From a virus (taxonomy: Duplodnaviria; Heunggongvirae; Uroviricota; Caudoviricetes): a stretch of 64,000 nt of DNA. The notes beneath the pieces are model-generated. The model did not search any database and was not told where the DNA came from. It saw nothing but the letters and a program-made list of their open reading frames with translations. The DNA is taken from positions 134,607 through 198,606 of IMG/VR virus record IMGVR_UViG_3300029288_000054. One strand, 5' to 3'. Positions 1-64,000 of this stretch are shown here, in pieces. The position numbers and the translations under genes are program-made. The first letter of the stretch is position 1, and each line of letters opens with the position of its first letter.

Positions 1-402
1 GATAAGATGATCGACATACAGAAACTCGATAATGTTTGGGTTGCAATCAGCAGCCAGCTTCAAGAATTTGCGTAATTCTTGTAATTCTGAATCTTCACCC
101 GGTTTATGGACTGTTTCAACAGATAACGACAGATCGCCACGGTCAGTAGCCAGAGCAGCTTCAATCGAGTTTCTGACTGCATGTGGGTCGGCGGCATCAA
201 TAGCATCTAATGCACTATGTAACGCTTGTTTGATGGTGCCAGAGCCGACGAAACTCGTCTGGAAAATGTCGAAGGCGGAAGAGAGCGGTGCAATGAAAAC
301 ACCGCGTCTATCAATATCGCTGTCGGGTCGATTCGTTCCATATTGGTGGGAACCGGATACGAATTGGAAGATGCAATGCTTAATAGCTTCGTCGTAGTGC
401 AT
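1..402 (-). CDS. RlaP/YcgL-like nucleotidyltransferase, partial (runs off window start)
   Basis: Not in the ORF track. Manual translation from ATG at 402: MHYDEAIKHCIFQFVSGSHQYGTNRPDSDIDRRGVF...CNPNIIEFL, matching the GS-x-YG...SDxDxRGV and NPNxxE motifs of this Pol-beta-fold family. Confidence 0.8.
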   Translation of the reverse strand, partial: MHYDEAIKHCIFQFVSGSHQYGTNRPDSDIDRRGVFIAPLSSAFDIFQTSFVGSGTIKQALHSALDAIDAADPHAVRNSIEAALATDRGDLSLSVETVHKPGEDSELQELRKFLKLAADCNPNIIEFLYVDHLI

Positions 403-512
403 TATTTCTTTCTTCGGCGCTTTAGAAATGCTAAGAATCGGGCGAAAAAGAACCCGACAATGAATCCGATGGCAGAGTTGATGATGACGTTGTAGTCTAT
501 ACTATCTGTCAT
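402..512 (-). CDS. 36-aa membrane microprotein
   Basis: MTDSIDYNVIINSAIGFIVGFFFARFLAFLKRRRKK: one hydrophobic helix plus a basic tail, with ATGA and TAATG overlaps to both neighbours. Confidence 0.6.
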   Translation of the reverse strand: MTDSIDYNVIINSAIGFIVGFFFARFLAFLKRRRKK

Positions 513-835
513 TTATCGTTATTATCCTCTACACAAGCAGACAGCATACCCCTGGAAATATTTAGCTGATTGCGAAAAACTTCGATCTGACCAGCTAACG
601 TATGCAGTAAATCTTGTGCGGCTTCGAGCGACTTGAATTGCAAGTACTCTTTTGACATAGTTATCGCGCCATTCTCACATGGCAAATGTCCCACCATAGC
701 CGTCGTTGCTGAGCCGTCACCAGCCGCTCGTAAGAGTATGTCCTCGACACGGCCTAAAAGAGTTTCGCCGTTATCGTCCTCTTTGAATAGCTCTTCAAGG
801 CATGTGAGAGTACGCAGTGTTTCGTTGCTAGCCAT
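509..835 (-). CDS. hypothetical protein
   Basis: 108-aa ORF packed between neighbours on the same strand. Confidence 0.6.
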   Translation of the reverse strand: MASNETLRTLTCLEELFKEDDNGETLLGRVEDILLRAAGDGSATTAMVGHLPCENGAITMSKEYLQFKSLEAAQDLLHTLAGQIEVFRNQLNISRGMLSACVEDNNDK

Positions 836-1338
836 TAGCGTTGCTTTTGTTGTAATATGAAATCATCAAGATAGTTCGTTAACGGTAGCCCCATGACCGA
901 TATCAGCCCTTCGATATCCTCTTCTACGCGGTCTTTCAATCGTTTCAATCGACGCTTACGCTCATGATACGGTTGTTCGTGTAAGTGTCTTTTATCTCTT
1001 TTAGCGTGATTTGAAAGTGGCAGACCTGCTCTGGTCGAAGCGAGATGCTTATCAGCCTTTGTAAGTTTACATTCTATCCTACCGCGAGCTTGGTTGCAAG
1101 CATAGCATGCAATCACTTTGCGGATCACTTGAAGCTCACCACGTTTATTTCTTCTGATGATGCCTAGATCACGCTCTTGTCTTCGTTCATCAAGCTTACT
1201 ATACAGATGGTCCACCGTCGCAGTATCGTCTGGTGTAGTTTCATGGTTAGCGGGAATTACTAACCTGGTCGGACGCCGACACCAATAACAATGCGAATCC
1301 TTTAGCCATAGACGTTCACGTAGACTGTACCTACCCAT
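835..1338 (-). CDS. HNH endonuclease
   Basis: CYWC...TVDHL...ACYACNQARG zinc/HNH motif; leaderless behind the promoter at 1344-1372. Confidence 0.75.
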   Translation of the reverse strand: MGRYSLRERLWLKDSHCYWCRRPTRLVIPANHETTPDDTATVDHLYSKLDERRQERDLGIIRRNKRGELQVIRKVIACYACNQARGRIECKLTKADKHLASTRAGLPLSNHAKRDKRHLHEQPYHERKRRLKRLKDRVEEDIEGLISVMGLPLTNYLDDFILQQKQR

Positions 1339-1343
1339 AAAAG

Positions 1344-1372
1344 TTTATAGCACCAAGGAACTAATTACTTAA
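1344..1372 (-). promoter_or_regulatory. phage promoter
   Basis: TTAAGT-17-TATAAA with GTGC before the -10; ATG follows 5 nt later. Confidence 0.7.
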
Positions 1373-1376
1373 TAAA

Positions 1377-1617
1377 ATGGTAGGTTGGAGTCGACACCAA
1401 CTAGGCTCGGTAAAGCGACGATCTAACCTGCACACGCCGCCTTTAGTAGATCCCCTTGAATGGCTTGCCGCTAGTATCGTTTCAACTAGGGTCCGGCTCG
1501 GTCGCATTGTAACCGCCATATCACCCCGAATACATCTCTGTGTCACCACAGACGGGCAACTTGAAATCTTGAGCCAACACTACTAAATGTTGCACAGTCA
1601 ATCTGTGCCACTACCAT
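1377..1617 (-). ncRNA. candidate 241-nt structured RNA with tRNA-like ends and a pseudoknot
   Basis: Terminal stem ATGGTAG/CTACCAT, T-arm-like GTTGG-TGTCGACT-CCAAC, GNRA hairpin TCTGTG-GTGA-CACAGA, crossing helices GATCTA/TAGATC and TAAAG.GCGGC/GTCGCTTTA. It fills the intergenic gap. Confidence 0.55.
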
Positions 1618-1631
1618 TCAGCAATAAAATA

Positions 1632-2246
1632 CTACCGCCCAGTGAAACTACCTATTTCTTCGTGAGCACGGTCAGATAGACTAGATAAGGCCGTGTGTCT
1701 CAAATTAGCCTTAGAAACCGGAACATCGGGCCTTGTAGCCAATAGTTTTAAGGTAGGTCTATCTACCTCGTAGCCATTGGTGGTTCTTTTATATGCTTTG
1801 CTAGCACTTAGAGCCCGAGCTTCTTCAGGAGTCAATCCAAACCGTTTCATCACAACATCAATGCCGGTCCAGATCGAGTTATATGGCATATTTTGTGGCA
1901 TGGCATCTAGCTTTTGAAGCACTGATACCATTAACCGTGATTCGTTTGATTCGGTCAGCCCATAAAGCTTGGCTGATTGCGGATGGTATTTTCTAATGAT
2001 CTTCTCGCCCTGTTCAACACCTTTCTGTTCCCAGTCGTTGAGTGGCCTATATTTAGAGATCTTGCGTAAGATATTCATGCGTGTTATTGCGGCATGAAAA
2101 TATCTCTCACCCATACCGCTCTGAGTGCAGCACCTAGCATCAGCTTGTTTTAATGCCTGTTCAAGCCGCCATAATTCAGTCCGTGGAGACTTTGATGTTT
2201 TCACACTTGATAGTGCAGACTCTAGTAATTTATCGAAGTTACGCAT
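1632..2246 (-). CDS. hypothetical protein
   Basis: 204-aa ORF. Confidence 0.65.
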   Translation of the reverse strand: MRNFDKLLESALSSVKTSKSPRTELWRLEQALKQADARCCTQSGMGERYFHAAITRMNILRKISKYRPLNDWEQKGVEQGEKIIRKYHPQSAKLYGLTESNESRLMVSVLQKLDAMPQNMPYNSIWTGIDVVMKRFGLTPEEARALSASKAYKRTTNGYEVDRPTLKLLATRPDVPVSKANLRHTALSSLSDRAHEEIGSFTGR

Positions 2247-2321
2247 TTATTTTCTCCTCGGCATAGTCGCCACCCGAATATATTTTTGGACGATAGGTGC
2301 AAAACTATTATGGAGGATATC

Positions 2322-2747
2322 ATGATTCAAGAAGCTAAAAAAGATCTGACAGAAGTTCCTGGCACTGCGCCATATGCTCTGAAGCAGATATCAGGCGAAT
2401 TAAAAGCAGCCACAGACCTTAATCAATTGCTCTCTCTAGTTGATGGTGCTATTGGGCAATATGTTGGTCGTGGTTTGTCGCCAGCAAACTATGAAAAATT
2501 CGTCAACGACATTCGAAGCAGCGACAGCATAGAGAAGGCACAATTCGTCATCTGGCAGTGGCTCGTCGCGTCATCAGGCAATCGCGTCATGTATACTGGC
2601 GGAGAACGGAGAAGATGGGGGACGCGAGAGGGAATTGAGGCAGTCGCTTCAATGATAACAGAAAATGTCAACTCCGTGTTGTCGCCAACCGACATACTAC
2701 TAGCCGAGCTTCTTGAACCATACGGCTGCACTATTATACCACTCTGA
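2322..2747 (+). CDS. hypothetical protein
   Basis: GGAGG RBS before ATG 2322 (MIQEAKK). Confidence 0.7.
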   Translation: MIQEAKKDLTEVPGTAPYALKQISGELKAATDLNQLLSLVDGAIGQYVGRGLSPANYEKFVNDIRSSDSIEKAQFVIWQWLVASSGNRVMYTGGERRRWGTREGIEAVASMITENVNSVLSPTDILLAELLEPYGCTIIPL

Positions 2748-3246
2748 TGATTTCCACTTCCAGGCCGAGCTTCTCAATCTGTTTGCGTAGATTTGTGGTA
2801 AATGTGCTTAGATCTTTCGCTTTTGGTATTCTATAGCCAAATTCCAGTAATGCTCGTTGGAAGAAAGCATCAAAGCAGTAATTGTCGCTATTTGACCATT
2901 CCTTAAAACCGCTATATCTGGTGCTATTTAGTTTGCGACCAACTTTTCTTGATACTACTGTGTGGCGCAAGATCCACGCAAACCTGTCACATCTGACAAT
3001 ATGGATGCTGCCTTTTCTAACCAAAAAATTATAGATGTCACGATCTGACGGAGCGGTGACATCTTTTGTCGGATGGGTATGAAAAGATATCGGCTCATCG
3101 AGATTAGGCCAACAATAAGAGCAACCGCCATGCTCATAGACGACACTCGTATTGGTTATGTGTCCGAATAGCTCATGGCCGCATTCTACCGGCAACAGCC
3201 GACAGATTTGCGACAATTCCAGACCTTTTCTGATCTTGAGCCTCAT
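2734..3246 (-). CDS. JAB/MPN-like metalloenzyme
   Basis: Upstream E plus HTHP-x7-SDRD, matching HxH-x7-SxxD; leaderless behind the promoter at 3252-3280. Confidence 0.55.
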   Translation of the reverse strand: MRLKIRKGLELSQICRLLPVECGHELFGHITNTSVVYEHGGCSYCWPNLDEPISFHTHPTKDVTAPSDRDIYNFLVRKGSIHIVRCDRFAWILRHTVVSRKVGRKLNSTRYSGFKEWSNSDNYCFDAFFQRALLEFGYRIPKAKDLSTFTTNLRKQIEKLGLEVEIIRVV

Positions 3247-3251
3247 ATATT

Positions 3252-3280
3252 ATTATAGCATAAACAATTACATGAATTAA
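3252..3280 (-). promoter_or_regulatory. phage promoter
   Basis: TTAATT-17-TATAAT; ATG follows 5 nt later. Confidence 0.7.
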
Positions 3281-3310
3281 TATTGATAGGGACGACGCAC
3301 AAGCAGATAT

Positions 3311-3511
3311 TCACTTCTCTGCCGAATCATCGATGAACTCTCCAAAATATTCCTGTCTGAATTCGTGGTCGGTTGTAGCTATATGATTTGTTATATCGAA
3401 GAACGGGTTTGGTATCTCACTGGGGGTCGAGACAAGCTTACGTAAGTATTCGTCAGTCTTAAGGCGTTCCGAGAAAAATGCTGCTAATTCTTTATTTATC
3501 TCGTCGGGCAT
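3311..3511 (-). CDS. hypothetical protein
   Basis: 66-aa ORF. Confidence 0.55.
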   Translation of the reverse strand: MPDEINKELAAFFSERLKTDEYLRKLVSTPSEIPNPFFDITNHIATTDHEFRQEYFGEFIDDSAEK

Positions 3512-3571
3512 CGAAGGCTTCCTTGGTATTTCTTGTTGTTTCCTTAGTATTTTCTTTGCACTCTGGCAACT

Positions 3572-4174
3572 TCAATGTAGTTCGAGAGGGTTTGCGTCTC
3601 CTAGCGTAAGAAGGCCCTTTTCTGTGCGTCGTTCGGGTTCGCATTGATTAGATAACATAACGCCGCACAAATCAAGAAATCCTATCAAAGCAGATTCAAC
3701 CAGTCTAGCACCTTCGGCGGTTAAATTATCCTTGATTATTTTGATACTAAAGGCACTAGCTTGCTCTCTGAGACGTTGGCAATAAGCCGGTCTCGCTGTT
3801 TCACCACAGCCTATTTTATGTCTTTCCCAAGCCCTTCCACCCACTCCTTTGCCAATATAAAAAGGCAATACTTCATTGTCCTTAAACCACACATAGACAT
3901 ACCGACCACGTGGTCCCGGCTTCAGTGGCTTTTGAGATTTTGGCTTTTTTGACTTCGGACTCACACCATCCCAAAACTGCTTTCGGCAATCAGAGCTGCA
4001 GTATTTCTGGTTAGCTGTTTTTCGAATGAATCGTTTACCACACGGGCATTCAATATCTGGTTTCTTATCCTTCTTGCGTTTTCGGCACTCATAACCACAA
4101 TAGACACTCTGATTATGGTTGGCTACGAACGGTTTTCCGCAACGCCGACAATATCTAAGTTCTTTGAACGACAT
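3572..4174 (-). CDS. GIY-YIG-like endonuclease with N-terminal zinc ribbons
   Basis: YVYVWF...FYIGKG...RAWERH and a later ES motif; CRRC/CGYEC and CPC/CSSDC clusters. Confidence 0.65.
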   Translation of the reverse strand: MSFKELRYCRRCGKPFVANHNQSVYCGYECRKRKKDKKPDIECPCGKRFIRKTANQKYCSSDCRKQFWDGVSPKSKKPKSQKPLKPGPRGRYVYVWFKDNEVLPFYIGKGVGGRAWERHKIGCGETARPAYCQRLREQASAFSIKIIKDNLTAEGARLVESALIGFLDLCGVMLSNQCEPERRTEKGLLTLGDANPLELH

Positions 4175-4205
4175 ATTCTTCCAATACGCTCCGTAGATAT
4201 AAGTA

Positions 4206-4481
4206 ATGGTATTTCACATATCGGAGAAGTTCATGCATTGCTATTGGACGAGTATATGTGAAGAATTGACAGATCTGCGTAGAAGGATTTGGAATAAGCG
4301 GTTACTACTGTGGTGGTATCGACTCTTCATCAGACGCAACGAATTCCATAGATCTCTTAACTCCGATTTCAATGCAATGCTGGTTATGGACAGCTCTGAG
4401 CTGAAGAAATACTTTAAAGACCTACGTCGCAGACGAAGAATCGCCCACAAAAGAGACTTACGTCGCTCTAAAACATTATGA
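4206..4481 (+). CDS. hypothetical basic protein
   Basis: First gene of a plus-strand run with overlapping start/stop codons. Confidence 0.55.
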   Translation: MVFHISEKFMHCYWTSICEELTDLRRRIWNKRLLLWWYRLFIRRNEFHRSLNSDFNAMLVMDSSELKKYFKDLRRRRRIAHKRDLRRSKTL

Positions 4482-4741
4482 ATATCATACAGGTTTCAAA
4501 AGATCAGTTCGAGCGAATGGGTTCTGGTTCTCTAGTCGGCAAAGTTGCCGAAAAGTTCCCTCCGTCAGAAGTCACTATCAAATTCGAGCAGACAACGCTG
4601 AATTGGCGGAAAGCTAATGGCGGACCTGAAGAGATCATCGTTCCAGAGTATCTTCCGATGTGTTTGTGTGGAGATGTAGTGGATTTGATAAGACTCGGGT
4701 ACAAGCTAACAATCGATGAATACCACCCAAAACAGAATTAG
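4478..4741 (+). CDS. hypothetical protein
   Basis: ATGA overlap with the previous ORF. Confidence 0.6.
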   Translation: MNIIQVSKDQFERMGSGSLVGKVAEKFPPSEVTIKFEQTTLNWRKANGGPEEIIVPEYLPMCLCGDVVDLIRLGYKLTIDEYHPKQN

Positions 4742-4913
4742 AAGCTGCAAATGGTCTGAGACTTTTACACAGGACGATCTTGCCCATAACTATCGATGTC
4801 GCCACCAGAGTGCAAAGAAAGAGATCGACGACAGCAATGGCAAGCTGGTTGATTGCTGGTGTTTGGGGTTCATCGAGATGTGTCCATACTACGAGCAAGT
4901 AGAGAAATCATAG
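4716..4913 (+). CDS. hypothetical Cys-containing protein
   Basis: 65-aa ORF within the run. Confidence 0.5.
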   Translation: MNTTQNRIRSCKWSETFTQDDLAHNYRCRHQSAKKEIDDSNGKLVDCWCLGFIEMCPYYEQVEKS

Positions 4914-4923
4914 GTATTTGAAG

Positions 4924-5175
4924 ATGTCACCAAGAGAATACACGCTACACCGAATTATCCTACTTGGCTTAGACATCAAGGCACGAGAAGGTCGAAACGA
5001 CTACAGGGTTGAGGCACTCAGGAGCCTCTATACCGAGCTGAAGCAAGATATCGGCAACCCGGCTCCTCACTTCTTGAAGGTCCGGCAAAATTTTCTCGGC
5101 CTCGATCTGATTCATTTCGATAGGATTCTCGTTGATGAGACGAGAGTCAATCAGCTCCTAAAGCGACAGGGATAG
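4924..5175 (+). CDS. hypothetical protein
   Basis: ORF within the run. Confidence 0.55.
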   Translation: MSPREYTLHRIILLGLDIKAREGRNDYRVEALRSLYTELKQDIGNPAPHFLKVRQNFLGLDLIHFDRILVDETRVNQLLKRQG

Positions 5176-5178
5176 ATC

Positions 5179-5358
5179 ATGGAATGGTATTGGTGGGTTG
5201 TCATTGGAATCGGTACATATCTGTTCGCTTCTTTCACGATTGCCACATGGTATATCATGTCGCCAGTCATGAAACCACGACGATGGATTGACTATTTCTG
5301 CTATCCTGCTGGACTTGTAATACTATTGCTCGCGTATCTGACCGGTAGAATAAAATGA
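5179..5358 (+). CDS. 59-aa membrane protein
   Basis: Manual translation MEWYWWVVIGIGTYLFASFTIATWYIM...CYPAGLVILLLAYLTGRIK: two hydrophobic segments, ATGA overlap with the next ORF. Confidence 0.65.
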   Translation: MEWYWWVVIGIGTYLFASFTIATWYIMSPVMKPRRWIDYFCYPAGLVILLLAYLTGRIK

Positions 5359-5564
5359 AGATCATCTCCAGTCTTGTGTTTGTCACTGGGTTGGCCGGTA
5401 TCTTCACCTCGTTCGCTTTAGAACTATGGTGGAGATGTCACAGCGATACCTTCAATTTATTCACATGGCAAGCGGGCGTCCTTTTGTGGACTTGCATGCC
5501 GGGTATGGTTCTCACGATCATTGGCGGTTATCTCATCAGCATCACGAAGTGGAGCGATAAGTGA
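5355..5564 (+). CDS. small membrane protein
   Basis: Two hydrophobic segments. Confidence 0.65.
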   Translation: MKIISSLVFVTGLAGIFTSFALELWWRCHSDTFNLFTWQAGVLLWTCMPGMVLTIIGGYLISITKWSDK

Positions 5565-5830
5565 TGGACGAAGAGAAGAGGTACTATGTAACTGACAACG
5601 GCTGTAGTATAATAGAATATCCGGCCAAGATCATCCACGAGAAAGATCGCACTCTGTTCGACGGTCAGGCTAATGGACAAGGCCCCAACTGGGTTTCGGT
5701 CCATGTGATGCCAGAGCACGAAATAGCTCACGACAGAAATATGTTCAGACTACACGAGTCGATAGCTAAGGCGGCTATCGAGTCTTGGGAAGTGTTCCGG
5801 GATGAAGAACCCCATCTACTAAGCGAGTAA
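5561..5830 (+). CDS. hypothetical protein
   Basis: Overlapping start/stop with the previous ORF. Confidence 0.6.
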   Translation: MMDEEKRYYVTDNGCSIIEYPAKIIHEKDRTLFDGQANGQGPNWVSVHVMPEHEIAHDRNMFRLHESIAKAAIESWEVFRDEEPHLLSE

Positions 5831-5833
5831 TCC

Positions 5834-6304
5834 ATGAGATATGCGGACAGTAATTGCGACTATACCGAAGGTTTCGAGGGCGGCGTGCACACCTATACCT
5901 TCACCGGCCCATGCGTTGTGACCGGGAAGTCTTACAGCGTAACTGTCCTAGGAAGTGAGCTATACGCTTACCGAAAAGGTGCCAAGCTTCAAGATGCTTT
6001 CAGGAGCTTGTCGGCTGGCGACCGTGAATTCCTCTTCTCTGGCTTCTCACCTGAAGGATGGGTGAAGACGTTCCCGGACGATGAAGATGACGGTCGATTC
6101 CCGGACGAGGAGCCTCTAGACGGGCCAGTAAGCCAAGAAATCGTTGGGACTATGACAGCCGAAATCATCAGAGATGGCCGAGTCGTCGAAACTATGACCT
6201 GTCAGAACAAAATAGTCTCTGATGGGATCGATAGTATCATTGACGTCGATATGAGCAAAGTTGCTCCCTCTATAACCATTGACCCTACAGACCCGGATGC
6301 GTAA
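5834..6304 (+). CDS. hypothetical phage protein
   Basis: Contains an LQDAFRSLSAGDREFLFSG segment of a type I recall from phage hypothetical proteins. Confidence 0.65.
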   Translation: MRYADSNCDYTEGFEGGVHTYTFTGPCVVTGKSYSVTVLGSELYAYRKGAKLQDAFRSLSAGDREFLFSGFSPEGWVKTFPDDEDDGRFPDEEPLDGPVSQEIVGTMTAEIIRDGRVVETMTCQNKIVSDGIDSIIDVDMSKVAPSITIDPTDPDA

Positions 6305-6305
6305 A

Positions 6306-6728
6306 ATGTACCAGCTAGAACTAGACAGATATCAGGCCCACGCCGTTGTTGCCGCACTAGATGCTTTTGCCCGGATTCATATGGGCCAAGTTAACATAGT
6401 TGCTGAGCTTTTATCCGAGGGAGTGTATAGCTCCGAGCAGATCGAGAAGGTCAGAGGATTGTGTGGTGAGATCAAGCAGGCATTAGGTTTCACTCGCGAT
6501 TCATCATTCGGCATTTACAACGAGAAAGTGCCGCAGATTGGTAAGACAGCGTGGGATATTACATGTGTCTTACGACAGATTATCGCCAAAGCCGAGAATC
6601 ATGGACAGCACAGTGTTTGGCACCAAGACCCACTACAGTGCGACAGCAAGACTCCTTTAGCGAAGTGTAAATTCGTCGGGGACCAGCCCGATTTAGACAT
6701 TGGTACCCAGAGCATCGATATGGGTTGA
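6306..6728 (+). CDS. hypothetical protein
   Basis: ATG 2 nt after the previous stop. Confidence 0.65.
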   Translation: MYQLELDRYQAHAVVAALDAFARIHMGQVNIVAELLSEGVYSSEQIEKVRGLCGEIKQALGFTRDSSFGIYNEKVPQIGKTAWDITCVLRQIIAKAENHGQHSVWHQDPLQCDSKTPLAKCKFVGDQPDLDIGTQSIDMG

Positions 6729-6731
6729 TTT

Positions 6732-7049
6732 ATGAAGGTCCACATGATTAAATTGATGGGTAGGGACCTTTACTTCCAGCTTACTGATACCGGGGCTTAT
6801 AAATTCACGAATTTCGGAGATGCTAGCGTTACCAACAGCATAGAGGTAGCCCAACAAGTCCTCCTCCATATGCAGGACCAACAGCAGTTTAGCGATGACC
6901 TGTCGAAGGATATGGTCATGGAAATAGTCACCTTCGAAGATTACGACATCATCAGACAAGCCACTAGGTTAAAGACAAGCTATAGCAACCCGAAATCGTG
7001 GAATCCCGTTCGAAACATTTCTAACCTATTTGATGCAGGACTAGGATAA
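6732..7049 (+). CDS. hypothetical protein (paralog of 7779..8027)
   Basis: VHMIKLMGRDLYF...FTNFGDASVT resembles IHVIKQVGKDLYF...WVSFGEASIT. Confidence 0.65.
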   Translation: MKVHMIKLMGRDLYFQLTDTGAYKFTNFGDASVTNSIEVAQQVLLHMQDQQQFSDDLSKDMVMEIVTFEDYDIIRQATRLKTSYSNPKSWNPVRNISNLFDAGLG

Positions 7050-7345
7050 TGCTAACCATTGAACCGAGAGAGCCGACGTTCCAAGAAGAACTTAGCCAGC
7101 TTATCAACAAGCATTCGCTGGAGAACGGCAGCAATACCCCTGACTTCCTCCTCGCTCTCTATCTCCAACAGTGCCTCTCCACCTTCAACGACATTATGAG
7201 GAAGCGAGAGGACTGGTATGGACGTCGATGTGCGATTGGTGGAGGGTGCATTGATCTTCACAAGCAGATGCAAGAACGAGTAACACAGGCTCTCGAAGAA
7301 GCGGAAGCTAAAGCCGCCGTTTCTGATGATCCGAAACAAATCTGA
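7049..7345 (+). CDS. hypothetical phage protein
   Basis: FQEELSQLINKHSLENGSNTPDFLLALYL motif. Confidence 0.7.
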   Translation: MLTIEPREPTFQEELSQLINKHSLENGSNTPDFLLALYLQQCLSTFNDIMRKREDWYGRRCAIGGGCIDLHKQMQERVTQALEEAEAKAAVSDDPKQI

Positions 7346-7350
7346 TAACA

Positions 7351-7785
7351 ATGGATGCGGTTAAAGTCATCTGCGACGAGACGAATAATCCACTTGAAGA
7401 GATTGCGCAGAATAAACTGCACGCAACCGTCCAATTCGATATTAGAGCTTTCTTCCATGGTCCATATCAGGAATACCTGAAGCGACGACACGCCCAAGCC
7501 CTTCTAGAAGCCGAAGAAAGGCGAAAAGCCATGACCGAGATAAAGTGTCTCATTTGTGGTAAGGTTTTAGTGCCGTTGGATGAGGAATACCCGGTCAAGG
7601 ACTATTGGCGGCAGAACTTTGATGACGCAAATACTGGTGAGTTCTCCTGTGGCTATGGTAGCTGTCATGATACCGACAAGTTCGTCTTCGGCATTTGCGA
7701 TGAATGTCTAACTGTAAAGAAGGCGGCAGGATGGCTCATTCCTAACGGCAATATACGAGACGATATCGAGAGTACTCTTTGGTAA
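7351..7785 (+). CDS. hypothetical zinc-finger protein
   Basis: CLIC...CGYGSCHD...CDEC. Confidence 0.65.
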   Translation: MDAVKVICDETNNPLEEIAQNKLHATVQFDIRAFFHGPYQEYLKRRHAQALLEAEERRKAMTEIKCLICGKVLVPLDEEYPVKDYWRQNFDDANTGEFSCGYGSCHDTDKFVFGICDECLTVKKAAGWLIPNGNIRDDIESTLW

Positions 7786-8027
7786 GGGCTATTATGATTC
7801 ATGTCATTAAGCAGGTCGGTAAAGATCTCTATTTCCGATGCGCTCCAGGTGGCTGTGAATGGGTTTCGTTCGGAGAAGCCAGCATCACTCGCCGCGACGT
7901 CACCGTCAATGCGACGATGGAGCGACTACGCACGGCTGAGAATCCCGAGAAGATCGAGTTTGAAATCGTATCCTTTTCAGACAAGGACCTCTCGAAATTC
8001 ATAGTCTCAACTCAAGCCCGACGCTAA
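7779..8027 (+). CDS. hypothetical protein (paralog of 6732..7049)
   Basis: See the 6732..7049 entry. Confidence 0.6.
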   Translation: MVRAIMIHVIKQVGKDLYFRCAPGGCEWVSFGEASITRRDVTVNATMERLRTAENPEKIEFEIVSFSDKDLSKFIVSTQARR

Positions 8028-8056
8028 AGCTCTATTTCTCCTGCCCTAAGTTCACC

Positions 8057-8296
8057 GTGATGCTTACGGTTCAGGGAGACACCATAACTGAGGCTGCTCC
8101 CTTCGTTCGTCGATTCGAAGGACAAAAGTTAGCCAATTTGGTGTCTTGGGCTAAAACTACTTTTGGAGGCCCGCTCATCATCCAGATCTTGGAAGAAGAG
8201 CAAAAGCCTTCCTTAGCCCAGCTACTTGAACGAGTCATCCAAGAATACAAGGGGTTTGAACATGAGAGAGCTTACAAGCCACCGCGTCACTTGTGA
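8057..8296 (+). CDS. hypothetical protein
   Basis: 79-aa ORF within the run. Confidence 0.5.
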   Translation: MMLTVQGDTITEAAPFVRRFEGQKLANLVSWAKTTFGGPLIIQILEEEQKPSLAQLLERVIQEYKGFEHERAYKPPRHL

Positions 8297-8585
8297 AGAG
8301 AAGCTTTTTGCTGAGCTTAACGACGAACTATCCGTCTGTGTTGAGGATCACGACGACTGTTCAACCTATATGATTTCTTCCGATTCCGAGATCTTCGGAA
8401 ACGTTCTCATCCAGGATGAAGACTCCATCGATCTTAACGGAGCCACCGTTGAATCTCTTCTTGCTATTGCTCTAGATTGTATTGGAGAATCCAGTCCTAG
8501 AGCATCTCATCATGTCCAATGTGCTTTGGACGCTCTTCAACAACACATCTTCACCCGCATTGTTGATGAAGGGAAGAAGAAATGA
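8262..8585 (+). CDS. hypothetical protein
   Basis: Acidic ORF starting MRELTSHRV. Confidence 0.6.
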   Translation: MRELTSHRVTCEEKLFAELNDELSVCVEDHDDCSTYMISSDSEIFGNVLIQDEDSIDLNGATVESLLAIALDCIGESSPRASHHVQCALDALQQHIFTRIVDEGKKK

Positions 8586-9070
8586 TATTACCAGAAGCTC
8601 CTGATGGATCTGTCGGACTAGACTCCGAGAAACCTATCTATGACGGCACAGCAGACCCTATAGTAATACAGGGTACTAAAGAGGATTGGTCCAGGCTTTT
8701 CAAGAAAGCCGTTGAGGATTATCCGGATTCAAACAGCGGCTCTATACAGTTAGCCGACAAGATAGAGGATCTCCAGAGCGGACATCTCTACGACATCCTA
8801 TGTCGCGGAAGCCACGAGACGGGGTTCTTCTGTCGCTTTGAGGGCGACAAGGCCCTCTTCTTCTGCTTCAACTATGATTGCCAGGGCGACTATCTCTTCT
8901 TCCCTTCCGAGGAGATCGTCGTCGTCGAGTATCCCGAGCAGAATCTAGCCACTTTGGCCAGGACAATTTATCTAGAGTGCGATAAGATCAAGTGGCTTAT
9001 AGAGTTCATGAAGTGGGATAACGACGCCAATTTCGTTATCGCCAAAGCCCGTAAGATCATGCAGAAGTGA
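8582..9070 (+). CDS. hypothetical protein
   Basis: ATGA overlap; 162 aa. Confidence 0.65.
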   Translation: MILPEAPDGSVGLDSEKPIYDGTADPIVIQGTKEDWSRLFKKAVEDYPDSNSGSIQLADKIEDLQSGHLYDILCRGSHETGFFCRFEGDKALFFCFNYDCQGDYLFFPSEEIVVVEYPEQNLATLARTIYLECDKIKWLIEFMKWDNDANFVIAKARKIMQK

Positions 9071-9076
9071 AAGCTT

Positions 9077-9499
9077 TCACTGTGAAGAAACTTCACTTCG
9101 GACCTTCATAAGTATCTTGCCCAGCCAATTCTCGCCCTCTCCGTCGCAGACGCCCCAGAACTTATCTCCCCAGTCGTTCCCTTCGATAAGCTCTTCATCC
9201 CCTGTTGCCAGCAGCTTTTCCCTTAACACCCTATCTATGAACTTCTGACGGACGAGATCCTCCATTACCCCTAGCTTAATCGATTCCCAATCGTCTCTCA
9301 GAAGTACTCTATACCCTCTCCTCTTCGCCTGTCCTGCTGTCAGTAGCGCTATCTCTTCCCTTTCGGCCACGTTCAACGTCTTCGCCGCTTGGTAGGCGTG
9401 CTCTACAGATGGATATTCTATTCCCTCTATCTTGACCACACAAGGCCAGAAGTTCGACAAGAACCGATTCTCCTCAGAAAAGCTCGTTATGGCCATCAT
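9077..9499 (-). CDS. NADAR family (YbiA-like) ADP-ribosylhydrolase
   Basis: FLSNFW...YPSVEHAYQAAK...KF...LLATGDEELIEGNDWGDKFWG...NWLGKILMKVR. Confidence 0.93.
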   Translation of the reverse strand: MMAITSFSEENRFLSNFWPCVVKIEGIEYPSVEHAYQAAKTLNVAEREEIALLTAGQAKRRGYRVLLRDDWESIKLGVMEDLVRQKFIDRVLREKLLATGDEELIEGNDWGDKFWGVCDGEGENWLGKILMKVRSEVSSQ

Positions 9500-9504
9500 T
9501 CTTC

Positions 9505-9533
9505 CTTATAGCACGAGATGAGGTTGGAATGAA
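9505..9533 (-). promoter_or_regulatory. phage promoter
   Basis: CGTGC-TATAAG; NADAR ATG follows 5 nt later. Confidence 0.7.
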
Positions 9534-9583
9534 CTTTAGTATTCCAGAAGTGTCTAGATCAAGCTTCATTAAAGGACAACCTT

Positions 9584-9847
9584 ATGTCCATTAAACCAGG
9601 ACGCTACCGGCACTACAAGGGTAAAGAATACATCGTAATAGGTGAGGCTACCCATACTGAAACCAAGGAGCAGATGGTCATTTACCAGCAAGACTACGAC
9701 GATTTCAAGCTCTGGGTTCGTCCCAAGGAATTATTTGAGGGTACGGTCGAGATAGGAGGAGAGGTCGTTAAGAGGTTCACATATGTCGGACCATTGTGCT
9801 GCTGCCATTGCGATAATCCCTGCAATATTAACGGTTTGGGAGGATAG
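9584..9847 (+). CDS. DUF1653 family protein
   Basis: PGRYRHYKGKEYIVIGEATHTET...VIY...LWVRPKELF. Confidence 0.9.
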   Translation: MSIKPGRYRHYKGKEYIVIGEATHTETKEQMVIYQQDYDDFKLWVRPKELFEGTVEIGGEVVKRFTYVGPLCCCHCDNPCNINGLGG

Positions 9848-9851
9848 ATCC

Positions 9852-10178
9852 ATGACGACATACCAAGAGATTCGAGATAGAGGAGAGCAGGCACTCGAAG
9901 AGGCCAAGAAAGACCAAAAGGTCGTCGTTACAGCTATCCAGAAGTCTAAGGAATTCAAGCACGGAGACAAGGTAGAGTATATCTCAGCTTCCGGCAAGAT
10001 CTACGAAGCCGTTGTCGTCGAAATCCCGGAGAATCCTTGGCACCTCTCAACACCTCTTCCTACCCTCTCTCTCGCTTTTCGAGATGAGACAGGTCGGCTT
10101 ATTCGAAAAAATCGAGTATTACCTATTTCCGCATCCCTTCATAACCGTAAAGTCTATCGAGAAGCAGCGAAACCATGA
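9852..10178 (+). CDS. hypothetical protein
   Basis: ORF within the run; start chosen after the previous stop. Confidence 0.6.
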
Positions 10179-10651
10179 AGGGTAAGGAGAAAGCCCGAAG
10201 ACAAAAGGCCGATTCACCCTATATCGGCAACTTTATCCACAAATACTTTGAAACTAGGACATGCCGAAGAATGAAAGAGATGGGGGTCGACCTTAAGATA
10301 ATCAAGCCCGTTAGACTCCTGGTAACGGGCGGACGAACCTATTGGGACGAAGAGGAACTCTATAGGATTTTGGATGAGATCGCTGAAGATTATCCTATCT
10401 CTGTCGTTATCCACGGAGACGCAGCCGGAGCAGATACCTTAGCCGGATCATGGGCTAAAGATCGAGGAATACCTATCATTGCCGTCCCCGCCGACTGGCA
10501 ACGTCTCGGCAGGAGAGCAGGACCTATACGAAACCGCATTATGCTTGAACAATGCAGCCCCGATCTCGTCGTAGCGTTCCCAGGAGGACGAGGAACGTAT
10601 GATATGGTGAAGATAGCAAAGAAGGTAGGGATAGAGGTAATCGAGATATGA
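10175..10651 (+). CDS. DUF2493 / YspA-like SLOG protein
   Basis: LLVTGGR...[13 protein letters not shown]...PADW...[10 protein letters not shown]...[10 protein letters not shown]. Confidence 0.88.
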
Positions 10652-10833
10652 AATGTCAAACTACCCATATGTTCGAGTATTGCAAGAACGAGGCTACCAC
10701 CGAGATCGTTATGCTCCACGGTAATAAGATTATGCTCTGTGATAGATGTGCCGCCTATGTCCGTATGTGCGAAGAAATTCTAGAGCCTATAGACCGAGAA
10801 ATCATCAAAAACCTACAGGAATTATCTAAATGA
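10648..10833 (+). CDS. small Cys-containing hypothetical protein
   Basis: ATGA overlap; C...C...CDRC. Confidence 0.55.
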
Positions 10834-11066
10834 CCATAAAGATTCTCGTCCTATTCCTCATTATCCCTATTATTCTTAGCGTTCTCTTCGGCATCTTTGG
10901 CTCGCTTTTCGATAGCTATTTCGGCACCGAGCTTACCGGCCCTTTATTCGGGAGAATCCTTCGCACGGTTGCCACCCAATTCTGTGGCGTCCTTTGGGCT
11001 GGATATCTCTATCTCGCTGTTTGGCTCTTAGTGAGAAGACAGAAGAGTGATGCAAAAGGACTCTAG
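10830..11066 (+). CDS. small membrane protein
   Basis: Two hydrophobic segments. Confidence 0.65.
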   Translation: MTIKILVLFLIIPIILSVLFGIFGSLFDSYFGTELTGPLFGRILRTVATQFCGVLWAGYLYLAVWLLVRRQKSDAKGL

Positions 11067-11265
11067 CTTTTTCGAAAGAGGTTTAGTCTTCCAATGACAC
11101 AACAGACTACAACAGAAAACCAAGATAAAAATAAGACATATGGACCTTCACCCTTAAATAGTGTTTTGTCTGTTTATAACATGATAACGATGTGGCAACA
11201 TGCTTTATATAAGTCGTTCTCATCACATTATAAGCGTAGAGTGTCCGTAGGAGAGGAGAATCGAA

Positions 11266-11592
11266 ATGGCAGTTTATGTAGATGAGTTGTTTGTAACGGA
11301 GAAGACGCCAAATTGGAGATACGTTAAAGCCTGCCATTTAACGGCGGATACGTTAGAAGAGTTACATGAGCTTGCTAAGAGGGTAGGGATGAAGAGGGAG
11401 TGGTTTCAGAATCATCCTAGACACCCACACTATGATCTGACAGCTACCAAGAGAAGGTTGGCAGTGAGGCTAGGGGCTGTGGAGATACGAGCGAGAGACC
11501 AGGCGGAGAGGACACGTAGGCTGATAGAAGCATTAGATAAGGATGATTTAGTCCCAAGCTCTGCTCCGAATGATAGCCGTCGATATAATTGA
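11266..11592 (+). CDS. DUF4031 family protein
   Basis: MAVYVDE...CHLTADTLEELHELAKRVGMKREWFQ...HYDLT. Confidence 0.9.
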   Translation: MAVYVDELFVTEKTPNWRYVKACHLTADTLEELHELAKRVGMKREWFQNHPRHPHYDLTATKRRLAVRLGAVEIRARDQAERTRRLIEALDKDDLVPSSAPNDSRRYN

Positions 11593-12018
11593 ACAAGCTC
11601 TACAAATTATCTGCTAAGCCCAAAGTAGGACGGGCTGAAGGTAGTCTAAAGGGCCTGAAAGAGTTAGGATAGCGGACAGGTAAATAATTTTTCACGGTCC
11701 AGAACTACCCATAATTAGAAGTCTTCTCCTGAAAATATTGATAAGAGAAAAAGATGTAAAGGCAGCTCGAACGCCCTCAAGAAGGGCCTTCCCGTGCCCG
11801 TGTGAAGCATCTTTGCTGATATCTCTTCGATCGCTCTAGACTATTCAGAATGCAACGGAAGCTAAAGGAAATGCCTTCCGTGTCAAGCGGAGACCATATG
11901 GGCCTCACCACCCGAATTTTGAATGCCCGTTAATATTTACCTCTCAAGTTCGGGATACCCCGCCTTAAGTATAAGACCCCTCTTTCAGGCTATTTAAATA
12001 TTTTGAGTATGTTTTCAA

Positions 12019-12047
12019 TTTAGGAATTATTCCTGTCGTGCTATAAC
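12019..12047 (+). promoter_or_regulatory. phage promoter driving a noncoding transcript
   Basis: CGTGC-TATAAC at 12037-12047, weak -35; predicted +1 at 12053. Confidence 0.6.
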
Positions 12048-12052
12048 TAAGT

Positions 12053-12222
12053 GTTCACGGCAGACGCCTTTAGGCGGTCGTAAAGGGTGCATAGCCTAGT
12101 GCGTTCACCTGCCATACGTTTTGCCGCATTGAACAGAGGCTCGATTTGGCGGAGGGAATAGTGATAATGTTCGGACGTTAGCGTCCTTTCAGCAACACGT
12201 CTCCCAAGACCCACTTCGAGCC
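12053..12222 (+). ncRNA. candidate 170-nt two-domain structured RNA
   Basis: Begins at the predicted +1. Helices GTTCA/TGAAC, CGGCA/TGCCG, CGCC/GGCG, CGTA/TACG, then GGCTCGA/TCGAGCC enclosing GGAGG/TCTCC and GGACG-TTAG-CGTCC. Confidence 0.5.
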
Positions 12223-12367
12223 TTATTGACCACAGTACGAGGAATTGATTCATAAACGTGAGGCACTTTCAGCAAATTCTTAAGAATAAGAACTGGTTCA
12301 AAATTCTTAAGAACCTCGTTACGACCCTTTTGCTGGGTCTCTCTCCACTGTTGTAGACGGGCGACAC

Positions 12368-12820
12368 ATGCTTTACATGGCAGCCAAGACTGACGACGGC
12401 CTACGTGTCTTCTTAGGTCTTGGCAACGAGAACATTGAGCGGATAAAGGCGGATGACCCGTTGGTTGCTCGTCTTTCCAATGTTGGCTACCCAGGCTTGT
12501 TCTTCCTCTACATGACCGCTAACGGCTTGCCGTCACCCAGGATGACGGAGATAGAAGCGATGGTCAAGGAGCGAGCAGCGGAAGAGGGCTTTACTATCCC
12601 GGTGTTCGCACTTGGCGTTGCCGATTCACAGTTAGATGCCCTTCAATCAGGACAAGGCTGCTTCCTCGTTGTACCACGGTCGGACTTGCCAGGGATCGAG
12701 AAGATCGTTATAGTCTTCTCGGATGACCATGCTGATTTAGTGAGGAAGCTAAAGCTTGAAGGAGTTGTGGCGAAAGATGCCACGATGACTTATGTTCCTC
12801 GGAATATTCTCGAAAATTAG
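12368..12820 (+). CDS. hypothetical protein with internal duplication
   Basis: FLGLGNENIERIKADDP and ALGVADSQLDALQSGQG halves. Confidence 0.65.
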   Translation: MLYMAAKTDDGLRVFLGLGNENIERIKADDPLVARLSNVGYPGLFFLYMTANGLPSPRMTEIEAMVKERAAEEGFTIPVFALGVADSQLDALQSGQGCFLVVPRSDLPGIEKIVIVFSDDHADLVRKLKLEGVVAKDATMTYVPRNILEN

Positions 12821-13026
12821 AGGACCCGGCTGGTTTGGGAGTTGTGGTGAGTGTGGGACTGATTAGTCCCCTTACTTTCAAATTCCCGCACAGTCGAGTC
12901 CTACTTTAATTATACGCAGTGAATAGCTGCGAGACAATCAGGAGAATCCTGATTTTGGTATCAGTGAGTGACCTATCGCCTGTAGCGGTAGTTATTTGTT
13001 TTCTCTAACCTCTAGGATATGCTCGA

Positions 13027-13536
13027 ATGTATCACTTCATGTTGCGTGGTTTGACGTGCCACTGCGATTCGGCGGTGGAATTACGGACTGTTTCGGAGAT
13101 GCTGGCCAAGGAGCGGGCAATGGAGCAGTCGGCGGCTCCGAAGGACGGCGTGAAACGGGCTCCCATTCGGATCATCGCGGAGATCGCCGGACAACTTGGC
13201 AAGCCGATGGAATGGTGGACGTCGGAGGCGGAAGGGCCGTTGAAGAAGGTGAAGTCGGCCCTGGAATCGATCGCCAACGAGAAGGCGGCTGAATTGGTCA
13301 AGAAGAAGGGACAGAAGGCGGCGAAGAAGGCCGTGGCGACCAAGAAGGCGAAGAAGAAGCGCGAAGCCCGCTACTCGGTGAATCTCTCCAAGACGCCCCA
13401 AGAACTCAAGGACATTCCTTACGTCAAGGGCGGCATCACGTGGGCCGTCGCCAACCGGATCGCCAAGAAGCTCGGTCGGGACGACATCGCCCAGATGCGG
13501 AGCGACTTGGCCCAGCGGAAGAAGCTGCCCAAGTAG
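13027..13536 (+). CDS. Lys/Ala-rich putative nucleic-acid-binding protein
   Basis: KKKGQKAAKKAVATKKAKKKR tract; start uncertain. Confidence 0.7.
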   Translation: MYHFMLRGLTCHCDSAVELRTVSEMLAKERAMEQSAAPKDGVKRAPIRIIAEIAGQLGKPMEWWTSEAEGPLKKVKSALESIANEKAAELVKKKGQKAAKKAVATKKAKKKREARYSVNLSKTPQELKDIPYVKGGITWAVANRIAKKLGRDDIAQMRSDLAQRKKLPK

Positions 13537-13570
13537 TCGAACTTTCCATCTTGGAAATTCAAGACGGTCA

Positions 13571-13747
13571 TCAGGACTTCAAACTGATGGCCGTCATTGT
13601 TTCTTGGGCATGCTTAGCACAGAGTGGAATCCCCCTGATTACCATAATAGCTTTAGATGGGCAATACACGGGCTTACCAGCCGGGTCCAGCCTAACTTCA
13701 CGACGACAAGTTGTTCCTGGTGCTGGCTTAGTAATTCGCTCGTGCAT
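13571..13747 (-). CDS. 58-aa hypothetical protein
   Basis: Manual translation MHERITKPAPGTTC...YCPSKA...LCAKHAQ. Confidence 0.5.
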   Translation of the reverse strand: MHERITKPAPGTTCRREVRLDPAGKPVYCPSKAIMVIRGIPLCAKHAQETMTAISLKS

Positions 13748-13814
13748 GATGCTGTGCCTGTAGTAGAAAGGTTTCCAGGATGGAAATTCAACCTATCTAC
13801 TTGCCCAGCGTCGT

Positions 13815-13991
13815 CTACACCTTCAACGCACTGCGGAATCTTTCTTTCTGAGCGGGCGTGAGAGTCTTCCAAATCTCGCGATTTCGAGGACTTAGCTCAA
13901 ACAGGATCATATCGTCTTCCTTGACGGGAGTCGTGAAGAATTCCCATGTAGTCTGAAGAATGAAGAACGGAAGAAAGATCCATCGCCACAT
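13815..13991 (-). CDS. 58-aa hypothetical protein
   Basis: Manual translation MWRWIFLPFFILQTTWEFF...; downstream of the promoter with -10 at 14065-14070. Confidence 0.55.
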   Translation of the reverse strand: MWRWIFLPFFILQTTWEFFTTPVKEDDMILFELSPRNREIWKTLTPAQKERFRSALKV

Positions 13992-14154
13992 AGTCCGCCC
14001 TTTCCAAACAGGAAATTAGTTATTTGAACGATTGGCTTGATGACACGACGCCAGCAGGAACGTAGTTATAGCACCAACGGCCATGAGCCCTAAGCAGAGG
14101 AACTTAAAGCTCCAGAGTAAGAACCACTTGCCGGTATAAAAGGCGAGCGAAAGT

Positions 14155-14469
14155 TTATCGAGTTCTGCTATTCTCATGATTTCTACTAGCGTCGTCTAAC
14201 GGCAGTATCACTTGCCCATCCGGCATGACGACGGTGCCGTTCGGATGGAATGGATGCGATGCGAAGAAAGCCAAGATCATTATAGCCCAGAAGACGACAG
14301 CGATGAATAGCCCGAGCCACCGCCCAATCCGTTCTTCTTCTCGTGTCCAACCGTAGCCAGCAGCAATAGCTTGTCGCAACCCAACCTGTTCATCGGCAAC
14401 TTCAGCGTCATCGAAGTTGTCTTTAGGCTGTGTCAGATCGACCCACCATTTCCACTTTAGCTGACTCAT
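14155..14469 (-). CDS. membrane protein
   Basis: WLGLFIAVVFWAIMILAFF helix. Confidence 0.7.
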   Translation of the reverse strand: MSQLKWKWWVDLTQPKDNFDDAEVADEQVGLRQAIAAGYGWTREEERIGRWLGLFIAVVFWAIMILAFFASHPFHPNGTVVMPDGQVILPLDDASRNHENSRTR

Positions 14470-14471
14470 AG

Positions 14472-15653
14472 CTAGTTGTCGAATTCCTCATCTTCTTCAT
14501 CATCGTCGTAATCGTCGTCATCCTCATCCCAGTCCTCGTCATCCTCGTCATCCTCGTCTTCGTCTTCTTCGCGTGGACTTTCGGCTATCGGACGCGGCTG
14601 AGTAATAGGAATGGTGCGACGGGGTTCTTCCTCCTCGTCATCATCGTCATCGTCCGCAAGACGACCAACCAAGGCGGCACCGATCCCAACGGGGACGGCC
14701 TCTTCGAGATGCGGCGGAACAACGAATTCTTGCTCCTTCATCGGTTCCAGCAATGGCATCTCAGTCGACGGCAATTGCGCCGGTCGAGGTGTCGGTTTGG
14801 GCGTCCCAATGGGACGGATTGCACGTAATCGAATGGGAATGCTGAACCAACGGCGGAACATGGCGATGAGAAATTCTTCCGACAGGTCGAACCCGGTCTT
14901 GTCGCCGATGACGGCATCAATACCACAATTCGGGCAGATAGCCGTGTCGCCTTCAGAGTAGATGATGATGGCCTTCGGATCGAAAACGGCTCGGCAGAAG
15001 AAGCAAGCACATTTCGTACTGACCTCAACCTCAGCCTTGTTGTGCTGGGAATGTTTGCGAGCCGGTTTGTACAAGGCTTGGTAGGGATCGTGCAACGGCC
15101 CGTCATATTTGACCCCTCGGAGCTTGGCAAGTTGCTCACGAATGCTGTCCTCGGCGATACCAAGCTCAACCGTAAACTGGTTGAGGGCATCTCGATCCAG
15201 CCGGATTTCGTCCAAAGTGTGGACGAGGGTCGCTTCGGCTTGCTTCTCCTCGTCGCTCAACGCTTTTGGTTCCCTCGATACTTGCTGTGCCCTCGGTGCG
15301 TTGGCTTTCTTACCAACCTTGACGCCATACGGCTGATGGCCGATCTCAACCAGCTTGTTGTTGACCAAAACTTGATTCGCCGCCGACAACTTCTTGAAGT
15401 TCTGGACGAACCAAGTATTAGGATAGCCAGCGGCGTTCAGATGGATCGAGACCAATTCCTCAAGTGGCATCTTGATTTCCCACTTGAGTTCAGGCTTGGG
15501 AGCGGGTGCGGGTGCTCCATTCGCAACCAAGTATTGATCTACTGCCGCCCGTACTTCAGGTGAATGCCCCATCATCCGCTTCATGAAGCGGCTATTGCCG
15601 TGGCGTGATCCCTCGTAAAGGGATGCAATTTCTTGAATGAGTTGTTGGTCCAT
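14472..15653 (-). CDS. hypothetical protein with zinc-ribbon domain and acidic tail
   Basis: KHS...CACFFC...AICPNCGIDAVIGD domain; C-terminal D/E tracts. Confidence 0.8.
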   Translation of the reverse strand: MDQQLIQEIASLYEGSRHGNSRFMKRMMGHSPEVRAAVDQYLVANGAPAPAPKPELKWEIKMPLEELVSIHLNAAGYPNTWFVQNFKKLSAANQVLVNNKLVEIGHQPYGVKVGKKANAPRAQQVSREPKALSDEEKQAEATLVHTLDEIRLDRDALNQFTVELGIAEDSIREQLAKLRGVKYDGPLHDPYQALYKPARKHSQHNKAEVEVSTKCACFFCRAVFDPKAIIIYSEGDTAICPNCGIDAVIGDKTGFDLSEEFLIAMFRRWFSIPIRLRAIRPIGTPKPTPRPAQLPSTEMPLLEPMKEQEFVVPPHLEEAVPVGIGAALVGRLADDDDDDEEEEPRRTIPITQPRPIAESPREEDEDEDDEDDEDWDEDDDDYDDDEEDEEFDN

Positions 15654-15679
15654 ATCGCGAACAGCCTTATAAATAGTGG

Positions 15680-16348
15680 TTAGTTGAGACTCTCATCCAC
15701 ACCCACATCCCATTCCTGGTCGGCCCATTCTTCATCCGGATCAGGAGTTTGGCCGCGTCCGGTGTAGTGATTTAGTAGGTCCTTGAGACCAGCAGGGGCG
15801 TTGGGATCGGCGTCCACTTTGTCAGCGTAGCCGAAAATCAGGTCAAGCAAGGTAGGGCCGGGGACGATGGCAGCCGTCTCTTCTTTAGTGAGCAACTGCC
15901 AGGAATCGGTGTTGCCCTCTTCGCCGCTCATCAAGCGACGCGCACGGACAACCAGGGGTAGCAGATAGAATGGGCCGCTATTGCTCAACTCATCGACCAA
16001 AGAGGCTTCCGCCACCTTGTCTTCTGCGGAGTTCTGCCAGCCGCTGAAATCGCCACCGAAAAATTGTATCTCTTTCTTGGTAGCGACGACCGGAATGTCT
16101 TCGATAGATGCGGGTACTCGCAACTCCTTCGCACAAGCGAGCATGTCGGTCGGAAGGCCATTACCGCGTACAACCGTGAATCTCACCATGACCTCGATGA
16201 TGCCAAGCGGCGTATCGGCCACCATGGGATAGGCGTGGTTGAGTGGGTTGTACTTGAGTGGAGGAGATTCCAGGGGATTCTCGTCGCCGCCAGGTGCGAG
16301 GTCCTGGAGAGCATCTTCCATCTTGTCGAATTCGTCGTCATGGGGCAT
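15680..16348 (-). CDS. acidic hypothetical protein (paralog of 16409..16912)
   Basis: YNPLNHAYPM...GIIEV and NSGPFYLLPLVVRARRL are shared with the neighbour. Confidence 0.75.
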   Translation of the reverse strand: MPHDDEFDKMEDALQDLAPGGDENPLESPPLKYNPLNHAYPMVADTPLGIIEVMVRFTVVRGNGLPTDMLACAKELRVPASIEDIPVVATKKEIQFFGGDFSGWQNSAEDKVAEASLVDELSNSGPFYLLPLVVRARRLMSGEEGNTDSWQLLTKEETAAIVPGPTLLDLIFGYADKVDADPNAPAGLKDLLNHYTGRGQTPDPDEEWADQEWDVGVDESLN

Positions 16349-16408
16349 GATATGGTTCCTGTGTGGATGTACTTCGCCACTTTGTTATAGCACGACAGAC
16401 GCAAATAA

Positions 16409-16912
16409 TTAGTTCTGATACTTCTCGATGAAGCGATCGATAATTCCGATCAGCCTCTTGGGTACAAACTTGGATTCGATGATGCATTCTCGGAACTCTG
16501 TGAAGATCTCCAAGAAATCGACATTCACCATAATCTCCCCAAGTTCTCTGGGTGAGATTGGTTCGCCGCCCTCGCCACCCGGCATGTTCTCTTCCGGTGG
16601 GCCTATCAGCTTGCGGGCGGAAATAATAGCGGGCAGAATCCAGAAACCGCTGTTGGTTGTCGTTTTAGCTTGCCCAGAGAAGAAATCGTCTGGAATCTCG
16701 AAGCGTTTCTTGGTCTCGACCGGTAAATCAACGTGATCGTCTGGTTCGAGTTGAATCGCTGTTCCCATCCGGTCGAAATCGCCTTCGCCCTTGACGATGA
16801 CGAAGGCGATGACAATTTCGACGAATCCCTTCTCTGTGCCCAACAACATCGGGTACAAATGGATGAAAGGATCGTAGTCTTCGGTGTCTTCTGTGCCGGT
16901 ATAATCGTTCAT
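16409..16912 (-). CDS. acidic hypothetical protein (paralog of 15680..16348)
   Basis: GGAGG RBS right after the tRNA 3' end, ATG 16912 (MNDYTG). Confidence 0.75.
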   Translation of the reverse strand: MNDYTGTEDTEDYDPFIHLYPMLLGTEKGFVEIVIAFVIVKGEGDFDRMGTAIQLEPDDHVDLPVETKKRFEIPDDFFSGQAKTTTNSGFWILPAIISARKLIGPPEENMPGGEGGEPISPRELGEIMVNVDFLEIFTEFRECIIESKFVPKRLIGIIDRFIEKYQN

Positions 16913-16926
16913 GACGGTCCTCCAAG

Positions 16927-17009
16927 TAGCCAAGGCGGGAATCGAACCCGCACGGGCCGAAGCCCAAGGGATTTTAAATCCCTAGCGTCTGCCATTCCGC
17001 CACTCGGCC
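16927..17009 (-). tRNA. tRNA-Leu(UAA), CCA not encoded
   Basis: GGCCGAGTGGCGGAATGGCAGACGCTAGGGATTTAAAATCCCTTGGGCTTCGGCCCGTGCGGGTTCGATTCCCGCCTTGGCTA: full cloverleaf with long variable arm. Confidence 0.95.
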
Positions 17010-17012
17010 AGG

Positions 17013-17062
17013 AAAAGGAGAACGACGCAGGGACGGCCAAAACCGTCCGCTGCGCCGTCTCC
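17013..17062 (-). terminator. intrinsic terminator-like hairpin
   Basis: GGAGA CGGCGCAG C GGACGG/CCGTCC CTGCGTCG T TCTCC followed by TTTT, just after the DUF932 stop. Confidence 0.65.
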
Positions 17063-17071
17063 ATGGCTAAC

Positions 17072-18295
17072 CTAGCTTTCGCTCGTGGGTGGAATGTCCG
17101 ACACGTCGGTGAACCAGTCGGCGAATTGCTCCTTCGATTCCTTGCTCCCCTCCAAGTCGTACTCGCTGCTCACGAAGTTGCCGACCTCTGCTTGGAGCAG
17201 ACGGCCATTCTTCACTTCGCAGTGATGCGTGGCGACCTCGGTCGTGAAGTTCAGCAAGTCGTACATCGAGCAGTGAGCCGGGAGTTGCTGCATCTTCTTG
17301 CGGCTGAGCGCGTCCAAATGCGTCAAGCCGTAGATCGAGCAGAGGTCGCCAGTCATGCCAGCATAAGCCCGCATGATGCGAACCGTTTGTGCCGACGTCT
17401 TGGAACCCTCCGGGGTTCCGGTGTCGCCGATCACAGCCTCACGACGAGTGGCGAAGCGATTGACGAGCTTCGCACCCTCGGTCGGCTCCTGCAGGAACAT
17501 TCCCTTCTCGGCCATCTTGGCGAGAACTTTGTAGACGCGGTTGCACTCGGCAATCGACGCCCACGATTGGGTGGCCTTCTCGAATCGCTGCCGCAGATCA
17601 GAGTAGCCCTCTTCGTTGCTGAACGAGTCGAGTGCACGTTCGAGCGAGAAGATGACGTTGGCGTTCTGATTGTCGCCGCGACCCATCGAGATTTCGCTTC
17701 GGAAGCCACGGCTGTAGCCGATCATTCCGTTGCTGCAGACCTGCCGCAAGAGCGACAAGTAAATCAGTGGAGAGCCGAAACCGTCGATGGGAGTCTCCAG
17801 GACGTACTGGTGAGCGAAACCGTCACCAGCAATCTTGAAATCCGCCATGTGGTTCGGCGTGTGCGTCGAACGCACGATACCACCGCTGTAATCGATGGTG
17901 AGAGCATTGAAGCGGCTCAACGTCTCGTTGATTCGCTCGTAGGGAATCACCGGTTTCGAGGGGAGCGTGACTGCCAGGATGTTGCCGGGAGTCGTGCCCT
18001 TGTCCTCGAAGGTGAAACGGATACGAGCCTTGTCGTCGCCGCCCAGGACGTCCGTCAAGCGTTGCAGCACTTCTTGGTGGCTGAACAGTTTGAAGACCTT
18101 CGTGGAGAGTCCATGGGTGCTGTAGGTGGAGCAGAGCGACGTCCAGAATCGACTGGTCGGATAGAACTTCCGATCTTCGATGCTAAGGCATTGGACGACA
18201 CCCTTCTCGCCGACCTCCTCGATCTTGATGGCTCGGAGAGGAGCCGTGGAGTACTCGATCTTCGGGGCCGGTTTCGCAATCGCAGTCGCAGTCAT
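17072..18295 (-). CDS. DUF932 family protein
   Basis: LLRQVCSNGMIG motif; 407 aa; own promoter (-10 at 18339-18344). Confidence 0.65.
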   Translation of the reverse strand: MTATAIAKPAPKIEYSTAPLRAIKIEEVGEKGVVQCLSIEDRKFYPTSRFWTSLCSTYSTHGLSTKVFKLFSHQEVLQRLTDVLGGDDKARIRFTFEDKGTTPGNILAVTLPSKPVIPYERINETLSRFNALTIDYSGGIVRSTHTPNHMADFKIAGDGFAHQYVLETPIDGFGSPLIYLSLLRQVCSNGMIGYSRGFRSEISMGRGDNQNANVIFSLERALDSFSNEEGYSDLRQRFEKATQSWASIAECNRVYKVLAKMAEKGMFLQEPTEGAKLVNRFATRREAVIGDTGTPEGSKTSAQTVRIMRAYAGMTGDLCSIYGLTHLDALSRKKMQQLPAHCSMYDLLNFTTEVATHHCEVKNGRLLQAEVGNFVSSEYDLEGSKESKEQFADWFTDVSDIPPTSES

Positions 18296-18447
18296 GTGTG
18301 TTCCTCGTAGAAAAAGGTACAGGTTTCGAGTCTACCCAGTTATAGCACGGCGGGCAGCAATGGTTAATCGAAATCCAGTGGATTTCCCTCCACCGGTATT
18401 TTCAAATACGTTCATATGGCTTCCTATGAGTCGGGAAATAGTGAGGT

Positions 18448-19659
18448 CTAGTGAATGATGGCTCCGCCACCGAAGTTACCCACCCATCCGTGGGGCGGAT
18501 TGTCGAGTCCACTATCGTCTCGACGCGGGAGTCCACTTTCCGTGGTATGATCAACGCGGCCATCGTCCCGCTGCGGGCGACGTCGCCGACCTTTCGCCAT
18601 TCTCTTGACGAGTCCAGCAGGCATTTCGGTCTTTGTATGGGCCAGGGTGATGCAGACTCGCATCGACACCTTCTCGATGGCTTCACTCTGTGCATAGCTC
18701 CGCCATTCGTTCTCCTCCGGTAGCCAGACGGATGCATGGGCCGGTGCGGCAGTCCGCTGGATTGGCCAATGAGTCAGTTTACTCTGAACGATTTGCTTGA
18801 ACTGGATACCCGGATGGATACGGAACACGCGACCGCACATCTGGATGGTTGGACCTCGCTGCGAGTCACGTACAAAAACGGTCTTGAGCGACGGCGAATC
18901 GAATCCCTCAGTGAGAATCTGCATGTTCACAAGGCACTTCACTTCGCCAGACTCGAATCGGGCGAGTTGGTCGTCGCGATCAGTACTGGCAGTGACCAAC
19001 TCTGTCCGGACACCAGCGGCATTGAGTCGCAGTGTGCATTCGAGAGCGTGTTCGTAGGTGAACCAGTAGAACACGCTCTTGCCCCAACGCTCCGGCTCAC
19101 GGAGGTAGCAATCGACGACGCTATCGACGTCCCAACTCGGAATCGTGTATTGGTGGTAGGGCGACAGATAGCCAAGCTGAATGAGTTGGTGGATGCCGAT
19201 GTCTCGGATGATCTTGTCGAAGCTAAGCCGCATCCGATCAGTGCGGAAGGGTGTAGCCGTCATTCCAAGAATCCATTTCGGTCGCACGACGTTATAAATG
19301 TTCGTCATGCTCCCAGCCGGGTCGTGTTGGCTCTCATCCAGCACGATGATTCGGATAGGACGACCGAACTGGTCGTGCGTTGGTGGATTACGGTTGAACA
19401 TCGAGAATGGAACGATTTGCGCTCCGACGCCCAGCTTCTCATTCTCGACGATGATTTGCTTGAGCAGATTACGACGCATCGCAACCCAAGCGGCACCGAC
19501 ATTATGCTGCTCTTGGAGACGCTTCACAATGTCGAGTCCCATGAAGGACTTGCCCGATCCTGTGGGCGAGTTGAGCAGAACAGACTTGAAACCGTGATTG
19601 AAAAGATGAACGGTCTTGTCTATGAGCCGAACTTGATAATCCCGAACTTCTGCTACCAT
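18448..19659 (-). CDS. superfamily 2 DExD/H helicase
   Basis: SPTGSGKS, IIVLDESQH, MTATP, TEGFD and QMCGRVFR motifs. Confidence 0.92.
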   Translation of the reverse strand: MVAEVRDYQVRLIDKTVHLFNHGFKSVLLNSPTGSGKSFMGLDIVKRLQEQHNVGAAWVAMRRNLLKQIIVENEKLGVGAQIVPFSMFNRNPPTHDQFGRPIRIIVLDESQHDPAGSMTNIYNVVRPKWILGMTATPFRTDRMRLSFDKIIRDIGIHQLIQLGYLSPYHQYTIPSWDVDSVVDCYLREPERWGKSVFYWFTYEHALECTLRLNAAGVRTELVTASTDRDDQLARFESGEVKCLVNMQILTEGFDSPSLKTVFVRDSQRGPTIQMCGRVFRIHPGIQFKQIVQSKLTHWPIQRTAAPAHASVWLPEENEWRSYAQSEAIEKVSMRVCITLAHTKTEMPAGLVKRMAKGRRRRPQRDDGRVDHTTESGLPRRDDSGLDNPPHGWVGNFGGGAIIH

Positions 19660-19807
19660 GATAATCCTGTGTGTCAGCGAGGTGGTTGGTGGTTCCTTAC
19701 CGGGTTATAGCACGAATCTAGGTCCGGCTTAACCATGCCACGCTGCAAAGATAGCGAAGACCGCTATTTCTATCTACGGTTAAATACACCACTACTAGGG
19801 TGATTCA

Positions 19808-20011
19808 ATGAAGTGCTTCGACAAACTCCTCCAGGATTTTGTTAGTGCGGCACGATCCGGTCAAGTCCTAGAGCCTACCACAGAGACGCAGCGACGAGTC
19901 ATGCACGTTCTAGCCAAAAAGGCTGCCGACCAAGGGATCGAGCTAGATGGATTCGAGATTAGGGAGCTATCGCCGACAAACGGCCATAGCCGACAACTCG
20001 TTTTCACCTAG
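19808..20011 (+). CDS. hypothetical protein
   Basis: 67-aa ORF. Confidence 0.5.
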   Translation: MKCFDKLLQDFVSAARSGQVLEPTTETQRRVMHVLAKKAADQGIELDGFEIRELSPTNGHSRQLVFT

Positions 20012-20156
20012 CCTTGCTCGTCTCCAATACACGGACACTGCTGCCGTTGTACATCTCACGGGCTAGCCGCGCAGCGGCACCGGCGTCATTGGCGTCGATG
20101 CGAACTTGAGTGTTGCGTCCTTCAACGATCAGCTTTACGACATACGTGGTCATCAT
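20004..20156 (-). CDS. 50-aa hypothetical protein
   Basis: Manual translation MMTTYVVKLIVEGRNTQVRIDANDAGAAARLAREMY...; GGAGA RBS; downstream of the tRNA-like RNA. Confidence 0.65.
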   Translation of the reverse strand: MMTTYVVKLIVEGRNTQVRIDANDAGAAARLAREMYNGSSVRVLETSKAR

Positions 20157-20186
20157 AGTCTCCAAAAGGTTTCCAAGGTGGAAATG

Positions 20187-20276
20187 AGAGCGGGTCGGGA
20201 CTCACTAGGTGCTCACCCGAATTACCGGACCTTAGTAGTACCAGTCCGGCGTTCTTGGCCGTTGAACTACCCGCCC
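20187..20276 (-). ncRNA. tRNA-like RNA with enlarged anticodon and T loops
   Basis: GGGCGGG-TA-GTTC AACGGCCAA GAAC-G-CCGGAC TGGTACTACTAAG GTCCGG-TAAT-TCGGG TGAGCACCTAGTGAGT CCCGA-CCCGCTC-T; starts at the promoter +1. Confidence 0.7.
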
Positions 20277-20281
20277 ACCTT

Positions 20282-20310
20282 ATTATAGCACCGGTGGGCC
20301 GAGTTGTTAA
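20282..20310 (-). promoter_or_regulatory. phage promoter for the tRNA-like RNA
   Basis: TTAACA-17-TATAAT; RNA G1 follows 5 nt later. Confidence 0.75.
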
Positions 20311-20594
20311 GTTAAGCCAGCGACAACCATGTCATAGATCTCGTCACGCATGTTTTCCCAGTGGGGGTCGCCGGGTTCGAACACGGCATCTTCGATCTGC
20401 GTGATGATCCAGTCAGAAGCATCGAGAGATTGGCCTCTGTTGTAGTCGGGGAATAGTTCGTAAGCTTGCTCGAATAGGCCAGAGGGGACGACCACTTCTT
20501 GGTAGAATTCCTCTGGATCGGTGATACGCTGAGCGGCCAGTAACCTGCGGGCACTGTGGCTCCAATGCCTCTGATCGTCTTCGTGAGTATTCAT
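20307..20594 (-). CDS. hypothetical protein
   Basis: GGAGG RBS and promoter (-10 at 20610-20615) before MNTHEDDQ. Confidence 0.7.
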   Translation of the reverse strand: MNTHEDDQRHWSHSARRLLAAQRITDPEEFYQEVVVPSGLFEQAYELFPDYNRGQSLDASDWIITQIEDAVFEPGDPHWENMRDEIYDMVVAGLT

Positions 20595-20704
20595 CGTGTC
20601 CTCCAGGTCGTTATAGCACGAGCTACGGTAGTGTTTGATAAAAACAACCAGCGGCACGACCGAGGATGTCGTGCCGCTGGTACCCCAAGGAGGAACCACC
20701 CACC

Positions 20705-21451
20705 CTAGACCTGAATCGACCGCACGCAAGCCGTCCCTGCGGCGTCATAGAATTGCGCGATCTTCGCCGCGTCCGAACCGCACAACACCGCGATGCGATC
20801 GAGCGTATTCGGCTCCAAGTACGTCTTGACGACGCTCTTGATGAGCGAATCTTTCTGATCTTGGCTCAACCGGGCTTCGGTGGCCATGATCTTGTTGATG
20901 AGTTCGCAGACGATCTCGAACACGGTGTGCTCTTTGTCGTTCGCGGCCTGCTGCTCCATCGTCGTCGTATCGAAGAAGAACATCTGTTTCTCATGGACGA
21001 CCTTCGCCGCTCCGTCCTCGCCGAGAAGTTCCTTGAATAAGGCGACTTGCTCTTCGCTGATCGGATTCTGCTGGGATTTGTCGGCCATCACGTACGTGAC
21101 CGATTCGCCGTTGTGGTTGACGACGCTGACGGGGGTCGTCGGCGGTACGCCCAGCTTGGCATAGAGCTTGACGACTTCCGATTGGGCGAAGGTCTTCAGC
21201 TTGGTTTTCGCAAGCGTTCCCTTCGTCGCTGCGGTCTTTTCCTCCGCCTTGGCTTCGATGGCGGCAGTGACGGACTCGTTCAGGATCTTCGATTCCCCGA
21301 TGAGCTTGCCTTCGGCGTCCAACTCCTTCGGGAGTGCGATGATCGTCCCCTTCTCTTTCTTCGGGGCGGATGCAGCTTTCTTTGCTGCGGCGGCGAAGAG
21401 GTTGGTGGGGGCTGCGGCTTTCGCAACGGATTCGGATTTCTTCTTAGCCAT
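20705..21451 (-). CDS. hypothetical protein with Lys/Ala-rich N-terminus
   Basis: 248 aa; AGGAG RBS; long repeated leader. Confidence 0.8.
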   Translation of the reverse strand: MAKKKSESVAKAAAPTNLFAAAAKKAASAPKKEKGTIIALPKELDAEGKLIGESKILNESVTAAIEAKAEEKTAATKGTLAKTKLKTFAQSEVVKLYAKLGVPPTTPVSVVNHNGESVTYVMADKSQQNPISEEQVALFKELLGEDGAAKVVHEKQMFFFDTTTMEQQAANDKEHTVFEIVCELINKIMATEARLSQDQKDSLIKSVVKTYLEPNTLDRIAVLCGSDAAKIAQFYDAAGTACVRSIQV

Positions 21452-21488
21452 GACTAGAACTCTCCTCGTCGTGGTTCAGTACGACGTG

Positions 21489-21626
21489 CCTGTGTCCCCT
21501 TCTGAGGGACCGCCCTTGGTTCAGGTCGGCGTAACCTGTGCTCTTTTTAGGAGCCGCCCTTGGTTCAGGTCGGCGTAACCTGTGTCCCTTTCGGGGACCG
21601 CCATTGAAAAAGGTCGGCGTAACCTT
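21489..21626 (-). repeat. three ~44-nt tandem units (pseudoknot plus hairpin) in a 5' leader
   Basis: AGGTTACGCCGACCT-N8-GGCG-hairpin-AC occurs three times, with periods of 46 and 44 nt. Confidence 0.85.
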
Positions 21627-21634
21627 GGTATTTT

Positions 21635-21663
21635 GTTATAGCACGAGAGGCGTAGGTCATTAA
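21635..21663 (-). promoter_or_regulatory. phage promoter
   Basis: TTAATG-17-TATAAC, CGTGC. Confidence 0.75.
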
Positions 21664-21926
21664 CTCTCGCTGCATTTGTTGCATCGTGGAGCGGATGCGG
21701 TATAGATGCCGCAAAACTCACAGGAGTACTCCTTGTCTCCAGGGTGCTCACGAACCCACTTACAAACACAGTCGAAACCCATCTGCGGATTACCGCACGT
21801 GCAAACACCAATAAAATCGTCGTTATTCATAAGAGCATCCGGGCTGAATCGAACAGCCATTTCCCTTTTGGGGTGTCCTGAAAGAATTTCGAATCCTCCC
21901 AAGGCTGCATGCAACGCCCATGCCAT
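21660..21926 (-). CDS. Cys-rich hypothetical protein
   Basis: CTC, CVC, CEFC and CNKC; start uncertain. Confidence 0.5.
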   Translation of the reverse strand: MAWALHAALGGFEILSGHPKREMAVRFSPDALMNNDDFIGVCTCGNPQMGFDCVCKWVREHPGDKEYSCEFCGIYTASAPRCNKCSES

Positions 21927-21944
21927 TTGGACGACGGATGCGTT

Positions 21945-22214
21945 TTACTCCTCTTCATGCAACTTCTTGATGGCGAACTGTATGTCTTTCTCCGTGACTC
22001 GCTTTACCCCTTCGAGCTTGCGATAGATCACGTAAAAAGTGAACATGAAGCCCTCGACCTCGATATCTAGAACGCTGCAATGCGAATCCGGATTCTTCTT
22101 GGTCGTGTCGCGGACTTCTTCGAGATAGTCGATGAGATCACACACCTTGACACGTCCGCCGTCAAAGCTGATCTCAAGCAGTATCTCAACCTTCGGTTTT
22201 CTTTGCTTGGCCAT
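21945..22214 (-). CDS. hypothetical protein
   Basis: 89-aa ORF overlapping the previous stop. Confidence 0.65.
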   Translation of the reverse strand: MAKQRKPKVEILLEISFDGGRVKVCDLIDYLEEVRDTTKKNPDSHCSVLDIEVEGFMFTFYVIYRKLEGVKRVTEKDIQFAIKKLHEEE

Positions 22215-22588
22215 CAGTACCGCCTTTCGATCTGCTCTTCGTTGTCGCTGCGGATCGATCCGTCGTAATTGGTCTTCAAGTAGAAGCTGTCTGTAATGAG
22301 CGTAATCGTCTTGCTCATCGAGTGGTCGACACCTTCCAGCATCTTGGTGATGTCTCGCTGCTTATCGCCACGCCTGCGGAAATACTCTGCGGCTGCTTCC
22401 TTGGTCATTGCTCGTCGCACGTTGACACGACACCGTGCCGTATCGTAGCGATGGACGTCGACGGCATGGAGATCGACCGGCCTGCCTAATCTGGCGAGGA
22501 CTTGTTCCTCCGTCAGTTTCGTTGGCAGCTTGACCGGCTTCTCTTCCGGTGCATCTTTAGACGTCCTTCGTGGCTTCGTTGCTGTCAT
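22214..22588 (-). CDS. hypothetical protein
   Basis: AGGAG RBS; promoter -10 at 22619-22624. Confidence 0.7.
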   Translation of the reverse strand: MTATKPRRTSKDAPEEKPVKLPTKLTEEQVLARLGRPVDLHAVDVHRYDTARCRVNVRRAMTKEAAAEYFRRRGDKQRDITKMLEGVDHSMSKTITLITDSFYLKTNYDGSIRSDNEEQIERRY

Positions 22589-22747
22589 ATCAGCTCCTGC
22601 TGTGGTTGGTGATGCTTGGTTATAGCACCATATATATCAGCGGTTAATCCCGATTGGCTGCGTTGATATGCACCTGCCTTTTAAATACGTCGCCAGGAAT
22701 TAATTCCACATGGCTCTCGTGCTATAACAAAGCAGGAGGAACCACAA

Positions 22748-22891
22748 ATGGTCCAGCTTGACGAAAACCAACTCGCCGAAATCATCATCCCTCTTTGCCC
22801 TTGGTGCGAAGAGCCTCTAACCGGTCGCTCTGACGGTGGATTGCACGAATCTTGTGCGGCGGAACTTGCGGAGGCTTTTCAAGATGCCTAA
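22748..22891 (+). CDS. 47-aa zinc-binding microprotein
   Basis: GGAGG RBS and promoter -10 at 22723-22728; CPWC...HESC. Confidence 0.65.
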   Translation: MVQLDENQLAEIIIPLCPWCEEPLTGRSDGGLHESCAAELAEAFQDA

Positions 22892-23057
22892 TTTTAGCAA
22901 ATGCTGCGATCACGACGAGTATATCTGTCAGGTCTGTGGCAAGTCGAAGTGCAGTAAATGCCACCCACCTGTCTGGGTGGATGGCAGAGGCAACGTCTGC
23001 TCTGAATGCCAGAGAAAGTCTGCAGAAGGCAGAAACACCAATCCTGAGAGTATCTGA
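22884..23057 (+). CDS. 57-aa Cys-rich zinc-finger protein
   Basis: CC...CQVC...CSKC...CSEC; overlaps the previous stop. Confidence 0.6.
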   Translation: MPNFSKCCDHDEYICQVCGKSKCSKCHPPVWVDGRGNVCSECQRKSAEGRNTNPESI

Positions 23058-23118
23058 ACTCCAGGTAGCTATTAACGCCACGACAGTGCCGTGCTATAAT
23101 ACGGTACAGGAGAAACAC

Positions 23119-25176
23119 ATGGACAAGAACAAGTTAGCACAACTTCGCTCGGCGATCGATCGGGCGGCACAACTTTACTACACGCCCGGTTGCGAATCGC
23201 CAGTCACCGACGACGAATTCGAAGCGATGATGGGCGAACTGCGGGAAGTAGCTCCGGATGATTTCCGGCTGACCCGCGTCGGTACACCGTTCTCACCAGA
23301 GGATATGAGAGAGAAGCGGACGCACTCGATTCCCATGGGGTCGCTCGACAACACCGATGGCGGCATCAGCGGGTTTGCGTCGTGGTACGACAAAACGTGT
23401 GCTCTACTCGGCGTCGATAGTTTCGCCGTCAACGCTTCCTTGAAGATGGACGGCAACAGCGTTGCGTTGAGTTATTTCGAAGGCGAGTTTGTTGAAGCGA
23501 TCAGCCGTGGCAATGGTGAGATTGGTGAATCGCTCACAGCCAACGCTGTAAAGTGGATGGGCGTCCCGACTTGCTTGCCCGTCACATTTACTGGCACGAT
23601 TCGCGGTGAAGCGATCCTATATAAGTGCTGGTTTGATGCGATGAAGGAGAACGACCCGACACTCACCAATCCCAGGAACGTCGGCAGCGGCATCCTCGGT
23701 CGCACAGATGGTACACAGAGTGAGTCAATCAACTTCGTCGCTTTCAACCTCGTCGACCCCAAAGCGAGTTTCTCGTCACTGAGCACGAAGTTCAAGGTTC
23801 TGAGCAAGCTTGGCTTCAACCCTGTGCAGCACATCGTCATCAGCGGCACTCGCGATGAAGTCATCAAATCGTTCGAGGACTACTTCGCTGAAATCGAATC
23901 CAGACGCCCCACATTGCCGTTTGAGATTGATGGCGTCGTGGTGATGGTCGATGGCATTCCGGCCCAGAGGTCGATCACGAAGGACCGTAAGGACGAGCTA
24001 CGACCGAAGTACGGTCGGGCTGTGAAGTTCGTCACTGCCAAAGCGCAAACCACAGTGACCGGCGTCACGATCACCATGGGCCACACCGGCTCCATCATCC
24101 CAACAGCGATCTTGGAACCAGTATTCGTCGGTGGTGTCACCGTCACCAACGTCCTACTCAACAACTGGAATGTAGACAGCGAAGCTCCGTCAGCCGCTCA
24201 TGTCGCCATTGGTGACACCGTTGAGATTGCCAGACAAGGCGACGTCATCCCGAAGATCGTCCGAGTCGTCGATCGTCCAGCCGATCGTCAGCCGATTGAA
24301 GAGCCGAAGGTATGCCCCGTTTGCGGCTCACCGACGACCAGAATGCTCCGAGACAAAGAAGGCGTCGTCACTTATTGCACGAATTCCGACTGCGGTGGCG
24401 CATCGGTTCGCAAAATCAAGCATTACATCGGCGACTCCGACAAGGGTGCGGGCATCATGGGCGTCGGCGATAGCATCCTCGAAGCTCTTACGAGCAGCGG
24501 ACTCGTCAGCACACCCGGCGATCTGTATCGGCTCAAGGCCGAACAGTTGGTCGATTTGCAGATCGGTACAAGCAAGAGCGGCACACCGATTCGGCTCGGC
24601 GACAGTAGAACCGCCAACCTACTCGCAGAGATCGAGAAGTCCAAACAGCTTCCGCTCACCAGATTCCTCGGTGGTCTCGGCATCTCGCTGCTTGGTCGGC
24701 GTCGTGTTGAGATCGTCGCCAAAGAGCAAGGGCTGACGACTCTTGAGGATTGGCTGAATGAAGAGAAGCTTGCTGCAATCCCCGGTGATGTGACGCGAAA
24801 GACGATCATCGAAGGGCTGCAGAAGGTGCGTCCCGTCATCGACGACCTGCTCTCTGTTGGCATCGTCGTCTCGCCGGTCGTCCCCATCGAAATCCTGGAG
24901 ACTACAACCATTGCGACAGCCGATGACGGCGTGATTGGCCCCAAGCAGATTGCTGGATCAACATTCTGCTTCACTGGCACGCGTGACTACCTTGATGAGG
25001 TTGTTGCTAAGGGTGGTATCATCAAGAGTGGCGTGAGCAAAGGACTCAACTACTTGGTCCAGAAAGATGCGACGTCATCGTCCGGCAAGACCATGAAGGC
25101 TGAAGCACTCGGCACGAAGATCATCAGCCTTGATTGTCTGCGTGAAGTCCTTGATGGCCTTCGAGAACTGCCTTAA
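23119..25176 (+). CDS. ligA: NAD-dependent DNA ligase
   Basis: SLKMDG adenylation lysine, RGE, NPRN, EIDGVV, OB fold (RQGDVIPKI), CPVC..CTNSDC zinc finger, HhH and BRCT; promoter and AGGAG RBS before ATG 23119. Confidence 0.97.
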   Translation: MDKNKLAQLRSAIDRAAQLYYTPGCESPVTDDEFEAMMGELREVAPDDFRLTRVGTPFSPEDMREKRTHSIPMGSLDNTDGGISGFASWYDKTCALLGVDSFAVNASLKMDGNSVALSYFEGEFVEAISRGNGEIGESLTANAVKWMGVPTCLPVTFTGTIRGEAILYKCWFDAMKENDPTLTNPRNVGSGILGRTDGTQSESINFVAFNLVDPKASFSSLSTKFKVLSKLGFNPVQHIVISGTRDEVIKSFEDYFAEIESRRPTLPFEIDGVVVMVDGIPAQRSITKDRKDELRPKYGRAVKFVTAKAQTTVTGVTITMGHTGSIIPTAILEPVFVGGVTVTNVLLNNWNVDSEAPSAAHVAIGDTVEIARQGDVIPKIVRVVDRPADRQPIEEPKVCPVCGSPTTRMLRDKEGVVTYCTNSDCGGASVRKIKHYIGDSDKGAGIMGVGDSILEALTSSGLVSTPGDLYRLKAEQLVDLQIGTSKSGTPIRLGDSRTANLLAEIEKSKQLPLTRFLGGLGISLLGRRRVEIVAKEQGLTTLEDWLNEEKLAAIPGDVTRKTIIEGLQKVRPVIDDLLSVGIVVSPVVPIEILETTTIATADDGVIGPKQIAGSTFCFTGTRDYLDEVVAKGGIIKSGVSKGLNYLVQKDATSSSGKTMKAEALGTKIISLDCLREVLDGLRELP

Positions 25177-25182
25177 GCTCGG

Positions 25183-25211
25183 TTAATACTAAGGTGCCTT
25201 CCTGCTATAAC
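25183..25211 (+). promoter_or_regulatory. phage promoter
   Basis: TTAATA-17-TATAAC. Confidence 0.75.
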
Positions 25212-25230
25212 TAGGTAGGAGGACACACAG

Positions 25231-25728
25231 ATGTCGAAATACCGAGTTTGCAAATGCTGCGGTCAGAAGGTGCATCCCAGAATCCACTGCTACTACAGCG
25301 GTGATGGCTGCTTGTCACTGAACTGGGTCTATGGTAAGGACGAGATGACGACAGCCGACCGCAAGGTAACAAAAGCCCAGGCCCAACGTTATCTGATGCG
25401 GAAGGAGAACAAACACCTATTCGACCGCAACTGGCTGCCTATTCTCATCAATAGTCGATGGAAGCTTGCCCGCTATGTGAAGCGGACCGGACCGGACCGG
25501 CTCAACATCAGCGGCCACGTTTTCTACTACAGCGGCGTCAAGATGAAGGATGGCCGTATTTGGGATTGCGATCTCAAAGTCACGTTCAAGATGCGGGTCA
25601 AGGGCAAGCTCGTTGAACACGAAATGCAGAACATCAGCATTCGTGGCGAGATTCGCTTCTTCCTTGAGAACGAGGCGATTCTCAAACCGCAATTCAAGGG
25701 CTTCAAACCGGTCAAGGGAGAAATTTGA
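25231..25728 (+). CDS. hypothetical basic protein
   Basis: Promoter and AGGAGG RBS. Confidence 0.75.
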   Translation: MSKYRVCKCCGQKVHPRIHCYYSGDGCLSLNWVYGKDEMTTADRKVTKAQAQRYLMRKENKHLFDRNWLPILINSRWKLARYVKRTGPDRLNISGHVFYYSGVKMKDGRIWDCDLKVTFKMRVKGKLVEHEMQNISIRGEIRFFLENEAILKPQFKGFKPVKGEI

Positions 25729-26036
25729 TGAGTTTGCATCACTACAAACAGTACTCGCTGGTTAAGAAGGACGATTACAGCCCCGTCTATTACAACGCGG
25801 GCGGCGAAGACGAGACGGTGCCCATTACTTGTTCGTCTATCGAGGGCTTGATCGGCATGATAGCCGATTGGATGGACGTTGCCGAATCGACCGTCCTGGA
25901 CACCATGGATGAAGGCGAATTGGCCGATTACAAGATCGTCCGAGAGGAGATCGAAACGTGGGATCTCAACCCCGACGACGAGACCGAAATCCAGAAGATG
26001 AAGGATGGGGCCGACGAGCGGGAAGCACTAGGTTAA
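25725..26036 (+). CDS. acidic hypothetical protein
   Basis: Overlaps the previous stop. Confidence 0.7.
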   Translation: MMSLHHYKQYSLVKKDDYSPVYYNAGGEDETVPITCSSIEGLIGMIADWMDVAESTVLDTMDEGELADYKIVREEIETWDLNPDDETEIQKMKDGADEREALG

Positions 26037-26082
26037 GGCATGGCACCAGTCGTGCTATAACTAGTTACAGGAGAACCACACA

Positions 26083-26301
26083 ATGTTTCAAGATCGAGTC
26101 GACCACACCATCAAGTCCAGCGATCTGGACGACCGTAGTAAGGACATCTGCCGCGTCGTGGTAGAGAATGACAAGGGAGAGCGCGGGATTGCGTTCCTTG
26201 CCGTCCAAATCGTCCGTGGGCGTCCCAAGTTTACGCTCACCACAAAGAAGCACCGAGGAAAAGAAACCATCACAGGAGCAGTCGCAGACTGGGTTATTTG
26301 A
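26083..26301 (+). CDS. hypothetical protein
   Basis: Promoter -10 at 26056-26061 and AGGAG RBS. Confidence 0.7.
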   Translation: MFQDRVDHTIKSSDLDDRSKDICRVVVENDKGERGIAFLAVQIVRGRPKFTLTTKKHRGKETITGAVADWVI

Positions 26302-26768
26302 TGCGAGTACACACCACCACTGGAACGATGTTTACCCGGCTCCGAGACGTCAATTCGGAGAAGGCTGGGGAAGTCGGCGTCGACATTCAGAATGACAATG
26401 ACTGCGGCGTCGGTATCTATGTCGATCAGCATTCGACCAAGACAGCCGCCGACGACCACCCCGATGCCGTTGTCTACTTGGAGATCGAGAACGGTCGACC
26501 AATTCTTCGAGTGTGGGCCGATATCAACAGCGAAGAACCGACACACACCATCGACCTTTCGGGTGCACATGTCAATCATCGCCTGTCGACCTTCAAGGGG
26601 AATCTTTACTACCTGGATGAGGAGAAGGTCAAGCACCATCTTGGTGCCTTCGAGGAGCAGGCCGAGACCGCTGTGGCACTTGAGAAGAAGGTCCTCAACC
26701 AACTTTGGGATGACCGGCTCGATGCGGCCAGTTGCTCGCCTCACTTTGAGTACGAGATAGTCGGCTAG
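26298..26768 (+). CDS. hypothetical phage protein
   Basis: LRVWADINSEEPTHTIDLSGA motif. Confidence 0.7.
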   Translation: MMRVHTTTGTMFTRLRDVNSEKAGEVGVDIQNDNDCGVGIYVDQHSTKTAADDHPDAVVYLEIENGRPILRVWADINSEEPTHTIDLSGAHVNHRLSTFKGNLYYLDEEKVKHHLGAFEEQAETAVALEKKVLNQLWDDRLDAASCSPHFEYEIVG

Positions 26769-26821
26769 TTTCCATTTTGGAAACCGAACATGGTAGATAA
26801 GGGTCAGGAGGACCATCTACC

Positions 26822-27130
26822 ATGGCCGTAAGATTGTTTAAGCTTTCGAGTGGTGAGCTTATCATCACCGAAACAGACAGTGAGCAGATCGAAGTAGACG
26901 GGCGGCAGTGTCTTGTTATCAACAAGCCGCTCCAAGTGCTCATAATGGAGCAAGGCATCGCACTAAGAATGTGGATGCCTTGTGATCTATCTCGCCCCCT
27001 CAACCTTCATGTCGATTCGATTGCCGCTGATGCTGTGGCACCTGAACCGTTTGCGAGGGAATACCAATCGAAATTCAACGCGGCCAACATCGTCACACCG
27101 CCAGAGCCTAAGTTAGTCGTTCCCGGCTAG
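26822..27130 (+). CDS. Sm-like / SH3-barrel phage protein (tentative)
   Basis: RLFKLSSGELII...INKPLQV...WMP resembles small beta-barrel proteins of T4-like phages. Confidence 0.5.
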   Translation: MAVRLFKLSSGELIITETDSEQIEVDGRQCLVINKPLQVLIMEQGIALRMWMPCDLSRPLNLHVDSIAADAVAPEPFAREYQSKFNAANIVTPPEPKLVVPG

Positions 27131-27277
27131 TGGCTTGACGGTGATCACGAATTGTTCGTTGGTCTGAACGTGTATCGTGCAATAGTCCTCGTCGCACGAA
27201 ACGTCGGCGATGCCGTGTTTCTTGTATTCCTGTGCGAGGAAATCGTAGATCAGCTTCCCTAGCTCACTTTGTGGCAT
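27113..27277 (-). CDS. 54-aa hypothetical protein
   Basis: Manual translation MPQSELGKLIYDFLAQEY...; follows the SWIM gene. Confidence 0.45.
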   Translation of the reverse strand: MPQSELGKLIYDFLAQEYKKHGIADVSCDEDYCTIHVQTNEQFVITVKPLAGND

Positions 27278-27279
27278 AG

Positions 27280-27705
27280 TTAGTCGAGGTAAATAGTCCG
27301 GATGACGCCCACTTCTGGTAGGGCAGTCGTATCCAAGGCTGGTCCGGTGCCGCCAAAGTAAGGCGTGAAAGCTTGGGCGAGACGCAACAGCTTGTGTTGG
27401 AAGGCTTGGGACGATTCACACGACGCCTTGATGGGGTCGTAGCAGCCAGCCGTCCGTAAGCACTTCTCGACGATCTGCACATCGGTCAATTCGGCAACTT
27501 TCTGGGTCTTGCCGTTCTCGACAAAGTAGGCTTTGATGTGCTTGCAGGACTTCGGAACCTCTTTAGAGAAGATGAAGCCCTTGCAGTTGCAATGGTGAAT
27601 GCCTTCTTTGAGCCGGATCAAGTATTCCTCACCGCTTGAACGACTCGCAAAGCGGAAGACAACTGGCCCGTATTTCTGGATTTTGTCGTTTTCGGTCATC
27701 GCCAT
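27280..27705 (-). CDS. SWIM zinc-finger protein
   Basis: Y.I...HCNCKGF...SCKHIKA (CxC...CxH). Confidence 0.75.
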   Translation of the reverse strand: MAMTENDKIQKYGPVVFRFASRSSGEEYLIRLKEGIHHCNCKGFIFSKEVPKSCKHIKAYFVENGKTQKVAELTDVQIVEKCLRTAGCYDPIKASCESSQAFQHKLLRLAQAFTPYFGGTGPALDTTALPEVGVIRTIYLD

Positions 27706-27747
27706 AGTGGTTCTCCTACTTCGTTATAGCACGACTCGCTACACCCT

Positions 27748-28116
27748 TCAACCTTTGCTGTATCCCGGCATCGTCCGGATAGCAGCGGCGAGAATCTTGG
27801 CCTTCGACATGTCGCCAGCTTCCACGGCGTCGAGAAGGTGGAAAAATACCGCCCTTGCTTCTTGGTTGACTGGCTCGACTAGTGGCGTCGTCATGCCCTT
27901 TCGCTGCCGCATAGCAATCAGAGCCGGATGGTCAGGATTGGCGTGGCCGACGACGGTTGGGCGGTGCTTCGGACCGAATTTGTATTGGGCACCTTGTCCC
28001 TTGACCAGGACGCCGACGAACGGGTTGGCTGGTCGATTCGGTTTGATATCGACAACGACCATCTGCTGTCGATCACCGTAAAGCTGCACGATATCGAAAA
28101 GCTTGATCTCTGGCAT
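27748..28116 (-). CDS. hypothetical protein
   Basis: AGGAGA RBS before MPEIKLFDIV. Confidence 0.7.
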   Translation of the reverse strand: MPEIKLFDIVQLYGDRQQMVVVDIKPNRPANPFVGVLVKGQGAQYKFGPKHRPTVVGHANPDHPALIAMRQRKGMTTPLVEPVNQEARAVFFHLLDAVEAGDMSKAKILAAAIRTMPGYSKG

Positions 28117-28136
28117 CGAGGTCGTTATGGTTCTCC

Positions 28137-28202
28137 TCATGGCTTCCAATCCCGCTTGGATTTGGGGTTCGGATGGATAGGAGCAAAATCGGTGGCTTGC
28201 AT
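28137..28202 (-). CDS. 21-aa micropeptide
   Basis: MQATDFAPIHPNPKSKRDWKP; first ORF after the promoter at 28238, GGGAGA RBS. Confidence 0.45.
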   Translation of the reverse strand: MQATDFAPIHPNPKSKRDWKP

Positions 28203-28237
28203 GTCGTTCTCCCTGTGTGATGGTTCCCTTGTACTTG

Positions 28238-28266
28238 GTTATAGCACGAACAGAGGGAACTATTAA
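28238..28266 (-). promoter_or_regulatory. phage promoter
   Basis: TTAATA-17-TATAAC. Confidence 0.8.
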
Positions 28267-28276
28267 CCAGAAACCA

Positions 28277-28519
28277 TCAGAACCCATTCTGCTTGAGCCA
28301 TTCGACTTCGGCAGCAAGCGCGTCTGACCGTAATCGTCGAGGTTCCAGCTTCGGACCACCGACCGGCGACATGTCGGCTTGCCACATAATGTCACCGGTT
28401 ATGCTCTTGACCGGCTCCACGTGACTTGCACGGCTGATTGTGGTTTCGCCTTCCTCGTAGAGGGCAGCTAGAGCGTCGTTGTGAATCGCTCCGATGCTGC
28501 CGTCTTCATGGATCGTCAT
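28277..28519 (-). CDS. conserved hypothetical protein (RASHVEP motif)
   Basis: IHEDGSI...ISRASHVEP...WQADMSPVGGP...RSDALAAEVEWL; a family I recall next to DUF2997/DUF1257. Confidence 0.75.
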   Translation of the reverse strand: MTIHEDGSIGAIHNDALAALYEEGETTISRASHVEPVKSITGDIMWQADMSPVGGPKLEPRRLRSDALAAEVEWLKQNGF

Positions 28520-28520
28520 T

Positions 28521-28703
28521 TCAATGGTGCACATGGTTTGCCGTGGTCTGCTGGTACATTTCGGGGGTGGGTTTGTCGGCGGTGACAGTGCCGAGGGCAC
28601 GTTCGACGGTTTTCGTGACGTCTTTGCAGGCTGTTCCAGCCACGCCATTCACCTTGATGGTTGGCGTCCCGTCAGGAGCGATTGTGATTTCAACGACTTG
28701 CAT
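28521..28703 (-). CDS. DUF2997 family protein
   Basis: VEITIAPDG...VNGVAGTACKDVTKTVERALG....KPTPEMY. Confidence 0.85.
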   Translation of the reverse strand: MQVVEITIAPDGTPTIKVNGVAGTACKDVTKTVERALGTVTADKPTPEMYQQTTANHVHH

Positions 28704-28713
28704 GGTTGGTTCC

Positions 28714-29157
28714 TTATCGTTTTGTGCAGACGAGCCGCACATTGCCATTCTGGTCTTGCTTCTCGCTGGTTGCCCATCCCTGGTTTCGCATGGTCTTGGT
28801 GGCGACGGCCACGCCATAGCGTTGTTTCAGATGTGCCATCCCTTGACCAAATACCTTGGTCAGACCACCAGCTTGCCACTCGTCGGCGACGACCCGGAAA
28901 GAGCCGTTTTCTTGCTTGACCAAGCCGATGTCGTAGCTGCACTGTGGGTGGCTGATGACGTGATCACACTTACCGTAGTTCTCAGGCTTGATGCCTTGAC
29001 GATACGCGGCGTTGTCCGCGCTGTAGTCGTTCATCCAGCGGCCATACCACCGGAATGTCTTCTGGTCCCTGACAAGTTCGGCTCCGAGAGCTTTCGCAGC
29101 CGTTTCGAGGGCTTGCAGGTCCTTCACTTCGAGTTGAATTGCTACTACGTGCGACAT
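28714..29157 (-). CDS. DUF1257 (Ycf35-like) family protein
   Basis: MSH...DLQALETA...YDIGL...ADEW...LKQRYGV...QGW...GNVRLV. Confidence 0.8.
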   Translation of the reverse strand: MSHVVAIQLEVKDLQALETAAKALGAELVRDQKTFRWYGRWMNDYSADNAAYRQGIKPENYGKCDHVISHPQCSYDIGLVKQENGSFRVVADEWQAGGLTKVFGQGMAHLKQRYGVAVATKTMRNQGWATSEKQDQNGNVRLVCTKR

Positions 29158-29202
29158 AGTTGGTTCTCCTGTACCTCGTTATAGCACGAGGTGACTATTT
29201 CT

Positions 29203-29571
29203 TTAATCGAGGTTGATGACCCTAGGGGCGTCAAGGTCGGGTATTTCTAGGGGCTTCGGCTTGTTTTGTATATCAGGTGGCGGGGGTGTCGTTGCCATCG
29301 GCATAGCTGTCGTTGGTGGCCAATATCCGGTCGAACCGCCATAGTACCCAGTTGCCCCAGAACCCCAAGAAGCCGTCATCGAGTCCGTGAAAGGCGTCGT
29401 TGTATCGGTGCCCTGTTCGAAGTAAATCGGCTCGTTGTCGGTTGTGTGGTCGAACAGCCCGCTATTGCTGAGGTTCGAGCCATCTGACCCGTAAAAGATA
29501 GCTCGAACCGTTCGATATGGCCAAGAGAAAACACGCCAGAAACTATTCGTCGTCATCTTCATCGTCGTCAA
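29203..29571 (-). CDS. hypothetical Thr/Gly/Pro-rich protein
   Basis: 122-aa ORF overlapping the upstream gene end. Confidence 0.5.
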   Translation of the reverse strand: MTTMKMTTNSFWRVFSWPYRTVRAIFYGSDGSNLSNSGLFDHTTDNEPIYFEQGTDTTTPFTDSMTASWGSGATGYYGGSTGYWPPTTAMPMATTPPPPDIQNKPKPLEIPDLDAPRVINLD

Positions 29572-30511
29572 GGTGAAGAACTCGATTCGGTAACTCCTGC
29601 AGGAGTTTGTCCAAGTTCTCTTTCACCACTGACATACGTGAAGCAACGAAGGATGAAGCCTCTTCGTCTTCCCGGATTGATTCCGGAGTGCGACCGGCGA
29701 GAACCTCTTTGGCTTCGTCGGCAAGCAGAGCCAACTCCTTATCGCCGCAGACGTTGCGGGCAGAGAATAGCTCCAGGAAATCGACGATCTTGGTGATGGT
29801 CGTGGCAGCGAACTTCTTGCGGCTCCCATCGGGTCCGGGGGTCAGACGCTCAACAAGGTGCTCGATGAGCTTGTGGAATCCGACACGGAGAGCAGCCTTG
29901 ACCTGCAGAGCCATGTCCTTGATCTCGTCCGTATGCCGCTTGTTTTCCTGGTAGGCAATCGCCTTGCTTACCTTCTTGTCGCTGGACGGCGACCAATCGA
30001 ACCAACGCCGCTCGACCCAGAACTTGGAACGAAGAGCCAGCCGACCTATCTCGGTGCTTACGTCGAAATAGTTGGTGGCATCGAACTGGTCTTTCAACTC
30101 AATCTTGGCTTCCTCTACCAAGTCGGCGTATTCGGCGACGAAGTGGTCAGCCCACGTGTTGTATGCCTGCTCTGCATTGTCGATCTTGTCGTTGAGATCG
30201 TCAACCAGCGGCAGTGGCATCAGGTGGGTGCCTTCCGAGAACGGAGAACCAGGTACCTCCCGCTTCTTGCAATAGCGGCGGAGATCACGAGCGATCAACA
30301 GCATGTCGTCGTAGTTCTCGCTTGTCATGATCTTCTTGTTGAGACCCAGACGATCCTTGTTGGCGGCTGTCTGAATCTTGGCGATGTTCCCCTTGCGAAT
30401 CAGGCCGGTCTTGTGAAACCGGAGTAATAGGCAAGTCGTAAGGTCGAGGATGTTCACTTCGGCCTTGTCTTCGGCTCTGGCTTCTTCGATGGCTGTCATT
30501 TTGTTCTCCAA
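29543..30511 (-). CDS. DUF3150-like helical protein (tentative)
   Basis: 322-aa helical protein with its own promoter; sits in the AAA/DUF1257/DUF2997 module. Confidence 0.55.
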   Translation of the reverse strand: MENKMTAIEEARAEDKAEVNILDLTTCLLLRFHKTGLIRKGNIAKIQTAANKDRLGLNKKIMTSENYDDMLLIARDLRRYCKKREVPGSPFSEGTHLMPLPLVDDLNDKIDNAEQAYNTWADHFVAEYADLVEEAKIELKDQFDATNYFDVSTEIGRLALRSKFWVERRWFDWSPSSDKKVSKAIAYQENKRHTDEIKDMALQVKAALRVGFHKLIEHLVERLTPGPDGSRKKFAATTITKIVDFLELFSARNVCGDKELALLADEAKEVLAGRTPESIREDEEASSFVASRMSVVKENLDKLLQELPNRVLHLDDDEDDDE

Positions 30512-30534
30512 TGTGGATTTCGTTCCGGTATTTA

Positions 30535-30563
30535 GTTATAGCACGAATACCGGGAATTATTAA
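30535..30563 (-). promoter_or_regulatory. phage promoter
   Basis: TTAATA-17-TATAAC. Confidence 0.8.
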
Positions 30564-30606
30564 CCCCGACAATCGCCCCCGCCGACCGGGGGCGACCGCC
30601 GACACC

Positions 30607-30891
30607 CTACCGCTTCGAGGGGTCCGCCAACTTCGGTTTCTTGGGGGTCTTGAACCGGACCACCTTGACGATCTGGTACCGGCGAGCCTCCCCAATCATG
30701 TAATCGCCATGCGGCCCCGTGAACAAACGATAATCCCCGACGAGCCGGTCGAACACAATCCAGACGTCCACGCGATGCTGGAACACCAGCGCACGAGCCT
30801 CACTGAGCAAGCCACGAGAACGGACAGCCGACAGCATATCAGCGTACAGCATGACACCACCAGGGCAAGAGGAAGAAATAGTAACCGCCAT
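30607..30891 (-). CDS. hypothetical protein
   Basis: Directly behind the promoter (-10 at 30898-30903). Confidence 0.55.
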   Translation of the reverse strand: MAVTISSSCPGGVMLYADMLSAVRSRGLLSEARALVFQHRVDVWIVFDRLVGDYRLFTGPHGDYMIGEARRYQIVKVVRFKTPKKPKLADPSKR

Positions 30892-31004
30892 CCCCTGGTT
30901 ATAGCACGGCGAGCGGGAATTATTAACCGCTGCAGAGAGCAGCGAAAGAGGACGCCCCTGGTTGGACGACGACGAGCCATCCAACCAGGGGCAAACACAC
31001 AGGA

Positions 31005-32591
31005 TTAGCCTAGGTTCAAAGCCCGTTCCGGCTCGACCTTCTTCGGAATCTTGTAGACGCCCTCATGGCTGGCAGACAGGTAACGGTTGTCTGCTGACGC
31101 CCGAAGGCTTTGAATTTCCTCTCGATCGGTCAGACCGACCGGCGTGATGTAGGTGGCAGCATCGGCAATCGAAATGTCCATTCGGAAAGCCTTGTCGCAG
31201 CACTTCTTGATATTACGAGCCACCCAGCCATCATCATCCGTGAAAGGTTCGTCGCCGATACCGTACTTCTTGAGCCACACATCCCAAATCGGACGACGTT
31301 CGACCTGTGGCGGAAGATCAAAGAAGAATGTGTCGGTGAATCGGGACTTCATGGCCGATGACAAGCCGCTGATGCTGTTGCTCGTCGCCAGCCACAGCGT
31401 ATCGGTGCCGCCGATGGCTTGCACTACCTTCAACGCCGCTCTGATGTTGGTTTGGCTCGAACCGACTAGCGAGTTCTGCATGGCTCCAAGGTCGATCCGG
31501 ATGACGACGCGATCAAACTCGGCTCCAACCGCCTTGCAGATGGCCGACTTGCCGCAACCAGGGACACCCAACAGCATGACGCCGAAGACGTCGAAATCTT
31601 CCATCCAGGAAAGCAGAACACCCTCTTGGTCCTGATTGACGCCGCTCGTGTCGCCACGAGCAGCCAAGCCGGTCTTCTCGATTTCGTCCAACCAGACGAT
31701 CACTTTCGGCTGCCGCTTGCCGGTCATGATGCGGCTCAAGTAGGTCTTGATTTGGTCAAGACCACCAAGGTCCGCGAATTTCTCACCACCCCGATGGATC
31801 GAAAGCCCCTTCGTCTGCTCGACCTGCTTCCGCTTCGCTATCCAGCAGTGTTCGAGATCGATGCCGAATTTCGGTTTCTGACCGGCGACCGGCTCACTAC
31901 GCAAGGCCATTGAAATAACCTGCTCTGCTCCGAAGTGAGGCAATCCCTTGACGGACTCGACAACACGACCAATCGCGTCGTCATCCGCCATCGGTCGCTT
32001 CGTCTTGACACCGGTGCCTTCGCATTTCTTGCAGGACGAACGTGGGGCATTCTTCCCCTGGTTCGTGCAGTCGCACTGACTTGCCAACTTGTCAAGCCCC
32101 TTTGCCAGCTTCGTCAGTTGTTCCTCATTGGGCATCGGCTCGTCGATGATGACGACATCGTTCTTGAGGTTGAGCGGCAAGACGATCACTTCGGACAGCA
32201 GGACGAGGGTCTTGCAGGACGCCTTGAACTTGTCGCGAAGATTCCAGACGGCTTGCTTGACGACCGGGTTTTCGAGCCAATCACAAGCACCCAGCATGAA
32301 AACGATCGTGTTTGCCGGTAGAGTATCCGGGTTGGCGAGTTGGCACAAGAACTCAATCGGCTGTGTGATCTGCGGGTTTTCGTTCAGAGCGGACGCCGAT
32401 TTCAACGCCGCTTGATTATGGCCCACAATCCCACTTGCCGCATTCCATGCCATCACGGGGGACGGGACGGGGATTTCGCTACATTCCTTCAACAACACGC
32501 TGATGGTAGCAGCAGCATCGTTCGATTCGATCCCGATAAGAGGGACACCTACGCGACGGGCAGCGATAAACTGTTCAGTGAAAGAGAGCAT
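31005..32591 (-). CDS. Ycf46-like AAA+ ATPase with permuted Walker motifs
   Basis: GGLDQIK, WLDEIEK, GVPGCGKS, LATSN, SRF and FFFDLP, with Walker B occurring before Walker A. Confidence 0.88.
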   Translation of the reverse strand: MLSFTEQFIAARRVGVPLIGIESNDAAATISVLLKECSEIPVPSPVMAWNAASGIVGHNQAALKSASALNENPQITQPIEFLCQLANPDTLPANTIVFMLGACDWLENPVVKQAVWNLRDKFKASCKTLVLLSEVIVLPLNLKNDVVIIDEPMPNEEQLTKLAKGLDKLASQCDCTNQGKNAPRSSCKKCEGTGVKTKRPMADDDAIGRVVESVKGLPHFGAEQVISMALRSEPVAGQKPKFGIDLEHCWIAKRKQVEQTKGLSIHRGGEKFADLGGLDQIKTYLSRIMTGKRQPKVIVWLDEIEKTGLAARGDTSGVNQDQEGVLLSWMEDFDVFGVMLLGVPGCGKSAICKAVGAEFDRVVIRIDLGAMQNSLVGSSQTNIRAALKVVQAIGGTDTLWLATSNSISGLSSAMKSRFTDTFFFDLPPQVERRPIWDVWLKKYGIGDEPFTDDDGWVARNIKKCCDKAFRMDISIADAATYITPVGLTDREEIQSLRASADNRYLSASHEGVYKIPKKVEPERALNLG

Positions 32592-32639
32592 GACTTTGTA
32601 TCCTGTGTGTTCGGGGCGGACCTCCCGCCCTCATACTTG

Positions 32640-32668
32640 GTTATAGCACGAACAAAGGGAATTATTAA
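32640..32668 (-). promoter_or_regulatory. phage promoter
   Basis: TTAATA-17-TATAAC. Confidence 0.8.
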
Positions 32669-32674
32669 CCGAGG

Positions 32675-32971
32675 CTATCGGCGTAACTCCCCGATGGCTT
32701 CCTCGACCATTTGGGTAAAATACCCGCTGTTGTTGAGGAAATCGTCGGCATTCTTATAGGAGCAATTGCTCAAGAAGGCGGTTCCTTCGTGTGCTCCTAG
32801 CGTTGCCTTGATGCGGACACAGCACCAGCCCCATCGCCCCTCTGCCGTCTTCATCATCTCACGTACGGCTTTCGCGTAGCCCTTCATCGACCCCGTACGC
32901 TTCTCGGATTGTTCCGGTGTCTCGTCATCCGGAAGAGCTTCCATAACGATCGTCAGTTTCGTCGCCATCAT
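32675..32971 (-). CDS. hypothetical protein
   Basis: Starts MMATKL after the cassette RBS AGGAGA. Confidence 0.7.
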   Translation of the reverse strand: MMATKLTIVMEALPDDETPEQSEKRTGSMKGYAKAVREMMKTAEGRWGWCCVRIKATLGAHEGTAFLSNCSYKNADDFLNNSGYFTQMVEEAIGELRR

Positions 32972-33047
32972 CGATTCTCCTGTGTGTCGGAGCGGTACTC
33001 CCGCCTCGTACTTAATTATAGCACGAGCGAAAGTAATTATTAACCGG
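32966..33047 (-). repeat. promoter-stem-loop-RBS cassette, copy 1
   Basis: 82 nt, near-identical to 33370..33451. Confidence 0.85.
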
Positions 33048-33375
33048 CTCGACAGGGCTTCGGCGTCACCTTCCATCGGTTGCTGAGAAGAGCTTCCAGA
33101 TGCGTTTTGTCCAGTATGCTGTGTGTCATCAGGGTGGGATTGACGTTATCGGGCAGGTTGTCAAGCGCGTTCTGGAAGACGAAGGCAACCTCGACGGTCC
33201 CCGAATGCGGCTCTTCCCAAAGATGCACTTTGCAATGCTTCATCAGCATTTCGCGATTGCTGCCCTTTTCGATCTTGAACTCTGGACCAAGCTTTCGCAA
33301 AAGCCGATCTCGCCAAGTTGTGGGAGCGACACCAACATCACCCTCTAAAGAGCAAGCTCTGTAATCTAGCATCAT
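33040..33375 (-). CDS. hypothetical protein
   Basis: Starts MMLDYRAC after the same cassette RBS. Confidence 0.7.
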   Translation of the reverse strand: MMLDYRACSLEGDVGVAPTTWRDRLLRKLGPEFKIEKGSNREMLMKHCKVHLWEEPHSGTVEVAFVFQNALDNLPDNVNPTLMTHSILDKTHLEALLSNRWKVTPKPCRAG

Positions 33376-33451
33376 CGATTCTCCTGTGTGTCGGAGCGGT
33401 ACCCCGCCCTCGTACTTGGTTATAGCACGACGAGCGGGAACTATTAACCGG
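33370..33451 (-). repeat. promoter-stem-loop-RBS cassette, copy 2
   Basis: Shares CATCATCGATTCTCCTGTGTGTCGGAGCGGTAC...TTATAGCACGA...TATTAACCGG with copy 1. Confidence 0.85.
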
Positions 33452-33695
33452 ACCGTCTGAATACTCAAACAGCCATGGCGACGACAAGCCACCATGGCTG
33501 TTGCACAGGAACACTATTTCGGTTTCTCGTAGTTGACTGGCGGACCGTCCCACATTCGAACAGGTCGAGCAGGATAAAGCACTATCTCGCCTTGCTCGTT
33601 CAGCTTCACCATCCCTAGGGTGTTGCCAACGCCGTCCTTCAACTTCGTCAACTTAGAAGTCAACTTAATCTGTTTTGTTTCCATTTAGGAAAGGG

Positions 33696-33944
33696 CTAAA
33701 CCACTCCTATTGGCAAGTCGGTCTTTTCGGTTGTCACCTTACCGCCGTTTCGGACAGCCCAATCGGCACGATTAGCGAAATCCCTTTGGGCGTCTCGGTC
33801 GTCCCAGTCGATGACCCGCTTGTGACACTCGCCTGTGTCGGCATAAAAGACAGTGCAGAGGACTTTCAACACGATTCGTTCCTTTCCAGTCAGGAAACTA
33901 CCACTCGCCGATGATCTTGCGTAGCTCCTTTTCAAAGTCGTCAC
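33696..33944 (-). CDS. hypothetical protein
   Basis: 82-aa ORF in a minus-strand run. Confidence 0.55.
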   Translation of the reverse strand: MTTLKRSYARSSASGSFLTGKERIVLKVLCTVFYADTGECHKRVIDWDDRDAQRDFANRADWAVRNGGKVTTEKTDLPIGVV

Positions 33945-34239
33945 TACGCCACGAGTTCAGGCCGAACTCGATGACACCAGCACCCAGCTTATCGCGGTCA
34001 AATACGGCCACATTCCCCTTGTCCTTGAAGACTGTCGCCACCATCCTGTAGCGTTCTCCGTCAAGGATGGTATCGAAGGTAACGACACAAAAGCCGTTAC
34101 CGGTTATGCCGTTTCTGTGGTAGGCTTTTTCAGCCGTTCCAGGAACGACAGCAACATCCCGGCTCTTCCCGGACCATTTCGGCACCGCAACCGGACCGAG
34201 TTTCACTTTGCCAATGGCTTCACGTTGATGGCTTCTCAT
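33898..34239 (-). CDS. hypothetical protein
   Basis: 113-aa ORF with GGGAGA RBS. Confidence 0.7.
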   Translation of the reverse strand: MRSHQREAIGKVKLGPVAVPKWSGKSRDVAVVPGTAEKAYHRNGITGNGFCVVTFDTILDGERYRMVATVFKDKGNVAVFDRDKLGAGVIEFGLNSWRSDDFEKELRKIIGEW

Positions 34240-34262
34240 GCTCTCCCTTTCCAGCTAGGAAA

Positions 34263-34511
34263 CTAGCCCACATCCTCGACGACCACATAACTGAGGGTGT
34301 AAAGCGGGTCTTCGTTCTCGAATTCGGCTCTGGTCAGATAGACTTCACCGGTTTCATCGTCGGCGTCGATTTCAAGCGGCTCTGTATCTTGAGCCTCCTT
34401 GACCATCTGTTCGGCGATTTCAGCGATACGGACCAGGGTCAACTGCTTTGTCGACCTGATGGCCAGTATCTCGTTCTGGTAGTCCATCTGGTTGCGGACG
34501 ATCACGAACAT
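34263..34511 (-). CDS. acidic hypothetical protein
   Basis: AGGAGA RBS. Confidence 0.7.
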   Translation of the reverse strand: MFVIVRNQMDYQNEILAIRSTKQLTLVRIAEIAEQMVKEAQDTEPLEIDADDETGEVYLTRAEFENEDPLYTLSYVVVEDVG

Positions 34512-34636
34512 AGTCGTTCTCCTGTGTTAGTTCTGGCTGGCGGTGACGGCAGGGAGGGTGCAAGCACCGGTGCTGACGTGGAGGACAGCCAGAACCGACA
34601 CCCTCCCCCATTGCTGGGGGAGGACGGATGGCGGAA

Positions 34637-34819
34637 CTAGATCGAGCAGACGACGGGAATTGCCGCCATCAGCTTGTCTTCGCTGGCACAGAGGGCCATG
34701 TCGACCAACGTGCGGGCACGGTCTTCGTCGGCGGCTGTCGGTTCCCGATCAACGGCGATCTTGGCTACGACGTTGTTGACGAGGCGGCTGACGGTCTTGT
34801 TCAGGTCTTTCTTGGTCAT
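34637..34819 (-). CDS. hypothetical protein
   Basis: First gene after the promoter at 34900-34928. Confidence 0.65.
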   Translation of the reverse strand: MTKKDLNKTVSRLVNNVVAKIAVDREPTAADEDRARTLVDMALCASEDKLMAAIPVVCSI

Positions 34820-34899
34820 TTCGCGGAATCCTGTGTGAGTACCAGGGTCATGAGGGCCGGACCGAATTCGGTCGTCTCGTCACCCTCTCCCGGTACTTG

Positions 34900-34980
34900 G
34901 TTATAGCACGGCACGAGCCGGTCATTAATTCCCGCTTCGCCGACGAGCCGGTTAATAGTTCCCCTCTGTCGTGCTATAAC
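34900..34980. promoter_or_regulatory. divergent phage promoter pair
   Basis: Minus strand TTAATG-17-TATAAC (34900-34928) and plus strand TTAATA-17-TATAAC (34952-34980). Confidence 0.8.
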
Positions 34981-34998
34981 CAAGTAGGAGAAAAGAAC

Positions 34999-35283
34999 AT
35001 GACACCAGACGAGAAAAAAGAACTACGACGGTTGAAAAAAGCCGCTGCTGAAATCATCGAGCGGCACGGGATGGAAGACGTCATCGAACGTCTTGTCGAC
35101 AACGAGGTTAGTGCTTTCATCGACAGTAGCTCCACGGACAGAGCAGACATCTACGGCGACCTACTGCGTGATGGCTGCGTTGGCTACGATCACATGACCA
35201 AGACCCAACTCATCAACGAGATGGCGACTAGCTTCGGCTACCTCGTTGAAGAATGGGAAAACGAGGAGGACGAGGACGAATGA
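34999..35283 (+). CDS. acidic hypothetical protein
   Basis: AGGAG RBS before MTPDEKK. Confidence 0.75.
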   Translation: MTPDEKKELRRLKKAAAEIIERHGMEDVIERLVDNEVSAFIDSSSTDRADIYGDLLRDGCVGYDHMTKTQLINEMATSFGYLVEEWENEEDEDE

Positions 35284-35525
35284 TAGCAGCCGAGTTCAAG
35301 ACAGCCTGCAAACTGGCATTCGACAGAGCGGTTGATCTGTCGGGTGAAAACGACGACAGCTTTTGGGGTTTCGGTCTTCCAGGATTCAAGCCAATCATGG
35401 CGACGATCCGCCAAGCAGCCAAGGCAATCCGCTATCAATGCTGGCAGCTTGATGGGGGTATCGACAACGACAACCTACAGGAATGTCGGGTTGCCTTTCG
35501 TAGGAACGTCACCGTCGTCGGTTAA
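35280..35525 (+). CDS. hypothetical protein
   Basis: ATGA overlap, MIAAEFK. Confidence 0.7.
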   Translation: MIAAEFKTACKLAFDRAVDLSGENDDSFWGFGLPGFKPIMATIRQAAKAIRYQCWQLDGGIDNDNLQECRVAFRRNVTVVG

Positions 35526-35632
35526 TAGTTCCCTCTTCTCGTGCTATAACGTACCGGCGTGGAGAAGGTGACGCGCCACAAAACAGTGGGGCGGGTCTGG
35601 CCGTTAATAGTCACCGCCTGTCGTGCTATAAC
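35522..35632 (+). promoter_or_regulatory. two tandem phage promoters
   Basis: TTAATA-17-TATAAC at 35522-35550 and 35604-35632. Confidence 0.8.
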
Positions 35633-35651
35633 CAAGTAGGAGGAAACCACG

Positions 35652-35894
35652 ATGGGTTATCAGAAAGAGATCGAACTCGCTCGAAGTCTTGGCTACACTG
35701 TCGAACCGCAACGCATGGTCGGTGATCCGCCGATCTTCAGCCGTTCGCGTCTACCACATCCTCGAATCAGGATTTGGGAATGCGTCCATGACTGCAAGAT
35801 TCGTTGGGCGTGTGCCGAGTTGGACAACGGTGGCTGGAAGAATCACCGCTACTATGCGGACTTGACCGAAGCCATCACGAAGGAGGCGAAATGA
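35652..35894 (+). CDS. hypothetical protein
   Basis: AGGAGG RBS. Confidence 0.75.
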   Translation: MGYQKEIELARSLGYTVEPQRMVGDPPIFSRSRLPHPRIRIWECVHDCKIRWACAELDNGGWKNHRYYADLTEAITKEAK

Positions 35895-36274
35895 CGCCGA
35901 TAGCGCATCCAAAGCGTGTCGTTGAGAATGGCAAAGCCTGCATGCGTTGGACCATCAAGGGGCATAAAGGTCTGTTCGCCTTTCGTGTCATAGCCGGAAT
36001 GCGACAACATGGGATGAATGACGAAGTATTGGCAAGGTTCCCAGCGATTACCGGCGACCGGTATATCGAAGCCTATTTTCGACCGGTCGACCAGCCTGCT
36101 CAAGTTTTCGTGGAGAAGATCCGTCTGCGCGGCAAGTCTTACATTCGCATTAGTTGGGCAGGCAACATCCACTACATCCAGGGCAACAAGTGGACTGCGA
36201 AAGTGGAGCAAGAAGCCCGCGACATCTGCAAACAGAGGCATATGCATAGCGTTGCCTTCTATGCGGAAGTTTAA
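35891..36274 (+). CDS. hypothetical protein
   Basis: AGGAGG RBS and ATGA overlap, MTPIAH. Confidence 0.7.
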   Translation: MTPIAHPKRVVENGKACMRWTIKGHKGLFAFRVIAGMRQHGMNDEVLARFPAITGDRYIEAYFRPVDQPAQVFVEKIRLRGKSYIRISWAGNIHYIQGNKWTAKVEQEARDICKQRHMHSVAFYAEV

Positions 36275-36316
36275 TCGGCTGGTCTGTCGTGCTATAACTA
36301 GGTAGGAGGGACGAAG

Positions 36317-36442
36317 ATGAACCGTGACTACTGGTTGGACCAAGCCGAACTACAACTCCAGCAAACAGGAGACGACTACAATGAAGCGGACGTATCGAGT
36401 CTAGCTGACGCTATGATGATCGAGAATCAAGGAGGGTTCTGA
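36317..36442 (+). CDS. 41-aa acidic microprotein
   Basis: Promoter -10 at 36293-36298, AGGAGG RBS; MNRDYWLDQAELQLQQTGDDYNEADVSSLADAMMIENQGGF. Confidence 0.65.
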   Translation: MNRDYWLDQAELQLQQTGDDYNEADVSSLADAMMIENQGGF

Positions 36443-37107
36443 GATCACCGGTGAATAGTTCTTTCTGGCGTCTCTAAACGCCAAGGTTCGTTTCGTGTCA
36501 ATCGTCAATCTCGACGACCACGGAAATAATCCCGCGATGCCTGAACAGGGCACATCTTGGGTATTTCTGTATATCGAACCCCCACCCCTCTATGGGGAGA
36601 GTATAGGTAACTATGCCCCAAAAGTACTACTGTTAAGCCCATGGGGGTCGGGTTTCTCCCTGTATCGAATATATTTTCCGCATGCGTGAGAGGCTGATAT
36701 ATTCCTCTTTCAGTCCAAGCATCTATTAACTACTCTCTTTCCTTCAAGATGATGGTTTTTAGCCTGTGTTTCTTTCAGACTTCACTTTTCGCTTTTAGGT
36801 CGTTCAGATCCGCCAAGACCGGGAAGATTGGGAAGCTGGGGAAGCTCGGCATTTACTTCACGCCCGGACAAAATATTCAATGCACAGGAGGACCCGATAT
36901 CGAATTTCCGCGAGAATAGACTTCCAAATGTGCGAAGGTCGACCTATTCCCAAAGTGACTCTACGATGGGAAAGGGCGGGTGATGTAAACCTTTCAGACC
37001 CAAAATAACGAAAAACTCCGTTTTGGAGCAATTGGCCTGGGGGTCGTAGCTTATATTGGACTCTAGTGCGGAGAAGACGAATCAGGCACCTTTAGACACT
37101 AACAGAG

Positions 37108-37956
37108 TCATTTATCAGGTGCGAAAGGGTTGTTGTTGATCGGTTTGACAATGATTTTCTTATATATCATGATTCCTACTCCGATATGACTATCACCCTT
37201 AGTCTCGTCAGCGTTGAGTGGGCGGTAAAGAGTTTCCCATGCTTTCGCGTTCCATACTACTCTGACAACCTTGTCTTCTAACGTCCAGGCTCCTCTAGCT
37301 GCCCCGTTCATAGTGTTAGTAATATCGACTGCTCCATCTTGGGTGAATGTCCAGTCTCCACGATATCCATTCGATCCCGATACTCTCCATGTTCCAAGCA
37401 GGATTTTCTTTTCGTTTTCTTCATTTTGCTTAATCAACGAATCTGCCTCTATTTCCAGTCGTTTCTCGATGATTTTCTTTTTCAGGCCCTTAACTGAAGA
37501 TCTGGCATAATTATACCATTCGGCGGCTTCTGCTTGTTTCTGTAATCGTGCCTCTCCTCTGATCTTTTCGGCTTCTCGCCATAAATCTTGTCCTGCCTCG
37601 AATTGGTCGTCGGCGTCGGTAATGTCGTCTTCCGGCTCGAAACGGTCAGCGATGGCTGCAGATGCCGCGAAAGCGACGATCTTGTCGTTGCCACTTACGG
37701 CCAATTGACGTGCTAGCTGACAAAGGCGAAGCCGCTCATAGCCGGGCGTCTTGAGGGCTACTGCCAGCATTTCTTTGGCTAGCTTAGCTTTTTGAGTTGA
37801 TGTCTTGGCTGCCTTGATGTCGGAGCCATATGCCGATTGGATTTCGTCTTCACCTTTAGTTATCTCGTCGTCGGTGGGGCGAGGGAGAAGCTTGTCGGCG
37901 GCGTAAATGGGCGAAAGCAGGGATAACGAAAAAAGCGCAATTAGCAAGATTCTCAT
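37108..37956 (-). CDS. secreted helical protein with signal peptide
   Basis: MRILLIALFSLSLLSPIYA signal; LPRP...I..AY...KLAKEML...A..LA..GN...A helical module I associate with planctomycete proteins. Confidence 0.75.
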   Translation of the reverse strand: MRILLIALFSLSLLSPIYAADKLLPRPTDDEITKGEDEIQSAYGSDIKAAKTSTQKAKLAKEMLAVALKTPGYERLRLCQLARQLAVSGNDKIVAFAASAAIADRFEPEDDITDADDQFEAGQDLWREAEKIRGEARLQKQAEAAEWYNYARSSVKGLKKKIIEKRLEIEADSLIKQNEENEKKILLGTWRVSGSNGYRGDWTFTQDGAVDITNTMNGAARGAWTLEDKVVRVVWNAKAWETLYRPLNADETKGDSHIGVGIMIYKKIIVKPINNNPFAPDK

Positions 37957-37968
37957 GATGTCCTCCGG

Positions 37969-38532
37969 TTATTCTGGTCCTTGTGGTTTAGATGGCAAAT
38001 CAGTATCGGCAAAAAGAGTCATGACTGCTCTTATGATATCAGTGCGAGGAACACCATATTTCGATGCAACCTCGTCAAGTTCTTCGATATTCGATATGCT
38101 GACGGGCCAGATTCTTATATTATCAGCACGTCGCTGACTAAATCCGGCAGACTGTAAGTTTTTATCGACAACCGGTAGAAATGTGTCAATGGCTTCGTCC
38201 AATGCATCACGAAAATTACCGGTCTTTACCTTAGCCCTTGCTCGCTCAACAATTTCCGGTGCGAAGCCTATCTTCACCATTTCACGCTTGCCGATTTTAC
38301 GCCGCATGCCTTTCGGAATATCTCCGATATCCGGAAATTGGTGTCCGCAGCCACACTTTTGGTCACGCCATTTAACCCATCCTCTGCATACCGGACACAT
38401 CCGACGACCGGTACCCGGCGTATAATGGACCAAAACGCCGTTGACGTCGCGAAAGAAAACAAAGCCACATTGGCATGTTGATACGGCACCTGGAACGTGT
38501 TTGAAGCAGTTAGGACAATGCTTATTTGCCAT
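37969..38532 (-). CDS. double zinc-ribbon protein with ribbon-helix-helix-like C-terminus
   Basis: CPNC..CQCG and CPVC..CGCG; ELDEVASKYGVPRTDIIRAVM. Confidence 0.7.
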   Translation of the reverse strand: MANKHCPNCFKHVPGAVSTCQCGFVFFRDVNGVLVHYTPGTGRRMCPVCRGWVKWRDQKCGCGHQFPDIGDIPKGMRRKIGKREMVKIGFAPEIVERARAKVKTGNFRDALDEAIDTFLPVVDKNLQSAGFSQRRADNIRIWPVSISNIEELDEVASKYGVPRTDIIRAVMTLFADTDLPSKPQGPE

Positions 38533-38610
38533 TTGAAGATCCTTTAGTCCTGGTCTATCTTATCTGGAAGTTAGCAGACGCCGTTTCGCATTACACGTTT
38601 AGTTTCCACA

Positions 38611-39936
38611 TTATTGATGAGCCCTCAACAATTTCTGACGTGCATACCATTGCTCGTTCGTCATTTCTTTCATTTTTCTAGTCATGCATTTGTCGACCAA
38701 ACGATTCACAGGATGGTTGATACCAGCATTGACACGTATCCGTCTGCCATCGGGATAGATGACGATCGACCATTCGTTCTCGGCATAGATCCGCGTTTTA
38801 TCGGGCAGAACAATTGTCAGATGAACGCCGTCTTTCGTGCCACTTGGCTGTGCGAATATTTTAGTTTGCGGCTTTGTCGGAATTAAGACGCCACGATTAG
38901 GCTCTGGTGGCTTTGGTCGTTCTCGATGCGGCTTAACCCCAGGTTTTATAAGCGTGTCGCGTGAATGGGTCATGCCAAGCGGTAATCCGAGACGCAGACG
39001 TCGTTGGATGGTCGATCTCGTGCATTTGAGGATCATGCACAACTCGTCAAAGGTGCGTTGTTCTCCGTTGTATTCGACTAGCCTATTACTATGCGGTTTG
39101 ACGGCAATCGCGGCTTCTGGTGTGAGATCTTTGAAGCGTTTTCTCATGCGATTTGTGCTAATGCCAAGCTTATCGGCCCATTGCTGGATAGTTAGCGTAT
39201 CGTCGCCAACCGTAATCGTATATTCCGATGGCCGCTCGACATAAGCCCTCCGAATTCGCCCATGTCCTTCTCCGTGTTTGATGCCCTTGTTTGTTTTTAT
39301 CTCGCGATTAGCCCACTTCTCCGGGTCGAGGGCAACATCTGGTGGGTGTCGTTGGAGTCGTTGACAGACTCCCTCTCTTGTAATGCCTAATTTCTTAGCC
39401 CAATCCGATATACGTAGTGTCTCGCCATTGATCGTATAGAAATAGCCGTAAAACAGTTCCTTCCTTGGTTGTGGCGGCTTAACGTAATCGGGTGATAACG
39501 CCTCTTCAATCGAGACATACTTGAGCCGCCCGCGAAGAGTAGATGGGGAGATACCGGCAATCTCGGCTAATTCCCTAGTGAGCCGAATCTCGCCGTTATA
39601 TTCAATCCCCTCTCCCTCGGCTGCTAAAGTGTCCTGGCACAGCAATGCTTCTGGGTTCGTAACACCATAAGATAATCTGCGATAAATGGTGGCTGTTGGG
39701 ACATCGAGTTCGACGGACCATTCACGAACAGTTTGCGTTCTGCCGTCGTAAGTGATCGTCTTAGGGTGTGTCCATCTGCTCTGCCCGGTGGCAGGTGCTA
39801 ATATCTCACACGGTTGCAGACCACGGTTTAGACGCCCTCGGATGGTTGGCTCTGGCAGATTAAGCTCAACAGCCCATTTCCTGATGGTGTGTGTAATACC
39901 ATTTAAAGTAATCGTAACCGGGTTTAGAATGCTCAT
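38611..39936 (-). CDS. tandem HTH-like repeat protein (6 repeats)
   Basis: Six copies of the (I/Y)xxxGxTxTIxxWAxxLGIxxxTxxxRL unit typical of homing-endonuclease DNA-binding tails; leaderless. Confidence 0.8.
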   Translation of the reverse strand: MSILNPVTITLNGITHTIRKWAVELNLPEPTIRGRLNRGLQPCEILAPATGQSRWTHPKTITYDGRTQTVREWSVELDVPTATIYRRLSYGVTNPEALLCQDTLAAEGEGIEYNGEIRLTRELAEIAGISPSTLRGRLKYVSIEEALSPDYVKPPQPRKELFYGYFYTINGETLRISDWAKKLGITREGVCQRLQRHPPDVALDPEKWANREIKTNKGIKHGEGHGRIRRAYVERPSEYTITVGDDTLTIQQWADKLGISTNRMRKRFKDLTPEAAIAVKPHSNRLVEYNGEQRTFDELCMILKCTRSTIQRRLRLGLPLGMTHSRDTLIKPGVKPHRERPKPPEPNRGVLIPTKPQTKIFAQPSGTKDGVHLTIVLPDKTRIYAENEWSIVIYPDGRRIRVNAGINHPVNRLVDKCMTRKMKEMTNEQWYARQKLLRAHQ

Positions 39937-39941
39937 ACAAG

Positions 39942-39970
39942 GTTATAGCACGAAGAGCGGGAACTATTAA
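39942..39970 (-). promoter_or_regulatory. phage promoter
   Basis: TTAATA-17-TATAAC; ATG follows 5 nt later. Confidence 0.8.
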
Positions 39971-39998
39971 CTTCACCACTATTACCTCTGTGATGGGG

Positions 39999-40250
39999 CT
40001 AGCAGACGCCGTGGCATTTAGGGCCGGGCATACTTGCCAAAACTACGCCGTCATCGTAAGCGTGGCCGCTGTGTAGTTCGCTATTGAAAGCACCCGTGCG
40101 ATCTACAACGCTTAATTGGTCCCCTTCGGTCATGAATTCAAGCCGTTCAGGGCATGCTTCCAGGCATCGCTTCATTCGATAAACCCACTTACGCTCTTCT
40201 GGCGTAAGGGATGGGACTTTCAGCTTAGAGTTTTCGATGATTTTAAACAT
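39999..40250 (-). CDS. hypothetical protein
   Basis: 83-aa ORF overlapping the upstream stop. Confidence 0.6.
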   Translation of the reverse strand: MFKIIENSKLKVPSLTPEERKWVYRMKRCLEACPERLEFMTEGDQLSVVDRTGAFNSELHSGHAYDDGVVLASMPGPKCHGVC

Positions 40251-41397
40251 TGTTGCGATTCTCCCAATTCTTTGGAGATAACGCTATTTCTGGCGGGTGT
40301 AATTGCAGTCGGCCAAACAGACTTGAAGGTGTGATCCCAAGTTTCTTGGCCCACTGAGTGAGCGTCATCGTTTCGCCATCACAAGTGAGTGCCTTACGCG
40401 TGTACAGCTTTACGGCTTGCTCGATGGTATGGTCTCGTAGATATTGGTAAAGAGTGTTTTCTTTACACCGTAGCTTGGCTGCCCATTTCCTTATCGACAG
40501 TGTTTCACCATCATGTGTATATTCCTTATCCAGCCAATCAGGGAGACCATCCCAGAATCTTTTCATGTCTCTACTTTTACCAACCCAGGTTGGATTCGCC
40601 GCTGTTATTTGGCGATGAAACTCTTTGTCTTTGTCTATCAGCCGGAGCAATCGTCTGGCAAGCTTGGGCTGTTCCTTGATTGATGGTCGTTTAGTTCCGC
40701 TCGCAGCCATCTCGATGAACATCTTCTTGTCTTCTTCGTCTCGCTGCTGCATGAGTTCAAGCTTGGTATCGCGGAACCAGTCGGGACGAATTAACTTGAG
40801 TTTGGCGGTAAATTCGGCGTCGTAGGCGTGTTGCGAAGGAGAAGTGAATCGCTCGATGGCTTCGGCAAGTCTCTCCAACTCGATGCTGCCAGCGTGTTTC
40901 CTGACTGGTCGTTTGGCCCCAGACAACGCCAACGCCAATATCTCCTCCTTGATCTTGGCGACCCGCTCATCCATGTCGGGGTCGAACCAGTCAGGACGAA
41001 TCTCGGAGAAGATCTCTTGATGCCAATGGACTTGGCTGCACATAGCTGTTTCGTGCGGATCACCCGTCTTTGGCCTAGGGCGTGGGCCTCCGCTCCTGGC
41101 ACGCTGAAGGGCATCTTGCATCGCTTGCTTACCTCGGATATATCTATCAGGGTCGAACCAATTCGAGGGGACGGCGCGCATAGATATATCAAAACAGAGG
41201 TCGTATGAGGCACTACCTTTCAAACAAGCTGACTCCAATGTCCTGGATAGGCTTCTCTCGTCCGAGTCATCACAATATCGGCTAGGACGAGGTTGACCGG
41301 ACCGGATCATCTGCAACAAACGAGCTTTCCGGGCCTCGATTTCTGCCTCGATCGCCTCACGACTCATACCAGCGAACCAATTGGGTTGTCTTGCCAT
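40243..41397 (-). CDS. repeat protein (4 SG..RP...PDWF repeats plus 2 HTH-like repeats)
   Basis: RSGQPRP/RSGGPRP/LSGAKRP/ASGTKRP units ending PSNWF/RPDWF/RPDWF/NPTW; leaderless. Confidence 0.8.
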   Translation of the reverse strand: MARQPNWFAGMSREAIEAEIEARKARLLQMIRSGQPRPSRYCDDSDERSLSRTLESACLKGSASYDLCFDISMRAVPSNWFDPDRYIRGKQAMQDALQRARSGGPRPRPKTGDPHETAMCSQVHWHQEIFSEIRPDWFDPDMDERVAKIKEEILALALSGAKRPVRKHAGSIELERLAEAIERFTSPSQHAYDAEFTAKLKLIRPDWFRDTKLELMQQRDEEDKKMFIEMAASGTKRPSIKEQPKLARRLLRLIDKDKEFHRQITAANPTWVGKSRDMKRFWDGLPDWLDKEYTHDGETLSIRKWAAKLRCKENTLYQYLRDHTIEQAVKLYTRKALTCDGETMTLTQWAKKLGITPSSLFGRLQLHPPEIALSPKNWENRNNV

Positions 41398-41402
41398 AGT
41401 AC

Positions 41403-41472
41403 TTTATAGCACGACGGTAGAAGACCATTAATTCCTGGTCAAGTTAATAATTACCGCTATTCGTGCTATAAC
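41403..41472. promoter_or_regulatory. divergent phage promoter pair
   Basis: Minus strand TTAATG-17-TATAAA and plus strand TTAATA-17-TATAAC. Confidence 0.8.
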
Positions 41473-41489
41473 GTAATAAGGAGAACAAC

Positions 41490-42377
41490 ATGGCTAAATG
41501 GTATGAACCTACTACAGAATGGTTAGGGTTTACGACGAATATGGGCAGGAGTCGTTTTAGAAGTTACACCGACTTCTACCAAGAGATTCTAAAAATTGCA
41601 CACGGTGTTGAACAGAACGGAGTTTTTTCTGAGTATCGGTGGTATGAGGAACACAAACCCTACTATCGGCTGTATCCGGGCGTTATCAAGCCGTTCTTAA
41701 GGGTCGATATCGACAAGGTCGACTGTGGCTGCTTCAAGATGCCAACAGAAACGCTCGCGATTCAGATCCCAAGTGGTTGCGTGGTCGATGGAGAATACGA
41801 GCTACGCAGCGTTCTCATTGCGATGGCTAATGTAGATGATGATAAAGGGATCTATGCCGATATAGAGTATGGTAGAATCGGTGCTACTGTACCAATGCAA
41901 ATGCAACCTGGGAACATCATGTCTGCCGCCCTAACCAAGCCAATAAAGGCGGGTGTAATGTTCGGTGAAATGGTTGGCGACACCTATGACAAGATGCTAA
42001 AGGTGCAGATGCCGACCAAATCGAACACAGTATTGATACCAAAAATGCTGTTTGACGCAGCGATAAAGATCGTATGCGTTTGTTTGTTGTTGGAAAATGA
42101 CCCAGAGATCATTCAACCAGATGTATTGAATGATGATCTGGCGAAGTTTAAACAAACTCTCGATCCGAAGTACATCGAAAAGGCGAAACGACACGGGAAA
42201 TTCGGGTGGGTCATCGGACGAGATATTGAAGTCTCACCGCATATTCGGGCAGCATCACCATTCGCTCTGTATTGGACAGGGAAAGGACGAACGATACCGA
42301 TCATCAGATATCGCAAGGGATGTATTGTTCATCGTGAGTTGGTAGAGAAAGTCCCAACCGGGTTTGAAAATTCTTAA
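41490..42377 (+). CDS. hypothetical phage protein
   Basis: AAGGAG RBS; C-terminal VSPHIR...YWTGKGR motif. Confidence 0.75.
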   Translation: MAKWYEPTTEWLGFTTNMGRSRFRSYTDFYQEILKIAHGVEQNGVFSEYRWYEEHKPYYRLYPGVIKPFLRVDIDKVDCGCFKMPTETLAIQIPSGCVVDGEYELRSVLIAMANVDDDKGIYADIEYGRIGATVPMQMQPGNIMSAALTKPIKAGVMFGEMVGDTYDKMLKVQMPTKSNTVLIPKMLFDAAIKIVCVCLLLENDPEIIQPDVLNDDLAKFKQTLDPKYIEKAKRHGKFGWVIGRDIEVSPHIRAASPFALYWTGKGRTIPIIRYRKGCIVHRELVEKVPTGFENS

Positions 42378-42499
42378 CCGAGGAAGACATCATCAATACG
42401 TACGTCATACCGAATATACCGTTAAGTGAACTGCTGCCAATTTTAGAGGACGACGATGCAATCACAATCGTCGACGATTACAAAGAATATAGCCTGCAA

Positions 42500-43126
42500 A
42501 TGCCTCTCGATCCTACTGTTCCATTCCAGGAGCGTTTGCAGATAGCACAACTATTGGGCGAACCGGTGGACGATGTAGACCAAGGTTGTGCTGCGGCGGG
42601 AATTAGGCTGTTGAAGGTTGAAGACGATCACACTTGGTTCAAAGGTAGAGACTTCTTCGTATCATATTCAGAACATATCCTAGACCGAATAGCTGGGCTG
42701 TTAAATGTGAGAGGAATTAACACAGATTGGTATTCGGAGTGGGATGAAGAATTTGCAACATTTGAAACGAAATTGATGCAAATAGAGACGCCATATAAAT
42801 GTGTATCGCATCTGGGACGGGTGTCAAAAGAGATGCGTGAAATAGCGAAAACGACGGAGCCTTACAAAGCCGATAAAACGTTGCGTACTAAGACGTCAAT
42901 CGGATTTGTTCGTCGTATTGGTGTCGACGGATATCATTTTGATGTATCACTAGTACGCTTGATGGTAAAAGCGGAAGAGTTTTATTATCTAATAATAAGC
43001 AACGGAGATATCAAACCAGAAAAATTTTCAAAGAGAGCAGTGGAGAAGATACGACGTTCTATGATTCGAAACTCAAAAGAGATACCGTTCAAAGAAGGGT
43101 TAGCTTTGCACTTCTTGGGAGACTAA
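42500..43126 (+). CDS. hypothetical protein
   Basis: 208-aa ORF. Confidence 0.6.
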   Translation: MPLDPTVPFQERLQIAQLLGEPVDDVDQGCAAAGIRLLKVEDDHTWFKGRDFFVSYSEHILDRIAGLLNVRGINTDWYSEWDEEFATFETKLMQIETPYKCVSHLGRVSKEMREIAKTTEPYKADKTLRTKTSIGFVRRIGVDGYHFDVSLVRLMVKAEEFYYLIISNGDIKPEKFSKRAVEKIRRSMIRNSKEIPFKEGLALHFLGD

Positions 43127-43597
43127 CCGTTCAAGAATGATAGAAGCGTAGATGGATGCTTCCCTGTTCGGAATGTATCGAACGTCGTCTGGTATTTCGT
43201 TTACATGACACCAGAAATAGGGAGGTGGGTCGGCTGCCGTCCATTTGACACCGTGTATCGCCGCAGCCGTTTTCAAGTGCCTGATGCTGAAATCGACTAT
43301 CTCCTGCTCTTCCAACAGGCCGACCCAGCAGTGCATTTCGGGTAGGTTTCCGAGGGCGACTGAGAAAGCACTGGTAAAGTCGCCGGGACTCCACATATAG
43401 GCGAAATGGGTTGAGATAACGCCATCGTCGTCTTCTGGGCATAAGCAGGGCCACTGCAAGGAGCCAGCCTGTATAACCGCCTTATAACCATGGCGGGCGA
43501 AAACGGCTATCGTCTCTTTAGCGTAGTAGAGGCACAAGCCGGGCCTATCACCAAGACCAGAAATCGCCTGTTCAATCTCTAATGCTAACTCTCTCAT
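43100..43597 (-). CDS. possible transglutaminase/papain-like fold protein
   Basis: GLCLYYA...MHCWV...VDFS (Cys-His-Asp order); leaderless. Confidence 0.5.
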   Translation of the reverse strand: MRELALEIEQAISGLGDRPGLCLYYAKETIAVFARHGYKAVIQAGSLQWPCLCPEDDDGVISTHFAYMWSPGDFTSAFSVALGNLPEMHCWVGLLEEQEIVDFSIRHLKTAAAIHGVKWTAADPPPYFWCHVNEIPDDVRYIPNREASIYASIILERLVSQEVQS

Positions 43598-43602
43598 ACT
43601 AG

Positions 43603-43631
43603 ATTATAGCATGAGAACGAGTAATTATTAA
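43603..43631 (-). promoter_or_regulatory. phage promoter
   Basis: TTAATA-17-TATAAT; ATG follows 5 nt later. Confidence 0.75.
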
Positions 43632-43649
43632 TGTCAGCAAAGTTACAAT

Positions 43650-44297
43650 ATGAAATTAAACCTATTAGCTGAAGCGTGGAGACGGCCAAGGGTAGCAAAA
43701 CCGACACAATATGTCAATCTGTTGAGATTATATGAAAAATACTGTGCTGGTGATAAAGACGCACTAAGGAAATTCGTCGATACTGCAGATGGTATATTAT
43801 TGTTCTATCTCGACAACAAATTTCCATATTATTTGACTATTGAGGACTTGGAGGATGCTGCTAATCGTGCTATAGCATATGTAGCAACACACCAAATGCC
43901 TGGAAAGTTCAAATCGGCTCGTCATCTGTTGAACTATCTCGAAGCTGCGGCTAGAACCGGTGCTATAAACGCCATACAAAAATCGCAGCGATTTGATAAG
44001 GGAAACGTCGGGTATGCATCTTCAAAACCAGAAGAAATACCGAAAACACCAGAACCTCTTGTGCCTCTAGACAAATTGCTTGATGCATATAGAAAATATT
44101 ACGCCGAACAATCGAAGATAAGGCAAATGCCTCCGATGGCGAGATCAGTAAAGATATTGCAGAGACGTGCAAACGGTCAGAGTCTTGAGGAGATTGGCAA
44201 CGATCTTGGGATTACAAGAGAGCGGGTTAGACAGATTGAAGCAAGAGGCATAAGAAACTTGCAAGTCTTTGCTCAACATTATACTTCTGATAACTAG
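43650..44297 (+). CDS. sigma-70-like factor
   Basis: Region 4.2 SLEEIGNDLGITRERVRQIEARGIRNL; degenerate region 2 (EDLEDA...YLEAAAR). Confidence 0.78.
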   Translation: MKLNLLAEAWRRPRVAKPTQYVNLLRLYEKYCAGDKDALRKFVDTADGILLFYLDNKFPYYLTIEDLEDAANRAIAYVATHQMPGKFKSARHLLNYLEAAARTGAINAIQKSQRFDKGNVGYASSKPEEIPKTPEPLVPLDKLLDAYRKYYAEQSKIRQMPPMARSVKILQRRANGQSLEEIGNDLGITRERVRQIEARGIRNLQVFAQHYTSDN

Positions 44298-45772
44298 ACG
44301 AAGCAGCGATTGAACCGCTGCCGTTCCTTCAAAACGACGCCAGTGAGTTCTGTAAGATGACTGCTGTAAAGCTCGTCGTGGCCGTGAAGCCCGATAGCAC
44401 CATGCACGAATTCGTGTAAAGCGTCCGCCAGAATTGCCCACCGCCCAGCGGGTGTAAATTTCCACCGTTTCGCCATCGACCGGCTATTATTGTTGTCTTG
44501 CTTGACGATTTGGATAGGGTTGATATAATAGACGTCGCCGTAGCCACCGTGTTCGAATTCAGCCGCACGATCTTCGTCGAAAATAAAACCAACCGAGAAA
44601 GTGGCCTCTTTGTTGAAAAGATCATGCAGGGCGAGCATAACCGAAATCCAAATCCGTGTAAGCCTTCTGCTGTAATCGCTGAACTCGCTGGGGAGATAAT
44701 GTGTTGGAATCTCCATTCCGGTCGTGTTCTTGATGATGAACTCGTGATTGATCTGCGATTGACGCCCTTGCTGTGTGGTCGATTTCGGCGGTGGTGCGAA
44801 ACTCGTCTTCTGATCCTCGGCGATGATTTCACCCTCTTCTTCAACCTTTCTGTCGGGTAGAGTGGCATAAGCAGCCGCTACGATTTCATGCATCGTTTCG
44901 TGAGCTTTTATGTGTTGATTGGAAAGCTTTTCACCCTTATAATGAATGTAAGAAGGCTCTGTATCGCGAAGAGCGGAAAGCTTGTTGATGGTGAGTTCAT
45001 CAATGAAGGCATCAAGCTGGCTCTGATATTCGTGCTTGAGAGCATCGCGATTCGATTGAAGGACAGATGCATCGCCAGCCTTCAACTCAACCACGACACA
45101 TCGCTTGTTGCTATCGACGTAGCGATAGAACATAGGGATGCCGTGAATGCGGACGATCATGCGATTTGGGAACGTCTTATTAGTATAAACGACGCCCCAA
45201 TCGAATTCGCGGCGGCGCGACCCTTTACGTAATCCTGGTTCGAAGATTTGGCCGTTGACCTTGACGGTTCCGTTCCACTGGGCCATGTAGAGGAACTGGA
45301 CGAGATGATTGGTTAATACTTCTCCGACGTCACCTTCGATTGTCACCTTTGTCAGAGTGCCAGGATAGTAATGGTCGCGCTCTTCAAGGGTGTAATTGCC
45401 GCCACTACCGACCACATAAAAATTGCCAGTGTAGATCTCGTAGTGTAGATGGCACATTACCAACAATTCTTTGGCTTTTCCAAATCCACCAACGGCACCA
45501 TTTTGGAAATCCTTGCCTGATTCTCCGAGAGTCATGAACTTATTAACGAGAATATCCTTGCTCATCGGGTCGCCATCGTTACCCCACGAAAAAACCGTGT
45601 TGCCATCCTTGATCTCTATCCAGGCTTCGATGTTCTTGGAATGTGGTGCATCCATGCTATTCTGTAATGCTTCTCTCACTATTGCCCATCGCCAATCGCG
45701 ATAATCATTGAACGATTTCTTAAAGAAGTTCGGGCCGATTCCAACTTGCATCTGCATTACGGCTTTCTCCAA
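44294..45772 (-). CDS. GHKL (HATPase) protein with C-terminal HExxH
   Basis: REALQNSMDA, NDGDPM, GESGK, GGFGKAK, GTL; LHEFVHG...HGHD. Confidence 0.8.
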   Translation of the reverse strand: MEKAVMQMQVGIGPNFFKKSFNDYRDWRWAIVREALQNSMDAPHSKNIEAWIEIKDGNTVFSWGNDGDPMSKDILVNKFMTLGESGKDFQNGAVGGFGKAKELLVMCHLHYEIYTGNFYVVGSGGNYTLEERDHYYPGTLTKVTIEGDVGEVLTNHLVQFLYMAQWNGTVKVNGQIFEPGLRKGSRRREFDWGVVYTNKTFPNRMIVRIHGIPMFYRYVDSNKRCVVVELKAGDASVLQSNRDALKHEYQSQLDAFIDELTINKLSALRDTEPSYIHYKGEKLSNQHIKAHETMHEIVAAAYATLPDRKVEEEGEIIAEDQKTSFAPPPKSTTQQGRQSQINHEFIIKNTTGMEIPTHYLPSEFSDYSRRLTRIWISVMLALHDLFNKEATFSVGFIFDEDRAAEFEHGGYGDVYYINPIQIVKQDNNNSRSMAKRWKFTPAGRWAILADALHEFVHGAIGLHGHDELYSSHLTELTGVVLKERQRFNRCFV

Positions 45773-45829
45773 GCAAAGATAACTCGTTTTGCACTTCCGA
45801 AACCATGAATCTGGTTATAGCACGACAAA

Positions 45830-46390
45830 ATGGCAGATTTAATTGTTTCAGCCGGTTTTAAATCTGGTAAATTGACGGCTATTGAGCCGATTCTTGGCGG
45901 TAAGTTTTGGCTATGCCGTTGTGAATGCGGAAAAACAACAAAAGCCTCAAAATGGCACCTGTTGAGGGGGTTGCGACAAAGCTGTGGTTGTCGTACCAAA
46001 CAAAAACAACAAATAATAACCTGTACAATTTGTGGCTTCGAAGGGACAATTGATGATTTCTACTCACGTAAAGATGGTAATATAAATTCATACAAATGTA
46101 AAAAATGCCTGATCAAGCTCTCACATGAGAGGCAGCGTAAAACGCGCCTAAAAGTGTTGCAACACTACGGAGGAGAAGTACCGAAATGTGCATGCTGCGG
46201 AGAATCACATACAGAATTCCTGTCTATCGACCATATTAATGGTGGCGGGAATAAGCATAGGAAAAATAATAAGATAGTATCAATATACGCTTGGCTTTAC
46301 AAACACAAGTTTCCTGATGGTTTCCGCGTCCTCTGCCATAACTGCAACTTTTCTTACGGCTTGTACGGCTATTGCCCACACACTAAGTGA
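45830..46390 (+). CDS. HNH homing endonuclease
   Basis: WLCRCECG...SCGC N-terminus; CACC...LSIDHING...VLCHNCN. Confidence 0.85.
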   Translation: MADLIVSAGFKSGKLTAIEPILGGKFWLCRCECGKTTKASKWHLLRGLRQSCGCRTKQKQQIITCTICGFEGTIDDFYSRKDGNINSYKCKKCLIKLSHERQRKTRLKVLQHYGGEVPKCACCGESHTEFLSIDHINGGGNKHRKNNKIVSIYAWLYKHKFPDGFRVLCHNCNFSYGLYGYCPHTK

Positions 46391-46442
46391 ACCTTCGACT
46401 TTTGAAATATGTCCTTGACATAGAGAACATTGACGTATTTAA

Positions 46443-46471
46443 TTAATTATTGGTCAGTTTTGTGCTATAAG
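46443..46471 (+). promoter_or_regulatory. phage promoter for the Y RNA/Ro60 cluster
   Basis: TTAATT-17-TATAAG; the first Y RNA starts 5 nt later. Confidence 0.8.
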
Positions 46472-46476
46472 CAAAT

Positions 46477-46610
46477 GTGCTGTGTGGCGCAGAAGTGGGC
46501 TACTTCGCCTACGGAGCGGGTGGTCGCGGGTTCGAATCCCGTCACCGGTTCGCCGGTGTAGCTCAGTTGGCAGAGCACCTACGTACCTACTTCGCTTATT
46601 CCCACAGCAC
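46477..46610 (+). ncRNA. YrlA-like Y RNA 1 (tRNA module, ACG loop)
   Basis: Terminal stem GTGCTGTG/CACAGCAC, GAAGTGGG/CCTACTTC helix, T arm GCGGG-TTCGAAT-CCCGT, acceptor closed by TTCG, D arm GCTC-AGTTGGCA-GAGC, followed by a T run; upstream of Ro60. Confidence 0.9.
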
Positions 46611-46677
46611 TTTTTGACAATAAAGGAGCACATGAACTCGCGGCAATGCGACTGCGGCGGATTGTGCTCTTACGACT

Positions 46678-46760
46678 TGCCGCATGGCGTAGAAACGGGT
46701 TACTTCGACTTGAAATCGACCGCCCTTCGGGGCTTTCTCGTTTCGCTTGTTCCTGCGGCA
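46678..46760 (+). ncRNA. short Y RNA 2 (no T/D module, TGA loop)
   Basis: TGCCGCA/TGCGGCA stem; shares TGGCGTAGA...GGG.TACTTCG and TTCGCT..TTCC with RNAs 1 and 3; GCCC-TTCG-GGGC hairpin. Confidence 0.75.
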
Positions 46761-46769
46761 TTTTGAAAC

Positions 46770-47180
46770 ATGCACTCTACCGGAGCAAAAGGAGATATTG
46801 GAGTCGCCGCTGTCACGGCTGATTTGTTGGAACGTGGATTCGATGTCTTACTTCCACTTTCATCAACTTCACCATACGATCTTGTCGCCACTGATGGCAA
46901 CAAGTTTTGGAAAATCCAAGTCAAGTATGTCTCCGAGAAGAATGGTAAAGTCTGGTGTGAGGTAAGACGGACAGTTATCACCAATAGCAAAATCTCCAGG
47001 CGTAGGTTTCATCAGATTGAGATAGATGTAGTTGCTGTGTACTGTCCGCAATGGAAGCAAGTCTGCTACGTAGCGATGCAAGATGTGGTATCGGTGACAA
47101 TCCGACAAACCTATCCGGCGAATGGGATTAAAAACAGCATTCGTCTCGCTTCGGAGCATATGCGTTTTCCGCCGACTTGA
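46770..47180 (+). CDS. PD-(D/E)XK homing endonuclease (I-Ssp6803I-like)
   Basis: KGDIG...LLERGF.V..P....PYDLV...KIQVK. Confidence 0.82.
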   Translation: MHSTGAKGDIGVAAVTADLLERGFDVLLPLSSTSPYDLVATDGNKFWKIQVKYVSEKNGKVWCEVRRTVITNSKISRRRFHQIEIDVVAVYCPQWKQVCYVAMQDVVSVTIRQTYPANGIKNSIRLASEHMRFPPT

Positions 47181-47195
47181 ACAATATTTAAGAGA

Positions 47196-47331
47196 TTGCT
47201 GCGTGGCGTAGAGGTGGGATACTTCGAATGCTAATCGAGAGGTCGCCGGTTTGAGTCCGGCCATCCGAGCAATCGGATGTAGCTCAGTTGAATAGAGCGC
47301 TACGTACCTACTTCGCTCATTCCCGCAGCAA
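47196..47331 (+). ncRNA. YrlA-like Y RNA 3 (tRNA module, GCT loop)
   Basis: TTGCTGCG/CGCAGCAA stem; T arm GCCGG-TTTGAGT-CCGGC; acceptor CATCCGA-GCAA-TCGGATG; D arm GCTC/GAGC; compensatory changes relative to RNA 1. Confidence 0.9.
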
Positions 47332-47349
47332 CTTTCATTTGGATGCGTT

Positions 47350-47526
47350 ATGATTGCGACTGACACTGAATTTCAGAGTGTGGAGCAGCTTATTGCCGAA
47401 CTTGAGACCGAGATAATTGATCTCGAAAAGTTAAATCGCTCGCCAGACGTAGGATTAGCGATCGAGCAACGGCAGCAACACATTAACAACCTGAAAACAG
47501 AAATTGCCGAGTACGTAACGCAATAG
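47350..47526 (+). CDS. 58-aa coiled-coil protein
   Basis: Manual translation MIATDTEFQSVEQLIAELETEIIDLEKL...; lies between Y RNA 3 and Ro60. Confidence 0.65.
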   Translation: MIATDTEFQSVEQLIAELETEIIDLEKLNRSPDVGLAIEQRQQHINNLKTEIAEYVTQ

Positions 47527-47537
47527 GAGAATATCAC

Positions 47538-48935
47538 ATGGCAGCCATCAACAAGAAGACGAAGAAGTCACACGTTTACGCCGATGAAAAGTTGGCGGGT
47601 GGATATGGTCCAAGGGCTGCCAAGCAGAACGCAGAGGCAACTTTACGCCGTCTTGTCATGACGTGTCTCTTGTGGGAGGATAACGCCTATTGCGACGGAA
47701 AAGCTGTCGTAGATCAGATCAAGGCGTTGGTTCCGCAGGTGCCGAACGTTGGTAAGATTGCTGTTGAGGCTCGTTATGAGCAGAAGCTTCGACACGTACC
47801 GCTGATGCTTGTCCGCGAAATGGCTCGTCATCATATGCCGGATGTGGCCGAGACATTGGCGAAAGTGTGCAACCGTCCGGATGAGATGACAGAATTCATC
47901 GCCATGTATTGGGCTGATAACGCCAAAAAGAAGTCGCTTGCGGCTGCCGTGAAGAAGGGCTTGGCGAAGGCGTTTGGTAAGTTCGACGAATACCAACTGG
48001 CCAAGTACAACCAGACGGATCAAGCTGTGAAGCTGCGAGACGTCTTGTTCTTATGTCATGCAAAGCCGACCGATGATCGTCAGGATCTCTATAAGCGGCT
48101 AATCATCAACGAGCTTAAGACTCCCGATACGTGGGAAGTTGGTATGTCGGCGGCTAAGAGCGTTGCCGAAAAGCGAGCAGTCTGGGAACGGTTGGTCGAG
48201 GACCGAAAGCTTCCGGCGTTCGCTTTCCTCAAAAACCTGCGAAACATGCAGGAGGTAAACGTCTCACGTGAGTCGATGGCGAAGGCATTTGCGAACTGTA
48301 AAGTGGACATGTTGTTGCCAATCGATTTCTTGAAGGCCCGTAAGTATGCCCCGGATTGGACCCGAGAGATCGAGGAGTTGATGTATCGATGTGCTCAGAC
48401 GTGGCCGAGACTTTCAGGCTGGACGACTTTAGCCGTCGACGTTTCTGGTTCGATGGGAAGTGCCGTGTCCGCCAAATCTGAATTTTCTCGGATGGACGCA
48501 GCCGCTTCGATGGCGGTTTTAGCAGCGGAGTGCTGCGACCACGTTTCCATCTACGCTACGGCTGGAAACGATGGTACGCGAAAGCATGCCACGAAGAAGA
48601 TAGAAGCCCTTCGTGGTTTCGCCCTGGCCGACAAAATCTTGGAAGCGAAGTACACCCTCGGCGGTGGAGGTATCTTCACCAGACAAGTCTGCGATTTCAT
48701 CCGCAGCAAAGAAGAAGCACCTGATCGGTTGCTTATTTTCAGCGATTCGCAAGACTGCGATGCACCTGGATCGGGCCTGCCGAAGCCGCATGGCAAGAGC
48801 AACTACATCATTGACGTCTCTTCACATTCGCACGGCGTCAATTATCAAGGCGTTTGGACTGCCGAAATTGCTGGCTGGTCTGAACGTTTCTTGAAGTTCG
48901 TTGCGATGATGGAACAAGCTGACAGCTTGCAATGA
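47538..48935 (+). CDS. rsr: Ro60 ortholog (TROVE plus vWA)
   Basis: KFDEYQLAKY, VKLRDVL, TPDTWEV, LKNLRNM; vWA MIDAS DVSGSM and IFSDSQD; flanking Y RNAs. Confidence 0.95.
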   Translation: MAAINKKTKKSHVYADEKLAGGYGPRAAKQNAEATLRRLVMTCLLWEDNAYCDGKAVVDQIKALVPQVPNVGKIAVEARYEQKLRHVPLMLVREMARHHMPDVAETLAKVCNRPDEMTEFIAMYWADNAKKKSLAAAVKKGLAKAFGKFDEYQLAKYNQTDQAVKLRDVLFLCHAKPTDDRQDLYKRLIINELKTPDTWEVGMSAAKSVAEKRAVWERLVEDRKLPAFAFLKNLRNMQEVNVSRESMAKAFANCKVDMLLPIDFLKARKYAPDWTREIEELMYRCAQTWPRLSGWTTLAVDVSGSMGSAVSAKSEFSRMDAAASMAVLAAECCDHVSIYATAGNDGTRKHATKKIEALRGFALADKILEAKYTLGGGGIFTRQVCDFIRSKEEAPDRLLIFSDSQDCDAPGSGLPKPHGKSNYIIDVSSHSHGVNYQGVWTAEIAGWSERFLKFVAMMEQADSLQ

Positions 48936-49126
48936 AGCCAGCAGACATTAAAGATATGGTGTTTTATCGCGGCGTATCAGGTCACGATCGCGCCATAATC
49001 CGTCGATATCGTGAGATGGTTCGTGGTGAACCGGTTGATTCAGTCGACTGGCAAGCTTGGCCTGATGGTGTCGGCTCTTGTTTACTTACAACCTTTGCGA
49101 GATGGGCCGTTGTAAGGGCCGATTAA
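48932..49126 (+). CDS. hypothetical protein
   Basis: ATGA overlap with the Ro60 stop. Confidence 0.5.
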   Translation: MKPADIKDMVFYRGVSGHDRAIIRRYREMVRGEPVDSVDWQAWPDGVGSCLLTTFARWAVVRAD

Positions 49127-49341
49127 ACTGTGTCGTAAGAAACGATTGCGGCAGTATCAGAATTCGGTAGCTGGTTCTTCGGTCGGAGTGTAATATCAAC
49201 TCGACCTACCGGCATCTTTCCAAGGCCGCAGATACGCAAGACGTTGGTGGTCTGGTAGGCTTCGAGGGCTTCCTCGTCAGCCGTGTGAAAATAGATGACG
49301 CCGCGTTCGTGGTCAATCTCTAAGATACCAGGTATTTCCAT
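49123..49341 (-). CDS. hypothetical protein
   Basis: GGAGG RBS and promoter -10 at 49357-49362. Confidence 0.7.
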   Translation of the reverse strand: MEIPGILEIDHERGVIYFHTADEEALEAYQTTNVLRICGLGKMPVGRVDITLRPKNQLPNSDTAAIVSYDTV

Positions 49342-49356
49342 TATTTCCTCCTGCTT

Positions 49357-49410
49357 ATTATAGCACAGTCATGTCGTGTAGTTAATAGTTCCATACTATC
49401 GTGCTATAAC
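49357..49410. promoter_or_regulatory. divergent promoters sharing one TTAA -35 core
   Basis: Minus strand TTAACT-17-TATAAT and plus strand TTAATA-17-TATAAC overlap at 49382-49385. Confidence 0.75.
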
Positions 49411-49415
49411 TAATC

Positions 49416-52400
49416 ATGGAACAAGGATATTATAGACTGATTGAGCGTATCGACGAATCCGAAGACCGAGATAGCAACCGGTGCGAGGTCGGAAGCCTAT
49501 GGTATTTGTCGGAGATTGAGGGAGACGAAGTAACGTTAATCCAAGGTGAAAGTACTTGGACGTTCTCACTCGACACTTTTCTGGACCATTTCGCCTATGC
49601 TCCAGAGGGGATTAGGGAGCGGCAGGACGAGCTTTCCGATCTCATGTCCAGTTTGCATGCAGTCGGCGACCGTCAAGATAATCTTATCGAATCGGCTTCG
49701 ACGCCGAAATTGTTAGCCGATAACACTCGACCAGCACAAAGACAACCGACCAGCACTGACCTCGTTGCGATGGCGAGTCGCACGAACCCGGCTGTCGCTG
49801 CCAAGAATCTGAAACGAGTGAAGACGGCGTTCGCTGTCACGAAGAATCAGATAGCGAAACGTCATTCAGCACTGCAAACGCTTATTCAGGAGCAAGCACT
49901 GATTCTGAAAGCGAAAACGGCCATTCTAACACGGCAGATCGAAATGGCACAGGAAGCCATTTACATGATCAACGCTTATCTTGGTCAGGATGAAGAGATC
50001 ATCCGAATCCAATCAGGTGAACCGGCATCGGAAGACGAAAAAATCGTCATTCGGCAGCAAGTTCTATTCATGGACGAAGAATCGGCGGTAGCTGCAGACT
50101 TCGCAAAACGCGGTGGTCTCGACTTCAAAGCGGTCGAAGAGTTCGATGCATGGATCAGCGACCCAGAGCATCTACAACAAGTTCTTCCTGAAATCAGAGG
50201 CGTCGTTGCGATTAAGCCACGTCGTAATCCGAAATTCTACGACGACAATCCGTTCGTCAATTCGGAGCTAAACCGGCAAAACAAATGCCTTTATATCCTG
50301 ATTCGAAACGGTGAGAATCTATATCGCATCCATACAACGCTGTGGGTTGATGAAGTGTTCTTACCGAGAAAAGACGAATTTGAGCATTTCTTCTACGAGT
50401 CGCATACCGATTGGGATACGCACGAGAAGGTGAGAAAACCGCTGACGCCGGGATCTGCGAAGTATATGCAGGCTATGGACAAGGCGGAAGCTAAGAAGCG
50501 TCGTTTCTACACCGTCTTAATCATGATCCAAGGTCTGCTTGATCGAACGAAGGTGTTCCACCCACTGCCGATCAACGAGCCGATTAACGTTTGCAACTTG
50601 GAAGGACAGAAGCATGTAACGCTTCGATACGATGTTGAGAATCTGCTTGGAACGGGACGACCCGACTTCGACAAATGGTTGGATGCTGTGAATGGTGAGT
50701 TGGAAGTCGGCTGCAGAATTATCGGAGAGTTTGAGGGCTATTACGCTGGCAGACGCGATCTGAATGAACGGCAAGGCACCAAACATGCATATAGGCCGTC
50801 AAGTGATGAAATTCACATCATCGACAGAAAGGTCGATGAAAGAAGTTTCAGGTTCCTCTACAAATCGGACCACAACAATTGGAAAGGTCGAGATCAATCT
50901 GCGCCGCGTGTGAGCTATCTGATCTACAAGGCCGACGATTTCATCATCAACATCGATAGCGTTACTGTTGCCGATATCGAGTTTTATATTCGGTCGCGGA
51001 CGAATCGGCATCATTATCTCAATATGATTCCGCTGCTCAAGGTCGCACTCGCGATCAAGAAAAAGGAAGCAGAAGAAGAAGCCCCATTTCGTCAATTGCT
51101 AATCGGCGTCATTGCAGGAAAACACAATGTCTCGTTTGCGAGAGCCGAGCGAAGCGTTGACGCATTGATCAAATGGTGGAAATTCAAGACACGAGAGCAT
51201 CGGGCTTTGCTGTCCGAAGACGCTAAAGCGTTGCGAATGATTGTGGCCGAGTTTGGTCGTCGGAAATTGCTCGACAATGATGCATTGGCCGAAGCACACG
51301 AGCAAGCGGTGGAAAAACTTCTAGACGACATGACTCTTGCGGTTTTCTATCGACCGGACAAAAGCTATGCAGTTCTACGGTGCGAGAACTCCGAGAACGT
51401 TTGGGTCCGAGAAGAGATCTGGAAATTGTGCGCTGATACGCAGCTTGGATCGGTTCTTGCATCCACAAACGGCGAGAACATCATCCGATTTGATTGTGGT
51501 GTGTTTGTGCGTCGCGCGTCCATGAAAGAATGGACTGTCGTTGATAAGCGGCATGAGAGTTGGCAATTAGTATGGAGCCATCCGCGATGGAGTGAATGGT
51601 TAGTCGGTGCACGATCACAAGAACACCTGACCGATGCAGAGCGGAAGCAAGCTGCCGATTACGTGTTGGCAGAGTTGGCTAATGTGGCTGCAAATCAACC
51701 TGAATGGTCTGAATTTCTTGACGGAAGACGCGAGAACGGTCGCAGGCCATGGTTAAAGCCGCTTGTGATAACTGCTGATCCAAAGGACGAGAGCGTTTGC
51801 CTCTATTACCTGCAATATCATGCTTCGATGACGAAGAAGCTGATGACAGGCCGCGTCGAAAGCCCGGAATGTGCTACAGTTCGCGTCAGATGGGAAAAGA
51901 AACAAGACGATTTGCATTTCAGGCTGTCAGGCTGTCGTGGTATTGCTATGAAATCAGACGATCTGACTTGGAGAAATCAAACCGTCGTTATCATCTTCGA
52001 AGACAACATCACTTCGTTCGTGACGGAGGAGCAGAAAGCGGAGAAGGCGAAGAAGAAGGAGCGGCTGATGAGAAGGCCGATCCACGCCATAGAACAGAAA
52101 GCGTATGAGTTGATCAGAGCAGCTTGGTACGAAGAGCAACGTGCCAAATTCCTCGAAGATTACGTTGATGATGACGGTGATCTGTGGGAGGATCACAAAG
52201 AAGACCTATCGGTGCCAAGTAATCTCTGGCCGCGATGGATCGAGAATATGGTTGGCTACGTCATTGAACGTGGTATCGACATCAACGGCTGGACGATTAG
52301 CAAACTACATCACCACGCCAACATGTATGGGTGCGGCGTGAAGACAGAAGAAGTCGATTATTATGGACAGGTGAAGGATATGGAGATCGAATACATACAT

Positions 52401-52430
52401 GCCACGGAAGATGATGACGATGAAGATTGA
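49416..52430 (+). CDS. large (1004 aa) hypothetical protein with coiled coil
   Basis: Long uninterrupted ORF, leaderless start; no motif recognised. Confidence 0.85.
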   Translation: MEQGYYRLIERIDESEDRDSNRCEVGSLWYLSEIEGDEVTLIQGESTWTFSLDTFLDHFAYAPEGIRERQDELSDLMSSLHAVGDRQDNLIESASTPKLLADNTRPAQRQPTSTDLVAMASRTNPAVAAKNLKRVKTAFAVTKNQIAKRHSALQTLIQEQALILKAKTAILTRQIEMAQEAIYMINAYLGQDEEIIRIQSGEPASEDEKIVIRQQVLFMDEESAVAADFAKRGGLDFKAVEEFDAWISDPEHLQQVLPEIRGVVAIKPRRNPKFYDDNPFVNSELNRQNKCLYILIRNGENLYRIHTTLWVDEVFLPRKDEFEHFFYESHTDWDTHEKVRKPLTPGSAKYMQAMDKAEAKKRRFYTVLIMIQGLLDRTKVFHPLPINEPINVCNLEGQKHVTLRYDVENLLGTGRPDFDKWLDAVNGELEVGCRIIGEFEGYYAGRRDLNERQGTKHAYRPSSDEIHIIDRKVDERSFRFLYKSDHNNWKGRDQSAPRVSYLIYKADDFIINIDSVTVADIEFYIRSRTNRHHYLNMIPLLKVALAIKKKEAEEEAPFRQLLIGVIAGKHNVSFARAERSVDALIKWWKFKTREHRALLSEDAKALRMIVAEFGRRKLLDNDALAEAHEQAVEKLLDDMTLAVFYRPDKSYAVLRCENSENVWVREEIWKLCADTQLGSVLASTNGENIIRFDCGVFVRRASMKEWTVVDKRHESWQLVWSHPRWSEWLVGARSQEHLTDAERKQAADYVLAELANVAANQPEWSEFLDGRRENGRRPWLKPLVITADPKDESVCLYYLQYHASMTKKLMTGRVESPECATVRVRWEKKQDDLHFRLSGCRGIAMKSDDLTWRNQTVVIIFEDNITSFVTEEQKAEKAKKKERLMRRPIHAIEQKAYELIRAAWYEEQRAKFLEDYVDDDGDLWEDHKEDLSVPSNLWPRWIENMVGYVIERGIDINGWTISKLHHHANMYGCGVKTEEVDYYGQVKDMEIEYIHATEDDDDED

Positions 52431-53151
52431 GCGTTACTCGCGACAAATACGCTTTGAGCCTGTCGGCGAAGTCGGACAGCTAAGATTATGTGATTCGATA
52501 GCACTAATAGTTGGATGTGGTGCTCTTGGTACTGCGTCTGCTGAAATGCTGGTAAGGGCTGGTGTGAATGTTCGCATCATAGATAATGATATCGTAGAAG
52601 AAAGTAATCTTCAACGGCAGTCGTTATTTGATGAGAAAGACATTGACGTACCAAAGCATCTTGCTGCTAGCCGCAAACTGTCGTGCATCAACTCAGATGT
52701 TGTTATAGATGCCATCGATGTAAAGATGGATATTAACAACGCCGATAATTTGGTCGATGGCGTTCGTGTCATTATCGATTGTACCGACAACTTCGAAACG
52801 CGATTTATTATTAATGATACAGCCATAAGACATGGAGTACCGTGGATATATGGTGCTTGTGGTGGTGCTACCGGGATGATGATGCCGATCATCAAAGACA
52901 AATCTCCTTGCTTGAGATGCCTATTCCCTGATGGTGCAGAACAAATGCCGTCACCGGATCAACATGGTATCATTAGCCCAGCCGTCAAAATCGTGGCATC
53001 GCTGCAGGTCTCAGAAGCATTGAAAATATTAACTGGCAATCTCAATGCTGTATCATATGGTCTTACGACATTCGATCTCTGGGATTATTCGTTCAAACGA
53101 ATAAATCTTGGTATGCCGCGACCCGATTGCCCGCTTAAGCGGCAGCTTTGA
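52420..53151 (+). CDS. ThiF/MoeB (E1-like) adenylyltransferase
   Basis: RYSRQ, GCGALG, D.D.VEESNLQRQ, DCTDNFETR, CLRC; start MKIERY. Confidence 0.93.
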   Translation: MKIERYSRQIRFEPVGEVGQLRLCDSIALIVGCGALGTASAEMLVRAGVNVRIIDNDIVEESNLQRQSLFDEKDIDVPKHLAASRKLSCINSDVVIDAIDVKMDINNADNLVDGVRVIIDCTDNFETRFIINDTAIRHGVPWIYGACGGATGMMMPIIKDKSPCLRCLFPDGAEQMPSPDQHGIISPAVKIVASLQVSEALKILTGNLNAVSYGLTTFDLWDYSFKRINLGMPRPDCPLKRQL

Positions 53152-53932
53152 GTGATTGGAAGATTTGAGTCAACGGTCTTGCATCAAGTTGTCTCAAGGT
53201 AGCTATTCTCTTTGCTGGTGCAGCGAACACATTAGCTAACGCCCGGAAGCTTTCTTCGCTGTGTAAAATCATCACATAGCGAGTGATGAGACTGTCGGTT
53301 GGCGTGAAATCGCCGTTCAAGACGACACATAGTTTCTCAATAGGCGTCCCACGATCATACACGATAGTCATGCCGTGCCCTGGATAGATCTGATAGACCT
53401 TACCAGATTTCGCATGAACAGACACGAAGCCGTTACGCAAGAAACGCTGAAATCCGTCGTCGCCAAGTATTTTTCGCAGAGTTTGACGGGCACGTATTTC
53501 TCGATCTTCGGCAATGGTCTTAATCGGGGTGCGAGAAGCGATGAAAAGAGGAGCCTGACGAGATTGGATGATTTGACGAAAGCGGTCGCTCAATGGCACT
53601 GGTGGGGCCATCGGCTCTGCTGGCCATGTATTATATCCACCCCAACCATTCTTCCATATGATGTAATCGTTCGATTTGATGAAATAATGGTTGTAGCAGG
53701 AAGTGTCATCGATGTTGTCTGCCCAAGATGTTGTGGCGGAACACGACGCACAGTATGTTTTCATATGTGAAGCGGCAGTCGTGCAATCGGCAAGCTTCTT
53801 AATGTAAAACTTGTTGCCGGTCGAATTGTCGTTGTAGATGATGCCCTTGGTCGGATATGTGAGCGAAGCAGAGACATATGGGTCATATGTGATCGTTCCG
53901 CCACCGGATGTTGGATTATAATACATTTTCAT
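53135..53932 (-). CDS. hypothetical phage protein with conserved-looking Cys
   Basis: RARQTLRKIL...GKVYQI...KLCVV...DSL...EESFRALAN C-terminal domain. Confidence 0.7.
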   Translation of the reverse strand: MKMYYNPTSGGGTITYDPYVSASLTYPTKGIIYNDNSTGNKFYIKKLADCTTAASHMKTYCASCSATTSWADNIDDTSCYNHYFIKSNDYIIWKNGWGGYNTWPAEPMAPPVPLSDRFRQIIQSRQAPLFIASRTPIKTIAEDREIRARQTLRKILGDDGFQRFLRNGFVSVHAKSGKVYQIYPGHGMTIVYDRGTPIEKLCVVLNGDFTPTDSLITRYVMILHSEESFRALANVFAAPAKRIATLRQLDARPLTQIFQSLKAAA

Positions 53933-54276
53933 CCCGCTCTGGCTAGTTTGACTGGTATAAAGATGACTTGCTCGGCCATCGGATCAAACTCTTGCATTTT
54001 ATCCGATGAGGCTTTGCCGTTCGTTCCAACACGAAATGGCGATAAGCCTTTTTCAACCAAGTCATCGAACATTTCTTTTGCTGCTCGAATCTCGGCCAGG
54101 CTACCCGAATCCCAAACGATCCGCTTATCGCCGTCCTTCGGATTCATGATGTGGAGGACGCCATGGTTCGGCGGTGGAATAGCTCCATCTAATACGTGAA
54201 GCGGTTTTGGTATGGCGACTTTGACTGTCGAAGTGCTGCCATCAATAACCGGAACATCTACAAAGTCGGTAGTCAT
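53929..54276 (-). CDS. small protein ending in Gly (possible ubiquitin-like modifier)
   Basis: GDKRIVWD...AKEMFDDL...EFDPMAEQVIF...LARAG stop. Confidence 0.65.
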   Translation of the reverse strand: MTTDFVDVPVIDGSTSTVKVAIPKPLHVLDGAIPPPNHGVLHIMNPKDGDKRIVWDSGSLAEIRAAKEMFDDLVEKGLSPFRVGTNGKASSDKMQEFDPMAEQVIFIPVKLARAG

Positions 54277-54692
54277 TTCGTCCTCCCAAGGAATCTGTCC
54301 GTCCAGGACTCACGTATAATCGTTTCTGCTGTATCGAAAGGTACGGCGATGAGGTCCCGCTCGTCCTTGATAACAGCACCTTCTCTTTCTTTTTTATGGT
54401 CCTTATCCTTGATTATCTTCTGCATACATCGCGTTCGCGGTGTTTCGGACCAAGCAGCAATCGTTGGGCATAGCTCTTCCTGAGACTTGCCGTTATATCT
54501 GCCTGATTCGGTAACTTGACCATCAATGATTGCGCGTTGATGCTCGTGTTTGCACTTTGGGCAAATTATTGTTACGATCCGGCTGATAGAAACGTCGAGT
54601 TTAACGAGGATGAATCCGCCGCAGCCACCGCCACTAACGGGGCAATGGATTTCTTGCCAGATTTTCGGTTTTGGCTGCTCCCGCTCCATCAC
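54273..54692 (-). CDS. zinc-finger hypothetical protein
   Basis: CPVSGGGC...CPKCKHEH. Confidence 0.7.
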   Translation of the reverse strand: MMEREQPKPKIWQEIHCPVSGGGCGGFILVKLDVSISRIVTIICPKCKHEHQRAIIDGQVTESGRYNGKSQEELCPTIAAWSETPRTRCMQKIIKDKDHKKEREGAVIKDERDLIAVPFDTAETIIRESWTDRFLGRTK

Positions 54693-55036
54693 TTCTTCCC
54701 CGTAGTGAACTCATGTAGTGCCTTGAACGTATCGCTCATTGCGATCTTGGTGATCGATAAGCTTGCATCGATTTCACTGAAATCGTCGCCACGCAAAGCC
54801 ACTTCGACCGTTAAGCGTGTGCTACGCTCGTTATCGATAAAGGTGCAGGAGCCGCCCTGATCGGTAAGGCGTGTCCAATCTCGATACCAAACGCCACTTG
54901 GTACCGCCACCTTCAATTTCGCAGTATCGGCGTGAAAATGGACCTCTCCATTCGCCTCATGAATACGAATGTCGCCAATAGTCGTCTTGTTCTTGGCCTT
55001 GGTTGGAGATACCGTTGTTTCGCGTTCGCCGCCCAT
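54689..55036 (-). CDS. hypothetical protein
   Basis: AAGGAG RBS; first gene after the promoter at 55151-55179. Confidence 0.7.
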   Translation of the reverse strand: MGGERETTVSPTKAKNKTTIGDIRIHEANGEVHFHADTAKLKVAVPSGVWYRDWTRLTDQGGSCTFIDNERSTRLTVEVALRGDDFSEIDASLSITKIAMSDTFKALHEFTTGKK

Positions 55037-55230
55037 AGTGGCTCCTTTACAGAGAAATAGTGTTCGCCATAGTCGTGCTTCGCCAGAGGCGAGTTATCTT
55101 ATTAAATACATTCCTATTAAATCATACAGAAATGCACCAGTCAAGATTAGGTTATAGCACAGAGCGACCCGGTTGTTAATATGAACTACTGTATTTCATC
55201 GTGCTATAAGGACGTAACGAAAGGCATACA

Positions 55231-55974
55231 ATGGACTCAACACGCGAAGAACACGAAAGTTTCGGTCTTGTCGGCTTCTCCAGAATTTCCCATGGCGGTG
55301 CCGTGGGAGGTACAAATCTGTTCGGATCGGCGATTTGCCACCACCACACTATCGCCCTGCGAATCAAGAAGGCAACAAAAGAGCGGCGTCTGCATGATGA
55401 CCGTTATTATGGCGGTGAGACGATCATCGAGGTCGAGATGAGTCCGAATCAATTCTCGGAAGCCATCACGACCATGAACGTTGGTGATGGTGTCCCGTGC
55501 ACGATCCGCCGTATCGGCAAGAAGGGCATGGCAGATTGTCCGGAAGAGACGATGCGACAAGTATTTGAGGAAGAATTCAAACAGGCATGCGTCAAGACGT
55601 CTGATATGGCCTGTGAGTTGGTCAAACAGGCGCAAGCTATCCTCAACCAGAAAACTATTAAGGTCTCAGAACGGAAGGAGCTTCTCGAAGTTCTCCGCCG
55701 TATCCAGCAGAACTTGCAATCGAATCTGCCGTTCATCGGGACACAATTTAATGAGGCAATGGACGATGTTGTGGCCGACGCCAAGGGTGCTGTTGAGGCA
55801 TTCTTCACCCACCGCATCAACGACCTTGGAATCCAGGCTATCCAGCAGGGAGCACCGGATATGAGGATGTTGGGACAAACCAGCGACGATAAAGATATAC
55901 TAGACGGGAAAGCGACCGACTGTTCCAATAGTCCGACAGGTGACGATTATGAGGAAGGACGACAGCAACGTTAA
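55231..55974 (+). CDS. conserved hypothetical phage protein
   Basis: HESFGLVGFSR...LFGS...IEVEMS..QF...MNVGDGVPCTI. Confidence 0.8.
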   Translation: MDSTREEHESFGLVGFSRISHGGAVGGTNLFGSAICHHHTIALRIKKATKERRLHDDRYYGGETIIEVEMSPNQFSEAITTMNVGDGVPCTIRRIGKKGMADCPEETMRQVFEEEFKQACVKTSDMACELVKQAQAILNQKTIKVSERKELLEVLRRIQQNLQSNLPFIGTQFNEAMDDVVADAKGAVEAFFTHRINDLGIQAIQQGAPDMRMLGQTSDDKDILDGKATDCSNSPTGDDYEEGRQQR

Positions 55975-56277
55975 GGAATGGGTGAAGCACACTCGCAATG
56001 CTGGCGGGTATGGCAAGCGTGGAGTCAACAAGCGAGTCAGAAAAAATGCTAAGCGACAACTCCAACGCGGTAACGATAAATGATCAAGATTGTGTTGATC
56101 ACGTTTGGTGTGCTTTTTCTGACCAACATTCTTGTCGTCGGTTGTTTGTGGCGCAGTAAACTACCCATACCATAGATTGCACATATAGACGGCTGATCTG
56201 TTTTGTAGTCGTCTGTATGGCGGATTAGATGTGAGTAGTGAAATGGCCTTTTACTGGATACTCTAGATGATTCAGGA

Positions 56278-56487
56278 TTGGAACCAACGAGAATCAAGCC
56301 AATCTTAGATGGCGGCATAAGTATCACGTTTAGCAACGAGCTAAGGAGATGCTGCGTCGAGTTTGATAAAGATGGTGACATATCTGTTCTTTTCCTCGGT
56401 GAATCTACGCCAATCACACGGTATCTCAGCAGCAACGCAGCTTTGATAAGATCGATCAGAGAATTCCTTGAGGGCGTTGCAGTCTAG
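56278..56487 (+). CDS. hypothetical protein
   Basis: 69-aa ORF. Confidence 0.45.
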   Translation: MEPTRIKPILDGGISITFSNELRRCCVEFDKDGDISVLFLGESTPITRYLSSNAALIRSIREFLEGVAV

Positions 56488-56820
56488 ATAATCAAACGGG
56501 GAGCCTTGAAAAAGACTCCCCGTTGAACGCATGTTTCACGCTTGCATCAACTAAAATCATTTTTATTTAATATTATCGCACCAGCCAGATGATAGGGCTC
56601 AGATTCGAGAGGTTGGTATGCCGATAATTCTAGACTTATCAGCATGGCCTTACGCATCTAAGTAGCCTATGTGGGCAGACCCCACAGACCTTTTCTGGTC
56701 GGTCACGACTACCATCATTTTCCAGATGGCAACCGAGTTGTGTTATCTCCTTTCTTTGACAACCATTCAGCAGAATGGGCTTTAAAGAGACGGGTACTAA
56801 TCGGCAACTATGACCGACGC

Positions 56821-57510
56821 CTACTCCCAACAAGGCTTCGGAGGCACCCACAGACCCTTATCGTCTGCCCATTCGGGAATCAATAATTCACGCTTTCGCG
56901 TGAAACCCAAAAGCAACTTCGTAATCCGATCAACATTTGTTTTGCTGACGCGGCCACATCGCATCGTGAATTCTTTCAGCCGTCGAGCGAGTTGATCGCG
57001 ACCGACGCGATTAAGCATCAACTCAAAATGCAACACATATTTCGTTGGCTCATCGGTCTTCTGTAACGAGGTCGTTAGGAATCGACGGAAAGTGGTCATG
57101 TTTCCGATAGAAACCGCCTGTGCGTACTGCTGGGCTGCATCCATCGCCTGTTCACGTGCTCGTTGTCGAGCCGCCATTCGTTCTTGGCCGTACTGGTCCG
57201 CATAGGTTTCGAGTGCGTTGTGGCCAGTTCTCTTGAAAGTTCCTCTGAAAGGACCGTCCAAAAGCAGTCTACGCCGCCACCACTCTACCTCATAATAGGT
57301 TGGGCTTGGCAAGTACAACTCAGCTTCAAGGCTCGTTGTCTTGATAGCCTCGCTATGGCCTTTGCCCATCTTGGACAAGTGCAGCCATTGGCCGATTTTA
57401 CGGAGCCACTCGCCCCAGCCGGAAATACGTACCGCTGTAGGTGTCCCAGACGATTGATCGTCGCCATCGTCATCTGGATATTGGATGATGCTGTGTTTAG
57501 GCTCGCACAT
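56821..57510 (-). CDS. hypothetical protein
   Basis: Promoter -10 at 57529-57534 and GAGGAG RBS before MCEPKHS. Confidence 0.7.
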   Translation of the reverse strand: MCEPKHSIIQYPDDDGDDQSSGTPTAVRISGWGEWLRKIGQWLHLSKMGKGHSEAIKTTSLEAELYLPSPTYYEVEWWRRRLLLDGPFRGTFKRTGHNALETYADQYGQERMAARQRAREQAMDAAQQYAQAVSIGNMTTFRRFLTTSLQKTDEPTKYVLHFELMLNRVGRDQLARRLKEFTMRCGRVSKTNVDRITKLLLGFTRKRELLIPEWADDKGLWVPPKPCWE

Positions 57511-57640
57511 TTGGTATCTCCTCACTCCATTATAGCACAAAAACAGATGACGCTTAACTAAAATACTTAGCACTATAATTCCTACCTAGCAAACCGCCCT
57601 CCCCAGCATCTTGCGACACCAGAGAGGGCGGAAGCGGTGG

Positions 57641-57669
57641 TTGACTTATCTTTGTCCATGTGGTATAAT
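57641..57669 (+). promoter_or_regulatory. canonical sigma-70 promoter
   Basis: TTGACT-17-TATAAT with extended TG. Confidence 0.65.
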
Positions 57670-57736
57670 GGTGTCATAGTCCTCTCGTTGTGCTATACCA
57701 GATATACTAAGCGGTAGTTCCAAATAGGAGTCTATT

Positions 57737-58300
57737 ATGAAAACTGTATGGCGTAATGCTGGAGCCGAAGATTCACTTAGAGTAGAAGGCGGATTTGCTC
57801 TTCTCGTCAGACATGTCGAGTCAGAAAACGGTAAAGGCTTCATTCCTGTTACGTATTTCTTCAACCAACTACTTGAAACTGGAAAAGTGTTTCCAGGCGA
57901 AGATGCAATACCTTACATGCAAGCTGTGTCGAGAGGACGCAGAATGTTCGAACGGGCAATGAAGCGAGAAGGTATCGAGGGAGAAGAACAAAAACCGGCA
58001 AAGACTAAACCGGCTAAACCAGAACCAACAGTAATTAAATCAGTTGGAGAACCGGCTACTCAAGCTCAGAGAGATACAATTTTACGTCTTCGACGAACTA
58101 GAGGCTTTTGGCAGAAAGGCATGTCTAAGAAGAAGTTGAACGACGACGATATTGTCAAACTTATTCGCCAGGAGTATCTCTGCAATTGGAGCAATTTGAC
58201 GAAAGATGATGCTGGCAAGATTATCGATCATCTAAACAAAACACAAAAGGGCTTCGATAAATCTATTACTAGAAGCCACAAAAAGTGTTTTACGGTCTAA
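57737..58300 (+). CDS. hypothetical protein
   Basis: AGGAG RBS; ATQAQ...LTKDDAGKII motif. Confidence 0.7.
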   Translation: MKTVWRNAGAEDSLRVEGGFALLVRHVESENGKGFIPVTYFFNQLLETGKVFPGEDAIPYMQAVSRGRRMFERAMKREGIEGEEQKPAKTKPAKPEPTVIKSVGEPATQAQRDTILRLRRTRGFWQKGMSKKKLNDDDIVKLIRQEYLCNWSNLTKDDAGKIIDHLNKTQKGFDKSITRSHKKCFTV

Positions 58301-58576
58301 TTACGCTGTTTGGAAGATGCCATTTTTCAAATAGCCATGCCATCGGCAACCAGAAAGAAACATTACACTTGGTGAGATTGTGGGCGTATCTTCATTGCCA
58401 TCCCATGACCATGCATGCGGATCGGTCTGGCTGATGTTTATGCCGCCGAGAGAGCCACATCCACACGGACACAGAAATTGAATTCTGTGATAATTGTCCT
58501 CTTTAATTATGAAGAAGTCGCCGGGCTCTTTGGCGTGCTCGTAGTCGGCAACTCGGTTGGCTTTGACGTCTTGCAC
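58301..58576 (-). CDS. DUF6527-like protein
   Basis: FLCPCGCG...WSWDG...PTISPSV...CRWHGYL.NG.F. Confidence 0.7.
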   Translation of the reverse strand: MQDVKANRVADYEHAKEPGDFFIIKEDNYHRIQFLCPCGCGSLGGINISQTDPHAWSWDGNEDTPTISPSVMFLSGCRWHGYLKNGIFQTA

Positions 58577-58764
58577 GATTTCATCCTATCTTTAATAATG
58601 TTTTCAATAACTACCAACAATTCTGGCATTGTGTTGCAGAACAGTGTGTGCCGCATGCCGTCGGCGGCCATATACATAACTCGAAAAAGATCGCCAGCCT
58701 TATCAAGTTTGCCCGTCTGCCGGTTGATACCTTGAATGGTGATTCTATCGCCAAGCTCGCTCAT
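58507..58764 (-). CDS. hypothetical protein
   Basis: Overlaps the upstream stop; the 3' end overlaps the DUF6527 gene. Confidence 0.45.
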   Translation of the reverse strand: MSELGDRITIQGINRQTGKLDKAGDLFRVMYMAADGMRHTLFCNTMPELLVVIENIIKDRMKSCKTSKPTELPTTSTPKSPATSS

Positions 58765-59630
58765 TATTTAACCTTGTTGTATCTGAAAGACCCATCGAAA
58801 TCCATATGCCATGCGAACAAGCATGGATCGGTAAGTTCGAAGAATGGGTTAATCTCTAATAGCTTTACTTCAATATCACGTGAATTTGGGCCTGCCTTTC
58901 TCACCTTCACAAATACATCAAATACGAGATCGTGAAGGGCCGTAGCTTCGCGAAACATTTTGAAAAACTCGCGGATAGCCCATTCACACATTCCGGGGTC
59001 CAATTCCGGGAATACTTCACCTTTTAAATAATTGTATTGCGAAATACCGACTAATTGCCTGTCTTTCATGAAGCATCTGAATTCAGACCATCTCGGTATC
59101 TCAACCCATTGTCGCACCCAGATATGCGGCAGGTAATCCTTTTTGATAGCTAGCATCAAATCTTCATAAATCCGTTCTGAGCAATCCAGCAGGTATTGAA
59201 GCGGATCTTGTCCTGAAATTATCTTGCCTCCGCTTCTTTGTAACGCCCAAGAGTCTTTTGGCGATCTGCTACCAAGTCGTATGAAAGCACCGTTTGGCAT
59301 TTTTTCTACGGCTTCCGAAACTTTAGCTCTGATATCGCCAATATCGCAGCGTGCATCGCCAGTTGGTTTAATAAAATCAACTCTGTCTGGCGGTTCCGGC
59401 TGATGCAGCATTCTCGCAGTAGCGGCCTGTGCATTCCATGATGCTGCACGTTCGTTGTGCTTCATGGTAGCATCATCACAAAAAGCTTCGCCATATTCCA
59501 TAATATTGGAACCCAGGCGGCGAGCAGCACCGTCTTCTAGCAAGATATCAATAGACGGAATGCTCAGAGTGTGTAATGACTGTTCCCAATTCTCGATGTA
59601 AGTCGGCTTAACTAAATCCCAGTAGTCCAT
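58764..59630 (-). CDS. Cdc123/R2K-clade ATP-grasp protein
   Basis: FIRLGSRSPKDS, EFRCF, VGISQY, VFDVFV, LLEINPF. Confidence 0.8.
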   Translation of the reverse strand: MDYWDLVKPTYIENWEQSLHTLSIPSIDILLEDGAARRLGSNIMEYGEAFCDDATMKHNERAASWNAQAATARMLHQPEPPDRVDFIKPTGDARCDIGDIRAKVSEAVEKMPNGAFIRLGSRSPKDSWALQRSGGKIISGQDPLQYLLDCSERIYEDLMLAIKKDYLPHIWVRQWVEIPRWSEFRCFMKDRQLVGISQYNYLKGEVFPELDPGMCEWAIREFFKMFREATALHDLVFDVFVKVRKAGPNSRDIEVKLLEINPFFELTDPCLFAWHMDFDGSFRYNKVK

Positions 59631-59638
59631 ATTCCACC

Positions 59639-59815
59639 TTATTGCGGAAGCTCCACAGTGAATTGCAAGCCACAATGCGGGCACTTGTACGATTGGGTGT
59701 CACCGCTTGGCCATCCACTCTGCTGCTCACCGACTGCAACAGCATCAGGGTGAATAGCTCGACCCATATCAGGCTTCCAAGGATTATCAACAGTACAAAT
59801 ATGGCGTTCGCTCAT
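59639..59815 (-). CDS. 58-aa hypothetical protein
   Basis: Manual translation MSERHIC...YKCPHCGLQF; ATGA overlap with the S4 gene. Confidence 0.6.
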   Translation of the reverse strand: MSERHICTVDNPWKPDMGRAIHPDAVAVGEQQSGWPSGDTQSYKCPHCGLQFTVELPQ

Positions 59816-60042
59816 TGGATACCGGTGCTTAATGGTAATTTGCTGCCCACAAAGATGGGTATTTGATGGCCGACTTGTACGGTGTCCGACGATTTGAAAT
59901 CGAACACCTGAGTCAAGTCCTCAACGATCTTACCGTTGATTTTAACAGCACCTTGGACTACAACACGGCGACCTTCAGATACGCTTGTGGTTTGCCCTAA
60001 ATGAGTGAGAAGTTGAGCGACTGTTCCTTGAAAGACTTTCAT
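59812..60042 (-). CDS. stand-alone S4 RNA-binding domain (TyrRS C-terminal type)
   Basis: LL..LG..TSVSEGRRVVVQGAVKING...VQVG. Confidence 0.75.
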   Translation of the reverse strand: MKVFQGTVAQLLTHLGQTTSVSEGRRVVVQGAVKINGKIVEDLTQVFDFKSSDTVQVGHQIPIFVGSKLPLSTGIQ

Positions 60043-60051
60043 AATACTATC

Positions 60052-60759
60052 CTATGTTGGTTTCCAGTTCCAAACGTCCTCACCATAAGTTTCAGCGAAG
60101 TATTTGCCGTCAACTTTATCGCCTCGGACGAATTTTGCGAGGAAATCAACTCGGCCAAGTCTCTCAACTCGATATACGACGCCTTCAATAGGATCAATAG
60201 CACCATGATGATTTCGTTCTTGAGCAAATTTGAGAGCGACCGATGGGAGCATTGGTGGCCCCATTGATATTACGAAAGGTGTAATCAGTCGCGTGGCAGC
60301 GATGCGCTCGCAAAATTCGCTGAATACAGCTCGTCTGTCGAGCTTTTTACGGCTCTTCATAATATCGAAAGGCACAAAAGGTTCGTGCCACAACTTATAG
60401 CGGGTGCTATGTGCTAATGCGAGCCACTCTCCGACGACCCTTTCACCCTCTTCGAGCCAGGTAAAACGATCAACGTTCTCCATCACCCAGTTATGAAACA
60501 TCCGATGATGATGCCAGGGGGCTGAGACGGCTGGCCATCCGGCCCTATTCAACGGCATAATCAAACCATTGAGCCGGGCAACGGCACAACATGAACCATC
60601 AAGTTTCTCCTGAATAATAACCCGGTCGAATTCGTCGCGTACCTTCTTGGTGCAGATGACGGCCATCCCCTCATCGACATTATGGTCACCAGGGCCAAGC
60701 CGACTATTCGGCAGGTGCCCGATGCTACCATACGCTTTACGCCCAAGTGGTTTGCTCAT
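60052..60759 (-). CDS. RNA ligase (Rnl2-like nucleotidyltransferase)
   Basis: QEKLDGS, GEW, FVPFD, EGVVYR, LAKFVR; start at the second Met because the promoter -10 overlaps ATG 60798. Confidence 0.8.
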   Translation of the reverse strand: MSKPLGRKAYGSIGHLPNSRLGPGDHNVDEGMAVICTKKVRDEFDRVIIQEKLDGSCCAVARLNGLIMPLNRAGWPAVSAPWHHHRMFHNWVMENVDRFTWLEEGERVVGEWLALAHSTRYKLWHEPFVPFDIMKSRKKLDRRAVFSEFCERIAATRLITPFVISMGPPMLPSVALKFAQERNHHGAIDPIEGVVYRVERLGRVDFLAKFVRGDKVDGKYFAETYGEDVWNWKPT

Positions 60760-60885
60760 ATCGATGAAATACTCTGTATTTAAACGATGCTTTTCCATTA
60801 TAGCACGAAGACCTATGCTGAATAATTACGTACTGGCGCATTTCGTGCTATAATAGAATATTGGACACCACACTACGAGGTACAC

Positions 60886-61401
60886 ATGGCCAATTTACCG
60901 TCAAGAGAAAGCAATCCTGATGGATTGCACCAACGCTATATTGTCAACAAAGCCGATGGTACGTCGAATCCTGACGCGAAATATTTTGTGCTGCGTCTGG
61001 ATTTGGAGGGTAGCGACAAAGAACACACAGCGGCCTGTCGTAAGGCTGCACAGACCTATATCCGCAACGCTCCGAAGCATATGCGTAGAGTTGCCGAAGA
61101 ACTGGTCGAGTGGGCTGATCTTCAGGAGCCGGAAGATCCGAAGATCAACGCTCAAATCCACGAGATGATCGACAGGCTTACGGCATGGGTCAGACTGGAA
61201 ACGCTTGGTTTTAGCCTGAATTGGATCGAAGGTGACGCGACTCACGAAGCAGGTTGGGTTGTTGGACACGCCAAAGAGCATAAGCCTGTTGAAATGGCTG
61301 ACGATGGCTGGCAAAAACGGTATCCGACTCAATTCGAAGCTATTAATGCAGCCGCACGGGTTGTTGCCCGAGGCCCTCAAGTTTCGAGTTCGCCAAGCTA
61401 A
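60886..61401 (+). CDS. hypothetical protein
   Basis: GAGG RBS and promoter -10 at 60849-60854. Confidence 0.7.
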   Translation: MANLPSRESNPDGLHQRYIVNKADGTSNPDAKYFVLRLDLEGSDKEHTAACRKAAQTYIRNAPKHMRRVAEELVEWADLQEPEDPKINAQIHEMIDRLTAWVRLETLGFSLNWIEGDATHEAGWVVGHAKEHKPVEMADDGWQKRYPTQFEAINAAARVVARGPQVSSSPS

Positions 61402-61560
61402 GAGCCTCACGCAGACTGAGAATTTCCAGTTTTGCGGTGTTCGACACCAGAGAGGCCATTAGCAGCCCTTTGGCATTTAGCATTTTTGTCATTTCGTCCA
61501 TACAGAGTATCAGGTCAAATCCTTCGTCCATCTTTCTCCTCCATTTTGGAAATACATACA

Positions 61561-62070
61561 ATGATTGTAGTAAAAGCAGAGCAATTAGCACGAACAGCAC
61601 ACCAAGGACAATTTCGGAAATATACTGGCGAGCCGTATATCGTCCATCCGGAGGCCGTTGCCAACATTGTGGCATCGGTAACTGACGACTCAGTGATGCT
61701 CGCTGCTGCTTGGTTGCATGATGTTGTCGAGGATACTAGTGTAACCATCGACATGATCGAGGCCGGATTTGGTCCCGAGATCGCCTCTGTCGTTGCTGAC
61801 GTCACGAACATCACTAAGAAATCCGATGGAAACCGCCAATATCGTAAGGGTATAGAGAAGCAGCACTTAGCCGGGGCATCACAGAAAGCCAAAACTGTTA
61901 AACTTGCCGACATACTACACAACGTGCCCGACATTATCAGGAACGACCCTGGATTTGCGCGTACCTATGTGGCAGAAAAGCAAGCTGTCCTGGAAGTTCT
62001 GATTGGCGGCGACGAAAACCTGTATGCTGCTGCAAAGCAGATTATAGATGGATTTCTTGCGTCCTGTTAA
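61561..62070 (+). CDS. HD-domain hydrolase, RelA/SpoT (Mesh1/SAH)-like
   Basis: AHQGQFRKYTGEPYIVHP..VA, AAWLHDVVEDT, VKLADILHN. Confidence 0.9.
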   Translation: MIVVKAEQLARTAHQGQFRKYTGEPYIVHPEAVANIVASVTDDSVMLAAAWLHDVVEDTSVTIDMIEAGFGPEIASVVADVTNITKKSDGNRQYRKGIEKQHLAGASQKAKTVKLADILHNVPDIIRNDPGFARTYVAEKQAVLEVLIGGDENLYAAAKQIIDGFLASC

Positions 62071-62095
62071 TAGTATTCATACTTGGTGCTATAAC
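62067..62095 (+). promoter_or_regulatory. phage promoter
   Basis: TTAATA-17-TATAAC; ATG follows 5 nt later. Confidence 0.8.
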
Positions 62096-62100
62096 GTACC

Positions 62101-63360
62101 ATGAAGCCTAAGCGCAAGAAGAATCCGTATGATAGACGTAAGCAGTACAGTACCACGTCTGTACTGATGAACTATTTCGACCATCTAGGGCTTTTGTCTG
62201 CGAAGGTTCGGAAATTCATCAACAAGAGTTCTAGCGTCCTCAATCGCCCACATGAGAGAGTTTTCAAGATATTTAAAGGCAGCGGCGAAATTGACGACGC
62301 TCTAATTCATAAGGCGCAGAAGCTACTCGACAGCGTAACAGTAGAGGTAAATGGATATGAAATGAATGCTCAGATTTTCTGGGCTATGCTGTATCCAGCA
62401 CTGCGATTTATAGGTAGATCTGCTAGCCGTATTGCTGATCGTACTGCTGACAAAAAACAGCATGCTAAAAGAGCCAGAGAGAAACTGATCGCTGAATGGG
62501 TAGAGCAATTTGAACTTACTGGTCGGATTTGTGACCAATATTGCCCAAGAGGCGACGATCTGGAATTGATACACTGCAATACGTTTAAACAACTTTCATA
62601 TATGCTGATCGACTCTAGTACACTGGGTGATATCTATTCATTCGATAGCAGCGAAGACGATGATTACTGGCGTATTATCATCTGCCGAGATCGTAAAACC
62701 AAAACGCTACAGCTACCTGATGGTGATAGAATAGGATATGCTATCGCATGGCCTGGTAGAGATCGATCGACATGGCTGAAACTGAATATCGAATCGATTG
62801 GCCCTAAGATGGAATTGCCCGTCTACGCACAACGGCATGTAATCGATAGGATGGCCGAGCGGCTAAGTGTAGCCAATCCTTCACACTGGGCGTTAATGTC
62901 CTTGTGTAATTCGATCAAGAACCCTGTGATCTTCAAGCAAGATGATAGTTGCGATTCGTTCTTGCTTGAATGCCGCACAAGAAAGTTAAGGATCGGATAT
63001 TTCGGTTGCCAGATCGTCGGCAACGCTGTCCTCGTCAATACTTTCTTATTTTTAACAATGGACGGAACGCCCGAAGGTGCAAAGTTTCGTCGTATATTAC
63101 GATTACGAAGACAAGACAGAGAATATCTCGGTCTAGATAAGATCAGCGCATTCTTACACACCGATTTGCGTTCTGATGCATATTTGGTTAGCTTGATGAA
63201 GGAATGTGGTTGTGACCACATATTCGCCTTGCGAGACGACTTGAAATCTTGTCCTGATATCAGCTTGGCTGACGAGATGCGGCGATATCTCAAGATTAAA
63301 CCTAGAATCACCAGGGATACAAATGAATTGGCGCGAGCACTGGAAACAAGCCAACCCTAA
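62101..63360 (+). CDS. hypothetical protein (419 aa)
   Basis: Long ORF with a leaderless start. Confidence 0.8.
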   Translation: MKPKRKKNPYDRRKQYSTTSVLMNYFDHLGLLSAKVRKFINKSSSVLNRPHERVFKIFKGSGEIDDALIHKAQKLLDSVTVEVNGYEMNAQIFWAMLYPALRFIGRSASRIADRTADKKQHAKRAREKLIAEWVEQFELTGRICDQYCPRGDDLELIHCNTFKQLSYMLIDSSTLGDIYSFDSSEDDDYWRIIICRDRKTKTLQLPDGDRIGYAIAWPGRDRSTWLKLNIESIGPKMELPVYAQRHVIDRMAERLSVANPSHWALMSLCNSIKNPVIFKQDDSCDSFLLECRTRKLRIGYFGCQIVGNAVLVNTFLFLTMDGTPEGAKFRRILRLRRQDREYLGLDKISAFLHTDLRSDAYLVSLMKECGCDHIFALRDDLKSCPDISLADEMRRYLKIKPRITRDTNELARALETSQP

Positions 63361-63766
63361 CGATCAATACTTGGCGATTTTGATGGCTGTTGATGGCAGC
63401 ACACAAAATATCAAGGCTGGCATAGGCGGCGATAGGCCGCTTACATCGTTGGAGCGACACGTCGAAGAAATGCGTGCCTTGGAACCCTATCTGCGTCGAG
63501 GGTCGTGGGAAGAACCTGTATTGTTCCAGTCGTGCGAAGCAGAAGTAGTGCACGTCTGTGGTGATCGAGTTGTGATCGTGATGAGCATTAATGATGATCT
63601 GGTTGAGCAGTCCTACAGCATATCGCAATTCGCGGAGGTCCCGCAGAAAGGCGATATGCTCGAAGTTCGAGTGCAATTCACTAAACTGCAACCGAGAGAA
63701 CATACTGGCCTAGACCTGACACGTGAACCTCGTAAGAATGTAGTGCAACTGCCTCGTACTTTTTAG
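63323..63766 (+). CDS. hypothetical protein
   Basis: 147-aa ORF. Confidence 0.65.
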   Translation: MNWREHWKQANPNDQYLAILMAVDGSTQNIKAGIGGDRPLTSLERHVEEMRALEPYLRRGSWEEPVLFQSCEAEVVHVCGDRVVIVMSINDDLVEQSYSISQFAEVPQKGDMLEVRVQFTKLQPREHTGLDLTREPRKNVVQLPRTF

Positions 63767-63773
63767 GTGAACT

Positions 63774-64000
63774 ATGAGAATCATGGTATATCACGGCAAG
63801 CACGAAAAAGTTTATTGGCTTGCTGATAGTAAAGAACGGCTAGAAGCTGCATTCAGAAAACTATTCGAAATCCTTGATGATTTCTGCTGTTATGACGATG
63901 ATGTTCCTGAAATCGCGGCGGCACGGAGCGGCGATATCAAGGCTATTGCAAAAATCTTACATGATCGAAAGGACTGCGAATATGAAGGTTGGGATTTTAT
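63774..64000 (+). CDS. hypothetical protein, partial
   Basis: MRIMVYHGKHEKVYWLAD... stays open to the window end. Confidence 0.55.
   Translation, partial: MRIMVYHGKHEKVYWLADSKERLEAAFRKLFEILDDFCCYDDDVPEIAAARSGDIKAIAKILHDRKDCEYEGWDF

What the first reader, a model, noticed from the sequence alone, without database searches (positions are those of the whole stretch)
46477..48935. Phage Ro60 with three Y RNAs, each displaying a different anticodon-like loop
Seen: three RNAs share the Ro-binding-type stem, and each has a hairpin right after TACTTCG with a 7-nt loop carrying U33 and purine 37. The loops are CT-ACG-GA (46509-15, Arg), CT-TGA-AA (46709-15, Ser) and AT-GCT-AA (47228-34, Ser). RNAs 1 and 3 read as complete circularly permuted tRNAs (anticodon arm, variable loop, T arm, acceptor closed by a UUCG or GCAA tetraloop, D arm) with compensatory changes between them. 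RNA 2 keeps only the anticodon hairpin. Known: Ro60/Rsr with tRNA-mimicking YrlA RNAs occurs in bacteria and some phages. Inference: this is a panel of non-chargeable tRNA decoys held on Ro60, possibly absorbing host anticodon nucleases or steering RNA repair or decay. I do not know of a described diversified anticodon display.
Basis: partly seen in the sequence, partly recalled or inferred. Interest (0 to 1): 0.92.

Follow-up and report, generated by a model that had tools for sequence, protein, structure and literature searches.

The report
Phage Y RNAs displaying swappable anticodon arms
A giant phage encodes three small partner RNAs for its Ro60 protein, two of them sealed tRNA look-alikes that keep a true anticodon arm; in about 200 related phage RNAs the "anticodon" changes about five times faster than the rest of the RNA yet always obeys tRNA rules, so something that reads tRNA anticodon loops probably recognises them.

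Summary
Window 46477-47336 carries three Y RNA genes upstream of a phage Ro60 (TROVE+vWA) gene. The window lies in a 388-kb jumbo-phage record. RNA1 and RNA3 are YrlA-class, circularly permuted tRNA mimics with a sealed acceptor stem. RNA2 is a reduced version.

The hairpin after YUAC-UU is what the literature calls the "V" (variable) arm. My data say it is an anticodon arm:
- Its lower 3 bp come from the incoming 5' strand. Its top 2 bp (27:43, 28:42) are made with the two bases after the D arm, as in a real tRNA, and they covary.
- In 164 related phage and metagenome RNAs the loop is 7 nt, with U33 in 95%, R37 in 98% and A38 in 85%.
- G37 occurs almost only after G36 (p=1e-28), which mirrors the tRNA m1G37 rule.
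- 43 different anticodons occur.
- Between near-identical RNAs the triplet changes about 5-fold faster than the rest (p=2e-14).

Not every relative complies. About half of the tRNA-like Y RNAs next to Ro60 lack the arm, and the RNA2 ortholog has a 6-nt loop.

Function is inferred, not shown. I favour bait or decoy for anticodon-loop-reading host factors, most likely anticodon nucleases. This scan has noted anticodon-bearing Y RNAs before on other DNA.

The parts
46410..46476 (+). Promoter-like block upstream of RNA1 (TTGACA ... TGcTATAAG, the latter ending about 6 nt before G46477)
   Evidence: Read. The block is nearly identical upstream of the orthologous RNA in L003. The consensus sigma-70 scan did not score it. 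Inference only.
46477..46615 (+). Y RNA 1: YrlA-class permuted tRNA mimic. Ro-binding stem 46477-46499 / 46586-46610, YUAC 46500-03, T arm 46526-42, acceptor stem 46543-58 closed by UUCG, D arm 46561-76, U-tract at the end
   Evidence: Rfam YrlA 43.7 bits, E=3.9e-8. Own core model R1 70.1 bits. Covariation on alignment A3.
46506..46520 (+). RNA1 anticodon-arm mimic: C29-G30-C31, loop CUACGGA (ACG, G37), 39-43 GCGGG. G42 and G43 pair with C46579 and C46578 (positions 28 and 27)
46678..46764 (+). Y RNA 2: reduced Y RNA with a Ro-type stem, UUAC-UUCGA, loop CUUGAAA (46709-15), and the small hairpin GCCC-UUCG-GGGC. No T or D arm
   Evidence: Orthologs are in L003 (6-nt loop) and L008 (keeps a T arm, lacks the hairpin). 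No Rfam match.
46770..47180 (+). PD-(D/E)XK endonuclease ORF (136 aa) inserted between RNA2 and RNA3. Not part of the RNP
   Evidence: Pfam PDDEXK_5 E=3e-26. Absent from the same spacer in L003.
47196..47336 (+). Y RNA 3: YrlA-class permuted tRNA mimic. Acceptor stem of 7 bp closed by GCAA. T loop UUUGAGU and D loop AGUUGAAUA give A19:U56 in place of G19:C56
   Evidence: Rfam YrlA full-length match 35.8 bits, E=7.3e-6. R1 65.0 bits..
47225..47239 (+). RNA3 anticodon-arm mimic: C29-G30-A31, loop AUGCUAA (GCU, A37), 39-43 UCGAG. A42 and G43 pair with U47301 and C47300. G26 (47299) faces A44 (47240)
47538..48935 (+). Phage Ro60 / Rsr homolog (465 aa, TROVE ring plus vWA)
   Evidence: Pfam TROVE 1e-14. 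PHROG 850 'RNA-binding protein' 7e-33. PDB 9KOP / 9L5Y phiLo Ro60 E=1e-15. More than 7800 homologs.

Best explanation
Shown. These are three YrlA-type Y RNA genes belonging to the phage's Ro60. RNA1 and RNA3 are whole tRNA mimics in permuted order with a sealed acceptor end. The Ro60-binding stem enters through a break in the 5' strand of the anticodon stem, between positions 28 and 29. Bases 29-31 come from the incoming strand, and bases 27-28 come from the strand that leaves the D arm, so strand 39-43 is continuous. Across the family the loop keeps anticodon-loop grammar (7 nt, U33, R37, A38, and G37 only after G36), while positions 34-36 are replaced much faster than the rest of the RNA. 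Inferred. The arm is kept because a factor that reads tRNA anticodon loops, but does not need a free 3' end, binds it, and Ro60 holds or protects the RNA. I think the most likely partners are host anticodon nucleases. Each Y RNA would then act as a bait or decoy, or as a cleavage sensor that changes what Ro60 does. The panel of different anticodons would track the nucleases a phage meets.
For: Family membership and synteny. Structure: 96.3% of cells paired against 74.5% shuffled, and every helix has double-sided changes. The 27:43 and 28:42 pairs are both strict Watson-Crick in at least 67 of 76 RNAs, against a shuffle mean of 32 (maximum 43) and 0-1 in slid controls. In 14 RNAs positions 42-43 cannot pair with the 5' UU, and in 13 of these they pair with the 3' strand. 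Loop grammar in 164 RNAs: U33 156, R37 160, A38 139, 31:39 Watson-Crick 161 with four pair types, G36 x G37 table [[37,3],[4,120]] p=1e-28, 43 anticodons. In the set anchored on Ro60 and not conditioned on any motif, 33 of 66 RNAs have arm + U33 + R37, against 3% of shuffles. Hypervariability: in 24 independent pairs at least 85% identical outside the loop, positions 34-36 differ at 41.7% per site against 8.0% elsewhere (odds ratio 8.2, p=2e-14), and the replacement loops are again valid, for example CUGUUAA to CUAAGGA. The anticodon spectrum is not a random draw from phage tRNAs: A36 or C36 occurs in 5 of 84 Y loops against 320 of 769 real tRNAs in the same loci (p=2e-12). Within a phage the loops differ (window ACG, UGA, GCU; L008 AUG, CCU, UGA). 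Counter-defence precedent: the Ro60-like gp130 of phage Bas63 counters the ppl defence system (preprint 10.1101/2024.10.10.617714). RNA-damage context: the genome has an RNA-ligase-family gene and an RlaP-like gene.
Against: There are no expression, binding, modification or cleavage data. About half of the tRNA-like Y RNAs beside this Ro60 family have no such arm, and some have A33 or C37 (L003, L007, L017, L064, L078), so the arm is dispensable for Ro60 function as such. The RNA2 ortholog has a 6-nt loop. The strong bias to U36-A37-A38 and G36-G37-A38 fits recognition by position-37 modification enzymes at least as well as by nucleases. No RtcB is present. The host and its defence systems are unknown. 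Coaxial stacking of the two half-stems is inferred from strand continuity, not from a 3D model. The large samples were fetched with a sequence pattern (TTACTTCG ... GGTCG..GGTTCGA), so they cover one sub-branch of the family.
Confidence: 0.5

Rival explanations
1. The arm is kept so that host tRNA modification enzymes that act on position 37 or on the loop (TrmD for G36-G37; the t6A machinery for U36-A37-A38; Tgt for U33-G34-U35) accept the RNA. This would either stabilise the mimic or recruit or titrate those enzymes. Anticodon identity would matter only through position 36.
For: 125 of 164 loops end in UAA or GGA at positions 36-38. From textbook tRNA biology these are the determinants for t6A37 and m1G37. 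A36 and C36 are depleted relative to real tRNAs. Salmonella YrlA is known to be modified by DusA and TruB (Chen 2014, PMC4201824).
Against: It does not explain why positions 34-35 turn over so fast between near-identical RNAs, or why a phage carries several different anticodons. No modification data exist for these RNAs.
Confidence: 0.15
2. The anticodon arm lets the Ro60-Y RNA particle dock in a ribosomal decoding site, or on another translation factor, in a codon-specific way, which would bring Ro60 to ribosomes.
For: The whole L-shape and the anticodon arm are mimicked. Chen 2014 raises ribosome or translation-factor binding as a possibility for YrlA.
Against: The sealed acceptor end excludes delivery by EF-Tu. 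The Ro stem leaves from the anticodon stem, where it may clash with the 30S subunit. No data exist.
Confidence: 0.1
3. The hairpin is a relic of the tRNA-dimer origin of YrlA, or an ordinary variable arm. Its loop has no function of its own, and the tRNA-like grammar is inherited or renewed by recombination with tRNA genes.
For: Published models call it the V arm and derive YrlA from dimeric tRNA transcripts (Chen 2014; Wang 2018 preprint). About half of the relatives lack it. Y RNA genes often lie beside tRNA genes.
Against: U33, R37 and A38 are nearly invariant across clusters below 80% identity, while positions 34-36 are the fastest sites. The stem scaffold (CGN/NCG) stays constant under many different loops, so the arms are not copies of different tRNAs. 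The phage's own tRNA-Ser(UGA) shares the loop of RNA2 but not its stem. A relic would decay rather than swap one valid loop for another.
Confidence: 0.12
4. The RNAs are precursors of working split or permuted tRNAs. [quoted passage not shown]
For: [quoted passage not shown] RNA3 has a 7-bp acceptor stem and every cloverleaf element.
Against: The acceptor stems are capped by very stable UUCG or GNRA loops, and their length varies widely between relatives: 6 bp in RNA1, and from about 5 bp to long insertions elsewhere. No discriminator or CCA is conserved. The Ro stem would stay attached inside the anticodon stem. A34 anticodons such as AUG, AUU and AUC occur.
Confidence: 0.05

Closest known systems
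YrlA (Y RNA-like A; Rfam RF02553; S. Typhimurium, M. smegmatis, mycobacteriophages; Chen et al. 2014 PMC4201824; Wang et al. 2018 preprint 10.1101/312249, PDB 6CU1)
   Same: Encoded next to Ro60/Rsr on the same strand. The terminal stem carries the Ro-binding module. It has the conserved YUAY, then T arm, closed acceptor stem, UA and D arm in permuted order, with the tRNA tertiary bases in place. Several Y RNAs occur per locus. A 'V' stem-loop upstream of the T arm was already drawn for many YrlAs.
   Different: Published text treats the hairpin as a variable arm and states that Salmonella YrlA lacks an anticodon loop. Here the hairpin plus the two pairs made with positions 27-28 forms a 5-bp, 7-nt-loop anticodon arm with tRNA loop grammar and a hypervariable triplet. 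The window RNAs score below the Rfam gathering cut-off. The 5' motif reads GGCG-YAGAR, not GNCGAAN0-1G.
Thermus phage phiLo Ro60 with Yrl1 and Yrl2 (PMC12135203; PDB 9KOP, 9L5Y)
   Same: A phage-encoded Ro60 ring with two or more Y-like RNAs just upstream. It is the closest solved protein (E=1e-15). It was shown to bind its RNAs and to form a complex with host PNPase.
   Different: The phiLo Yrl RNAs are described as stem-bulge-stem RNAs with a CGAA motif. That paper does not mention 'YrlA' or 'anticodon', and 'tRNA' occurs only twice.
Phage-encoded tRNAs that escape anticodon nucleases, and the T4 Pnk/Rnl repair of PrrC-cut tRNA-Lys (my own knowledge, not checked here)
   Same: They would serve the same conflict, namely tRNA-targeting host defence. 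They show the same pattern of anticodon-loop-centred variation in phage genes.
   Different: Those are working tRNAs or repair enzymes. The Y RNAs cannot be charged and are tied to Ro60.
Bas63 gp130, a Ro60-like protein that counters the ppl defence system (preprint 10.1101/2024.10.10.617714)
   Same: A phage Ro60-like protein next to tRNA-like genes, with experimental evidence for a counter-defence role.
   Different: It is a divergent Ro60-like protein with a different RNA family. The proposed target is a DNA-degrading system, not tRNA cleavage.

Membership tests
YrlA-class Y RNA (RF02553) | Encoded within about 4 kb of a Ro60/TROVE gene, on the same strand | tested here: met
   RNA1-3 lie 0.2-1.1 kb upstream of the TROVE ORF 47538-48935, all on the + strand. 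The arrangement is the same in L003, L007, L008 and in Xanthomonas and Mycobacterium phages.
YrlA-class Y RNA (RF02553) | Score at or above the Rfam gathering threshold (69 bits) | tested here: not met
   43.7 bits (RNA1, partial match) and 35.8 bits (RNA3, full length). The E-values, 3.9e-8 and 7.3e-6, are significant. RNA2 gives no match. The Rfam model has no positions for the hairpin.
YrlA-class Y RNA (RF02553) | T arm, closed acceptor stem, U8-A9 and D arm in permuted order, with the tRNA tertiary bases (G18 G19, U54 U55 C56, G15:C48) | tested here: met
   RNA1 has all of them. RNA3 has A19:U56 in place of G19:C56, a change on both sides. The helices covary. RNA2 does not meet this feature.
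YrlA-class Y RNA (RF02553) | Conserved YUAY ahead of the V region (the kink-forming UA in 6CU1) | tested here: met
   CUAC (RNA1), UUAC (RNA2) and AUAC (RNA3). Nearly invariant in alignment A3.
YrlA-class Y RNA (RF02553) | 5' GNCGAAN0-1G motif for Rsr binding | tested here: inconclusive
   The window has GGCGCAGAAG, GGCGUAGAAA and GGCGUAGAGG. This is a conserved variant, GUGG(C/U)G-YAG, facing CGCYUNUUCCC. It is not the literal motif.
YrlA-class Y RNA (RF02553) | Bound by Ro60 in vivo | not testable with these tools
   Needs co-immunoprecipitation or EMSA.
tRNA (functional, decoding) | Free 7-bp acceptor stem with a 3' end that can carry CCA; detected by tRNA finders | tested here: not met
   The acceptor is closed by UUCG or GCAA. 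ARAGORN and Rfam tRNA at gathering score find only tRNA-Leu in the window. The Rfam tRNA model gives 18.8 bits on RNA3.
tRNA anticodon arm (as a structural module) | 5-bp stem, 7-nt loop, U33, purine 37, 26:44 apposition, then a 4-5-nt variable loop ending in C48 | tested here: met
   RNA1 and RNA3. G26/A44 and A26/U44 predominate.
Ro60 / Rsr protein | TROVE (HEAT-repeat ring) followed by a vWA domain | tested here: met
   Pfam TROVE 1e-14, vWA_Ro60 weak at 4.5e-3. Full-length alignment to the phiLo Ro60 structure. The invariant DxSxS (D301, S303, S305) in alignment A1 is read by me as the MIDAS motif.

The most novel reading that the evidence does not exclude
The 'V arm' of YrlA-type Y RNAs is a genuine anticodon arm whose triplet behaves as a fast-switching specificity cassette. 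Phages would use panels of Ro60-tethered, unchargeable tRNA mimics as baits, decoys or cleavage sensors against host enzymes that cut or read particular tRNA anticodon loops, and the anticodon repertoire would be shaped by an arms race. This would also name the long-sought class of effector for the tRNA-like domain of bacterial Y RNAs.
Probability: 0.3. Interest if true: 0.9.

Novelty: new variant of a known kind. Interest (0 to 1): 0.74.

Why it matters
What the tRNA-like domain of bacterial and phage Y RNAs binds has been open since 2014. The papers I could read expect a tRNA-binding protein that recognises the elbow, and they say YrlA has no anticodon loop. Here a large branch of the family keeps a grammatically correct anticodon arm and swaps the triplet far faster than the rest of the RNA. 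That narrows the candidate partners to factors that read anticodon loops without needing the 3' end: anticodon nucleases, loop-modifying enzymes, or the decoding site. It also makes the question testable in cultured phages that have the same feature, namely the Xanthomonas phages MET23-P3, Tabio and Olaya, and Mycobacterium phage Sparky. If the nuclease-bait reading is right, this would be a new RNA-based counter-defence principle.

Tried and rejected
1. Rfam at gathering score finds nothing in the region. Only E-value mode shows the YrlA matches.
2. A third 'YrlA' match in the genome (L006) is a tRNA-Met / tRNA-Thr tandem, the false-positive type that Chen 2014 warned about.
3. The simple reading of a self-contained 5-bp hairpin using the 5' UU was rejected. 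UU is invariant, and in 14 RNAs it cannot pair with positions 42-43 (CG, GC, GU, CC, UC and UG), while in 13 of these positions 42-43 pair with the 3' strand instead.
4. Gene conversion from the phage's own tRNA was considered. tRNA-Ser(UGA) shares the loop of RNA2 but not its stem.
5. No RtcB is present in the genome.
6. The sigma-70 consensus scan gave no promoter for the RNAs and only chance-level terminator hits. The promoter-like block I report rests on conservation with L003 only.
7. The supplementary alignments of Chen 2014, and the two Wolin-lab reviews, are not held. I therefore could not check whether an anticodon-like reading of the V arm appears there.
8. MFE folds of single RNAs disagree with each other in the junction, so I relied on comparative data.
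9. I did not use complex prediction or structure prediction, because the open question concerns RNA.
Full report
**1. What is there.** The window is bases 134607-198606 of a 388-kb virus record that is about 99% complete, so this is a jumbo phage. On the + strand, 46477-47336 holds three small RNA genes, followed by a 465-aa ORF at 47538-48935. The ORF is a TROVE protein (Pfam 1e-14, weak vWA_Ro60) and matches PHROG 850 'RNA-binding protein' (7e-33). It aligns over residues 24-460 with the solved Ro60 of Thermus phage phiLo (9KOP/9L5Y, E=1e-15). It has more than 7800 relatives in public data. Most lie on phage contigs or on MAG contigs of inconsistent taxonomy.

**2. The three RNAs.**
- RNA1 and RNA3 match Rfam YrlA at E=3.9e-8 and 7.3e-6. 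Both fall below the gathering score, because the Rfam model has no positions for the extra hairpin.
- Both RNAs contain, in order: a terminal stem with a conserved internal loop (GUGG(C/U)G-YAG facing CGCYUNUUCCC), YUAC-UU, a hairpin with a 7-nt loop, a 5-nt variable loop ending in C48, the T arm, an acceptor stem closed by UUCG (6 bp) or GCAA (7 bp), U8-A9, the D arm, and base 26.
- RNA3 has A19 and U56 where tRNAs have G19:C56, a change on both sides of a tertiary pair.
- RNA2 keeps the Ro-type stem, UUAC-UUCGA-CUUGAAA-UCGA and a small UUCG hairpin, and nothing else.
- A PD-(D/E)XK endonuclease ORF sits between RNA2 and RNA3, and an HNH ORF lies upstream. The relative L003 lacks the first, so these are probably selfish insertions.

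**3. Relatives.** A 364-kb relative (L003, Ro60 81% identical) has the same three RNAs with different loops: AAUCGGA, CUAUAA (6 nt) and CUUGAAA. L007 and L008 carry further versions: AUGCUAA and AAUUGGA in L007; CUAUGGA, UUCCUAA and CUUGAAA in L008. Cultured Xanthomonas phages have five unannotated Y-like RNAs upstream of their Ro60, the last with loop CUGUUAA. Mycobacterium phage Sparky has AUUGCAA.

I built a covariance model of the T-acceptor-D core (R1) and searched 85 Ro60-anchored loci with it. After removing tRNA tandems, 66 distinct tRNA-like Y RNAs remain. Of these, 40 have a 3-bp stem and 7-nt loop in tRNA register, and 33 also have U33 and R37. Only 3% of shuffled controls pass the same test. 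The arm is therefore common but not universal.

**4. Large sample.** I scanned the viral and metagenome collections with the pattern TTACTTCG-N{8,20}-GGTCGNNGGTTCGA. The pattern fixes neither the loop nor the 3' strand. It returned 227 unique RNAs. Of these, 164 (72%) have exactly the 14-nt spacing expected for N31 + 7-nt loop + 39-43 + 44. Among those 164:

| Feature | Count |
|---|---|
| U33 | 156 |
| R37 | 160 |
| A38 | 139 |
| 31:39 Watson-Crick (all four pair types) | 161 |

G37 occurs in 37 of 40 loops with G36, and in 4 of 124 without it (p=1e-28). That is the coupling seen in real tRNAs that carry m1G37; this last point is textbook knowledge, not tested here. Forty-three different anticodons occur, led by GUU, GAU, UGU, UGG and GCU.

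Base 36 is U in 59%, G in 24%, A in 12% and C in 5% of these loops. In 769 real tRNAs from the same loci the figures are U 39%, A 24%, G 20% and C 17%. In the viral subset alone, A36 or C36 occurs in 5 of 84 loops, against 320 of 769 real tRNAs (p=2e-12). I have no firm explanation for this bias.

**5. The stem is composite.** Positions 42-43 covary with the two bases that follow base 26. The pairings seen are AG:CU, GG:CC, CG:CG, GU:AC, GC:GC, UG:CA, CC:GG and UC:GA. At least 67 of 76 RNAs are strict Watson-Crick at both pairs, against a shuffle mean of 32 (maximum 43 in 20,000 shuffles) and 0-1 when the partner is slid by one base. Most of the nine misses are errors of my regular expression.

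On a MAFFT alignment of 22 full-length RNAs, the structure I wrote down pairs 96.3% of cells, against 74.5% in shuffles and 40-47% when slid. Thirty of 39 pairs change on both sides, including both pairs of this short helix.

So bases 27-28 come from the strand that leaves the D arm, as in a tRNA. Bases 29-31 come from the incoming 5' strand, and 39-43 is one continuous strand. The Ro-binding stem is attached at a break between 28 and 29 through two single-stranded linkers, one of which is the conserved YUACUU. Stacking of the two half-helices into one anticodon stem is my inference.

**6. Hypervariable triplet.** I took 24 independent pairs of RNAs that are at least 85% identical outside the loop. 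Positions 34-36 differ at 41.7% per site, the other loop positions at 17.7%, and the rest of the RNA at 8.0% (odds ratio 8.2, p=2e-14). The replacements are whole valid loops, for example AUUAGGA to AUCUGGA at 98% identity, and CUGUUAA to CUAAGGA at 86%. This is the opposite of decay. It argues for selection on which anticodon is shown.

**7. Comparison with the literature.**
- Chen et al. [quoted passage not shown]
- Wang et al. 2018 say Salmonella YrlA 'lacks the anticodon loop' and expect an effector that binds the elbow.
- The phiLo paper never uses the word 'anticodon'.
- I found no paper that reads the V arm as an anticodon arm. Two reviews and the 2014 supplements were not available.
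- Earlier reports of this scan made the same reading on other genomes. These are AI notes, not independent evidence.

**8. Function (inferred).** A mimic with a sealed 3' end, a correct elbow and a correct anticodon arm is visible only to factors that read the anticodon arm. The fast switching, and the presence of different anticodons within one phage, point to a variable partner. I favour host anticodon nucleases, with the RNA acting as bait, decoy or cleavage sensor on Ro60.

Three pieces of context bear on this. A Ro60-like phage protein counters a defence system in Bas63. This genome has an RNA-ligase-family gene and an RlaP-like gene but no RtcB. Its own tRNAs are Leu-UAA, Ser-UGA, Arg-UCU, Thr-UGU and Met-CAU.

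The UAA/GGA bias at positions 36-38 keeps the modification-enzyme rival alive. Nothing here tests expression, binding or cleavage.

**9. Verdict.** This is a new variant of a known kind (YrlA), and it gives a testable lead on the unknown effector of bacterial and phage Y RNAs.

Noticed in passing
window 46770-47180 (+) and 45830-46390 (+): A PD-(D/E)XK endonuclease ORF (PDDEXK_5) sits between RNA2 and RNA3, and an HNH endonuclease ORF lies just upstream of the RNA array. The relative L003 has only a 150-nt spacer in place of the first. These are probably homing-type insertions in the Y RNA locus.
   Followed up: partly
L001 2955-3560 and L002 2530-3140 (Xanthomonas phages MET23-P3 and Tabio): Five tandem, unannotated Y-like RNAs share GGUUACUUC and a ...UUCCCC... 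3' motif upstream of a 'hypothetical protein' that is TROVE+vWA. Only the last RNA carries the anticodon arm (CUGUUAA). These are cultured phages suitable for experiments.
   Followed up: partly
window 47255-47261 and 47284-47292: The T loop of RNA3 reads UUUGAGU and its D loop reads AGUUGAAUA. The elbow pair G19:C56 is therefore replaced by A19:U56, a change on both sides not seen in its closest orthologs (L007, L003).
   Followed up: partly
family-wide: The anticodon-like loops are strongly biased to U36-A37-A38 and G36-G37-A38. A36 and C36 types, and CAU (the commonest phage tRNA), are rare or absent. Unexplained.
   Followed up: partly
window 60130-60624 (-), and window 1-378 (-, runs off the window start): There is an RNA-ligase-family ORF (PF09414, 47.6 bits) and an RlaP-like nucleotidyltransferase. 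The 388-kb genome has no RtcB. This is possible RNA-repair context for the Ro60 locus.
   Followed up: partly
G000:C1:218293-218453 (outside the window; L006): A tRNA-Met(CAU) / tRNA-Thr(UGU) tandem with a short spacer scores 27 bits on the Rfam YrlA model. It is a false positive of the dimeric-tRNA type.
   Followed up: yes
window 46410-46476; L003 2120-2185: A block of about 65 nt is conserved upstream of RNA1 (TCCTTGACATAGAG ... GACGTATTTAATTAAT ... TGCTATAAG). It may be a phage promoter, with the RNA starting about 6 nt after TATAAG.
   Followed up: no
L049-L087: All 39 genome-contig hits for this Ro60 subfamily are MAG contigs assigned to unrelated phyla (Pirellulaceae, Bacillota, Paceibacterota, Nitrososphaerota and others). 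They are likely phage contigs binned into MAGs. One is identical to a viral contig (L052 = L014).
   Followed up: no
L003 1573-1988 (+): Upstream of the Y RNA array, the relative L003 has an ORF absent from the window at this position. By eye it looks like a YbiA/NADAR-type domain. I did not run it against Pfam.
   Followed up: no
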